64,000 nt of DNA from Trichosphaerium sp. ATCC 40318 (GCA_038496445.1 JALMLS010000228.1:1-64000), one strand, 5' to 3'; shown: positions 1-64,000, counted from the first letter of the stretch. The notes: generated from the letters alone by a model not told the origin. Numbers and translations: made by a program.

Positions 1-3000
1 TATCTAAGCAATAGAAAACAGCTATTAGTAGGGCTACTCGCGGTAAAGACCAGAACTGTCCATTCTTTGTTGATTCTTTATCCAACATGTGAATAATAAG
101 AGCATACAGTATAAGCACTATATAATTGCGTCAACAAACCAAAGCAATGCAACAAAACTAGTCTTACCTCCAAGACAGACATATACAAGTACACTAAGAT
201 ACAGGAGTATAATAGCAGAAGCTCCAAAAGTCTCAAAATACGTTTTTGTTTGATAGTCTAAGAGCAATGGTAAAAATCAATTCAACAGAAGTTCGTTTCA
301 AAAGTTGTTTTGATAGAAGTGTGAAGTTAATGTACCATCTCTGAGCCCCATAAGGAATGTTGGCGTATCTGTAGGGACATAACATATTTCTACACCATCT
401 TTGAGTTCAAACACTTCATCGTCTAAGTAAGGTTAGCAACTCAGCTTAAGCTATTTAATCAAACTCATACTTATAATAACAAACTCTTCAACTGAGTCCC
501 TTAATTCTAATACAGCCAAGCCAACCAAAGTAACATCTTCCACCGTCAATGAACTCCTTTAAGTAAAAATTAAAACTTGTTTACATCAATGGAGTACGTA
601 CGGTACAGTAACATTAATACAAGTCAAGAAACCACTAGTAATATTTTCAGAACTTGTAACAGAATAACCATCACTTATAAGTTCGCCAACAATGGCATTA
701 TGTATATTAACATAGAACCTTATAGAACCATCACCAACTTGGTTAGATTCCAGAGAAGCTTTAAACAATAAGAATAAAGGAAAAAGACCAAACAACTTAC
801 CTGGAAAAAATGGAGATATAACGACTTGTTCAAAAGAGCTTTCACGAACAACCTAAGTGCTATTAGACTCCAGAACGGCTGCTTGCGTATTATTGAATGT
901 TCCTTACCCGAACGACTGCCTCAGTACAAGCGGTAGCAGTATAGTTTGATGTTACAACAAGCTTAGCATTTGTTGTAAACGAAAGATTTCTATTGGCTAG
1001 ATTTGGACATATTTGAAATGAAGCCAAAGCATGCCCGTTATTGTTGTTAAATGTTTCTGAGTTGAAACAATCACTACCACCACTTTTGTTATCTCCACAT
1101 AAACATGAAGTAGTCTGAAGAGCATCAAGTACACCTTATTCAAAGAGTTAAACTTAAACAAATTCTTGATTGTTTTTTTTTCCTCATCAATTCAAAGAAC
1201 TCACCAGAAAATCTACATTGGAACTCTGATTTTATAAGCCTTTCTAAAATATTAGCTTGAATTTCTGGTATGATCTTGACAACTTCTGAATCAATAACGT
1301 CACCACTTAAGAACCCAGGTTAGGAGTTTTCCAAAAAAAGCAAAAAATAAAAACAAAAAGATTTTCGGACACTTTTGTGTAGACAAGACGCACTAGATAA
1401 CATCTGCTGGTTCCCACGTAGGTGAAATAGTCGTTGAAGGAAGCCATGTATATTTATTCCTCCAAACCCCTGTACGCCACGTGTTCCTTTGTCCAAATAC
1501 ACCAGCACAGGCAGTGCACTCAGTTTCGTTCTTAAGAGATAAGTGGGCGAACTGAGTAGGATACAAGGAGTCTATGCAGTAATGTCCTCTATAGCACGTG
1601 TTAGCTATTTAACATCCCAAATATTTAGGTACCGTTCCAGGCATTCTTGCTGTGATGTAGCAGCATCATAGAAAGTACTAAACATCAGTATTGTTAGTAT
1701 ACATGTGGATGAACAAAACTATGTATTACCCTCCGACTGCTTCGCAAGCTGACCTTGTCGCAATGGTCCTATCATTACAGCCACCCTGTATATATTAGAT
1801 TACAATAATATAGCCATATCGTACCAGTGGCGTCCAGTCTTGATACCAAAACAAATTAAGTTCTCTAAAAGTAGTTGCGATTTTTGGTAAATTCTAAATC
1901 CACGTGTTATTACAGAATAGACTACCTATGTAACCGTACACAAATATTAAGTGTATCTGGAGTGAGGAGACTAGTCTCATTAAAAGGTAATACACATCCA
2001 ACAGTTTCACCAAGGCACTCAGCTTTTAGAAAAAAGTCAGTCTATCTTTTTCGTATTAAAGTTTAAGCGACTTACTCGTAGCTTCACATTGTGCTTGAGT
2101 ACAGTTATCACAAGGAATCGAGCATTCCATTTCAGTTTCGCATTCAATCTTGACTTGAAGATTAACCAAAACGAAATGACATGGAGAAAACCCAACGTAC
2201 TCTTGTTTTGTTGACTAATTCTATATTTTTGTCGATGCAAACAGGTACGCATTCCTGAGGGTTTACCCAGACGCTTCCTTCCCTATAAGCACATTTAAAA
2301 GGTGTGTCCAATAACGAATAACAACATACCACCAAGTGAGATTTCGGTTCAAACATTCTGATTCACTGACAAATTCAATAGTACAGAGTGAACTAGAAGT
2401 ACTGTGATAGCTCGTTAGTAATTACATGTGCGCAATAGTAATAGCGTACAATACACCTCCTATATTATCGCAAGACTGTTGTGTTGTATAAGTCAAACAA
2501 CGAGGTTGGCATACTATTGTTAGATCTTCGTTTTGATCGCAAGTGTCTGTAGGTAAACACGTGTCGATTGTGCTATTTTCTGGTTTGCGGCATTGTTGAC
2601 CCCGAGGGAGCATTGGGTTCCAAGTTCCATTCTTCTTACCGCAAGAATCTTGTCAAAGCTGTTAAACTCAACGAAAACGAGAACTAGTACCTTCATCGGC
2701 TGTTCCATAAAAGAAACAACCAGGGAATATAACAATTTGCTCTGAAGCGTTTAGAAACGAACATAAAGGACCTATGGTGGCGTCTTCACAATACTCTAGA
2801 TTGAAAAAGCATTAATGAGGATGAAGTATTGATGTATACACGCACGTTGATTACAAGTATCGCTATGCTCAGAATCACATGGTTTCCAGTTACACGTCAT
2901 TTTATTGTCACATTCTTCTTGTGTGATATTTTTACTACTTCCACCTTTTGCAAAATCACGTGGTTTAGCTCAAATGGGTAATAATAAAACGTAGAAATGA

Positions 3001-5935
3001 CCAAGAAATAATGGTTGAAGTACCTCTACCAACACAACGCTTGACTAAAATCTGTTTTATATTTTCTTCAAAGAACTCTTCTGGTCTGTTTTCAACTAAT
3101 GCAAGACCATCAGCAAAATTTTTATCACGTGACATTTTCGTACATCCTACTGCTTCTTCAGTTAAATTTGTGATTAAAAGACTGCCCAAGTCAGTTGCTC
3201 TTGATCTGTAGCACTACAATATAAAGTTAGATACTTTTTAAAACAGATCAGTCTTTTTTTGTTTACCTCTATCAGGTACTGATCATCTAAGAGTTCTTTT
3301 GAATTTGCTGTCATATCATTTATAGGAAATACCCTACAATGTTTATCTGGCATACACTCGGTATTGCAGTCATCATCTGTATTACATTTGATACGACATA
3401 GTCCTTAACAAATTGTTTTAGATCAAATTGTTTTAGATCTACAACAAGAGAAAAGAAAGAAAATAGTACCGTCAATGCAAACCCGAGGCCCGCTTGCATC
3501 TTGCTCACATCCATCAAAGATAGTACATCCCTGAGCATATATTTCTTTCTCGCATATGCTTGTGTAAGGAATAAACGCATATTGTGCTGTACGTGACTGA
3601 GTAGGAGGTTAGTATAGACAGGCAGCAAAGCGAGATAAGGAGTGAAGCTCTTACTTCTCGATAGATTTGTCCACAAATATTTGTCTGTTCCAACTGGTTA
3701 ACTTGGTCGTAAGCAATAAACTCTTGAACAATATCCTACATATACCAGTAAGATGGCTTACTCAGGTTACAAAATAAATTAAAGTATCATACAGTCATGC
3801 ACTTAGGAAATGTGCAAACGTCTTGCAGTCCATCTGTGCTTGGTATAAGAACTGGCACATCAACAGTTAGGTCTCTAGCTCTGCAGCATTGTTTAGACAA
3901 TAACCTAGGTAATAATCAGCTAGATCTTTGCGTCTCTTCTTTTGTGGAACATACGCAGGGTTGCAGCAAGGATCTAGCATAAATGCAGGAGAATGTGGTT
4001 CTTCACTGCACGAAAATGAATCAGTAACCACACTCGTAGCTGAAAATGGTAGCTCTTTAATTAAACGATTACGAATTAGTTCAGTGCAACCAATCCATGG
4101 CCTTGATAACTGTCCAGCTAGAATCTACAAGAAAGCTACTTTAGACAGACTAACACACAGTTTGATTTTCCTTCTATGTTTATGTTTGTGTGTTTACCTG
4201 CGCTGAGACTTGAAACCCGTGTAGTTCATCAAAACTTAATGGAGAATCATCAAAAGAATTGGCAACAGTTTTCATGTCTTAACAAAACCATTAGAAAAAA
4301 GCTAAAGACAAGCATCTTACAAGTCACCACGGCACTCATTTCTTCAAAGTTACATTCAGATGTTGGTCTTTCAGCGTCAGCTAGAGGGAAAGTACCTTCC
4401 AAAGGCTAATGTCTTGTTAATAGATCCTTTTATTTCAGTTTTTTGAATGACTGGTACCTCTCCTGTGGCACCAACAACCCTAGGTGTTGTCAAAGTACAC
4501 TCCGTATCTTTATCAAACCATTCTCGTACAAGAGGAAACGCACTCAATATACCTGTATAGTCCAAACCAACACGAGGGTTTGCAGGCCAAGATACTCTGT
4601 TAAAAACAGCTATATTAAGCCTCTGTGGTATTAAGGATGTGTTTCCATAATTAAGAGGAATACCACTAAAAGGGATAATGATTAGGACTTCGTAAATGAA
4701 TAAGTTTCAAAAAAAAGTTCATTGTACCCTGCCTGAGCAAAAGAATGCGCAAGAGAATCAGAAGCGATTGGTGGGGATTTATAGCATAGAATTCCTTCTA
4801 ATTCTACACAAGCAACATCATCTATAACAACCCAACCATTGCAGTTTATTTCCAATCCAACTGAAAAAAAAAATCAAAACCCATTTTGTATTTCTATTCC
4901 TATTTACTTACGTCCAAACCAGAAGTCTGATATTGGAATCAACGACTCACCTGTTATTCTCATTAATGCAAGAATAATTATTATTTGAAAAGGTGTGACT
5001 TGTGTCGAGTAGTAAAGGTCTCAATATTACGTACGAGGAAAAGTAACGTCGCCTTTTACTGTTTCGGCTATTTCGTTTTCAAACGCCAAAATTAATGTGC
5101 CATCCCATTCTCCTTTACCTGCTTCAAGTGACATAGTACGAAGTTCTGAGCAACACAAGGATAGTCCATCTTGAGAGTTTGTAGCAGTGTTCAAACCTAT
5201 TGAAACAGTGTAAATACATTTGGAGCTCAAGCAGCAAATGATGGGCGCCCAGAAACAAAAGTATCTAATCAAAGTGTACCCACTTTAGCCTTTACATTGG
5301 CTGATAGTTCTAGATCTATCCACAAGTAAATCAAGTTCAAATCAGAACCAAGGTCTACAAAGTCTGTAAACAAAGAAAACCTCCAACTTTTTTTTTTGTC
5401 AGTTCAGCTTGAAATCACGTGCCAGTTGATTTGTAAAGTATTGTGACCTTATCGCAAGTCCCTGGATTCTCTACCTGCGCGTTGAATACTGCACCGTTTC
5501 GAGGAACAATGATAGAGCTAAGAAAGAGAAAAAGTTAATTTTTGTTTACAAAAAAAACTCTGGTATTGTACGGAACTCACCTGTCCGTATCATCTATGCA
5601 TTTAGAAATCGGTGTGCCCTCTTGTAGTATTTTTTAGGCGTTTTTAACGAATGACAAAGACATACCAAGACAAGGGTAATTACTACCGTTGCAACACCGT
5701 TTAAATCGTGGATACGCATTGATGTCGCCAGTACAAGACGTATTAACAAACACTGGCTCTGAATAATCTATTTCAAATGTAGTGCCAAAGTATTGCGCTC
5801 CTTTTATGTTTTAGCGTTATTAGAGCCGTTTTACGTACCAAATACATTACTTTCAGCTTCGATTGCCACAACGCGTTCAATCCTGGGCGCAGCGCGTGAT
5901 AAGCCTACCAGGAACAGTAGAAGCACAATGCGCAT
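1..5935 (-). CDS. Large multi-intron cysteine-rich surface/membrane protein: signal peptide, long Cys-rich ectodomain, C-terminal multipass TM region (runs off the window start)
   Basis: ATG at 5935 gives MRIVLLLFLVGLSRAAPRIE (signal peptide). Sampled exons are Cys-rich (CRIKCNTDDDCNTECMPDKHC; CLCGDNKSGGSDCF). Exons at 1-260 are hydrophobic helices (GASAIILLYLSVLVYVCLG; FVALLWFVDAIIVLILYALII). Not every junction traced; could be two genes. Confidence 0.55.
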
Positions 5936-6265
5936 TTATTGATCAGAGAAAAAACGTAACAATAACTCCCTTTCGTGTATTTATACGCAACGGCCCGGCA
6001 ATAGTCCTTACAATGTTTGTTAAGTAGCCGCTTTACTAAATGCGCACAACCAAATTAAGCATTCAGAAGAAAAATAAACGGGCTAACTTAGCTCCGCTTG
6101 GTTATGTAGAACTCAGTAGTAATGTAGTACGACAATACTTAGAGGCATAGTACATTTTGTGAGGACAAAGAAAACTCCAAACGGAACGATTTTCTAGTTT
6201 TTTACACGTGTTGTTGAGAAGTCGTATTCGGGAGGTATTTGCGCTAGTTTTCTCTTGATTTCTTG

Positions 6266-8383
6266 TTAGGTTATTGTCTTATCAAACATATGTTTACTAG
6301 ATTGCAATAGTTGTCTATTCCACAAAGGGTTTTGTTTAGTAATAAATAAGATAATGTTGATTTACCTTTGTGATGACTTCTTTTGTAGTCCGTTGTCTTC
6401 AAAGCTCTCCCAGTTCCATTTAAACTCGGGATAAGCCACTTCTAATATTCTAGGATAATTTGGAATTAAACTTACTGCTCCTAACTGAACAAGTTGGTAT
6501 GTAGCGATGCGATACCTGTTTTTTTTTGTTATTATTTTTTTGCATTTTTCGAATTATTTTACACGTACCACGCTTCTATGTTTGGTATGCTCAGTTTTTC
6601 TTCAGCATATCTCACAAATCCTATAATATTCTCGCCAATCTCCCAATACCCTCTTGGGGTTGTTTTCGTTTTAGGACGTAACCTAAACGGGAATATTAAA
6701 CGACAGAAAAAATTAGGAATAACATACTTGAAGGAGTTCTCATGCCATGAGAATTTTGGATATAATGTCTTCAACGTTTGGTAGAGACTGCCGTATCTAC
6801 ATTCAATTTGACTAATTTAAGACAACGAAGATCAACATACTGTTGTGTTATCCACTGTAACTTTCCATGTTCAAAAAGTTTTTTAGGTGAACAATCATGC
6901 CAATTATCTAACGCGTGGAATCTCATCTTTTCGCTTACACTATTTATTCTTGATCGTTGATTATCTTCATTAAACCAATAACCATTAGGGACAGTCCTTA
7001 AGTTCATATAAGTCAAAGGACTCCAAACGCACATTGCTAAAAAGATCGCACGAAAACTTTTCCACATCCCAATCATGTTCAGGGTATACAGCCATTAGAA
7101 ACGTAGAGTATGAATTGCCATAGCTTTAAAAGTTAGCTAAAGGTTATGCATTATGATTTCGTACTTGCTGAGTATCATTCTTGTTCTATTTCCCAGCACA
7201 TCTTGAGGTGTTACTGAGTAGAAATCATCAAGTGTTTCAATTCCAAGCTCAGATCTGCTTGTTTCGAGAATTGATCTGTGGTGTTGCAGAAGACTTGTAG
7301 GTGGCGGTTGACGTTTTACTCGTTTTTTCCTACTCCTACTGTATGTGCGTGAGTATCACATTATGTTCAATATGTACGCACTTTATGTAAAACTCAGTGA
7401 CGTCCCAGCGATGCTCTGGATACAGATTTAGGATCATATCTATCAAAGAGTTGTATCTTTAGATCTATTAGTGTCTTGTAATACTTAGTTTCGTATGATG
7501 TACCTTGATATTACTCCTGACACTCCTTTAGATATAACATTTGCATGAGGTATACTATACCAACCATCATAGGTAGTAACTCGTAGCTCCTCCGAAATAA
7601 CGTCCAGTAGTTGCCTTTGATTTTCAACGTCATCCCAGTGATTTTGAGATTGTTTCCTAGTCACGTGTGAGTACCTACATCCCACGTGACCAAAACATGT
7701 GTATCGTACGCAAATTTTGTAGTGTCCCACTTAAATTGTGGGTATAAAGCTACAAGTGAAGCCGGTAGAGAAGCGTCGTGTCTATTTGTATTATAACTTG
7801 TTTTAAACTAAAGTTCTACTTACTGCTTCAGGATTGGGCGACCACCGTTACTCTCCACTTGACATGTGAATACACTATACCAATCATCAAGTGACTTGAC
7901 ATTTAGTTGCAGCGCTATTTCATTCAATTTGGTTGTTTGTTTGCACGGCAGATTCCAGTCAATGTTTGTTCTAAAGAAAACCAGTCTGTCAACAACCAAC
8001 TGACATTTAATAACAAGCACGTACCTAACCCTCTTTGCTGGATCTACTGCTGTAGGGTTAAAGGCTAATAACAGATTTGTAATTGATCCGTTAAATCTAA
8101 GCAGTGTAAGCGCTATTTATCATAGTGGTGGCGTTGTAGCGGTATGTGAAGCTAAAATGAGTAATTTAATTGACAGTACTAACTTTGATAGTAAATACTT
8201 TCCGCCAGCCTTTATTACGCGCGTATGTGTGACTTTTCGCCAATCTTCGTGAGTTTCAACGCCCAGTCTGATACTTAGGCGCGTGAAAACGCGCTTTAAC
8301 GAAGCTAGCTGCTCTAAAATACTATGAGAAGTGGTTAATAGCAAAAGCGCTAGTGCCTGGTGAAAAGTCCGCAAAACGAGCAT
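6266..8383 (-). CDS. Multi-intron protein of tandem helical repeats (W..xxNQRxxLxxIxxxLxVxxxDxWY type); function unknown
   Basis: Repeats in exons: HWDDVENQRQLLDVISEELRVTTYDGWYSI; LNEIALQLNVKSLDDWYSV; PNGYWFNEDNQRSRINSVSEKMRFHALDNWHD; PRGYWEIGENIIGFVRYAEEKLSIPNIEAWY. ATG at 8383 (MLVLRTFHQAL). Confidence 0.6.
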
Positions 8384-8487
8384 GACTTGCGCTTGCAACA
8401 CGCATGTACGCATTGAATCTGCTTCAGAACAATGTTGTAAAACAACTTTTCGCTTCAGGTTAAGTTTGACGCTCATTCAAATAATTA

Positions 8488-8538
8488 GTGAAAAGTATAA
8501 AATGTCCCAACCACAGGTAAAATGTCCCCACTTTTCAA
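8488..8538. repeat. Left TIR of pogo-like element (internal direct repeat TAAAATGTCCC x2)
   Basis: Inverted match to 10411-10461. Confidence 0.92.
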
Positions 8539-8600
8539 CACTTTTTTTGAACAAAAAATTGATGCTACGCTCTTAAAAAAAATACTTTTTTATTCTGATT

Positions 8601-10402
8601 TTAACATGATGTGTCCATTTGCGTTGAGTACCAGTTACCAAAAGATCGCCCTCCTGTACATTCTTCTTCGTGCATTTCAACCATTTTTTTTCCATCAAAT
8701 TCTTTTAAGCAGCATGGGCATGACCCATACTGATCACAGACTTCACACCACACCCACGTAGATCCTCCCCTCCATAAGCGCTCGCCACATATCTGACAGG
8801 TCTCACATTCATTTTTGTACTTCTTCTTAGCAGCGGCAAGTTTTTTTTCCTGTTTTTTTTTTTCTTTTTTCTGTCTTGTCTCCTCTCTATGAACATTCTC
8901 CTCCTCAAATTTTTTTGTTTAGCATCTCTCTTGAGTTGCCTTAGCTCTGCCTTGTGTTTAATTTCTTGTTCTTTATCTATCTTTTTTTTTTTTGCTAATT
9001 CAACCATTTGGGTAGCAATATAAGCATCCCCTTTTGGTACTGTCATTGGACCGATTGTTAGGGCATTTACTTGATTGCTGTGGCTGTATAGCTCATCCAT
9101 AGCGTTTTTGGCTTTTCTAGCAGTATCGGTGATGAAGGAAGGTGATTGTTTAGGTTGGACCCCTACATTTTTTGAAGCATGATTTAAGATCAACTTTCTG
9201 TTGTAGGGTACAATGCCCACGGACTTCCATGCCGATTTTAAGATTTTGGGAGACAGTGCTTTGGTCTCTGCAGCTGCAACAGCCATTATGTCATAACGTC
9301 GTGTTTTATGTTTGATCTCTGTGCCACTTTCAATTGTAATTTTCCTGTTTAATTTATATGCCTGAGCTAGGGTAGCAAATGGCTTGTCATCTAAGGGTTG
9401 CGTGAAATGTGAGGTATGAGGCACCCATGTGATAGTGTGTACATGCTGTTCAAGGCATTTTTGTAACGATTCTGTTTTAATGTGGCTGGCCAATCTATCA
9501 AGGAATAAAAATGCAACCCTGTCCCCTTGAAAAATTTTCAAGTGCTTTAAGAACACATCAAGAATTTTTGGCCAAATTTCGTTGGTCACATACCCTTTAC
9601 CATGAAATATATAGTATCTAGGCCATGAAGAGCGGGTATTTGTTGGTCTGGGTACTGTCATTTGATGCACTTTTTGTTCATCACCTTTGTTTTTTGCTGC
9701 CATTATATAAATTGACACCAGTACGCGTCCAGAGGCTGAAACAAACGGAATCAACGTGAGAGGGCTGCTTGTGTTATTGTTCAGCCGCCCAGCAATTTTC
9801 ATCGTTCTATCTTGAAAGGTAATGTGTTGATACTTGTCACTTGATGCTGTTATCAACTTTTTGTCACAATTGAACATCAAATCTGGGTTCATATAATACA
9901 TCTCTGAGAATCGCTCAAAACCATCACACCAAGCTTCTACACGTGGCAGAGTGACAGGAGATACACGGCAGCGGCGAATTGTCTTCGAAACAGTGGCTTT
10001 GAGTTCAATATTGTGTCTTTCAGTGAAGCCATCACACCAAGCTTCCATACTGGTCGACTTCTTCTTCTTGTACAGACTTTGTGCCATAGATATCAAGGCT
10101 GCACGTGATAGAGGCATATGACGCCCGCTAAAACTCAAACAGTAGCCAACCAACATTTCTTCTTCAAAATCCGTAAAAAGTTGGTTGCCATGAGATTTGA
10201 AATTCTCCGAATTCTCCTTTGCAAATGCCCTCTGAACACGCTTTCGTAGTGATTCTGATTTAACACAGTGTTTTTTAGCCACTGTGATGCAAATTTGACG
10301 AATTGAGAGTGTTTGTGAAGGTTTACGCTTCTTTAGTTTATAAAGTACTTCCTTTGTGGCCTCTGCCATGTTTTTAGCCTTTGTGGCACTTCTGCGAGGC
10401 AT
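8601..10402 (-). CDS. DDE_1-type transposase with N-terminal HTH/CENP-B-like region; C-terminal Cys-rich Zn finger lies in a shifted frame
   Basis: Catalytic motifs FNCD, LFLDRLASH and SHFTQPLD, with 35 residues between the 2nd and 3rd Asp. The main ORF stops at 8705; an alternative frame after a poly-A run encodes CQIC..WVWCEVC..CPCC..H and stops at 8601. Confidence 0.88.
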
Positions 10403-10410
10403 TTTAAAAA

Positions 10411-10461
10411 TTGAAAAGTGGGGACATTTTACCTAGAATTGGGACATTTTATACTTTTCAC
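10411..10461. repeat. Right TIR of pogo-like element
   Basis: Inverted match to 8488-8538. Confidence 0.92.
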
Positions 10462-10546
10462 TAAATGTAGTACAGTTCGTTTAGTACAACAACCACTGTA
10501 CAATAATAAACGACTACTACAAAGCGTGTAGCTAGTACGATCTACA

Positions 10547-11746
<1,200 letters not shown>

Positions 11747-11925
11747 AATAAACAACCTGATTTCACTTTGTTCTCGCTTTGAAATACATGTAACTCTCTG
11801 TACACCGTTGTGTGATTCAATGAGTGTATGGTCCTATCACTCGGAGAAGATGGCTAAAGACTATGTCGCAGACAGCGACATCTTTTTTGAATAATGTGAA
11901 GATGCGATTTTTTATTGATAAGGTT

Positions 11926-13471
11926 TTAGACACTTTCCATTTGCCAGTGTTGGTTTTGGTTGCCGTTGTTTGATGACCACAAATAAACGTTTTGAACATT
12001 GCTACCACCATTGCCGCCGTCAATAGAGAAGCCGTTTGCGTTTCTCTTTTCAAGTCTAAACCTGCCGTTTGACAATGAAACTTTTCTCCAATGTTGGTTT
12101 TGGTTGTTACTACCGCACTGGTATATCTTTAAGTTTTGTCCGTTACCTCCACCATTGTTACCATCAAGGCAAAAGTTTGTGTCTCTTTTTTGGTAAGAAA
12201 AGAAACCGTCACCACGAGGAATCTCAATCCAATGTTGGTTCTTGTTTCCTTGATTGTACGTATACAAGAAAACGTTTTGGTTGTTGGATCCACCGTTTCC
12301 TCCGTCAAGAGCAAAACCTAAGGAATTTCCTTTCCTTAAAATAAACCTATTACCTGTAGGTGGTGCAGGCGAAGGAGAAGGGCCAGAACCTTAAAAAAAG
12401 CATAAGAACCACATATCTTTTTTTCTTGTTTTTTTCCGTCTTTTCAAAAACAAAAAGCGCCCCACAACACATACCTTGATTAACCACAAATCGAGCGACG
12501 TAGTCAATATGAAAATCGAACGTGAGAGAATCTCTGAAATTGGCAGGAGTATTAGGAATCTCACCAAGAAGCGCTTCTTGATCGAAAATCAAAGTTTCTG
12601 GTGTTCTTGTGACATGATATATCTGTTGAGCAGTTCTTCCGCTCCAAACTTTGTTATCAGGCATAGACCTGTATTGAAGAGGGTTGTCGCTTATTTTAAA
12701 TATCCTCCTTACTTGACGCCCGTTGTAGTAGAACTCTAGATTATCAACAGCTTTGAGAAGTCCGTATGTGTTCCAACCAGTGTTTGTGTTAATTGGCGCT
12801 CTGTAGCTGAGTTGTCCGTCGGTTTGATGAATATTACTCGCCATCTGATTGAACCAGTTGTTTGGAATGTTCTCTATGATGTCAATCTCTACAGGGCCTA
12901 TTGGACCTTGGTTAAACCTAAACCAGAAAGAATGAGCCAAGTTTCTTGCGGCATTATTTCCCATTTTAGTCACTCTCATTCTTGCTTCATAGAAACGGCC
13001 AGGGATGGCAACGCGATCAAGTGTCCTGAAGAAACCGCTATACCATTTGACAGTGTATGTTCTTCCGTTGTATACCCAGTTGTAGTGTTCGTTTGAAGGT
13101 AAGTATCCGCATCTCAAAGTCAAGTAACTGTCATCGTTTGCTTGACCTCTGACGTCGCCCAAAAAAGATCCATCGGTTTTGAAATGTTGGTTATGACGTC
13201 CTCGAAATCCTGATGATATTGGAAGGTCATCCCAACCGGTCATTTGGTTCTTCCACTGAGAAACAGGAGTAAGAACGTTGTCACTACCAAAAAAAAAGGA
13301 AATGAGCTTTACCTGTGCATTAAATTGCTCTCCCCAATCTCGTGATACACGGCCTGCGTTGATTTGTTGCTTCCACCAGTGGTTATTATCGATAATATCA
13401 GGCGCGTTCCATCCAGCAGAAACGAGCTGAGTACAAACTACCGCGATAAGAAGGAGGTACACGCTTTTCAT
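11926..13471 (-). CDS. Secreted GH16-family glycoside hydrolase with C-terminal ricin-B (QxW) lectin domain; 2 introns
   Basis: Signal peptide MKSVYLLLIAVVCTQLVSA; GH16 motifs GRFYEARMR, EIDIIE, WNTYGL, FHIDYV. A GSGPSPSPAPPT linker follows intron 2, then three (L/I)DGxNGGxNxQN...NQHW repeats. Confidence 0.88.
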
Positions 13472-14364
13472 TTGTGTATGATTTAGAACTTAGACAAATC
13501 ACGTGTGTTAAAGCGTTGCGTTTGTTGTTGGTAACACGTAATAATAAAAAAATGACGCTGTGAAGAAAGCACACACTAGCGCTAGTCTCTTTATCCAAGT
13601 ACGCTAGAACGTCAGTATCTATGGAACCACGACATTTGTTTGCCATAAAATAGTAAGTTTTTTTTTGAACTTATATATGGCTTGCTACTTTACGCCCGTA
13701 TACAAATATATATACGGCTATTTAGGATAAAAATAAACTGCGCTAGGTGTCACAAAGTTTCGCTAGTATAAGTAAATGACTTGGAGCTGTAAGAACTTTC
13801 GGCACAACGCAACAACAAATATTACAAATAAAGTTCCAACGAACTTTACTTACAGGTAGTTTACAAATACAGCGGGCAAACATATTCCCCCCAATCTTAG
13901 GTCAAGTAACATCAGTATGCTTGTTTGGATATTGATTCCAAACTCCAAGCCACGTGTCTTTGAAACTAACCTTTTCAGCTATTTTTGGCGTGAAAATTGT
14001 TTTACAAATTACGCAGCACATAGTAAGTATTTGTATCTTGTATAGCATTACTGTGCACGAAAAGCAAATCTTCTAGGGCCCACCATGGTTTTGGTTTACA
14101 AAGTTGCCGTGAGCGGCCCTTGACTTAAGTTTTGAAAATAATTGCGAAAGAAAAATTATAAGAGAACAATAACTATTACCCTATTATATTTATTTCAGAT
14201 ACACTAGCAAGCGCTCGTAATACAAGAACAGCTTATGAAGCATAAGTTGTACCTCAGAGGCATCCAAGAACTTTCTAGTACGAGCGGTGAGTTGGCCAAA
14301 TCCGCGAATGTAAATAGGTACTTGATTAATCACCTGAGAATGCAAAACTTTAGCATAAAGAACT

Positions 14365-14725
14365 ACATAAATTAGTCAATCTTCAACACGGTGACAGCAT
14401 GTGCTCCCGACGTTTATTCACTCACAAATACAAATATGAGCGCCTGCAAGCGCTCCGCCAATCTAACATTATTGTCAACTATCAACGAACTTGGTCAGCT
14501 TTTACAGCTTGACTTGATCACTCTCTTCAGGGCGGCTGGGTCATAACCGCACAATTACGGTCCGCCTAGTAGGCGGCGTCCTGTCTCTTCCCGCGTCGAG
14601 AGCGGTAGGTGCAACTCCTATGTAAGACCTTGGTTGGCACAATGTATTATAACCTGCGATTGGGTCGCTTGATGCAAGGCAGACAAATAAAAGTAAAGTA
14701 AAGTAAACATAAATTAGTCAATCTT
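14365..14725 (+). mobile_element. 5'-truncated non-LTR retroposon (LINE 3' end or SINE), 323 bp, with 19-bp target-site duplication
   Basis: ACATAAATTAGTCAATCTT at both 14365-14383 and 14707-14725. The insert has an ORF tail ending TAA at 14546, GC-rich hairpins, AATAAA and an (AAGTA)3 tail. Confidence 0.82.
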
Positions 14726-14947
14726 AACATAAAATCTTCGATTACCTTGTATGTTTCCGTGTTACTTTGCAAATATAAGTGTAACGTTAGAACAATTCTG
14801 CACATGCTCAGGTTTCAGTTCCAGTTTTTCTTGCTTAGCAGAACATATTGTTAGCAAGCTGTATGTACAAAAGCCTAAAACATATTACAGGCAAAAACAG
14901 CAAGCTTGTTTAATATTCTCTATTAAAAAACCGTTTAATTATACAAA

Positions 14948-15373
14948 ATGAGGAACGTAACAAGCAATGACAAGCAATTTGCTGTAGAATCTGATGATTA
15001 CCATTTATTACACCTTCCTGTTGAGATTCTGCTTGATATCATCGATTTTGACACATCAGTGTATTTAATATGGCCGCTTCTTTCAAAACACTGTGCTGTG
15101 ACCACAAGGTTTGATGCTGACATGGAAAAACATGGAAAATGGCAAATACGAAGCAAATCCAACAATGTAAAAGGCCAATGTAAAAAGCAATCAAATTATG
15201 TGAATGGTGAACTTGAAGGAGAGTACAAGAGTTGGCATACCAACGGCCAATTGTATCAGCAATGCAATTATCTGAATGGTGAACGAGAAGGTGAATTCAA
15301 GTGTTGGCACAAAAGTGGCCAATTAATACAGCAATTCAAATATGTGAATGGCAAACGGTTAGCACGAAAATGA
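14948..15373 (+). CDS. Intronless F-box-like + MORN-variant (YwqK-type) repeat protein, apparently truncated
   Basis: LLHLPVEILLDII (F-box-like); repeats NYVNGELEGEYKSWHTNGQL / NYLNGEREGEFKCWHKSGQL. Degenerate repeat-like sequence continues past the stop to ~15490. Confidence 0.75.
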   Translation: MRNVTSNDKQFAVESDDYHLLHLPVEILLDIIDFDTSVYLIWPLLSKHCAVTTRFDADMEKHGKWQIRSKSNNVKGQCKKQSNYVNGELEGEYKSWHTNGQLYQQCNYLNGEREGEFKCWHKSGQLIQQFKYVNGKRLARK

Positions 15374-15807
15374 CCAACTTAAAAGAGCAATGTGATTATG
15401 CAAATGTTAAACAAGTTGTGTGATAGTGGCAAATTAAAATAGCAGTGGCATGTGAGACTAAACAAGACTGAGAGTACTAGTTGGCATGCCTAGCACTTGT
15501 TAATCATGTCTAGAAAACAGTGGATGTTCTGTAAAGTTGTTTGTCATGTGATATCAAACAAACCTGTTTAATTCTATTTTAAAGCCGTTTGATAAAGCTG
15601 TAAGGTTTATTGTGCCAGTTGTACATTTATATTGGACTATCAATAAGCTACATGAAGAGTTTATTTTAATACAGTACTATGTGGTTTCTCGAGAAATTGA
15701 ACATTACGGTATTGGGTTTGTAATCCACTAACACTTTTCAAACAGACTGTCTTTACAGTAACATTCCATGCAAACCGTTTGCCTACAATATTAGTGATGT
15801 TTGTTCA

Positions 15808-16740
15808 TCAAAAATACCTAAACTCAAACTCTTGCATCTCATCAATCACTTGGCAATGAAGTTTGTTGTCTTTGATAAAAAAGTACCCACTTGGGCTAGC
15901 AGTGAATGTATCAAGTAATGATACTAGTTCATCTGATCTTATATCTATACACATAGTATCTTTAATACCCTGTAATACGTCTCTTACTTTATTCCAGTCA
16001 TTCCAACCTTTGCCTTCACGTTCAAAAGAGAAACTAATAAAGTGCTTTGAATCATATTCACCAATTTGCTCCTTGCATTCAATATCAACAGAATAGTGTA
16101 CCAACAGTTCAGTATGTCCCTGACCACCATCATCGTCATAGGCATTTGTTTCAAAATCTTTACCTTCAATTATATGACATACTGCTAGGTTTTCTTTGCC
16201 ATAGAATGCATATTCTACCCTGTCTTCCTGGTAACCGCGGTAATCAACATCTGGGAACTCATCACCTGCAGGGTAACGTTCTGAGGCTCTATCAGTTCCC
16301 ACTTGAAGTAAATATTTGTTAGTCTCAGCGCCGTATTTGACATTGTAAAAAGTCTTCTGACTGGTTCTGGCTATAAAGTATTCTTTCAATACTTTACAGT
16401 TCGCTGTGGAAGATTCCAAGTTCATATTCCATTTTAACCTCAATGCGTCCTTCCAAAGCATTGCTGAATATGTAAACTCGTACCATTGCTTGCAAACTGT
16501 CAAGAGAGGTCCAACGTTTCTGAGTTTAGCGTAGCAAGCACTTAGTACGCAAAGCCATACGTCTGGTATGATTTTGTCTTTGTTTACTCTAATTGCGTTT
16601 TTTTTTAATTCAATAGCCTTAATAATATCGGGTAGGTTCCCTCCCATCTCTGCAAACTCGTATAATACTTTTTTAGCATCAATGTACTCTTTTTTTCTCT
16701 CAGGTTGAAGCCTTCGTTCAAAGACACGCATATTAGCCAT
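15808..16740 (-). CDS. Intronless 310-aa F-box-like protein
   Basis: IPDVWLCVLS...LLTVCKQWYEFTYSAMLWK matches the F-box pattern; the rest is unrecognised. Confidence 0.65.
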   Translation of the reverse strand: MANMRVFERRLQPERKKEYIDAKKVLYEFAEMGGNLPDIIKAIELKKNAIRVNKDKIIPDVWLCVLSACYAKLRNVGPLLTVCKQWYEFTYSAMLWKDALRLKWNMNLESSTANCKVLKEYFIARTSQKTFYNVKYGAETNKYLLQVGTDRASERYPAGDEFPDVDYRGYQEDRVEYAFYGKENLAVCHIIEGKDFETNAYDDDGGQGHTELLVHYSVDIECKEQIGEYDSKHFISFSFEREGKGWNDWNKVRDVLQGIKDTMCIDIRSDELVSLLDTFTASPSGYFFIKDNKLHCQVIDEMQEFEFRYF

Positions 16741-16889
16741 TACAATTGTTGTATAAACCGTTGGCGAATAGTGTAGGTTGCTTACAAAGAAAGGAACGTT
16801 GACGTTGCATGCAAACTTACTTAATAGTTCTGTGAACTTAAGTCACAAGTTGACATTTTTGTGTTTTTTTGCTTTAGTGGATAAACGAG

Positions 16890-19776
16890 ATGCCAGAACT
16901 TCCAGAAATAAACAGATATGAGCGTGTTACAAACAATTTTAGTAGAGGGAAGGTGTTTACGCGTATGACGCGCGAAAACCATACAAAGTACCCTGAGATA
17001 AAGAATTTGCCTGAGTACGTTGTTTTTATGTAAATGCGTTTAGCGCACTTCTTCGAATATTTACAAAGCGCGCAGTCGGTTTTCTATCGAAGCGCAAGCG
17101 CGAGGAAAGGAGTTTATGCTAAGATTAAATCCGTTACGTGGTGGTAGTGGCGTTATCCGTTTATTGTACACTTTCGGCTTAGTACGTACCCAAAATGCGT
17201 TAGCACGCTAACACAGAGTAGGTCGGTAAAATAATGTGCGGTCCAACGTCTGATCCACCAAAATACCAACGCATGGCCTTTCACACAGATGACGGACACA
17301 CAGTGAGGTACCTAACGACTTGACACGGAAAACTTTGCAACAAAATGTTTAAACCGACAGCTTACGTAATTCTTCTTTATAGCTTCACAGACGCCCAAAA
17401 AATGGGTAGATGTAAAGAAGGCGTTGGCTTTACGCTAAAAGATCGTGGTCCAGACCCAATAAAGGAGTTTGATGACTTCTACAGTAACGTTTATAACAAA
17501 AGGACTGCTGCACTATTTAAAAAGGATATTTCTGTTCTGATGCTTGATCAGCGATACTTTAATGGTGAGTTTATAAAGTGGAAACATCAATACTGGACCA
17601 ACAACTTTTTTCTGGCTTTGTTTTCAGGATTTTTTTTATTTTGAAGAATGCTTGTTTTGACTGTCTGTTGTAGGTGTTGGAAACTATCTTCGTGCTGAAA
17701 TACTATACAGAGCTGGTATATCACCGTTTAAAACAGGCGCTGAGCTATTTGCAAACCTACCATCTGATCCAAGAGAACGTCCAATCACAGCTACAACAGA
17801 CAGAGGTTTACTATTATTGCACATGTGTTATACTGTACCTAAGATGGTTATTGATATGGGTAATACAACTACTTACAACTCTTTTATTTAAAAAACCCAA
17901 CACGTGACAATCACGTGACACCTTTGTCCAAAAAAACAATCCAAGTTGGAGATTTTTTCTTCCTTTCTAAAAACTGACTTTTTGGTGTTTTTTGTAGACT
18001 TGAATAAGTATGGAGATGCCGCTGATAAACGTAAATTTGAAGAGTGGCTTCTTGTTTATAATAAAGGAGAAAAAACAAAAGATAAATCAGGAAGACCAAT
18101 ACATTACATTAAAGGCCACACAAAAGTTTTTGAACCTTGCGTTAGCATGGCTCCACGATCATCAGAAGAAGATGTTGATGAACATGAACACAATGTATGC
18201 TATCTTATACGATCAAACCTAAATCTAACACGTCTTCTCTCCTCTAGGCTAATGGCTATGCAAGTCAGGAAGAACGTTCGCAACATGATCATTTTGAACA
18301 ACTTACAAGAACAAATGTTGCTGATGAACCTCTTGTTCTTCCACAGAGTTCTTCAAACCTTAGTTCTTGGCCACCACAATCAACAAGGCTTGTTCGTCAT
18401 GATACTTTATCTATTATTAAACAAGATAACTTTGATCCTCTATCAAAGCTTCTCGCTTTGTTTTCTGTGCTTCACAAACAAGGTCTCTTATCGAATAACG
18501 AGAAGGACAAGCTAAAAGAGCTTGCTCTACGTGATTACGAACATGTATACAACGCTTTGAGGGTACTAGAGTCACAACAAGATGAAGATGACTTTGTGGA
18601 CACTCTACAAAGAATAGTAAAGATGTCACCTGACGTAGTACGTCCAGCACTTATCCCTTCAACTTTTTAGGCCATTATTTCAACCTCCTTCTTTCTCTCC
18701 TTTGTTTTACTGTGTATCACTCTTCTGACTTGGATTATAGGACGCTATCAACTATGTAAATGAAGGTGTGACAACAGCTTCTCATCAGCAACAAGCAAAC
18801 ACTCTCTCAACGGCCACCAAACGTAAGCGATTGAATACCTCTCAAACAAACGTCAGAGCCAAGAAATCTGGGCTCTTGGATGATAATCTATCTGATCCTG
18901 GATGGCGTAATGCCCTCGAATCAGAGATTTCAAAGCCTTATTGGAAGGATTTAAGCAAATATGTCTCTGAAGAAAGAAAAAAGTTTAAAGTCTTTCCACC
19001 AACTGAACAAGTCTTTAACGCTTATAATCTTTGTCCTATCGATGATATAAAGGTGGTAATGCTAGGACAAGATCCTTACTTCAGACCAGGCCAAGCTATG
19101 GGTACGTCACGTCGTTTGACGCGTTTTACAACAATATTTCTCTTGATCCGCTTAAAGACATTCAAATCACTTAAGACTTACTCTAAACGTTTTTCGTATA
19201 GGTCTATGCTTCTCTGTGACTAAAGAGACAAAAGTTCCTCCATCACTAAAGAATATCTACAAGTATGATTTTTTTTCGATTTTTCCTTTTTTGATTTGAC
19301 TTCCCACTCACTTTTTTGTCTTTTAGAGAGCTCGCTGGTACTGTACCAGGGTTTAAGACACCTTCACATGGCGACTTGAGTGCTTGGTGTCGTCAAGGCG
19401 TGTTTATGCTTAATGCTGTGCTAACTGTGCGCAATGGTAAGCCTTTTACACATAAGAAGCAAGGTTGGGAGAACTTCACAGATGCTACAATCAGAGTTAT
19501 AAATGAGCGTTGCTCTGGCGTTGTTTTCTTCCTATGGGGTTCTGCTGCACAGAAAAAAGCTTCTTTCATAGACGGATCTAAACATCATATCTTGAAAGGC
19601 ACGTGTTTTTTGCAATAGACTTGTTGGATTTTTTTTACTTTTTTTTGACTTGTTTTGTAGCTCCTCATCCCTCACCTATGAGTGCACGTCATGGATTCTT
19701 TAATTGTGGTCATTTTGTGCAAGCCAATAAGTTGCTTTCAGGACAAGGAAAGACTCCAATCGACTGGAATTTGTAG
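16890..19776 (+). CDS. NEIL1-like Fpg/Nei DNA glycosylase fused through a helical linker to a family-1 uracil-DNA glycosylase (UNG)
   Basis: N-terminal [25 protein letters not shown]|[12 protein letters not shown] (H2TH), zincless finger DKSGRPIHY. Phase-0 introns 18195-18247 and 18638-18740 join in frame to the UNG domain: [47 protein letters not shown]. Confidence 0.85.
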
Positions 19777-20032
19777 TGGATTGATTATAATAAATATTAT
19801 CTACCTTTGATTTCAAATTATATTTGGAGCACAGTCCTATGTAATCGTCCTTTATCCTTATCCCTAAATTAACAAGAACGTGGGAATCTAACATGTTCAT
19901 ATAAAGTTAATATACTCATGGATTACTATCTAAACGCTTTTATTAGTTATCTGGAAAACCAAACAATAACATTTGTTGACTTGATCTGATAACCACGTGC
20001 TTAATAGTCGTATGAGATCTGCTATTGTAAAC

Positions 20033-20503
20033 TTACAACAGGCCAAGTCTTTTTGCTATTTGTGCTTGTATTTTACACTCACGCTTGTGTTGTTTCTTCC
20101 AATCTTTTAATTGACAAGGTTTACTACAATAGTAAACACGTTTACACCCACCACACCTCGCCCACTTTTGCCCATTTTTTCTCTTCTTACAAGCACGACA
20201 TTCAACGGAGTTAAGGTATAACAAGTCTGCGTCTCGTAAACCCTTTGGAGGACCATTTTCGCATGCTTTGCACTCCCTACGGATGCCTTTGGCCAATTCT
20301 TTGGCGCTAAATTCGGTTTTATTGAAGAAATCTAAGCATTCAGCGCATAGGAGCTTTCCAATCTCTTTTCCAATACAATCAAGGCAAACCACGCCATTGT
20401 ATCTTTCTAGTAGATCTGCTGCCCTGTGATTTTCTACAGTGCAGTATGCGTAACTGGGTTGTTCTTTAAAGCATTTATGGCATGGTAGCTTTATTGTGTC
20501 CAT
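20033..20503 (-). CDS. Intronless zf-MYND protein with additional CxxC zinc-binding motifs
   Basis: CRAC...CGGCKRVYYCSKPCQLKDWKKQHKREC is a canonical MYND finger. Confidence 0.85.
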   Translation of the reverse strand: MDTIKLPCHKCFKEQPSYAYCTVENHRAADLLERYNGVVCLDCIGKEIGKLLCAECLDFFNKTEFSAKELAKGIRRECKACENGPPKGLRDADLLYLNSVECRACKKRKNGQKWARCGGCKRVYYCSKPCQLKDWKKQHKRECKIQAQIAKRLGLL

Positions 20504-20683
20504 TTTAATACAGACAAAACTTAACCAACTGTTAAGTCACTAACACTCGCACCATTTATGTACAAATGCTGTCACAATGTAGCTATGCATGAATTGAAAC
20601 AGCTCAAAATATTAGGATCGTTAAAAATGAGATATTTAACAGGTATTTACATCATATTGACAAGAAGCCGTCACATGTTTTGT

Positions 20684-23365
20684 TTATCTTCTAAAAGTAA
20701 AACTATGGCTTCTTACTATCTTCTTTTGACACATCTTAAATAGTCCATATCCTAATATTACTTTTAATCGAGAATAAGCGACACCTTGTTGCCACAAACA
20801 ATAAAAGTATGGAGTGAAAAAAAACATTAAAAAACACATACCTAGTGTTATAATAATGACGCTCAAACAAAAGTTTGAGAGCCATATTTGCCATTCCTTT
20901 ATACCTTCCAATTTCATTTTTAACTCTTCATATTGTTCTTTTTCTAAGTAGCATAAGTATGGCAGGTCAAAGCAATTAAGTGCAATACGTTTTTGAAGTT
21001 GTAAAAGACGAGGGAAACGTCGTGTATCTCTTTCTATTTCTATTTCTTTTCGCTTTCTTTTCTCCGCTATCCACCACACATACTTTTGTAAAACCTCATT
21101 GAATCTATAGACTCTTTCAAGCCTATGTTTAAACGTAGCCCTTTTTGGAAATCGCTAACACAAAGTTTGTAAGTGAAGAACAAGAAAAAAGAAACAAACA
21201 GAATGCATTCTTGGTTTCGTACACTTCCTTGCTTGTTACACCATCCTTTACCCATCCCAGTAGAATCAAGATGTGTTATAAAGTGTTTTGGCATCATTTT
21301 AATTCCGTAACCTGCACGTGACATTTCTTCAAAATGGACAATCTTATCGCCACCACAACCAATCATAATCTCGTCGAACCTAAATCCTTATGGTTATTTC
21401 AACACTAACATTACGTGATAACGGACGCTATTTAGTTCAAAGTGAAGAGTTATAGACAATGAATTAAACGTACAAGGGATAGTCACGCGATCCAAGATAG
21501 TAAGGCTCCCACATACCTGCACCACGAGCTTTGAGAGTCGAAAACGTATTTCCATCTTTAGACAACCACTTGTCTAAATTTTAGTTTAGTGCTGAGCAAA
21601 CATACTTGTGATGATGTATACCATAAGGAGTCACTCTATGGGACTGAAACAAAATATTCAAGGGTATAATATCTACGTGAATAGTCACACAACGAACATC
21701 TTTAGTATTTTTTTATAGCATACCTTCTTTATTTCTTCGCTTCTTCGATATCTTCCCTATGAGCTCTTCTTTGTTCTTAGGGAATTCTCGTAGGTCATAT
21801 TTTGGTGATGCTATTTGCTTATTCCATGTGAGAAAAGCTGCAATGACAATAATTTGATTTTTATCTTTCTTGAGCAATTTTCTATTAGAACTTTAGCTTA
21901 TGCCATTTTTTAGTGTCACGTGCATTGATTCGTGGTATTCTGGAGAATTATAAAATTCAATGTTAGGAATAAAATCGGCTTCAATATAGAACACGTGTTC
22001 AGTCCTTGCATAACGAAGAGGAACGTTTCTTAGAATATTAACAGGAAAATTAACATCTCTTGTTGCTATGCTCACAATCTAATGATCATTAGTGGATATA
22101 CATCTGCAAACTACTATATAAGGTACGTTATCCTCTAATACTAAGTGTATATCCATGTGGTCACGCATTGACTCAGATTCCATCCAAGCATTAATAAGCA
22201 GAGGTATTTCAACATCTGCATTTTTAATAAAAATCGCAACAGAAATAGGTCCTGTACAAAAACCCAGTTAGATGAGGTATTCAGTATAAAATCTTAAGTA
22301 CCTGCATACATATCAGCTATTTGACGTATCCTTAGCATCCTATCAATCGTTGCCATTGACAATACAGTTATTTCTGATGCATTCTACCAACTTGTTAAAC
22401 TTGACACAGATCATATCAAAATCCGTACAGGTGTTCTTTTTGAAGTGAGGAAGAAGGGATAAATTGGTTTCCATAATCGCCTCGGGTATTTAGCTATTTG
22501 TGTTTCAAGTTTCCCTTGCTTAAGTTCGCTAACAAGACCAATACAAGATCCGGAATCCTCACCTTTCAAAAAGAGTTAGCCAATGTACTTAAAGTAATGA
22601 CATGTACTGTATGCTACAGTACCTATTTTAGCGTCTGCATTGTTACTTTCGTAAAACGCGCAAATCTCTATTGGCGTGTTACGAATACTTGTATTGATGC
22701 GAATAAATTTAATTGGTTTGTGTTGAGGAATGACAAAAATGTGACCCTTCCTGAATGTTACATCTTGATCAATACTCCACGAGTCGCCCCAATACGCTAT
22801 ATCAATAACACCGCCATTGTTCCTTTCTGATTTTGATCGGATAATGATTGTGCAAGGAGGATTATCCAAAAACAAATGTTAGACATTAAAAAAAGTGGCA
22901 AAAAAAAACATAACGTTAGTAACAGTGCATCACATTACACGTTGATTTTGCGACAATGTTGAATTACTTTTAGCGATCTTCTTCTAGCCATTTAAGGCAG
23001 TTGTAGCCTTGCACGTGTTGAAAGGGAAAATTTTGAAATTCGTCTTACCAGGTGGAAAGTCGAGCCATGTGTTTTGACGTAGAGATACAGCTGTTGCACG
23101 TGATAAATCCAGAGAGGATACAAATTTTTTTGCTTCATCGTCTTTGGGTATTTCAAGTTGCGGATACCATCTAATACAGCGTATTAAGCGAGAAAATGAG
23201 CCAAAACTGTTATCGGCCACGTGGTATGTTTAAAAACGCTCAAAAATAAGAAATCAACCAACTGACGCACCCCTCTTGTCTTGGAAACCAACCAGAGCAA
23301 ACGCAATAATTTGTGTGATAAATTACAATAAGAATCGCTAACAAGTAACGAAATGGCCGTAGCAT
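20684..23365 (-). CDS. GT49 (LARGE/B4GAT1-like) glycosyltransferase with N-terminal extra domain and C-terminal hydrophobic segment, multi-intron
   Basis: ITVLSMATIDRM, GPISVAIF, FPVNILRNV, VFYIEADFIP, WEPYY, FDE..IGCGGDKIVH, FITH. Start tentatively MLRPFRYLLAILIVIYH at 23365. Confidence 0.8.
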
Positions 23366-23774
23366 TGTAGAAGGTAATATTATGATTGATTCATTGTCAG
23401 GTTAAACAAAAGAAAAGACGGGAAAGGAAAAAAATAGTCAAACAAAAGCGAGACAAAAAATAAATTATGTTTAAAGATTGTTTACAATGAAAAGTATCAC
23501 GTGCACAATGGTTTTAATTGTAATGATATGTGTCCAGGTTTTTGTCAGGAACGAACTACAGCCATTTTTTGCGAATTGTACAAAAATAAAGAGTCTTTCA
23601 AATTGGGACTTTTTTCGAAGCCTGGCATCGTACTACTTACCCTCCTTAGACTCAAGTGATATCCTACTTTCAGGAGTTTTTACGGGAGTACTTAACTCAT
23701 TGCAAAGTAACAAGGTACCTTAAAAAACAGTTTATTGCGAAATAGAAAATTTACATGGTTTTTTTTGATATCTG

Positions 23775-25674
23775 TCAAATTCGTCTTCCACAAAGTCTGT
23801 CTGGGTTAACTACACTATCGAAATAATCTCCAAATAACATCACCAACACAGCATTATCGGCATTATTAATATTATCCCTTTCAATCTCAACTGCAACCTT
23901 AAAGTTCAACACAATAAGAACAAAATAGACTGATAACCTATAGGACGTACAGCTGTTGTACTACTCATTGATCCATACGTGATAGCGGGTTGCTCAGGAT
24001 CAAATCCTGAGTATAGTATGTAAGTCACAAGAAAGTATAGAATGTGATTGTACTGACAAAGATAAATAACTAACCTTGTATTGGTAGTTGTACAAGCTTA
24101 ACTGTGTTAGTATCAGATCTATAGCTAGTGATATACAACAGTTGTTCCTCTCTTATTCCATCTGCCGAAATACCAATAAAAGTGCCACTTGCATTGGGAA
24201 TAAAATCCATACCAATAGCAACGTCATCAGGATCTATGGACCGAGATAATGTTTCAACATTATCAATAGGAGTTAGAGTTAACTTTGCATTAATTGTTCG
24301 CAAATAGAATTGAGTTTGCGAAGACAAAAATCCCTTTTTTGCACTTTCCCCAAAAGACATGATACCAATCAGGCGCGATACAGGGTGATATGTTGCTGTT
24401 AACCCGTTTGAGAGTTGTGTGGTAGTATCAACTATAAAAGAGCCCTGTTGAAGAAAATCAGCGCTTGAAGTTGAAACATAACAGCACATACAGCAGGACT
24501 ATCATTTGTGTCTACAATCCAATGCATTAAAGATAGGGTGCCTGAGAAAACGATATCAAAGCAATTACAAAATTCTCCGCCATAGACAACATCATACATA
24601 CCGCTGGCTATTGCTAAAAAACATGTTATTGAGTTTTCTAAATAGATTCTCATTTTGTACGGATTTCAGCATCGCTTGTAGTAATTGTCTTAGTAGAGTC
24701 AATGATTGAGTACAAATTGTTGCCATCTGATCTATAAGTAACCATATATTTGTTATCAACTGAATAGAATGTTAAAAGGTTGACGAAAAAAAAAAAAACC
24801 TAACAAAAAGTACCTGGATTATGAGCTATCTTTGGAAGAAGTTGTATAAGGTTTTGTTGAGTATAAAGAACAGTTCTTTCTCCCATTATTAATCCCTATT
24901 AGACACTAAATTAGTAAACATGGATAAGATATTGTTAACACGCACTCCATTTTCTAAATCTTCAGTAAGAAAATGCAAAAAAACTAATCCTTGGCCTGCA
25001 AAGGTTTCCCCAACAATAGCAAATTCATCATTCCCAACAGCAATATTTGCGTGATTACCGTTCCTAATTCTGTAGTACGAAAAATCACCTCTTGCAAGTC
25101 CTAAGTTTCAGTAAGATAACCACAATTGTAAGATAAAAAAAAAACCACTTCTATCTAGATACCTTCTTTAGTGAATACAACGACAATCAAGTCTTCGACT
25201 GTTGAGGAAGAATCCAAATACTCAAAAGCAAGAACAAAATATTCCTTTAAATAAATGAGAAAAAGAGGTTTTAGACCAATCCAAAAGGCCAAAATCACGT
25301 GTGCACACGCGATTTTTATTGTACGACTATTGAAAAAAAAAAAAAAAACCCCTAACAACGTACCACGCCGTTTATCACTCCAGAAGCCAGCACTGGTTTT
25401 TCTCGGTCACCTGTTACAGCATCTAACTCTGGTATGAGTTCTGTGATTCGAAATGGTTTAAAGACATCTGTTAACGTGTTAGATGGTACAAAACTGTTCA
25501 ACTAGACTATGTTTCTTAATTACCCACACAATCGCCATCAACTTCAATTTTTCGTGGCTGAGTGCTTGTTTGTCCTCTTTTAAAGTGAGATTCGCGATCT
25601 ATATGTGCTTGAGAGATCAAGACAAATAGGGACAGCAATGCAATTATGGTTGTATGAGAACTATGTGTAGTCAT
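23775..25674 (-). CDS. Uncharacterised secreted multi-intron protein
   Basis: ATG 25674 MTTHSSHTTIIALLSLFVLISQA (signal peptide). First exons splice in frame (..VLASGVINGV|EYFVLAFEY..); includes ORF 24070-24489. Confidence 0.55.
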
Positions 25675-26177
25675 TTATTGTTGTTCTCTGGGTTCTGTAT
25701 GGATTTTAAGGACAAATTCTCTATAAGGCGCGAACCATCACGGAACAAGAGATCCATGTGGTGTATCGAGTAACGCATTTATTCTCCTATTTCGCTACTA
25801 ACATTTATAGCCTTACAGGTGCCTGGGACGGCTAAGATCGCATTTTCGCGAAGGTATTCATTGAGACTAGCATTCACAGAAAAACAAAATAATTACACAC
25901 GGGCACGAGGTATCTCGAGTACTTTTAAAGGAAATTTTTGTCTCAGCATCCCATTTTACCAACGAACCACAAGCACTTATCAAGGTTTATTGCAACCTTG
26001 TTTGACATTAAAAATCCATTTTGAAAATATTACCCCACAATGGACTACGGAAAACAAATCTTATGTTTTCAGTCCTCACAATCTATTCTCAGGGTAACGA
26101 TACCGACGACAGATGGGCTGCGATGACATAGTCAAATCTTCAAGAAGACAGCCAAAACAAACTTGAATTGCCAGCTA

Positions 26178-28136
26178 ATGGATTTCTTAAACAATGTTGA
26201 CACTTGGCTCGGTCCGCCGAACATGTGCAAAGAAACGAAATATGCGCTAAGAATACTGTTGACGGAAAGTATTCCTTAGCCTTTTGATGTCGACTATAGA
26301 TCTAACCGTTAGTACGTATTTATTCATGTCCAGGATTGTCAGTTAAAGTACACCAAGGCGAGAAAAATATCTTTTCAGCTTTATTGGCCGTTTTAGGCGA
26401 TAGCGTTAATCCTGTAGTCGCTGGTGGATGGGTTAGAGATAAAGTAATCGCAATTGCCTCAACAGCGTCAAAATCGTTCTATCTAACGTCAACGTATAGA
26501 TACTAGGCCTAGAAAGCAAGGATATTGACATCGCATTCGAATCACCGCCAGTAAAAGAAATATACGATAAACTCAAACAAGGAGACTTCCCTACAATAGA
26601 ACAACTCAGTTTTAACCCAAGGAATGAAAAACAGCGTAAATGGATGTCAGTCTTGCATATTCAAATACAAGGGGAGAGCATTGAATGTTGCAACTTCAGG
26701 AGCAACGACTATAAAAGTTGTACCGTTGGCAGTGCAAAGGAGGATGCCCTCAATAGAGATCTTACTATTAATGCTCTCTTTTATGATATTAGAAATAACA
26801 CAGTGCTTGATTTGACAGAAAAAGCACGTGATAGTTTAGCGTTTTTCTTTCAAAAAAAACAGTACTTATCCATCACGTGACTGTACTAAATAATGTAGGG
26901 ATTACCTGATTTAAAATCTGGGTTATTACGGACACCGCTTGAAGACCCTACCGAAACGTTTGTACAAGACCCTTTAAGGTACCAAGCAACTTTTTTGTAC
27001 TTCAAAACATAGTCACTAAATACCTCAGGATATTCCGTGTCTTGAGGTTCCAAGCAAAGTTTCCTGAATTCACACTATCTAAGCAACTTGAACGCGGATT
27101 AGAAAAAGCCAATGACATATTGGTACAATAATTTATCGCAGACAAGTACTAACTTATAACTACCTAAACTAGCTCAAGCATAGAATATCAAGAGAACGAA
27201 TAATGATTGAATTTATCAAGACATTGTCATATCCAAAGTGCTCAAATTCAATTAAGAGCATGTTTACCTACAATCTGCAATCAACTGTGATGCCTCCAAT
27301 GAAAGGAAAAGAAGGTACACTCTCCTCCATTCCAACGCTAAACACGCTACTAGATTTCTGGACAACAGAGTTATCACGTGAATCTTTGAACTGTTTTGAA
27401 ATAAATGAAGAAGATCAACCAGATACATCATACGTACCACTACATACACAGAGATTATGTGCTTTATTATTACCCTTCACAGAGGCCCTCAAAACATCAA
27501 TGCCAATTACAAAAAAATTTGCAATAGCAAAGCAAGGGTGGCATGTACGTTTCTTTATTGTTGCTTTCCTTGCTTTCTCACTTGCATTTCCAGCTTACAA
27601 AGGTTGTGTCTGATAGTTTGGAACTATTATTATCAAGTTCCATGAAGTTTACAACTCTGATTAAAGAACATGCACAACGTCAAGATATTCCTTTGTCAGC
27701 ATCAGGTTCATAAAACTTTTGCAATAGTAGAAAATAACTCAACAATCTGTTTCCAGGTACTCTTTTGGTTGATGTTAAAGAAGGTTGGCAGTTTGCATTA
27801 CACTTATCTAAAGTATTACAAGTATCAAAAGATCCATCCCATAGGCACATTATACAAGAACAATGCGATAACTTAATTGCATACTTGAAAGAAAAAAACC
27901 AGATTGGTCAATCTCCTGTTTGGCAATTGAAACCCTTGATTATCTTCCCTGACGCCAAAAGAGCACTCACAGGTATATAACACTTTAATTTAATGCATCT
28001 AATGAATGATGCACTAGGACTTGCTAATAAAGAAATTGCAAGTGCAGTTAAAGAATCATTTGTTTGGCAACTAGATAACCCAAATTGTGATAAAGAGGAA
28101 TGCATCAAGTATATCAAGCAAAAGTACTTATCATGA
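26178..28136 (+). CDS. Class II tRNA nucleotidyltransferase (CCA-enzyme family), multi-intron; 5' end uncertain
   Basis: Motif A VAGGWVRDK|ILGLESKDIDI; motif B EDALNRDLTINALFY; DLTEK|GLPDL..G.LRTP; motif D FVQDPLR|IFRVLRF; motif E ISRERIMIEF. Confidence 0.88.
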
Positions 28137-28560
28137 CAACAATAAACGAAGCTCTTCTTATAATTTTAAGCAACGTTGACTTTGTTAAACTACAATAAAG
28201 ACATGGTACGTGATATTTTATGTAAACAACCTCTTGAGGTGATTTCTATACTCAACAACAAGGTTTGTAGCGCAGTTTGGAACAGGTTGTAACTCACCTT
28301 TAGAAGCGAATTTACACGTGCTCCAAAACCCGTTCTTGTACAAAGTCAACCTAGGTCACAACAAGTAATTAAAACACGTGGACACAACCCCGCTTTATAC
28401 TTGTTAATTACGCACCCACAACTATTTAGAGAGTGTTAGTACAAAAGGTATGTTTAATCGTCTTAAAACCTCTTGTAAAGCTCAGAGTGACAAAATGATG
28501 CGGAAGCAATAAGAAATACCTAATTTTTTAATCAACAAAACAAAATTTGGAACGCTCTTG

Positions 28561-28711
28561 ATTGTCCGTTTCAAGTTAGTCAACTAGTTATTTCGCCAGT
28601 TATTTTTCGCTCTGGAAGCACTTTATTTGTGTTATAGTATCCATTGGAGCACTTTCTACAAGAAAAATAACTGACGAAAACTAGTTGACTAACTTGACTG
28701 AAACGGACAAT
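28561..28711. mobile_element. ~150-bp foldback/MITE-like element with ~50-bp imperfect inverted repeats
   Basis: 28561-28608 ATTGTCCGTTTCAAGTTAGTCAACTAGTTATTTCGCCAGTTATTTTTC pairs with 28662-28711 (one 4-nt indel, few mismatches). Confidence 0.65.
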
Positions 28712-28918
28712 AAAAAAAGGTGGATAATTTACAAAGTAAATGTTAGTTTGCTCAGCCTGCCATCGTAGAAATTGACATTTTGTTGTTTTATTGTGTTTGT
28801 TAGTCGCATCTTAACACATGTTTCGTTAATGTTAATATGCTAGTCACCGCACCATGGTAATGACTTTCTTTAGGCTTTGTTAGTGTCATATCTCACAACT
28901 TTGCTGGATCTCCCATGT

Positions 28919-29986
28919 GAAACTACAAATACGATGTCTTCTTGTAAAAGAGCTGTGCAAGGTGTTCCTGGAGAAGTAATAACACTATCAACGGTCTACA
29001 ATGATGTATTTTTTGTTATAATCGATATACTCCTTTGTACGAACGTTTGGGGCCTTGTACAGCTTAAATCAACAAACAAGGATTTCAAACAGCGGATACA
29101 AGATTTTATTGGCGATAACAACAAGCTACTTCCAGCCCTTCATGACCTGTCTGTTTTATGCCCAAAACATATATTACAGGACTTACTACCAACCATTCGG
29201 AACAGAAAGTACACGTTTCTTGAAAAGTTTGACACTGACATAGAGATTGGTCAAGAGCTTACTCTAGAGGCTGCCGCAGAGACATATGGAGACGGAATGT
29301 GTGATTTTCATGAACTACCTGACCATATGTTATGTGACAATTGTGAAGATATGGCAACAACACAAGTTGATGAAGATAGATATTGTGAAGATTGTGTACA
29401 TTGTATACCTGATGACAGTGAAGAATATTCATCATCGTATCATCAAGAAGTTATCAAACTAATATGTACAGATTGTGGTGCTGGGGAAGCAAGTTGTATA
29501 TGGAAAGAAAAGAATTACTGTCCAAAATGTTTATTCAACAACCAAAACAGAGCACTCTGCTATGGACATGAGTATGGTTTATTCAGTTTTAAAGAGTACA
29601 ATAAAAAAGAGGATTACAACGAGTTAATCCCGTATTTGAATAAAAACTGGGAAATATGGGATAACAACTGTAAGATCTATACGATATGGGATATAACTAC
29701 ACTTGGCGGAAACTTTGGTACCTATTTTTGTTGTAAAGGCAAGCATATTTGACATTGGTGTTCTGTCTTATCCAAATAATAAAACTGTACTTTCACTGAA
29801 GGTTGATTTTATTACTTATCAAATGTATTCAGTGCTTGTTTAGTAAGAGCTGGGTGGACTGGTTCCTGTACTTGTTGCGGTGCAGCATCATACTAATAGC
29901 CTTGCTTTGTGTCATCACATTGGCACCCACTAAACTACCACTCCAAGTAGCATCATCGTAGTAATGTTCTGGCTGGTTCAAATTAT
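28919..29986. repeat. Left arm of ~1.07-kb inverted segmental duplication
   Basis: Highly similar to the reverse complement of 31156-32231 throughout. Confidence 0.95.
28934..29752 (+). CDS. Intronless protein with F-box-like N-terminus and CxxC zinc-finger-like repeats (copy 1)
   Basis: LSTVYNDVFFVIIDIL..GLVQLKSTNKDF; CDNC..YCEDC; CTDC..YCPKC. ATG chosen by comparison with copy 2. Confidence 0.75.
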   Translation: MSSCKRAVQGVPGEVITLSTVYNDVFFVIIDILLCTNVWGLVQLKSTNKDFKQRIQDFIGDNNKLLPALHDLSVLCPKHILQDLLPTIRNRKYTFLEKFDTDIEIGQELTLEAAAETYGDGMCDFHELPDHMLCDNCEDMATTQVDEDRYCEDCVHCIPDDSEEYSSSYHQEVIKLICTDCGAGEASCIWKEKNYCPKCLFNNQNRALCYGHEYGLFSFKEYNKKEDYNELIPYLNKNWEIWDNNCKIYTIWDITTLGGNFGTYFCCKGKHI

Positions 29987-30692
29987 TCAAGCATAGGCCA
30001 TACTGAAGATCTACATATCCTTGGTTTTGAAGAAATAGATAGAGAATGCCAAAACAAGCCAGTTTTTCTTCAGTATTATAAAAGATTGTATGACGTTCAA
30101 GCCAACCACCTTGTCCGCACGCAGTACAATCTACAGTTGAAAAAACGGTTGCATTGTATCTAATATTATCATAAACAATGAATCCGACACCCTCCTTTAT
30201 CAGTAGACTTGGAGAGTCTATTTTAATTCCAAAAGAGTGATGTGATGGTGAGGGTAATGATAGAATAGCAGGAAAGTCAACTTTGATATCCACAGGTGAG
30301 TTATTATCGAAGCTACAGATTCCTGAAGCCGATTCGTCTGTCATTTCATGTTTGTAGCTTTCACTGTATACAGTATTTACTGTTTTGTTCAGGCAGTAGA
30401 CGTAAATGACGGCGATCTCTTCTCCCGTGCTTGAAACGGCAAAAATGTTCATTAGGTCAAAGCCTACCCAATGTTGATGCTCGTAAACAAATCCAGAGAA
30501 CGTGGAACCTTCCATCGAAAAGGTACCACTATTAGCCGAGAATTTAATGTTTGATACAATCTGCTTGCCAGTGCCAGCGAAACTAGCATCATATCCTTCT
30601 TTTACGAAACCAGATGTTGGTGGTGCTATCACTGAGCACATTGCAACACTTGTAGCTAGCATAATACAAACGAAGGCGAGTATTGATCCCAT
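29829..30692 (-). CDS. Intronless secreted uncharacterised protein, 287 aa
   Basis: Signal peptide MGSILAFVCIMLATSVAMC; long open frame; DCTACGQGGWLERH motif. Confidence 0.75.
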   Translation of the reverse strand: MGSILAFVCIMLATSVAMCSVIAPPTSGFVKEGYDASFAGTGKQIVSNIKFSANSGTFSMEGSTFSGFVYEHQHWVGFDLMNIFAVSSTGEEIAVIYVYCLNKTVNTVYSESYKHEMTDESASGICSFDNNSPVDIKVDFPAILSLPSPSHHSFGIKIDSPSLLIKEGVGFIVYDNIRYNATVFSTVDCTACGQGGWLERHTIFYNTEEKLACFGILYLFLQNQGYVDLQYGLCLNNLNQPEHYYDDATWSGSLVGANVMTQSKAISMMLHRNKYRNQSTQLLLNKH

Positions 30693-31155
30693 TGTTCGCG
30701 TTTGTTTGGTTAAAACTTGGATTGACCAAAATTATGGTAACAGATTACAGATTTTGTTGCTGGGTTTCTTAGCCGTCGATTAACCGACTACAGATTTTTG
30801 TAGCAGGCTTAGCCGAGACCGCACCACGACCGACTCTATTTATATGTATGAAAATCAATCTTAGTCCCAAAGAATCCATTCCGAACTGTTCAGCAGGCGA
30901 AGTTCAATGTCACATTGTACATTCCTGCTTTTACAGTCTTTCTTTATTGTTTTTTAGCCGGCTGCCGTTAACTGCCCACAAATTACAAGGTTGATGGATA
31001 TAGTATATAGTGTTTAACTAACCACTCTATATTCGTCCTTTGTAGTATGTTGCACTTCATGGAAATTACTTACGTCTACGCCCTTCCGTTATGAATGAAT
31101 AATTTGAATATTCAAATACAGCCTATATTCACAAATATTCATTACTAAAAAATTC

Positions 31156-31310
31156 ATAATTTGAACCATCCAGAACAGTACTACGATGCTACTTGGAGTG
31201 GTAGTTTAGTGGGTGCCAATGTGATGACGCAAACCAAGGCTATTAGTATGATGATGCACCGCAACAAGTACAAGAACCAGTCCACCTAGCTCTTACTAAA
31301 CGAGCACTGA
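31156..31310 (+). pseudogene. Duplicated 3' fragment of the 29829-30692 gene
   Basis: Encodes DATWSGSLVGANVMTQ..; CAG>TAG stop at 31287-31289; no 5' part. Confidence 0.85.
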
Positions 31311-31403
31311 ATACATTTGATAAGTAATAAAATTTTAATAAAATAAATCAACCTTCAGTGAAAGTACAGTTTTATTATTTGGATAAGACAGGATACACCA
31401 AAG

Positions 31404-32216
31404 TCAAATATGCTTGCCTTTACAACAAAAATAGGTACCAAAGTTTCCGCCAAGTGTAGTTATATCCCATATCGTATAGATCTTACAGTTGTTATCCCAT
31501 ATTTCCCAGTTTTTATTCAAATACGGGATTAACTCGTTGTAATCCTCTTTTTTATTGTACTCTTCAAAACTGAATAAACCATACTCATGTCCATAGCAGA
31601 GTGCTCTGTTTTGGTTGTTGAATAAACATTTTGGACAGTAATTCTTTTCTTTCCATATACAACTTGCTTCCCCAGCACCACAATCTGTACATATTAGTTT
31701 GATAACTTCTTGATGATATGATGATGAATATTCTTCACTGTCACTGTCATCAGGTATACAACATTCACAATATCTAACTTCATCAACCTGTGTTGTTACT
31801 ATACCTCTACAATTGTCACATAACATATGTTTAGGTAGCTCACAAAAATCATACATTCCTTCTCCATATGTCTCTGTGGCAGCCTCTAGAGTAAGCTCTT
31901 GAACAATCTCTATGTCAGTGTCATACTTTTCAAGAAACGTGTACTTTCTGTTCCGAATGGTTGGTAGTAAGTCCTGTAATATATGTTTTGGGCATAAAAC
32001 AGACAGGTCATGAAGGGCTGGAAGTAGCTTGTTGTTATCGCCAATAAAATCTTGTATCCGCTGTTTGAAATCCTTGTTTGTTGATTTAAGCTGTACAAGG
32101 CCCCAAACGTTCGTATAAAGGAGTATATCGATTATATCAAAAAATACATCATTGTAGACTGTTGATAGCGTTATTACTTCTCCAGGAACACTTACAGCTT
32201 TTTTATAAGAAGACAT
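31404..32216 (-). CDS. Intronless F-box-like/CxxC protein (copy 2)
   Basis: Near-identical paralog of 28934-29752; intact ORF. Confidence 0.75.
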   Translation of the reverse strand: MSSYKKAVSVPGEVITLSTVYNDVFFDIIDILLYTNVWGLVQLKSTNKDFKQRIQDFIGDNNKLLPALHDLSVLCPKHILQDLLPTIRNRKYTFLEKYDTDIEIVQELTLEAATETYGEGMYDFCELPKHMLCDNCRGIVTTQVDEVRYCECCIPDDSDSEEYSSSYHQEVIKLICTDCGAGEASCIWKEKNYCPKCLFNNQNRALCYGHEYGLFSFEEYNKKEDYNELIPYLNKNWEIWDNNCKIYTIWDITTLGGNFGTYFCCKGKHI

Positions 32217-32578
32217 CGTATTTGTAGTTTCCCTCAGCGATATGTGTATAGCTTAGCCTCCCACAAAGGGAGCTCTATTGTTCACTGTTAACAAGTGTTG
32301 AATACTCAAGTGAGGACCTTGACCGATTGAATTTGTACTTTTGTGCACATATTTTTGGCTCGTTTAAATTTTGTAACGTTGGAAAGGATACTTGGTGTAA
32401 TTAATGGCAACACATGAGAATGTAACCTATACTTTTGGTTGTTTTTATATTTAGAGGTGGTCGCTATAGCCGGTTAGGCGTTTAAGTTGTTGGGACTGGC
32501 ATGACCGGCTAATAAAATAAGAGAAACTCAACCATTTTTTTGCATTTTTTTGCGATACTATGTACCAAAACAGCTAAG

Positions 32579-33376
32579 ATGTCTTTATTGATTGATAATT
32601 TTGAACATAATGGTACATTTTATACATATGATGAATATGGATACCTCACAATGATACAAACGTATAAGAACGGGAAGAAAGATGGAAGTCATAAGCTCTT
32701 TGAGGGCGATGAGTTTCTCATTTGTGAACAAGAGTTTAAAGAAGATACTTTGGTTCTAAAGAAAGTCTACGAGTTGGACGAATTCTTTCAATCCGTACCT
32801 GTAAGTGTGAATAGGCAGAAAGATGGAAAACTTAATGGGAAACAAGAATTTTTTAAGAATGGGCTATTGGCAAAGGAGTGGTATTGTAAGGATGGCGTAG
32901 CAGAAGGTTCATGCAAGATGTATATCAAAGGCGAGCTATGTGAGGAAATGACTTATAGAAAGGGCAAGAAACATGGTAGGCTTATCAAGCGTTCAACAAA
33001 CAGGTATAAGGTGAGAAATTGTAAAAGTTGGATTACTTTTCATGGTTACTACGAACATGACAAGATGGTTGGCTTACAACAATGGCGTCGACAAGACGGA
33101 CAAATTAAAAAACAAGAAAATCACATAGTGATTAATGGTGATGAAATAGTAGAATTCAAAGAGTTCAATCACTACGGTGAAACCACAATTGAATGTACTT
33201 ATATAAATGGTAAAATCAATGGAGAGTTTAAATCGTTTGATCAATGGCTCAGACCTCTTGAGTATATAAACTATAAAGACGGAGTAAAGCATGGTGAATA
33301 TAAAAAGTGGAAAGAAGGCCAACTTGTAGAAGTCGCACAGTACATGTACGGAGAGAAGGTTATCAACAAAAAATAG
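32579..33376 (+). CDS. Intronless MORN-variant (YwqK-type) repeat protein
   Basis: Repeats YKNGKKDG, KDGKLNGKQEFFKNG, YRKGKKHG, YINGKINGEFKSF, YKDGVKHGEYKKWKEGQL. Confidence 0.85.
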   Translation: MSLLIDNFEHNGTFYTYDEYGYLTMIQTYKNGKKDGSHKLFEGDEFLICEQEFKEDTLVLKKVYELDEFFQSVPVSVNRQKDGKLNGKQEFFKNGLLAKEWYCKDGVAEGSCKMYIKGELCEEMTYRKGKKHGRLIKRSTNRYKVRNCKSWITFHGYYEHDKMVGLQQWRRQDGQIKKQENHIVINGDEIVEFKEFNHYGETTIECTYINGKINGEFKSFDQWLRPLEYINYKDGVKHGEYKKWKEGQLVEVAQYMYGEKVINKK

Positions 33377-33735
33377 TAAGAACAAAAACTATTAATTAAT
33401 AAAACACATGTGATCCGACACATGCTCTAATATAATAATAAGTCACGTGCCAATACAAGAACAGAATTCAAAAAGATATCTATTTAAGGGTAAAAGTGTA
33501 CAAGGTGACCCACAATAAAACATATAAATCTTGTTAATTCCTGCTCACATTTTTAGTCAAGGTAATTATCGGGTCTTTTTTTCTTTTGTATCTTAACACT
33601 CGAAGCTCTATTACATTTAAAAGTAACGTATACATATGCTCATAACAAGAGGTACAAATAATATCTTCCAATACGATCTCCTAAATAAAAAAAACGGCGT
33701 TTTGTTTTAATTTGGTTTAATCGTACTTCTGACGC

Positions 33736-35351
33736 ATGTATATACGCTTTAGCGTATTTTCGTAACCTCTTAAACCCAGTTCGCCTTTTTTGTTCTTGGA
33801 TTTGTTTTAATTGCTTTTCTAGCGCTCGTTACAGCTTTAATCTTAGCTGTAGCTGTTGCTGATATATCACCAGAGGAAGCAACAACCTTATTGAACCTAC
33901 ACAATGCAAAGAGGTACACAATCTCCTAATTGCATTACGCTAGTAACAAAATAGCTCCAAAAACGTCACGAGATCTCGTTTTCTTTTTGACGAAATTCGT
34001 CATTTGATTTTGTTCACATGAACATAATAACGCCAGTACACACTCTTAAATGAATTGGTAGTATGTACATATGAAAGAAAAGCAATAGCTATTGTTATAC
34101 TCACCAAGTATCAAAAACCTGCGCAGTTTTGTTGCTTTGGTTCACAATTCTTTTTTTTTTTTGTGGATATCTTTATTTGAATGTTTGCTTGCTTACAAAC
34201 ACTTTTTCAATCATTGCGCTCTTCATTGAGTCATTTTGAATGTCTCTTAGTTCATTGCATTGTCTCCCTAATCTCTCTTAAACACAGAGCCCAATATTGT
34301 CTTCCTCCACTTTCATGGGATCCTATTCTACAACGTGTTGCTCAACTATACTTGAACCAAAATCCAGTATTTGCTCATAATGAGAATCGGCACAAGGATT
34401 ACAAATTCTTTGGTGGAGAAATAGAATTTGTAGGAGAGAACCTTGCTATTGGTGCTTCAGGTACCCTAATTAATTAACCACATTCAGCATTACAATCTAA
34501 TAAAACAAACTAGACCTCGACTCAAACACTGATTACTTCAATGGTTGGCTCTCAGAAGAAGGAACGCCATGCAACACAGGTGGTCCACATTATAGGCAAG
34601 TAGTGTGGAGATCAACTACATTATTGGGTTGTGGTTCAGTAGTAAGAGAGACTGATGGTGCTTCGATTTTACTCTGTAATTATGCAACTGCTGCGTACGT
34701 CAAAATACACAAATCACGTGACTTCTCAAACTGCAATAATACAATTCTGACTTTTCCAAATTTAGCGTTATTGGTGTAATTAACTATTCACCTTTCCCGC
34801 TTGCCGGATGCTCTTGCGTATCTGCACCAATACCTCCAACACAATCACCTACTGCTCCACCTCCAGTACCTCCCACAACTTCTGCACCAACGGCGTCTCC
34901 AACTGTCCCACCTCCAACAAGGACTCCAGTTACTGCACCTGTGGCGCCATCTATTCAAATAAACGCTGGTTTGAATCAAGGCGATGGTAAGCAACAAACT
35001 ATCTATTTTTTACAATGACCGGTTCTTGTATTTTTTAACCCCGTTGTAGAATCTTCAAAGAATGGTAGTGGTGGCATCATTGCTGGCGTTGTCGTCGTTA
35101 TATTGATTATCATAATTGTTAGTGGTCTTGTTGCAATTGGTATATGGCGTTGGAAGAGCGATGCTTGGCCTCTTGAATCAGATGGTGCAGTACGTTCATT
35201 GCTCCAACCTAGTGGACCTCAGACGGGTACAATATCCAATGCGCCTCCTCCAACTTCATCTTCTGCTCCACCTCCTGCCGCACGAAGACCTCCTCCTACA
35301 CCTCCACCAAAGGTTGCTAAACCTCTTCCTGTACCACCTCAAAGAAACTAA
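33736..35351 (+). CDS. Type I membrane CAP (SCP/PR-1) domain protein with Pro/Thr stalk and Pro-rich cytoplasmic tail
   Basis: LLNLHNAKR|AQYCLPPLSWD, GENLA, HYRQVVWRSTTLLGCG, LCNY; TM GIIAGVVVVILIIIIVSGLVAIGIW; tail PPPTPPPK. Start codon tentative. Confidence 0.85.
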
Positions 35352-35527
35352 AAATAAATACAGAATAAACTGAACTTGCATGTTAAAATCACTAGCACAA
35401 AATCACAGTAGCAAGCAAAAGTAAGTTTAAACGTGTTTGTTGTTCATCCATTAAGTCATAGCCACAATTTTATACGCACAAAACTTAATTGTTTGTTAAC
35501 TTAAAGCAACAATAGAACTCATCAACA

Positions 35528-36557
35528 ATGTCCGAACAGCCACAAAGGAAAGAGACCAGAGCTGAGGCTTGTATAACACATGTTGAAGCAGAGAAAGAAA
35601 AACACAAGCGCGTAAAACTTGAACCTAAAACTGTTGTTACTATGTGTAAGAGCTCATCATAGCGTTTTTAACCCTTTGTCGCTAACACGTGCCAAAATAG
35701 CACCTATGGAACCAATCGACGATAAATATGGAACCCTACAGTGGCAGTTGGTTAGCTTGTTCAAAAAAGCCATTGAAACCATACAGCCATCAGTGGTATG
35801 CAAAAAAAAACGACTTCACTTTCCTCTTTCTCCCTCTAACTTCTTTAGATGCTTCATGGAGATATTAGATTGCGTTTTCAGCCCATTCTAGAAGTGACAG
35901 TAACGAATGAGAATAAGGACGCCCAACAGAGGTTTTTTTTTTATGATAGGTGACAGTTTATTTTGTTTATGATTGCGATAGGTACTACAATGAACTGTTT
36001 AGGCTCGAGCGGATACGCTCCCAATATATACAGAGGCTAATGAGTATTCAAAACGAACAGGTTCGGTTCCCTGCTCAATATTTCTTTAAGAACGTCTGAC
36101 TTGCGTCTAGAGCGTTTTTCAACATGTCACGGAAGAGACGAAAGAAAAACTGATTATCTATGTTAACAATCATTTTGTTGAAGCTAAACAAACCTTAAAA
36201 GACTATATTACGTCTGCACTAGTATGTTTTATTGTCATTATGTCTACTTGGCTTCTCTTACACTGTTTAGATAGCCCATAGCAAAAAAAACAAAAGGTTT
36301 TCATTGACTGCAACAAATACTCTTGAGGCTTGGTTCACTGCCCACATGGCGAACCCATATCCATCAATGGAAGAGAAAACAGACCTAGCAAAAAAGTGTA
36401 GCCTCACTCTCAAGCAAGTAAACGTACGAAGATCTGCTTTTGTATTGTTTTTCGCAAGACACGTGATTGTTTTCTAAAACTGTTCTCCAAGAATTGGTTC
36501 GGAAACAAGAGAATTAGATACAAAAGCAAAGTACTGCACGAAAAAAAATCGGAATGA
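35528..36557 (+). CDS. PBX-class TALE homeodomain protein with PBC-B-like domain
   Basis: Homeodomain WFTAHMANPYPSMEEKTDLAKKCSLTLKQVN|NWFGNKRIRYK (PYP TALE loop, PBX-type WFGN). Upstream YYNEL..E..MSIQNEQS..F..LK resembles PBC-B. Confidence 0.9.
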
Positions 36558-36642
36558 GATTAACGATTCCTCACGTGCACTCTCGAGTTTAACTTATATA
36601 ATAGTAATAAAATCACAAAGACCAAGGCAGTTTAGAGCCAAT

Positions 36643-37788
36643 TTATTTTGGTATTCTAGTCACTACAGAGCCGTCTTTTTGACCAAAAAAAGCTTTTGTT
36701 ATATTCAAGTTTTCTCCATTCAAAAATAAACCAGTTTCAACAACACCAGGAAGCATACGTATAAGTCTATTAAGTGACTTTGGATCTTCAATCTCACCGA
36801 AATCAGCGTCAATTATAAAGTGTCCATTATCTGTTACAACAGGTCCAGCCTTTGATTTAGCCATACTAACAAAACAATCAGTAAACCATTCAACAACTTT
36901 AAAAGAAAACAAAAGTTGATGTTCTGTTACCGTAAAGTCGTTGTTTTAGCTCCAAGTGCTTGTAGTCTAGTACATAGAGGTTCATATCCAAGTTGAATCA
37001 CCTCAATAGGTACACCTTTCCTCCATTGCTGAACAAAACGGGAATTTTCAGTTTCCCGTCAAAAAACAAACGAAAAGTTTTTTTACCGATCAAAAACGGC
37101 CGTTGAAGTCGTACCTGACCAAGTTTTGTTGATTCTTTACGATAATCAGCGATTATAACGAGTTGTTTTGCGTAAGTTGCGATTATTTTTTCTTGCGTCT
37201 GTGCACCGCCGCCTCCTACGTCAAGACGTTATGTTAGGGGATATCGAACGTATTGCGAACCTTTAATGCAGTTTAAGTCTAAATCAACTTCATCAGCACC
37301 ATCAATGGCTACATCCATCACAGGATCTTTGTTGTAGGTATTCAAGTCTCCTAGAACCAATCCAGCTTCTCTTATGAGTTTGGTGGATTGAAAAGACGTT
37401 GGAATACAAACAATGTTCAGTTTTTCATCTTTTACGCGCTGTTGTAGCCTACAGTGGCGAATGGGTGAGAAAAATTCAACCGCAAGTACAGAAAACGATT
37501 ACTTCGCTTGTTTCTACTATAAAACCGCGTTGGATAGCATTAACAGGCGGTTAAACAAATGTCACTTTACAGTACAAATAGTAAACAAGTCAAGTACCTT
37601 TCTACCGCGTATACGACAGTAGATCCACTCCCTACACCAACCACCTGGTTATCTCGAACATATTCGTCAACAGCAGCATAACCAGCCTTCTTTTTAGCGT
37701 CTTCAATGCTCATTGTATATGACCTTATACTTACACGCGGCTTGCTTCGTATTATGTGCCTTGAAGTCAGTTTACAGATGCACAACAT
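36643..37788 (-). CDS. rpiA: Ribose-5-phosphate isomerase A, multi-intron
   Basis: [69 protein letters not shown]. Core Met at 37713; upstream in-frame ATG at 37788. Confidence 0.95.
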
Positions 37789-38070
37789 TTTACTAAAGTC
37801 AGAAGCGTTCAATGCACGGCAGCTTATCTTTCTGAAGAGTAAATGCTTACTACTTCATTGTAAACAACTTTTCGAGCATCAACAGCCTTACTCCTCAAAT
37901 CACGTGTTCGTTTTGTTCTATGAACTAAGGCAGTTGTTTTCGTATTTCTATTCTTAGCCATAACTTTCACGCGAGTATACTCCCTCCTTGTTTTTGCAAT
38001 CATTGTTTAGGACCGTATAGTAAAACCTTTGGTTTTTAATGTACAAATACAAATGTTTAGCCAGAACCCA

Positions 38071-38798
38071 TCACGTTCGCGTTGCGTTCTGTCCAGCCTA
38101 TTTTAAAAAAGCAAATAAGTAAAAACTGTCACGTGTTTGATCTTCGCCACAAACAGCAAAATAAAATAAAACCCACCTGTCGTATGGCTTCAACCCAACT
38201 GTTTAAACTCTTTTCATCTGTACATACAACATTGAATACTTTTGTTATGTTGGGCGAGTAGAAAGAGAAGCAGTGTTTTTTAAAGCTATGTTTCTTTGTT
38301 TTTAGTCCCATCTCTGTTAGTATAGCAACATGGTATAAAGGTATACATCCAAGAGGCTTTTCAAGGTACTAAAAGAAAACATAATAATCAGCGAAAATAT
38401 ACAAATTAGACGGGTTGATTGTTGGTCTCACGTGTTTGTTTGTCTTTACCTGTGCGTTTTTAAAGTAAAAAACCTTGTCCCCTTTCAACACAAACCATCT
38501 TTTTTTCCAATTTCTAATGATATGACCTGGGATAAGATTCGAATATAAGATTTTAAAGCATTCATGATTATGTACAAAGTAGAATTGAGGCGAACGAAGT
38601 TGGTTTCAAAAATGCGGAGCCTACCTTGTTTTATTAGATATCCTTCTTTGTCAGGATGCTTCCACATGTCTGGAGAAACCTATTACGATCGTGTAAGAAG
38701 CACGTACTGCATGGCAACAAACGTACTCTGATACCATTTACTTTAAGCGTGAAGGAACTCTCAGATGTAGAAGCTACAGTGTTACGGTGTTTTGCCAT
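38071..38798 (-). CDS. Small single-PH-domain protein
   Basis: KEGYLIKQ|GHIIRNWKKRWFVL..VFYFK, PLGCIPL, LNSWVEAIR; basic beta1-beta2 signature of phosphoinositide binders. Confidence 0.9.
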
Positions 38799-39782
38799 TT
38801 GAACTTTTACAGTTTTACTTATTACGTTTTGTTTAAGGTAACACGTGACTACCAAAGACCGAAATGGCTAATACCCTTAGCACGCAGTCACTATCAGTTA
38901 TACGACTCACCAACGAGCAAAACTGTTAAAAAACAACCGAATTTCCGTCTAATTATTTGAAAATTATTATTAACCTGATAAGCAAGTGTTAAAAGGGGCC
39001 GAACTAAAGCGGCCGCAAAGTGTTACTGTGCAGTTTCTCACGGATTTCACTTGGGAATCGGAACTTCACAAAGAACACTATAACCAATGTCGCGTCAGCA
39101 CGGAGAATTGAAGTGTCACAAAACACGTTTGCACAAAAGAAACTGAGGTAGCACCTACTGAATTGACACTGATCACGTTGTGTTCAATAACAAGTTATGC
39201 TCCTTGCGATCTTTTTTAGTGCATTAGTGAGTTTCGATAATGAAAACGAACTATGTACCAAAACTACATTTGTCAAAGGCCAAACTCCCAAATAAAGGAG
39301 TTTGAACGAAGCTACAATTCCTTTCTATAAGCCTAATGTATGCCTATTGTTTTAACAACAAGTATTACTACACTGTGGTTGGAGACGCTACAGTAGGTGC
39401 GTTGGTAGGCAATTGTAAACAACGTGCAGTTGTTGGATGCTGTAGTTGTGCATCAAGTGTCAGAGACAAGTATTCCGATCGCTTGTTCAGTATTCTTTCA
39501 CAATTAGTGATGAAGAACAATGTGACAATGAAGAAATTATCGGATTTAGGTAGCACATCAGGTAACAAGCATTGATAGTAAATCATATGCGAGATGGTGC
39601 AATAAGAACAGCTGCTATATTGACTTACAACATCGCTCACAATGTTGTTACAAATACAAACAGAACAGAAGATTACCAATTACTGCCGTTGTACAGTACC
39701 AGATATTATTAAAAATGGTACTCGTGAAGCAAACATAAACGTTTATTTGGTTCAATACTACTTGTATAGTTTGTTGCTATGT

Positions 39783-40072
39783 CTATTTTTGCCGCTCCCT
39801 TAGGATGGTGTCACTACGTTCCTTCTGCTAAACAGCACTCAGTGATCTGAATAACTGGACGAGAGACGCACCTTTCTCGCACCTTCTAAAGCTACGTCTA
39901 TTCTCTCAGCCAGATGCGTAAAGTTTATTGAGGTTGAAGTTTCGAAATCCCGTATTGTATTCCGTAGCAATTCTAAGGACGCCTCTAGTTGCTCGGAAGA
40001 AGTTTCATCAACTCCACAAACAGTAGGTTTCTTACAACTAGTAGAAGGATTGTCAATACTGGTTGAAGCCAT
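39783..40072 (-). CDS. Small hypothetical coiled-coil protein (2 exons)
   Basis: MASTSIDN..LEASLELLRNTIRDFE..GARK|QKERSDTILRERQK* via a GTGCGT..TTAG intron. Confidence 0.4.
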
Positions 40073-41082
40073 TGCAAATCTTGCTCAAATGCACGCTACA
40101 AAAAAATGTCAATTGCGCCAGTTAAGCGTCTACGCGGTAGCACGTAAACAATTGATGAATTCCACAAAGCCACGCGTTTACGTGCGCGGAGATAATTTTA
40201 ACAAGAGTGATATGCGTAATTGATTGGTGTATTTTATGGAGACAACAGGTATTTACAATAAGAGGGAGTAAAACGCAAAAAGCGTTGAGTTTTTAGCCAA
40301 AGGTGTTTTCTCCGCTGTAGGTAATGTACAAAAAGCCATCCTCGTCTTTATAACTCTCGTAGATAGTAGACATGAGCGCGGCTAGAATTAAAAATTAGTT
40401 TAAATCAAAACATTTTGAAATGTTTTATAATTCTATTATTCGTACAAGATGGAGGAAGTACATCATTAACGAACAGGAAAATAGCCTTTTCAGGGTTGAG
40501 TTTTGTCATGTGTTTTCTTATTTCGTAAACGAATTTGCCAACGGTGATGTCCTGTGGTACGAGGAACCTAAGGAGAGTTTAATAAAACGAAAAAGGTATT
40601 TAGTCGGGTAGAATTTACATACTTCTTCTTATCAATGTCAGGAGCATCGCTCTTTGCTGCTTTTTCGACAATGACCTTCGTTAACGTAAATTCAAAACAA
40701 CTTACAAGATATCAACGTACAGGGATCCTGTCTGGGTATTTGGACCTTATTTTCTGTGCAACCTCCTTGCGTTTTTCTATCAAGTACCGTGAGTAAACAA
40801 TTGGGGCAATGCGTAGTTACCCAAAGGATGTTCTTGCTTGAATTGTGACTTGTTGGACATGTTGTTTTATAATTTATGGCGAAGTCGGGTATGTATGCGT
40901 TTAAGAGAAGCAGCGCGAATTTTTAAGAGCGTTTTTTGCATTACCTTAACCGGCCCACCCTTTAAGTTTTTTTGGAAAAGTCAAAAATTTCGCCATTCAA
41001 CCAACAGCAAAAGCTTTTGTATTGGGTTGTTGCGTTTTGACATAAAACAACATCATTCTAGCACTAGACTAGCAGTTGAAAA

Positions 41083-44000
41083 ATGCCAGAGTCACCACAG
41101 GGTCGACAGCGTCGTGCAATTGGTCCTGTCAGAACAGTGCGCAGGAAGTACAGGGCCGCACCTTATTCCGCATCCCCACTGAGCCGTAGAAGGTCTCAAG
41201 GGCAGTCGCCTAAAAGACCTCAAACACCTGTACGTCCTAAATTACTTTGAAGCTTTCAATTAAATGTTTTAATACTCTACACATTGAAATTTGCTTTGAA
41301 AAACGCCTTGTATTGCTTCTTCCATGATTTTTCGAAAAACGCGGTATTTCTAATAACAATTTAGGGAGGCTCCAGTGTATTTGGTTCTATTGCTGGTTGG
41401 GTTAGCTCGATCTTCACTGGATCAAACGCTACAATAGAACCAACCTTTCAAACACCACAAAAGGAACCATTTTTTGCTACTGAATTAAACACACCGGTGC
41501 GTAAAGCTTTTTATGCCTTTTGGCGGCTAAAAAAAAAATAAAACAAAAACAAATTTATTAACCAAAATGGCTAAAAAATTAATCTTCCGACGTTAGGAAC
41601 CTTTTCAGGAGCTCCCAAGACAACAGCCAACGTCCCCAACAACTGAAGCGGCGAAACTACCCACCAAAAAAAAACTTAGCCGTATGTACCAACAAACACC
41701 TACTTTGCGCTCACCTGTAATAGCACACCCTCGTCAACAAAAAATGAGAGAAGCGAAGATGGTCACCACTCCAAGTCGTAAGCCAATCGTGCTTCGTGGC
41801 CCTACACCAGGTGATTCATCAACGTTCATTAACACTGCCTTTGGTGGCATTATGGACAAGAATTCGCGTTTGAAAACAAATCCCCCTCAAACGGAAAAGC
41901 CACCTCTGTGTGCGTTTGACGTCAAACTAAATCTATTTGCTGGGCGGGATTTTTTGTTTTAATTTTTGCCTTTTTTGTCTTTACGCGTAGACATGTATTT
42001 TTACGCGTTATAATGTTTTGCATCGTTTCGAACCAAATTTAATTTATCGCAAAACCCGCTCTTGCAATTAAAAACGTACTGACATTGATACTAGCTAAAC
42101 TAAGAGGTTCGGCATTCGGTGGACGTCCAAGTTCTGGATTACAACCATACTACCCAAAACCAGGTGGTATTGGCACACCTATACCAGCGCGCTATGCTCA
42201 TGGTCAGATTGAACGGGTTGATCGCAATAAACTTTTTGGAACGCCTGTTTCAAGCGAAAGAATTGTTCGTGATATCCCTAGGAGCTATGAAGCTTCACCA
42301 CGGCCAAATCGTACCCCTAGTAGGCACACTAATACCTATTTGCAATTCGACTCTCCAATGCCACCACTTGGTGATAAACGTAAACGTACACGTGAGATGG
42401 AGGGTTTTGAAAATGTGAAGCGTATTAGACAGACTCCTACTGAAGATATGACCGATGAAGAGGAGATTTTGGTACGTATTTTATTGTCGTTTTGTTTTGG
42501 AAGTAATTCTGCAATTGGCAGTTTTTTTTTTGTCTGTTTATTTAATTTTTGTTTTAGCGCATATTGGCAAATCCTAGGAAGTCCGCACTCCTTGCTAAGC
42601 TACTTTCGGAAATGAGTGGCGTTGATGGCGATAAAGCAGCTGCACGCAAAGAACTAAGGCGTAACCGCGAGAAAATTCGTAGGAGGCGTACACGTGTTAA
42701 GCAACAGGATTCTGACTCGGATTCTTCTATGTCTATTGAAGGTAGAACAAAGAGGAGAACGAGAACTAGAATTACAGAGAAAAGCAACGAGAGTACGTCC
42801 AGTTCTAAAATTTTTTTCGAGGAATTTTTTTGTTTTATTTTTTCATCACTTCTGACAGTTTGTCTTAAGATTTAGCAAAGAGAAGAATATCTCGCCTTGC
42901 AGCTCAAAAGAGGGCTAAGGAAGCCAAAAGAAAAAAAGCAAGAAAAGTGAAAGCAGTTGCATCAGAGGTGGGCGATTCAGACGAAAAGCCGCTTGTGGAA
43001 CAGACGTCTACACTTGAACGAAAAACGAAGAAGACAAAACCAAAGCCTGTACCAGTATCAATAATGGATCAAGTACCTGAAAAAAAAGAAGAATCAGTCG
43101 ATGCTAATGCAATGGATATTTCTATGGATAAGAAGGTTGAAAGCAAACCTTACTTGCTTAACTCCACACAGATACCAAAATCTACTCCTACAAGGTCTCT
43201 TAAATTCACTAATGACCAAGGATCCCCATGGCCTAAACAACAGGGACCTTCTGATAGCTTTAACGTGACATCAACAGTAAGTCAACAAAAAAAAATTACA
43301 CTCGATTTTTTTTTATATTTCGGTTTTTTTTTCAGACCTTATAGACTTCTTTGTTACTTTTATTTATTTTTTCTTTAGCCTGATACCTCTTTCTCTAAGC
43401 CAGGTGATATAGCACCAAAGTTCAATTGGGGTGGTAAAGAAACAAAGCTACCACCAGCTTCTTTTGATCCTATTAATATGGTCAAAGACGATATCAGCGT
43501 TCCATTAACTACTGATGATATGGAAGAAAGCGGAAAGAGTATGGATGTAACTCTAGAGTCCTTTGACAGGAAGAACAATGGTATGGATATCTCAAAGGAT
43601 GAAAAATCAAGAGACATTCCTATGAAAGTCGTTACTGCGCCTACACCACAAAAGGCGAAGCCTTTCTTGCTCAGTTCTGAAGGCGTCAAAAAACAAGGTT
43701 TTGGTAGTACAAATGCTTCTGAAGAAGCTTCAGCAAAGCCTGCTTCAGGGTTCCCAGGGTATCCTGTATTCCCAACTACACAGACACCACCAACGCCCGA
43801 GAAGAAGGAGGAGAAGAAAGAGGAACCAAAAGAAGAGAATAACAACGGGTTTAGTGTTGCTGTTGATACTTCAGCTTTTGCTGGTTTTGGAGGTAAACCT
43901 GTAGAGAAAGTACAACATGAAAGAGCTGATGAACCAGATGCAAATGATTCGTTTTCTGTTTCTGGGTTTAAAGGATTTCAACTGCCTGCTTCTGTTGCTC

Positions 44001-46219
44001 CTAAGAAAGAGGAAGAGAAGAAGCCAGAGAAGAAAGAAGAGGCTCCACGTCCTATGGGCTTTGGTTGGGGTATTCCTGATCCTTCCGCTGCTGCAAAGCC
44101 TGCTGAAGAGAAGAAACCTGAGACTCCGGCACCTGCTCCTGCTGCTGCTGCTGCGCCTGCGGCTACACCTGCGGCTACGCCTGCTTTCTCTGCGACTAGT
44201 GCTTGGGCATCTGGTGGACAAGCTGATCTAAGTGGTCTTAAAGCAACACCACTTCCAACAAGTGGGTTTGGTATGCCTGCTGCTACACCTGCAGCTACGA
44301 CTGAAGAAAAGAAAGAGGAGCCAAAAGCAGCGTTTTCATTTGGCGCTGCACCTACTTCTGATACGCCTGCACCAAAGGCGAATATCTTTGCTGTACCTGC
44401 TGCAACTGGCAAGACAACAGTACGCAGAACTTTTATTTTTGAAATTTTTAATGTATTTTCCTTAACATTGTTTGTAGGATACACCTTTGTCTCGTGCTTC
44501 AAGCGCTGGTAGCGATATGGATATGGAAGGTGAAAATCAACCATCAATTGCTCCAGTGGGTTCAACTGCATTTAACTTTGGTGGTAACTCAGCTTCAACA
44601 TCAACGTTTGGTTCTGGAGCTGCTGCCAGTACAACTGGTACGTTCAGTTTTTTCTCATTATTTATTCTTTTCTCTTGTTGTAACGATAGTGATTTGTCCT
44701 GCTATCGTATCTGTTTATTGTTCCTTTGGGAATATGAAAGATAAGCAAGCTCTACGTTTGTTAGTAATCAGGACTATCCCTAACCCGTCACTTAAAAACT
44801 ACGCCCCTTTTCAATGTGATTTGCTTCTTGAAAGCATCGGCATGTTCGAAACTTGGCTATACCATACGGGCTCCCGGATAATCCGGTGCTTACCGCAAAT
44901 ATTAATGCTTATCGCACCTTGCTACTTCGGGAACATTTTTATTATGAAATTATTTGGTTTTTTTTATCAACTAGCTCCTTTGTTAACGTTCTTTCAAGGT
45001 GGTGATGCTAAAGCAGCGTTTTCTTTTGGTGCTCCAGCACCTGCATCTAATACACCGGCACCTGCAGCCAAAACTGAAGCACCAAGCAATAGCGGTGGTA
45101 ATACCTTTTTCTTTGTACTTTGCGTTTTTTTCTGATCGTTTTTTTTAGTCTTCGTTTTTGGTGGTTCTCCTGCTCCTAGTAATACACCTACGCCAGCTTC
45201 TCAATCAACCGGATTTAGTATATCCGCTGGTTCTTTTGGCCAAAGTAGTACGTTTAACGTCGCTAGACTTTTTTCTTCTTCGAACGTTGTTTTTTAATTT
45301 TTCAACTTAGGTACTTCACCTGGAACTGGAACTGCATTCACTGGTTTTGATGCGTTCAAGTCAAACAGTGAAAACAACTCATCATCTAACTCTGGAGGCT
45401 TTGGGTCCACCGCGAGCACAGGAGCTTTCGGTTCTACAACAAGCAATTCAAGTCCATTTGGTGGAAACAACTCGAGTCCTTTTGGAAATACCTCAAGTCC
45501 ATTCGATAGTAATAATAACAACACTGGTGGTAATAACAATGGAAGTTCTGGATTTGGTGGCAATAACTCAAGTCCTTTTGGAAATACTGGTGGTAATAAC
45601 AATGGAACCTCTGCGTTTGGTGGCAATAACTCAAGTCCTTTTGGTAATACTGGTGGTAATAATGCTGGTAATGGTCCATTCGGTGGTGGTAATTCTAGTC
45701 CATTTGGCGGTGGTAACAATAATAATGGAAGCTCTGCGTTTGGTGGTAATAACTCAAGTCCTTTTGGTAATACTGGTAATAATAGTTCTGGTGGGTCAAG
45801 TCCATTCGGTGGAGGTAATAACAGTGGTAATAATGGAGGATTTTCAGGTATGTTTTTTTTTTTAAAGTAGCGCTTCAAAACGCGTAGCGCTCTTTTGAGA
45901 AAAATATGAGTTTGCATGTACAAGTACTAACTTTTTTTAATTAGGCTCGTTTGGATCCTCTTCAAGTCCATTTGGTGGAAGTAATAATAACGGAGGCTCC
46001 AACCCATTTGGAGGCGGTAATAATAACAACGGCGGTTTTAGTATGGGTTCAACTGGTGGCAGTAATAATAACGGAGGCTCCAACCCATTTGGCGGCACTG
46101 GCTTCAGTGGCGGAAATGGAGGCTTCAACATGGGTGCAGCCCCTTCAAATACAGGCGCTCCAAAACGTCGTATTTTGAAGGCAAGAGGACGTCGTGGTCG
46201 CCGCCGAGGGGGTAGGTAG
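41083..46219 (+). CDS. FG-repeat nucleoporin of the Nup1/Nup153 (nuclear basket) type
   Basis: Basic N-terminus with RAAPY; FSFG/FNFG/FVFG repeats; many SPFGG(N)n repeats; C-terminal FNMG..KRRILKARGRR basic tail typical of Nup1/Nup153. Confidence 0.8.
44680..44937 (+). ncRNA. Candidate intron-encoded box H/ACA-type structured RNA (~255 nt)
   Basis: Inside the unusually long intron 44638-44998. 3' hairpin UCCCGGA/UUCGGGA with an internal pocket and GGUGC/GCACC upper stem, followed directly by ACA-UUU; ANANNA (AUACCA, 44859-44864) upstream; several further hairpins 5'. About 41% GC versus very U-rich intron ends. Confidence 0.65.
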
Positions 46220-46904
46220 ACTGAAAAACGGATTAAGGCTTCAGAAGACTGTTACTTTCACAGACCAGACTGTCAGTTTTCTTGTATATACTGTGGTACG
46301 TATTCTATTTATTCTTTCCTTACTCCAGTGCGTAAAAACGATGCCCTAACTTTTTTGTAGAATAAGCATTTGACTTGGTTTGAACTGATCGACAATTTTT
46401 TTAATCTTCCCCTTTTTTTTCACCCTTCTCTCCCTACGTGCACCAACGCGCATCACTTTCCAAAAAAAATCAAAATCAAAACTTGGTGCTGGTGAAAAGT
46501 CTCCGCACGTCCCTATTTGGGCAAACATCGATGTGTTGTACTTGTAGAACAAAGATGATGGTATTTTACCAAACTACAAAAGTTGTTTAATTAAATTCAC
46601 CATTTTGCTTCAGACCGTTATGTTATTTGTGACTAATATTATTGTGTAAATTGAGTAAACCATGATGTTAACTAGACAACTCTACTAGTTGTGTAAACAT
46701 GCAAATCGTAACTTGTGACCGATGATTGTACTGTATACCCTGGAGATACAACCTCATTTGTAGACAATGAGTACGACTTTGATTTATATGTAACTGAAAG
46801 TAGCAATAAATTGGTATTGATTGTGACGTCTGCCTTAAAGTCTGTAGCTAAGTTTGACTTTCGCTAAAAAGCACTAAAGTGCTTTGAAGGCTAATAGATA
46901 ATTT

Positions 46905-47971
46905 ATGAAGAAGATCAAAGTGCTTGTTAACGGTGATGGAGCGGTTGGTATGTGACAATTCTATATTCATTATTTTTACTTTAAATTGCCCCTATTAGGC
47001 AAAACATGCTTACTTATAAGCTACACAACCAATTCTTTCCCACTTGAATACAGTAAGATGTTATTTATTCCTCTTTGTGCTAAATTACAATAGTACCCAC
47101 AGTTTTTAATCCATACAGGTAATTAAGAGAATGGCTTCATCAGACATTAAGATTTTAACTTAAAAACAAAACTAGTTTGACAAACTACTGTTAGAGAAGC
47201 AACCTTTATGACGCTTCTACCTTGAGAACATACTTTTACTTTCTAACATTTTTCTGTAGCACAAGTATTTCGGTTTTGGGCAGGCCAATAAATATAGGTC
47301 TTGGGCTTTTATACTACCTTTCTTCTCATTGTGCTGACATATTTCTTTTTATAGAACTATGGGATTCAGCTGGTGCTGATGACTATAATAGGTTCAGACC
47401 TTTGACTTATTTTGTATGTGAGGACTTACTATTTGCATATGAGATGTGTTTTAAGCCTCACGTGATATTAGGATACAGATGTTTTTGTGATATGTTTCAG
47501 TATTGTTTCAAGAGCAAGTTTTGGAAATGTTGCTTCCAAGGTACAACCAGTCACATAGTCACTGCTCCTTTGAACAATTACCTTGTTAGTGGAAACCTGA
47601 AGTACAAAAGCACAGCTCTACCACACCAATAATTCTCGCTGGTCTTAAAATGGATCTACGAACAACACTAAGGCAGAATGGAAGTGCATATGAATGTATT
47701 ACTGAAAAAGAAGCTCAACACATGGCAAAAATGATAGGTGTAAGTTGTACAACAAGCACCTTTTTTTAATGTTCTTTCCTAAGGCACATTCATATGTGGA
47801 ATGTAGTTCTTTGAGGAGAGGAGATGGTGTTAAATCAGGTATTATCGTACGAGAATGTTTTTTTCAGCATGCTTATACTTGGTAGTATTTGATGAAGCTG
47901 TGCTTGCAGCATTAAATAATACTGGCCTAATAGGCTTAAAATCGCATAATAAATATTGTGTTGTCATGTGA
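46905..47971 (+). CDS. Rho/Rac-family small GTPase, atypical switch II, multi-intron
   Basis: GDGAVG|KTCLLISYTTNSFP, PTVF, LWDSAGADDY.RFRPLTY, GLKMDLR, YVECSS, VFDEAV, C-terminal CVVM (CAAX). Confidence 0.93.
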
Positions 47972-48751
47972 CAATGATAGCCCCTTTACTGACTCTCATA
48001 CCAAGCACACTCTATATAAAACAAGAGTAAGTGATATAATGTCTGAGATTCCTGGATCAAAACGTACAGTATTTAATATCGACAAAGAAAAGTGGGAGTT
48101 GTTTGTTTGCGAATCAGAAGAGCAGATAACCCAAAATTGTGTCAAGATCAATACTGCTAGGTGTGCTTGTGTAAACCTTTGGCAATGAGATCCCCAACAT
48201 CCACAAAGAGTGGTCATTCGTTACAACGCAGACAAATATGATTCTACTATAGTAGTGTCTATGAATCACAACCTTGAGCTCTACAACTAAAGCTATAAAA
48301 CAAACCAAAATTGCCTATAAATCACAGCGAAATCCTATCTAAGAGTAGCACAGGAGAATGCATTACTTCTTTTTAAGTGATTCCATAGAAATAGACAACG
48401 TCCGTCCTACACTCCCAGTCACGTTTAAAAGGTGCTATAAACTTAATAACTTTGTTTATAATCTGTTAAAGAGAAAAGTACTCCAGCAACAGTCTTGGGT
48501 TCTGTAAAATAAGCCACCAGGGTACAATATACAACAGCAGTGTGCTATTGATGGCCACTAATGCGTTGTCTTTCCTCCCAACAAGCGCGAGTTTGTATAG
48601 ATCTGGCGCAACAGGTATTCTAAGCCTCGTACACGTTATTAACAACAGATTTTTTATTGTTTTTTAGCTAATAATACAGAGTCTTTACATAGTTTAAGAA
48701 ATACAATTAGAAGGGAGATATGAATTGAGCGTTAACCGCCTCTTTTTTTGC

Positions 48752-50308
48752 TTAAATCTCCAATTCTCGCATGAGTTTCAGATCTTCTATAAATCAAAGT
48801 AAGTACTTGTCTCTTTTTTTCTTTTTTGTTTTTCGTAGAACATACCTAGATCCTTTTTGGCCAGACACGTTTCACTTCCAATAGCGTGAGATCTACTCCT
48901 TGATCGCATTGAACTAAAGTTTAAAAAAATTAGCACGTGACGCATGTAAGAATGGCGCTCTTTGCTCTTTTTTTTTTTTCTTGAATTTTGTTATGATAAC
49001 TTACACATTGGTTGAGGCGACTCTAGGTGGCTTTTGAATTACCCTATGGAATTAATTGTAAGTATCGGAAGAGACTGCCATAATTAATAAAAACTTCACA
49101 GTTTCTGTGTGAAAAGAATTTGTCTTTTTTCCGTCTTTGTTTGCTTATTAGTCTTTCGTACTTTGTAACTCCACTTGGGCTATGTGGTGCGCTTGCATAT
49201 CTTTTTCTTTTATTCTCTTCAACAATAGTTGCTTTCATCTGTAATTTACAGGTCTCTTGTGTTTCCATACACGTCACCTTGACCCAGTCCTTTTTATCTC
49301 TTATTTTAGATATTCGTTTGATGGTTGCCATGTAACGGTTTTTCTGAACAAACATTTAGCACATGAACAATTGAGCGACTAATTAAACTTTTGGATTTTT
49401 TTGATGAAAACGACGCTTCGCCACATGTGGGATTTTTTTTTTGTATTGTCGTGTATTATGCGTGAAAACGTGAATAATCGAGGCGAATTTCTTGTTTAAT
49501 AGTTTATGGTGGCTTGGGGCGTACCTCTGTTTTAAAATAGAGCGTCGCTTGTGTTCGCTTTCTCCATTTGACTCTCCTAAAAATCCAAATAGCTGCCTCG
49601 TTCTCAACACACTTTGCTTTATATGTCTTCCCTAGTATAATTTTAAACTCATCATTTGGGTAATAAAAGCAAAAAAATAGTTCTTGTTCCTAAATCACAA
49701 AGTCGTGGTGGAGGAAACAACTCGTTTACAGAGATGCATTGCAATGAGATTTATATTTTTTATCTTAAAATGACGACAATGAAGATTTTTTTATTTTCTT
49801 TTTTTTTTGCGTCTAGAACAACTTGACGAATAAAGAGATAGTTAAGTAGGTGCACGTACGTTCTGTTAGTAATGACACAGACTTTGTATTAAGATTTATA
49901 GACTCTGAAGATGGTAGTGCGTAGTCGCTTATAATTATTTTGTATGTGCTCATATTATTTATGACTTGTTGTTTCGATACAGTACTTCCTCTAGGTTTAA
50001 GCTTTTCTTTTTTTGCTTTTTTCTGAATAATACGCGAGACGTTTGTATCACGTGATGCGTAACGCAATGTTATTTTTTTTTTCTAAATCGCCACGGCATT
50101 AGAAGGCCAAAATCCGTATTTCGTAAACGTTGTGGCTGTCTCCGGGAAAGAGTTCCGGGTTTGCGCCACCATCGTGTATGCTGATTGCCGTCATATTGAG
50201 ACAACATAGTTCAGAGCGGTTAAGTGATTCACGGTTTTCTGAACACGCAGTAAACGCAGCAATATACACCGGAGCGTGGGGATGTATTAACATATGTGAG
50301 GAAGTCAT
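48752..50308 (-). CDS. Hypothetical basic multi-exon protein
   Basis: ORF 50099-50308 joins ORF 49813-50067 in frame through a GTTTAC..CTAAT..TTAG intron; further Lys/Arg-rich exons follow. No recognisable domain. Confidence 0.35.
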
Positions 50309-50653
50309 GGAACCAATTTTTGAAAAATTTTGTAAAGGTTGCAGTGGGTGGAACTTTGTGGTACGTTGCTGCTTACTACAGTTAATTAGAAGCTCTATAA
50401 AGTATTTACGACATTAAACGTTTTGCTTGCCTAAATTTGGTCCAAGCTTCTAACGATACAAGGTTACGGAGTTAAGTACTGTGGCATGATTTGAAGAGGA
50501 TACAATTATTTGAAGTTCTGATAGTAAGAGCATGGGTTTCGATGAAAGTGACGAGGTTCCGTAAATGTCATTCCAAAACAATTTCAAAATCGTTTCACCG
50601 GCGAGTGTTTGGCACATGCACAAATTTTATATTATGTTACAACTGTATTTCAG

Positions 50654-52413
50654 CTACACTTTTACAGTATCATTATTGTGATTAGTTGATACTGCCGCAG
50701 AATCATCTATTTCTATAGTATTACGCTTTAAAGAATTGGCACTATACGTAGATGCTGTAGGAGGTCTCATTGCCAAAGGTTTAAACGAGTACACCTTCAT
50801 AAATAGTTAACAAAAGATTACAACCCGAGATAAACAGATATTGCATACCTGCAAGAATGATAATGCCAATTGAGTTGCGTACAATAATCCCATACTAAGC
50901 GAAAGTTTAATGATACCTGTATCTCTATTTGTTGGAGGAATAGCAATGATGACAACACTCAACAGTAAGATTATTATCAGAACCACATTTGCAATCATTC
51001 TTATTCGGATCTAAAATACTGGATTACAATACACATAACTCCCTGACTGTCATACCGTATTAACAAGGTCTTTTGATTTATTAAACCCTGCATTTAGTCG
51101 TCTTTGTAACTAAGCATTGTATCAGACGGTTGGAAAGTACCTTAAGAAGATATTGCACGTACCTTAATGATAATAATTGTGCTGTAAATCAGTACGAATA
51201 AGTTTGCTGAAAAATTAAGTATGTGTGGAAAGTATCTAATCGCAGAGGGTGTTGTACTTGTAGCGAGTCTCCATGACGTAGATAAAAGTTCAACACCAAT
51301 TAATATGACAAATAGGATACCAAACAATACACGAAAGAGTGTTGACTTGAGGAACTTATGAACTTGAATAGAATGTGTTACTAATGTTTCATGCCTATTG
51401 AGAGATTGTTAGAACTTTGTTTGATACATGGTGTTATCGCACCAATACATTGTTATCATGATATTCGTTATTGTGGTAAATGGGGTACTGAACGTCAATA
51501 GAAAGTCGTCAACTTGGTGGTGATAGAACTGTCTGGAACCGAACAAATCCAAAATAGCAAAAAACTTGACTAGAATAGAAATTAGAGCTGCGACAAAGGA
51601 TGTTACTGTACGTGAGTTGGATAAAAGCTCTATACTTATGGCAATGACTGGTAGTGAGAAGGCGCAAGCTTTCACAGCAGAGAACTGAAACAACCTATTC
51701 TTCATTAAGACAAAATCTCGTTTGCTTTCTTTTCAATTTTTGTACCTGTACAAGCAAAGAGTGGTAGCAATCATACAAAATGTGATCAACAAGCACTGAA
51801 ATATTCCATATCCGATACCTTCGAAATACTCGGCACATAAGTTGTCACCTTTCATCGTGTTAAAAAAAAAATGAAATAATCACGTGATGAATGACGTACT
51901 TGGACTAATATCGATCATGATGGAAGTATTGTTGTCAAATACTCTTTCAACGTCCTTTGAATCAACTTCCACAACAGGTACATTGATATTTTTTGTGCCC
52001 TGTGCTAACATCGAATTAACACAAAATAGTATTCCGCCAAAACGTACAATACACAAAAAACATCGAGCATCCCAAACCGCTGTAACCAGCATACCACGCT
52101 ATAACCACAAACTTAACTCCAGGTCTCTTAGATACTTCCAAGAGGGTTCCAGGCGTGTAATCATCTTTTCGTATGAGTACAACCTCACCTTACGAAAGTG
52201 ATTAGATTTATTTTTACGGAGTTTTTTAAAAGTACCAATTTGATCGCTTGAAAAGTCAACCATAGACATGTTCCTATACGTTGAAGCGATCCTTGGACTG
52301 TTTCCGTAATATAGAGGAGCAGAACGAATTGTTGAACCACCCAAGTTACCTGTATGAATAGATACATCGCAAAATACAATAGATGTAAACGCAACAAACC
52401 AAAATAAAATCAT
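50654..52413 (-). CDS. Signal peptide + PA-like ectodomain + ~7 TM membrane protein (GPCR-like)
   Basis: MILFWFVAFTSIVFC; VVLIRKDD..VKFVVIA; VPVVEVDSKDVERV; followed by a series of hydrophobic exons. Confidence 0.6.
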
Positions 52414-53310
52414 AACGGGCTGTTACTAAATGAGTTGTATTTGGCTAAATAAAGTCAAAATACTTCTAGTATTTGTACAACATTACAAACTGTACGCAAC
52501 GTACTAAAAACAAGACTGGTGTAGTTTCAGCTATACCGGGAAAAAATTGGTTCCGCTAAGTACATGTGCGACAATCAAAAGTGACTCCTGTGTTAATTAG
52601 CCATTTGTAACGAACTCGGTGTTGATAACCACTAGGTTGTTCACAAATTATTTGGTCTCCTCCGTCTCGTATTTTAGTGTAGCAATAACGCGATTCGAAC
52701 ACTGTGTACATTGTATAGCTTGAACAAGTGTTGTTTGGTAAAGTTAGTGACCTGATTGATCACCAATTTTTCTACAGACATGCGTAGTGCTACTTAACTT
52801 CGTACGGTTTACATTGTTACTTTCATGATTGGAAAATACGTTCGTGTCAGCCGCTTGTGACTAACTGGGGACTATACAAGCATGGAGCTTCTTCACATAC
52901 ATGTATGTGCACGTGAAGTATTGTAAAAGTGCTACAACAGAGAACATGATTTTTAAGGAACGCACGGCGGGCAAATGCTATGGTGTCATGCAAACCAGTA
53001 GTGGTACATAATTCGATTAGTAAGTGTAATACGAGTAATCGGGTATACTATTTGTGACGTGTTTCTGAAGCGCGAAAACTATTCACGTTTTCTAATTAGG
53101 CAAACACTTTACATGATTAGAGCATAACATCACTGGTTACGTACGACATTGATAACACAGGTTTTGCTTAGTACTCACATGTACCACTAATGCTCCACAA
53201 CCCGAAGACACTTTTTCACTGAACTCGCTCCATTAAAGCACCACTACCCCCAATACTTTTGTGTTTCACAATAGGAGTACTTAATCCACTTGTACAATAA
53301 ATCAACGATA

Positions 53311-56300
53311 ATGCCAACACCACTAGTAACGGCTCTATACATTTGTCTAGTCACTTTCGTATTCTTCTCACATGCAACAACACAAAATACAATAACATCT
53401 TTATCAGAACTTTCGTCAGTATACTCAAACTGTGCTGTACTCGACGAAACACTAAATTATCGCCTCTATTGGTCCTTAAATGAAACACATATCAACATTG
53501 CTGTTAAAGCCGAAGTATCTGGTTGGATAGCTCTCGGTATAAGCCAGAATGGTCAAATGAACAGGTAAATAGATTTTGACTAAAATGCTTGATTGTGTAG
53601 AAATTAGACGCTTCTAATGTTTATCTAGCGGTGGAAGTCCAAGTTTTAGTGATATTATTCTGGGTTGGGTAGACGATAATGGAGATACTCATGTTGGTGA
53701 TTATTGGGTTGATCGATACCAGAAGCCTACATTAGACGATGAACAAAACATATTCGATATTGGTGGTTTTGAGACTTCAAATTCGCAACCAATTAGTGGC
53801 AATACCGACTCTATTACATCGACTGCTATTATGTTTACTCGTCGTTTATCCTCCTCTGATAGTAAAAGAGACGTTAGTATTGATCCAGAGAAACCACTGA
53901 AGATAATATGGGCTGTCAACAGCGCCTTCGATGCTACCTCCAAAAACGAAGTATACAGTTTTTTTTGCAGCACGTGATCTTTTACTTATCATTTTGTAGT
54001 ATTCTCGTCACGATTTTAGAGGTCCGAATGCTCCTGGTATAGATAGGATACTCGCTTCATGGGTATCAGATTGTCCGAAAGAGAAAACAATAGTTTCAAC
54101 GCGAGGCATTAACGAAACGTAAGTTGCTCCTTTTTTTGGTGTTACCACGTGCTTACGAAAAATAGCGCAATTAGAGAAGCAGTAAGAATGAATAACGGCC
54201 TCACCACGTATGTTAACAAAGGTCACTATTGCTTTGCAGTAACTATTTGGTAGACCTGATTGCACTGGATCTACAAGAACACTTTTGTCTGAGACCGACA
54301 CTTTTGCTTCTGTTAAAGCAACCTATTTAGAAGTGCGATTATTAGATCTTTGCAACTGTTGTTCGCTAACCAGTATGTCTTGAATAGGGTATAGCGTTTG
54401 TTAAGAAAGAAGGAAATGCTGTTGAGGTTACTACTGCTAATCCAGAGCACACAGCGATGTCAACAAAGACAAATCAAGAGCTTGATATTGTTATTAGCAA
54501 TCGTCTGAAGTCTCAGGCTTCTGACCAACTGTTTTCTATATTACCAATTCTACTACTCATGTTTGTCTTACACCCAACGAAGTATGTAAACCTGATGGTT
54601 ATAGTTATGGCTGTATCTTCGTTCTGCCTATCAAGTCAAGGTATGAAGCTAGGGCAAAAGGTGATTGCTAACTACAACATAGATTGCGTCGTTCTTTCAG
54701 TACCTGATTCAGTATGCAAAGTAGCTATCTCAGATATCAATGGTAATAACTCATTTAATGATTCGTTACACAGAGCTGACTTTACATAGGTGAAAGAACA
54801 TTAGAATTATGTGCGAATAAAGTAGAAGTACATGTTGAATCATCAGCTGATAGCATTGGAACACAAAACATTGTGAAAGGTAGCATGGATAGACTAAGTT
54901 CAGAATACTCTATACAGAGTTTAGAAAAGCAAGGCAATCTATGGATCGTATCGCTGTATATAACAAGTACTGAGAAAGATTTAAGGACGGGTACTAACAC
55001 AACTCATAGGTGAAGACGGAGTAGTTGATTTTGTGAGTAAGTCGCAAACAGGAAACGAGCATTTTATCAGTATGTCCGCAAAATATGTTGTAGTACCTGG
55101 ACTTGATAAATTCACTGTATCTCAGTGTAATTCTACAGAATACTGTAACGCAAAAGGAGCTTGCAGGTACGCTTCAACTCTTAAAACAAGGTAGGATGTA
55201 TGACTTATACTTTCTTAGGAACACAAATGATCCTTGTGACTGTGATACAGGATATGTAGGTGATAATTGCCAGTTCTCTTGCCCTGGGCGCTCTTGGGAT
55301 CCCTGCAGGTCTAACGGAGTTTGCACTGCTGACAACGATAAAGCTGGTAAGTTGATCGTGTTCAATCAAAAATTGTTTAGTTTTTTCACTTTCTATTTTA
55401 GTTTGTGTTTGTAAAGACGGGTTTGGAGGAGACAATTGCCAGTTCGAATGTCTAGGTAAAACTGGAAACAGTTATTGCTCAGGTTTGTGATTATCCAAGA
55501 ACTTTAAAAAAGTGTATGACATACACGTAGGTAACGGTATTTGTGATAAGTCAACCGGACAATGTGTTTGCACGAATCCTTGGGCTGGGAGCGATTGCTC
55601 TGCACATTGCCCTGGCTGCCGTATCATCGAGATAACGTAAGCTTAATTCAATAGCTATTAATACACAACTAAAGTGTTACGTTATAGAATGCCTCCTGAT
55701 GGACCACCAATAGAGAATGGAACGTCTTACTTCTGTCACAATAGTTTTTTTTCACTAAGCGGAAATTTATCGAAACACATTGGTACGGATTAATCCTGTA
55801 TGTGTTCATTTGTCTTAATGTATATTAGTGCGTATAGAAGCCATCATCGACAATAAGGAATTGGCACACCATTGCGTTGTACTTCGTAGAGGAGGCGGTA
55901 TTTTTGATTCTATTTTTGGCAAACCTCAATATGATCCTACAAAGCATTACTACAAGTGCTTTGACATGCCAGCTGAAATCTTACTCCCAATATCTGGATG
56001 GGCGAGTGGTGCAAATGACGTATCGCTTCCCAGAAATGTTGGTACGAAATCCACAACTACAGTACAACATGCGGCTAACTTTGGAAAAAAATAGGAACAG
56101 GCTTTGATATTCTATCAGATAATGATACAGTCGCTGCTATAATTCAGATGCACTATGATAACCCTGGGAACTTACAAGGACAGTACGATCAATCTGGTAT
56201 CAGGGTATTTATGACAGATGAGCTAAGGTAGCAAGCGAAATAGTTGAGTTTGTTTAACCCTATTTAAGACAATACAATTCTGGTATAATGGCCGCGTCAT

Positions 56301-57274
56301 TTAATTCAAAGCCCGGTCCAGAGGGTATTCTCAGAGTGCCACCTCAATCTACATGGGAATATACTAACTATTGTCCGCCCAGAGACCTTCAGGTACATAT
56401 AATACCTTCAAATCTCTTTCGTGGTTCTTCAACTTTTTAGTAAGTTAACTGTTACTAGATAATGTACTCTTGGCGAGTTATGATTGAAAGAACAGAAACA
56501 GAGAAAGGTATACCTACAACATTCTTAAGTCATAATGGTCACATGCACGAAATTGGAAAGAAATGGAAAAGCACAAAGCAAAAATGCGATTACACAACAG
56601 ATTTTAGTGTATGTGCAGACGAAGCCAATTGGTAATGAACCACGATTCTACGCTCAAAAGACTAAATAGACGTTAGGGTTGACACAGACATAATTGGAGA
56701 AGCTGATCCTTACGACTACAACGACCAAAAAACAGTTTTATTTAATGATGTATGGAACTCAAATGAAAGAATTAAAACACACTTTTTATGGGATGCTGAA
56801 GGAAAAGACACGTGGACATTCAACGGACCAGGTACATTCTCTCAATATCATCGCCTTGTTCATACATTTAAATTTATTAGCTTCAACTGACGAGATGGGA
56901 AGTGTTGCTTTTAGCTATTATCCAGCCTTTGATTATTTTGTTTGCATGAAAGGTTCTTTGAACTTACTAGGTCAATTCCCTTTTCTTGGTTTCATTTGCG
57001 GCACTTACTGCCACGATCCAAGGATAGAGGAAGCACCGTATTTTGGGTACACATTCAGAGATAAAATGGCTGAAATCTTACTTTGATGTTTAGATGGAAG
57101 CTCGAAAATCAAGGTTTAGCAGGTGGCTGTATTGCTAGCATTAACGAGACGTGTCCTGGTTGTTATGAAAAAGGTGGAGAAATGATGCACCCTGGTATTA
57201 CTTGTTTTGATGGTGGCCTAACTTCATTCTTAACTGGTGAACCTGCTGTATTTCCTACAAATCCAAAGAACTAG
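53311..57274 (+). CDS. DOMON + EGF-like repeats + copper type II ascorbate-dependent monooxygenase (DBH/MOXD1-like)
   Basis: DOMON YRLYW..GWIALGIS..M..DIILGWVD; EGF CSGNGICD..GQCVC..W.GSDC; Cu ligands AHHCVV, QMHYDNP, GHMHEIG, TDEM. Confidence 0.9.
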
Positions 57275-57945
57275 TCAACAGATTGTGTTTTCTTCAAAAT
57301 AATAAACAAACAATGTACAACAGATTATTAAGCCAATACCGTTTTTTGCTTCAATGGTTCAAAACTCGTTAAGATGGTTGATGTAAAATGAATATCATAA
57401 TATGTTGTGGTAGAAATATAGGACGTTTAGTGACAAATATTAAAGTACAACTTACGCATTTTTAGCAATTCTTGATTTTTTCGTCTTTTTAGCAGTCTTC
57501 GGAACATCTCCAAGGTACAAATATGCAATGCTTTGAACGATACAGCCCTTCTTTATCAATTGCAAGGTACCAAGAGCTGTAAGGGCACTCAAGAGAGTTC
57601 ACCGCTTATTCATAATTCAGGAATTATGCCAGAGTGACTCGAAATGAAGGTTCTAAACACACTAGACGAGTATCGTTGCGTATAATGCTACTGGTAATGT
57701 ACACATTTATAGTACACGTGCGCGATCACTTGTGAACATGCCTGAGAGGTTTATATATTAACAGATTGCGAAAGGTGGAAAATAACATAGCAACTGTTTT
57801 ACATGATTTAAAGTATTTCGTGAATATGTTTTGAGCTGAGTATTTTTTTCTTGTGCGCTAGTGCACTTAACCACTCACTCAGTTTATAATTATTACACAG
57901 CTTCAGTCGTTTAATTATGATTCAAATGTCAGATTGTTTATAATT

Positions 57946-58383
57946 GGCCTAACCCGTTTTGCAACTTCCTTTTACGGGATTTGACCTGAAATAACGCTAT
58001 TCTATTTTAACGTTTTGCCTACTTTTTAAAAGGCCACTCCTGATTTGTAGCACGTGTGTGACTTTCTGCTCTTATGGCCATGTTAAGTAATGCGCTTTGC
58101 ACGTTCACAAACTCGTCTTGACTCGTTTATCGAAATATGAGCATAGCTGCTATCGATCGTTTTTTTCAGCAGTAAATAAAGGCTGTATCCATTACTCTGA
58201 CTCAATTCCAATGAGTAGCTTGCAGAGTTGCTGGTACCTATGTTCACAAACCGTCCCGAAAAATCAGGCTTAGCGCTAGCACAAATGTAGCGTTATTTAG
58301 GTCAAATGCACGAACGTAGTCCTACGCAAAATAAAATACAGAACGTCATTATTTAGGCCTAATTCGTTTTGCAACTTCCTTTT
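57946..58383. repeat. Short direct and inverted repeats (degenerate element?)
   Basis: GGCCTAA(cc/tt)CGTTTTGCAACTTCCTTTT at 57946-57973 and 58356-58383; ATTTGACCT(g)AAATAACGCTA at 57979-57999 inverted at 58288-58307. Confidence 0.55.
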
Positions 58384-58704
58384 TGGAGGTAACACCTACT
58401 GTTTGAAACTCGTATATTAGTGAACAGCGTTTACGCACAAGCGAAGTACTCGAAAGTTAGCTAAATTTAAAGTAAAGCCTAGTCTATTGAGATACCCTAC
58501 GCATAGAAACAAAGACGAGATGTTTTAGAACGCTGAGGAACTACTTGACTCTTTTTTTTACGAACATGACCGCAAAAACACTGCTGAACAACATAGCCAC
58601 GAGAAGAGAGGAAAACCGAACTCATTCCGTGAAAAGCACCAGTAGTACCCCAACTGTAATTACTGTGTTCCACAAAAGCTTCAAAAACTGCTGTACATTC
58701 CAAG

Positions 58705-59520
58705 ATGACCACACTGCTCTCGTTCGTATTGTTTGGTGTTCTGACAGTGTACTGTATGGCACAAGATTCGTGCAAAGTGAATAGCTCCTTTGAAGATATT
58801 AAGAGCACTCTTGCGCAAATAAAGTTCCCACCAGCACGCGTAAACGGTAGTTTACCAGAGTACGAGAAAAAGCTTGCCAATCTCCTCAACAACTCTAAAA
58901 ATGGCGCATATATGTGGAAAAGCAAGTGTGGGAGCGATTTGGCTTCATTGATTGCGAAGGTTTCACAAGTTGGAAAAAATGTACAATTGTTGGAGAAAAT
59001 GTTGCAAGACGGTCCATTAAACGAAACTATGACAAAAACTGCTTTGGGATACTTTGAAGACAATATTTCTGACGTCATCAAGGCCTTCATTGCAGATGAC
59101 CTTGTCGAAAACGTGCAAAAAACTTGCGTGATGACGAGCGAATCTGTCTTGGAATGTGACGATAAACTCAGTTCGGAGGCCATAGTTCAAGAATCAAACT
59201 ACTGTCAACGCAACATGTCGCTGAAATGGTCAGATTATTGCAATAATCACCCTCTCCCAAACTTCCATTGCCCATGTGCAATTCACGGGGATCCTGATAT
59301 TGAAGATAGTTGGCATCATCTTTCACAGTTGTTGTTAAAAGTGTACGGATATTTTACCGAGAAAAAGAGTTGCATTAACACTGGGTTGATTAACTTCGTA
59401 ACACCCCATTGTACAACTGTTCAAGGGACCAAGGGTATAGCATGTATTAAAAGAGCTCTTAAAAGGATCATTCCTAGAGTAGAACAGAACATACAGGTAG
59501 CAAAGCTAGCAGAACAATGA
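58705..59520 (+). CDS. Intronless secreted cysteine-containing helical protein, 271 aa
   Basis: Signal peptide MTTLLSFVLFGVLTVYCMA; long ORF; no recognised family. Confidence 0.7.
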   Translation: MTTLLSFVLFGVLTVYCMAQDSCKVNSSFEDIKSTLAQIKFPPARVNGSLPEYEKKLANLLNNSKNGAYMWKSKCGSDLASLIAKVSQVGKNVQLLEKMLQDGPLNETMTKTALGYFEDNISDVIKAFIADDLVENVQKTCVMTSESVLECDDKLSSEAIVQESNYCQRNMSLKWSDYCNNHPLPNFHCPCAIHGDPDIEDSWHHLSQLLLKVYGYFTEKKSCINTGLINFVTPHCTTVQGTKGIACIKRALKRIIPRVEQNIQVAKLAEQ

Positions 59521-59721
59521 CGACTTATTGAAAACAATACGCAAAAAACATGTTGTACCTTAAGTTTGTTTACGTAATAAATGTTAAAGTACAACAGAGT
59601 AGTTAAATAATTTGACCTATAAGAATCATATTCATTTACAAGAGCGCGGCAAATAGTCAGCGAATGGAACTAAGTTGTTGCAACAAAAGTTTATTAAATG
59701 ATACATTTGTTGATTGATTGT

Positions 59722-60214
59722 TTAGTCAACTATTTCAGGTTCGTCTTCAACTTGCTGTGCACTATCTTCCCTTGCAATACGCTCAAATATCATATTTCTT
59801 AACCTCTCTTGGCCTTCAATAGCGAGCACCGGTCTACCATGTCTATCTACAAATAAAAAGTCAAAAAAAAGCTCGAGAATTCCTTGATTGAAAAAACGTC
59901 TATCACTCAAACTAAAAAACTCTCAAATACGATACCCGGTGTAACACCAACGCTTCCTGCGCCTCCACGCTCTGAACCTCTTCCTTGAGTTGCCAACGCA
60001 GTTTCTTTCTAGTAAAGACTAAGCGTTTGTTTAACTACAACATTGTAGGTACTTTTTCTGAGCCGTCGTCAGCGACGTTATAGCTGTCTTCTATTGTAAC
60101 TTCGTATCCACAAACTCCTTTGTTTCCTCTGTTATTTATTGTGTTCGTTGAGTTTTCTAGCATTCTTTGTTAGCTAGTATAAATGTGTATTGACTTACCA
60201 TTGTTGTTGGCCAT
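59722..60214 (-). CDS. Hypothetical small multi-exon protein
   Basis: Terminal ORF 59722-59910 with an acidic C-terminus and plausible upstream splice sites; model uncertain. Confidence 0.3.
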
Positions 60215-60853
60215 CGTTAGTAGTTGTTGCTTTCGTGTGAATCTATGTAATTTGAAAGTCAATAGGCTTCTGCCAACCGAAAAAAATACAATCCTGGAGT
60301 GATTGATTTTGTTACCAACCTCTTTTGCTGAATAAACATCTAGCTTCCAACATGAAAGCCCGATCTGTTGTTCTTTACTGTTGGTGTATTTTTAAGGAGT
60401 TAATGGCCTGTATAGGTTCGAGAGGCTTGAAAATGACAATGCAGATAGCTGAATTGTTATTTCTTCAAAAAGTAGAAAATCATCAGATTGCTATTCGTGT
60501 AATAATGTCTCGACAGAGTTTGTTGTACTTTTTCCATGACAGCATACAAGTAATGTAACAGTACCAATAAATAAGAGGTTCTCGAATAACAACGACAGAG
60601 GCAAGCCAAAAGAATATATTAAAAGAAAAATTACAACTTGTTACAAAAAGCAAGCTCCTCAGCAACGAAAATTGTACTTATAAGGTGTTGGGAGTATTAA
60701 ATACAGGCACGTAGTATATTATACTGTATTCTCAGGTACAGGGGCGTAAGCAGCGCTGATATTTGCCATAAGAAAACGTTTTGTGCTGTTTTGTTATATA
60801 TTATTTTATAATCTAGAACAGGTTGATGAGTTTTACTAAGTGGTCTTCACTAC

Positions 60854-62560
60854 TTACCAATATACTACTAAAAATTTGTTCCTCTTTTTCCACCTCTTGA
60901 AAGCTCGTTTATCATTGGCTGCAGGACTCGCTGAATCTTTTTTGAAAATCTATACGAAGTTATAAAACAGAAATACTCAAACATTATTTACCTTTGCTGC
61001 TGTATGTGAAGTTCCTACAACTCTCCAATCAACTTGATTTAACCACTTGTTCTTCTCTTCCTCGCTTGAACATGCAAAGTGTAATTTAGTGCCATCTTTC
61101 GTCTCAATAATGAAGCACAACTCTTTAAACTTTCTACAAAAGAAAGTTAGAAAAAATGGAATTTCGCTTTTTGTTTAATGTACTTTGGGTTTCCTAGATC
61201 CTCCATAGCTTCATATACATCATCTATTTCTCCTAGTTCAATCTCAATCTTAGGTTGTTGATCTGATTTCTTCTTTGATACACAAAACCGGAAGTTCGTG
61301 AGGGTAGCATGGAATTGTTTAAACTTAGAATTTCCAAGCATTAATAAAATGGAACCACTGTATCCTAACAAGCGACGTTAATTAACAATCACACTGTAAA
61401 AGCTTTACACGGGAAACCTATACAAAATTTCACGTTTTAAGGGCCTTAATACACGTATTTGACACGTGACAAAGCGTAAGAAATTGAAAGCTTTACTACA
61501 AAAAAAAATTGTGTACCACTTGTAGAGCTGACCATGGCTTTCTTAATAGAGTCGGACACCCAATCATATAAGCAACCCCAAGCAACTTTGTGTTCTTCAG
61601 TAAACTAGAAAAACATGACAAAGTCAGAAAACGGTAACAGTTTTTGGTTTTCCATACATCTGCTTTTCCAAGCAGCTTCGTGAATGTCTTCATTAAGCTT
61701 GTGTAATGGATTCTAAAATGATCTGGTTTTACACCGTATATCTGATGTCGTGTACCAAGACCTTTTACAATATGTTGGAATTCAAGCGGTTTATTTATAG
61801 CCGACACAAGAACACCCAACATGCCTCCAAAAGCACGTGCGATAGACAACTAGCAAATAAAAAATAAGACACAAAAAACAACGAAGTCTGTTTTGGGATT
61901 TTTCTTCTTCCCCAGGAGTTAACGTACCAAATCTGAACCAAATAAACGCTTTGATCCAGGCGCTAAACGAAACATTCGTTCATAAACTTGCCTAAAAATA
62001 CATATTCAGACATATGGAAAAAACAAAAGGTAACTACTGCAAATACGTGACTTCCAAAACAAAACGTACTTAGCCATCTCAGACATGCTTCCTGTTTCGG
62101 TATCTGTTATTTTTTTCCACGTATCATTTATTAGATTTCTTTGCATAGGCGTGAAAGGGTACGCGTCCGGAAAAGCTTCTAAAAAAGCACGTGATTAGCA
62201 AAAAAAAAGCCACGGATTTTCCAACAAAACCATTTTTGTGAAAAAAAATCACTTGCGGCGCTATCAGCGCTATCCACTACTATTTAAACTCATATACGTA
62301 CCTTCGCGCATAGAGGCGTTCGAATCTTCAGAGCTTGAGCTTATGAGACTTGTACCTGAAAGTTTTTCTAGCGATTGTTTTGAACGAGATGCACTGCTTC
62401 TTGCTGAAACCCTACGGTTCTGCGCTTTACCATTCGAGTGATTTTTCGCTTGTTTAAAGCGTGAAATTAACGCTACTATTTCTCTTTCGTATAATAAGGG
62501 AAGGTTCAGTCTCTCCAAGTTTTTAGGTTCTGAGAGTCTACGACACAGATTGTCAGAATA
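60854..62560 (-). CDS. Globin domain fused to a C-terminal PH domain (5' end unresolved, probably further upstream)
   Basis: FTPMQRNLINDTWKKI, QVYERMFRLAPGSKRLF (B10 Tyr, CD1 Phe), KGLGTRHQIYGVKPDHF (F8 His), FTEEHKVAWGCLY; then PH-like GYSGSILL..FKQFHATL..CFIIET..LHFACSSEEEKNKWL. Confidence 0.85.
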
Positions 62561-64000
62561 CGGCGAAGAAAAAAAAATTCGCGAAAAAACACTAAATAAA
62601 AAAAACGAATGATTCCGAAGTTATCACACGCAAATTTAGTTTTGATCACTTAGTATTGTAGTAGGAGATATACTCATATCTCTCATATACTTTTTAATAA
62701 AAATCCGTGACGATAAACAAGTCATTATTGCCAATAGGGTCAAAACGAAATTCAAAAATACGCTAGAACGTGCCTACACAAGTGACTAAAGTTCTCAAAA
62801 CCGTGTTGTAAGAGTGTATCATTTGTCTTTTCAATCAGTTTACTATTTGTAAGGCCTAATTCTTCTGCTATAGCTTGTAGAAGCTCTTCAATACTAGCAT
62901 GAGTGGAAATCCCTGTTTAAAAGTTACTTTGGGAGCGGACAAGTATTTGGGTTTTTCTCGTTTTAGACGCACTGTTGCTCCTTTTTAGTGATAGGTGAGG
63001 ACAGCTCATTAAATGTCTTAATATTGGATGGTTTAGAGGAGCTCCCTTGGCTGTGAGTCTTCATGAAATGACGGAATTTACTAGTTTAGTACTAAGTTTG
63101 TTCCGAACTACTAAAACGGTCAATCACCAAAGATCCTGTTGGAATTTACAACAGTACATTCTAATAGAACCACGCAACCATTTTTATGGAAGGATACTAA
63201 GTAAGAGTGTTTTTGCGTTACCATAACAAAGTGAAGTATTTCCGTTAACTAATACGCGGAAATCCACGGGTAATACGCTTTCACAGTGCCCCTACAGTTG
63301 TGTGGAGTCCTTGGAGTTTGGAGGAGTTTTGTTTACCTTTAACACAACACAACAACACACGTTTCATTTTCCTCCTATACCATCCCGGTACATTCAGTGA
63401 TCTCAGTATAAGATAAAGACGCGAATAGTAATAGTTTAAGACCAAAGCAGTAGAAACGGTATTTCGTTTTCCACTCAGTTTCTTTGATGGTCTAAGGTCC
63501 CGTATACAATTTATGCAATATACGCCACTATTCTAACATTTGCTCACTCAATGTATTTTTTTAAGGTCGACTTGATTAATTACTTTTTGTCAACAAAAGT
63601 CCTTTTCACCCGTTTTTGGGTTGAGTCTGAATACCAACTTGACACAACGTCGTAAGTTCCCGTATTCTATTTAAGTGTTGGGTAAACTATAGAAGCGCTG
63701 TCCCTTTTGTTAAACGAAAAGTACAGAAAATATGCTATCCGCATTACTTCAAGCAGTAGTATTATGTACTGCCCTCTTCTTGGCAAGGTAAGCGACATCG
63801 TAATTCGATTTATTTATGACCTACCCAAGTGATGCATTAGCTCCTGAAGTAATACTGAGCGTGCAGGACATAAATTGCTTGAATATAACAACTACGAACG
63901 TTCTAGAGTCAAAGGACACAGAGTATCTTCGTATTGGACTTGTTGGTGGTGATACATGGCGATATTGGAAGTTACCAACAACTAACACTTCAATAATGTA

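Follow-up and report, generated by a model that had tools for sequence, protein, structure and literature searches.

The unusually long intron at 44638-44998 (+) of an FG-repeat gene raises the question of whether it hosts a functional RNA and, if so, of which kind. The original prediction had described an H/ACA-type RNA of about 255 nt hidden in this intron and had placed a telomerase RNA foremost, with a U17/snR30-like RNA and a pseudouridylation guide as alternatives. The analysis reported here covered the whole 64-kb stretch of DNA that contains the intron (hereafter the window), and every motif on which that prediction drew was found where it had been placed. Its H/ACA part proved to be the best-supported reading and, as judged from its sequence, the intron probably carries a candidate orphan box H/ACA snoRNA; the telomerase headline was not borne out, the telomere-like 9-mer on which it was built occurring at background frequency.

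The boundaries of the intron were assessed from the reading frames on either side. The flanking exons, at 44478-44637 (open in the FG-repeat frame) and 44999-45097, encode one protein once exactly 361 nt are spliced out, and the exon frames join only on this exact removal. The segment begins with GTACGT, ends with CAAG and interrupts the frame in phase 1, so that 44638-44998 is, by the logic of the sequence, a real intron. The unusual length originally pointed out was confirmed within the same gene, the six sister introns that could be delimited measuring 51-97 nt versus 361 nt here. The intron also showed a GC content of 0.37, versus 0.24-0.32 in the six sister introns. When calculated over 40-nt segments, the GC content was 0.25 in the first 40 nt, 0.33-0.55 from about 44680 to 44940 and 0.23-0.28 beyond, which delineates about 255 nt of higher GC content between two stretches of typical T-rich intron sequence.

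A frame open through the segment (44494-45135) had been pointed out together with the possibility of a coding exon. The open frame does exist, but it differs from the frame of the upstream exon. Since it is not that exon's coding frame, the coding-exon alternative falls, and the true frame runs into a stop at 44742-44 if the intron is read through. A repeat or transposon reading was also discarded, as no second copy of the intron core was detected within the 64-kb window. The T-rich start of the intron (44665-44682, +) is an exact 18-nt match to 3440-3457 (-), with an E value of 3e-4 within the window; this pyrimidine-rich match is probably a low-complexity chance one. As for splicing signals, GTACG was found at five of the seven 5' splice sites delimited in the host gene (four GTACGT and one GTACGC), a consensus that is unusual compared with GTAAGT or GTATGT. 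The second-longest delimited intron (45848-45944, +; 97 nt) carries two copies of GTAGCGCT separated by 9 nt, each including the palindrome AGCGCT, and no snoRNA boxes were seen in it.

The host gene (42085-46219, +) encodes a protein with about 29 FG dipeptides, with FSFG, SPFG and FGG repeats, and with a basic C-terminal tail (APKRRILKARGRRGRRRGGR). Seven exon translations were submitted to Pfam and matched no family, so that the label "nucleoporin" derives solely from the FG dipeptides and the FSFG and SPFG repeats; on this composition it is a reasonable label. Protein relatives were sought exon by exon rather than with the joined spliced protein. A word search with exon 43379-44419 returned no relative, a full HMMER search of 1.84 billion representative proteins with the largest host exon gave 0 matches, and exact-product look-ups carried out for three ORFs of the window matched none. 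The host is apparently an FG protein that is either very fast-evolving or lineage-specific.

Folding of the intron RNA returned five hairpins in all, three of them upstream and two within an H/ACA core of about 136 nt (44803-44938). The 5' and 3' hairpins of the core were recovered in all folds, giving the hairpin-hinge-hairpin-tail arrangement. The 5' hairpin (44803-44857, +) is a single unbranched stem-loop of 55 nt with 18 bp, an MFE of -13.0 to -14.4 kcal/mol, no large pocket and a basal stem of just 3 bp, and it adopted an identical fold in every context tried. The H box AUACCA (44859-44864, +), which conforms to ANANNA, is located 1 nt past the 5' hairpin and 7 nt ahead of the 3' hairpin, and is 81% unpaired in the ensemble. 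The 3' hairpin (44872-44932, +) showed an MFE of -19.4 kcal/mol and a z of -2.35, and consists of a 7-bp lower stem (44872-78/44926-32), a pocket of 6 and 7 nt formed by the strands UAAUCC (44879-84) and UUGCUAC (44919-25), and a 5-bp upper stem in which GGUGC (44885-89) pairs with GCACC (44914-18). The ACA box (44933-35), the sole ACA in the whole intron, abuts the lower stem, and together with the 3 nt that follow (44933-44938, +) it would define the mature 3' end.

The spacing between the upper stem and the ACA is 14 nt, within the 14-16 nt that the class rule prescribes between the target U and the ACA. The folding ensemble leaves the H box, both pocket strands and the ACA 80-94% unpaired. 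With an ANANNA sequence in the hinge and an ACA after the 3' hairpin, the segment possesses both boxes of an H/ACA snoRNA, thus confirming the ANANNA box, the H/ACA hairpin and the pocket 14 nt from the ACA that had originally been described.

Three back-to-back hairpins precede this core (44683-44763, +), with an MFE of -23.1 kcal/mol and a z of -3.46, and none of 200 shuffles was as stable. Over this stretch the GC content climbs from 0.25 to 0.35-0.40. In the first hairpin ACGAUAGU (44683-44690) pairs with GCUAUCGU (44701-44708), in the second UAUCU (44708-12) with AGAUA (44739-43), and in the third AGCAAGC (44744-50) with GUUUGUU (44756-62). Inspection by eye and a listing of ANANNA and ACA sequences revealed neither a second H/ACA box pair nor C/D boxes in the upstream hairpins. 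A length of 255 nt is possible for the putative RNA given this structured, GC-richer upstream part, and to this extent the length originally proposed is tenable, whereas the canonical core accounts for only about 136 nt of it. The structured upstream 80 nt, which a plain snoRNA does not explain, and the 3-bp basal stem of the 5' hairpin both count against the snoRNA reading.

The frequency of the H/ACA layout was evaluated by using a loose descriptor that was drawn up after the candidate had been seen, so that its numbers are generous to the candidate, and twelve block-wise dinucleotide shuffles of the window were taken as the background. The 3' hairpin and ACA alone returned 36 matches in the window versus 38-51 in the shuffles, and this part of the descriptor therefore carries no weight by itself. 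The full descriptor, comprising the 3' hairpin, the H box and a closed 5' hairpin at least as stable as -12 kcal/mol, returned 4 matches in the window versus 1-6 (mean about 3.2) in the shuffles, per 128 kb. Processing of this mean, which corresponds to about one match per 40 kb of single strand, resulted in a chance of about 1% for one given 361-nt intron. Only one of the four matches in the window, the candidate, is wholly intronic and on the sense strand. The other three were taken as chance because they overlap coding ORFs: the match at about 11250-11403 (+) overlaps a 2OG-dioxygenase-like exon, the one at 24042-24203 (-) a 139-aa ORF and the one at 9834-9967 (-) a 565-aa ORF.

These values bear on the alternative that the intron contains no functional RNA, being either a long intron with chance hairpins and boxes or one whose structure serves only long-intron splicing. 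Such a reading is in line with the 3' hairpin and the full descriptor being as frequent in shuffles as in the window, with a whole intron that folds only marginally better than its shuffles (z -1.14), and with a candidate that has no family match, target or homologue; it is opposed by the low chance of a full match in one given 361-nt intron, by the coincidence of the gene's size outlier with a GC-richer island of about 255 nt, and by upstream hairpins that beat 200 of 200 shuffles. Taking both sides together, we consider the absence of a functional RNA unlikely. What goes beyond chance is the combination, namely that a complete H/ACA layout in sense orientation falls entirely within an intron of outlying size and coincides with a compositional island there.

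The linker of 39 nt between the upstream hairpins and the H/ACA core carries CAGGAC, UAU and then CCCUAACCC (44769-44786, +), a telomere-template-like 9-mer at 44778-86, and this is where the telomerase reading originates. The intron would host an H/ACA-type telomerase RNA of about 255 nt (44683-44938), in which CCCUAACCC would template TTAGGG up to a boundary imposed by the GUCCUG/CAGGAC pairing, with the H/ACA domain conferring stability on the RNA. Several features agree with this proposal. The 9 nt correspond to 1.5 telomere-complement repeats and lie 3 nt past the partner of a 6-bp helix, and the linker that holds them joins a structured 5' domain to the H/ACA core. The upstream sequence has an unusual amount of structure, and its GC content exceeds that of intron filler. 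A 9-mer of this kind would turn up by chance in 0.7% of introns of 361 nt. CAGGAC (44769-74) is indeed complementary to GUCCUG (44696-701), and the helix forms in the MFE fold. The boundary pairing originally proposed therefore does form, but a 6-bp partner is not rare, as we estimate, rather than compute, that one would occur within 100 nt in about 10% of cases by chance. The template-like motif itself is left unpaired in only 35% of the folding ensemble, and a mostly paired template speaks against the proposal.

A count over the whole window weakened the motif further. CCCTAACCC has one exact match in the window versus 0.14 expected; however, when 9-mers of (CCCTAA)n were counted in all six permutations and on both strands, 3 were observed versus 2.5 expected, and the telomere-like 9-mer is thus at chance frequency in the window. 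The other 9-mers of this set, CCTAACCCT and AACCCTAAC, are found at 8024-8032 (+) and 56672-56680 (-). At such a frequency several of these 9-mers would fall by chance beside structured RNAs genome-wide, and with dozens of intronic structured RNAs in a genome about one coincidence with a 9-mer is expected. A 9-mer next to a structured RNA, being expected a few times per 64 kb, is therefore insufficient to nominate a telomerase RNA unless it is joined by a pseudoknot or a junction element, by conservation or by TERT binding.

The structural elements were then considered. The original prediction had recognised an H-type pseudoknot order in the proposed stems GUCAC (44787-91)/GUGAU (44816-20) and UUUCAA (44809-14)/UUGAAA (44828-33). 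These stems turned out to be feeble (-2.9 and -1.2 kcal/mol), and they share bases with the 5' hairpin of -13 kcal/mol, so that the two structures are mutually exclusive. An interleaved pair of 5+6 bp was present in 87 of 500 shuffles (17%) of the 54-nt stretch, and the putative pseudoknot has no U-rich or A-rich triple-helix arrangement; by stem energies and shuffles, no pseudoknot with a triple helix was recognised next to the template. The 5' hairpin is unbranched and hence offers no CR4/5-like three-way junction, and no CR4/5-type junction or equivalent activating stem was identified in the folds. No telomerase covariance model matched at E<=10. In intronic snoRNA processing the RNAs are trimmed from the intron and a 5' extension has no cap protection; an intron-derived telomerase RNA would likewise have no cap guarding its long 5' extension.

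With the structural tests failed and the motif at background frequency, an intron-hosted H/ACA-type telomerase RNA appears very unlikely, and we give little credence to the working outlined for it, with CCCUAACCC as the template, GUCCUG/CAGGAC as its boundary and the H/ACA domain as the stabilising element. If it were true, this would be the first telomerase RNA derived from an intron, as well as the first amoebozoan one, and the H/ACA type of telomerase RNA would be older than the animals. A 2025 review that lists the groups of eukaryotes whose telomerase RNA is known refers to Amoebozoa only once, for the suspected loss of telomerase in Entamoeba (PMC12133305), and no amoebozoan telomerase RNA was reported in the literature searched. 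This lack of a report, together with the small residual chance, keeps the locus of interest.

The 3' hairpin also bears on a second alternative named in the original prediction, a U17/snR30-type processing RNA whose 3'-hairpin loop would dock it on expansion segment 6 of 18S. In this family the m1 and m2 elements, located on opposite strands of the 3'-hairpin loop, pair with rm1 and rm2 of 18S, the rm1 sequence being GGAAU and m1/rm1 being conserved, and in all U17/snR30 RNAs the loop ends 7 nt before the ACA (PMC2664660). The recognition loop of the candidate ends 7 nt ahead of the ACA as well, a spacing that follows trivially from its 7-bp lower stem and is not discriminating. The m1 element reads AUAUUCC, AUAUUCCUA, and m2 reads AAACCAU. 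The loop strand AUAAUCC is one base off m1, but the difference falls on a base that is critical for pairing, and the 3' strand UUGCUAC is unlike m2. The rm1 sequence of 18S, GGAAUA, lies inside GCATGGAATAAT in 32 of the 35 18S genes compared, which come from diverse eukaryotes, and AUAAUCC pairs with this nearly invariant segment only with internal mismatches. No SNORA73 or snR30 model of Rfam matched at E<=10. With m2 absent and the m1-like strand mismatched, the U17/snR30 identity was rejected, and we regard it as extremely improbable.

The remaining reading, a guide snoRNA, was addressed by searching for a target. The pocket of the 3' hairpin specifies 5'-GUAGCAA-UN-GGAUUA-3', and the target set consisted of 112 eukaryotic rDNA loci retrieved from a metagenome collection by means of an 18S 3'-end pattern (a viral collection gave 0), of which about 28-35 span the 18S markers checked and about 17-21 the 28S markers; an LSU or SSU is complete in about 19-35 of them. 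The scan covered the 3' pocket and two conceivable 5' pockets, and allowed G-U pairs, mismatches and 2-3 unpaired bases. Among the 112 loci, sites forming 11-13 of the 13 pairs with the 3' pocket did not recur, and neither did contiguous bipartite matches that left 2 or 3 bases unpaired; the two conceivable pockets of the 5' hairpin had no target. The best recurrent partial sites, GUCGUGA-UR-GGGAUA and GUAGUCA-UA-UGCUUG, contained 2-3 mismatches and were rejected. The 18S target originally suggested for the pocket did not hold either, the fit to the nearly invariant GCAUGGAAUAAU segment being poor. The absence of a target in the conserved rRNA core suggests that the RNA would be an orphan unless it guides modification of a lineage-specific site; as regards conserved rRNA, evaluated on the 112 metagenomic loci, the candidate is apparently an orphan.

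The Rfam check proposed with the original prediction was also run, on the whole window at the gathering score and on 44400-45200 at E<=10, and returned no family match for the candidate, neither snoRNA nor telomerase. The only matches obtained on 44400-45200 at E<=10 were two chance matches on the opposite strand, mir-9 and CrcZ. The lack of a match places the candidate outside the described families and is compatible with membership in the H/ACA class.

The candidate snoRNA is most likely a pseudouridylation guide. From the intron, its layout, its boxes and their spacing we infer how such an RNA would be expressed, processed, bound by proteins, ended and targeted. The box H/ACA snoRNA gene would sit on the sense strand of the host; once the intron had been spliced out and debranched, exonucleases would shorten it as far as the H/ACA protein particle, with Cbf5/dyskerin, Nop10, Nhp2 and Gar1 bound to both hairpins, to the H box AUACCA and to the ACA. 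The product would measure about 136 nt (44803-44938); retention of the three upstream hairpins would lengthen it to as much as about 255 nt. Its 3' pocket would pair with the target sequence given above, the unpaired U being converted into pseudouridine. If the H/ACA reading holds, the locus would represent one more unannotated orphan snoRNA in a little-studied amoeba lineage, useful to annotation and not surprising.

Finally, the candidate was compared with known systems. It shares with vertebrate-type telomerase RNA (Rfam Telomerase-vert), which has an H/ACA scaRNA domain, the succession of a template-like stretch, structured elements and a 3' H/ACA domain, and also a helix near the 5' side of the template. 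Unlike that RNA, it has no convincing pseudoknot/triple helix, no CR4/5 with P6.1 and no CAB/BIO-type loop, its 3' hairpin opens into a canonical guide pocket, and it lies in an intron, lacks its own promoter and cap, and matches no model. The likeness to U17/snR30 (SNORA73) consists of being an H/ACA RNA with a loop 7 nt before the ACA and one m1-like strand, whereas the candidate lacks m2 and its m1-like strand fails to pair with 18S rm1. Long or composite H/ACA RNAs include the tandem H/ACA scaRNA U93 and long yeast snoRNAs, which the candidate presumably resembles in its total of about 250 nt and its more than two hairpins; however, its upstream hairpins differ from theirs in having no placeable second H/ACA box pair and no C/D boxes. 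Compared with intron-encoded H/ACA guide snoRNAs, such as vertebrate SNORA, the candidate has no Rfam sequence or covariance match and no conserved rRNA target, its 5' hairpin lacks a pocket, its host is not translation-related, and a structured, GC-richer stretch of 120 nt, perhaps part of the RNA, lies upstream. With these guides it shares the location in a sense-strand intron of a protein-coding gene, the hairpin-hinge-hairpin-tail arrangement with ANANNA and ACA, the open pocket 14 nt from the ACA, and a core of about 136 nt that is of typical size.
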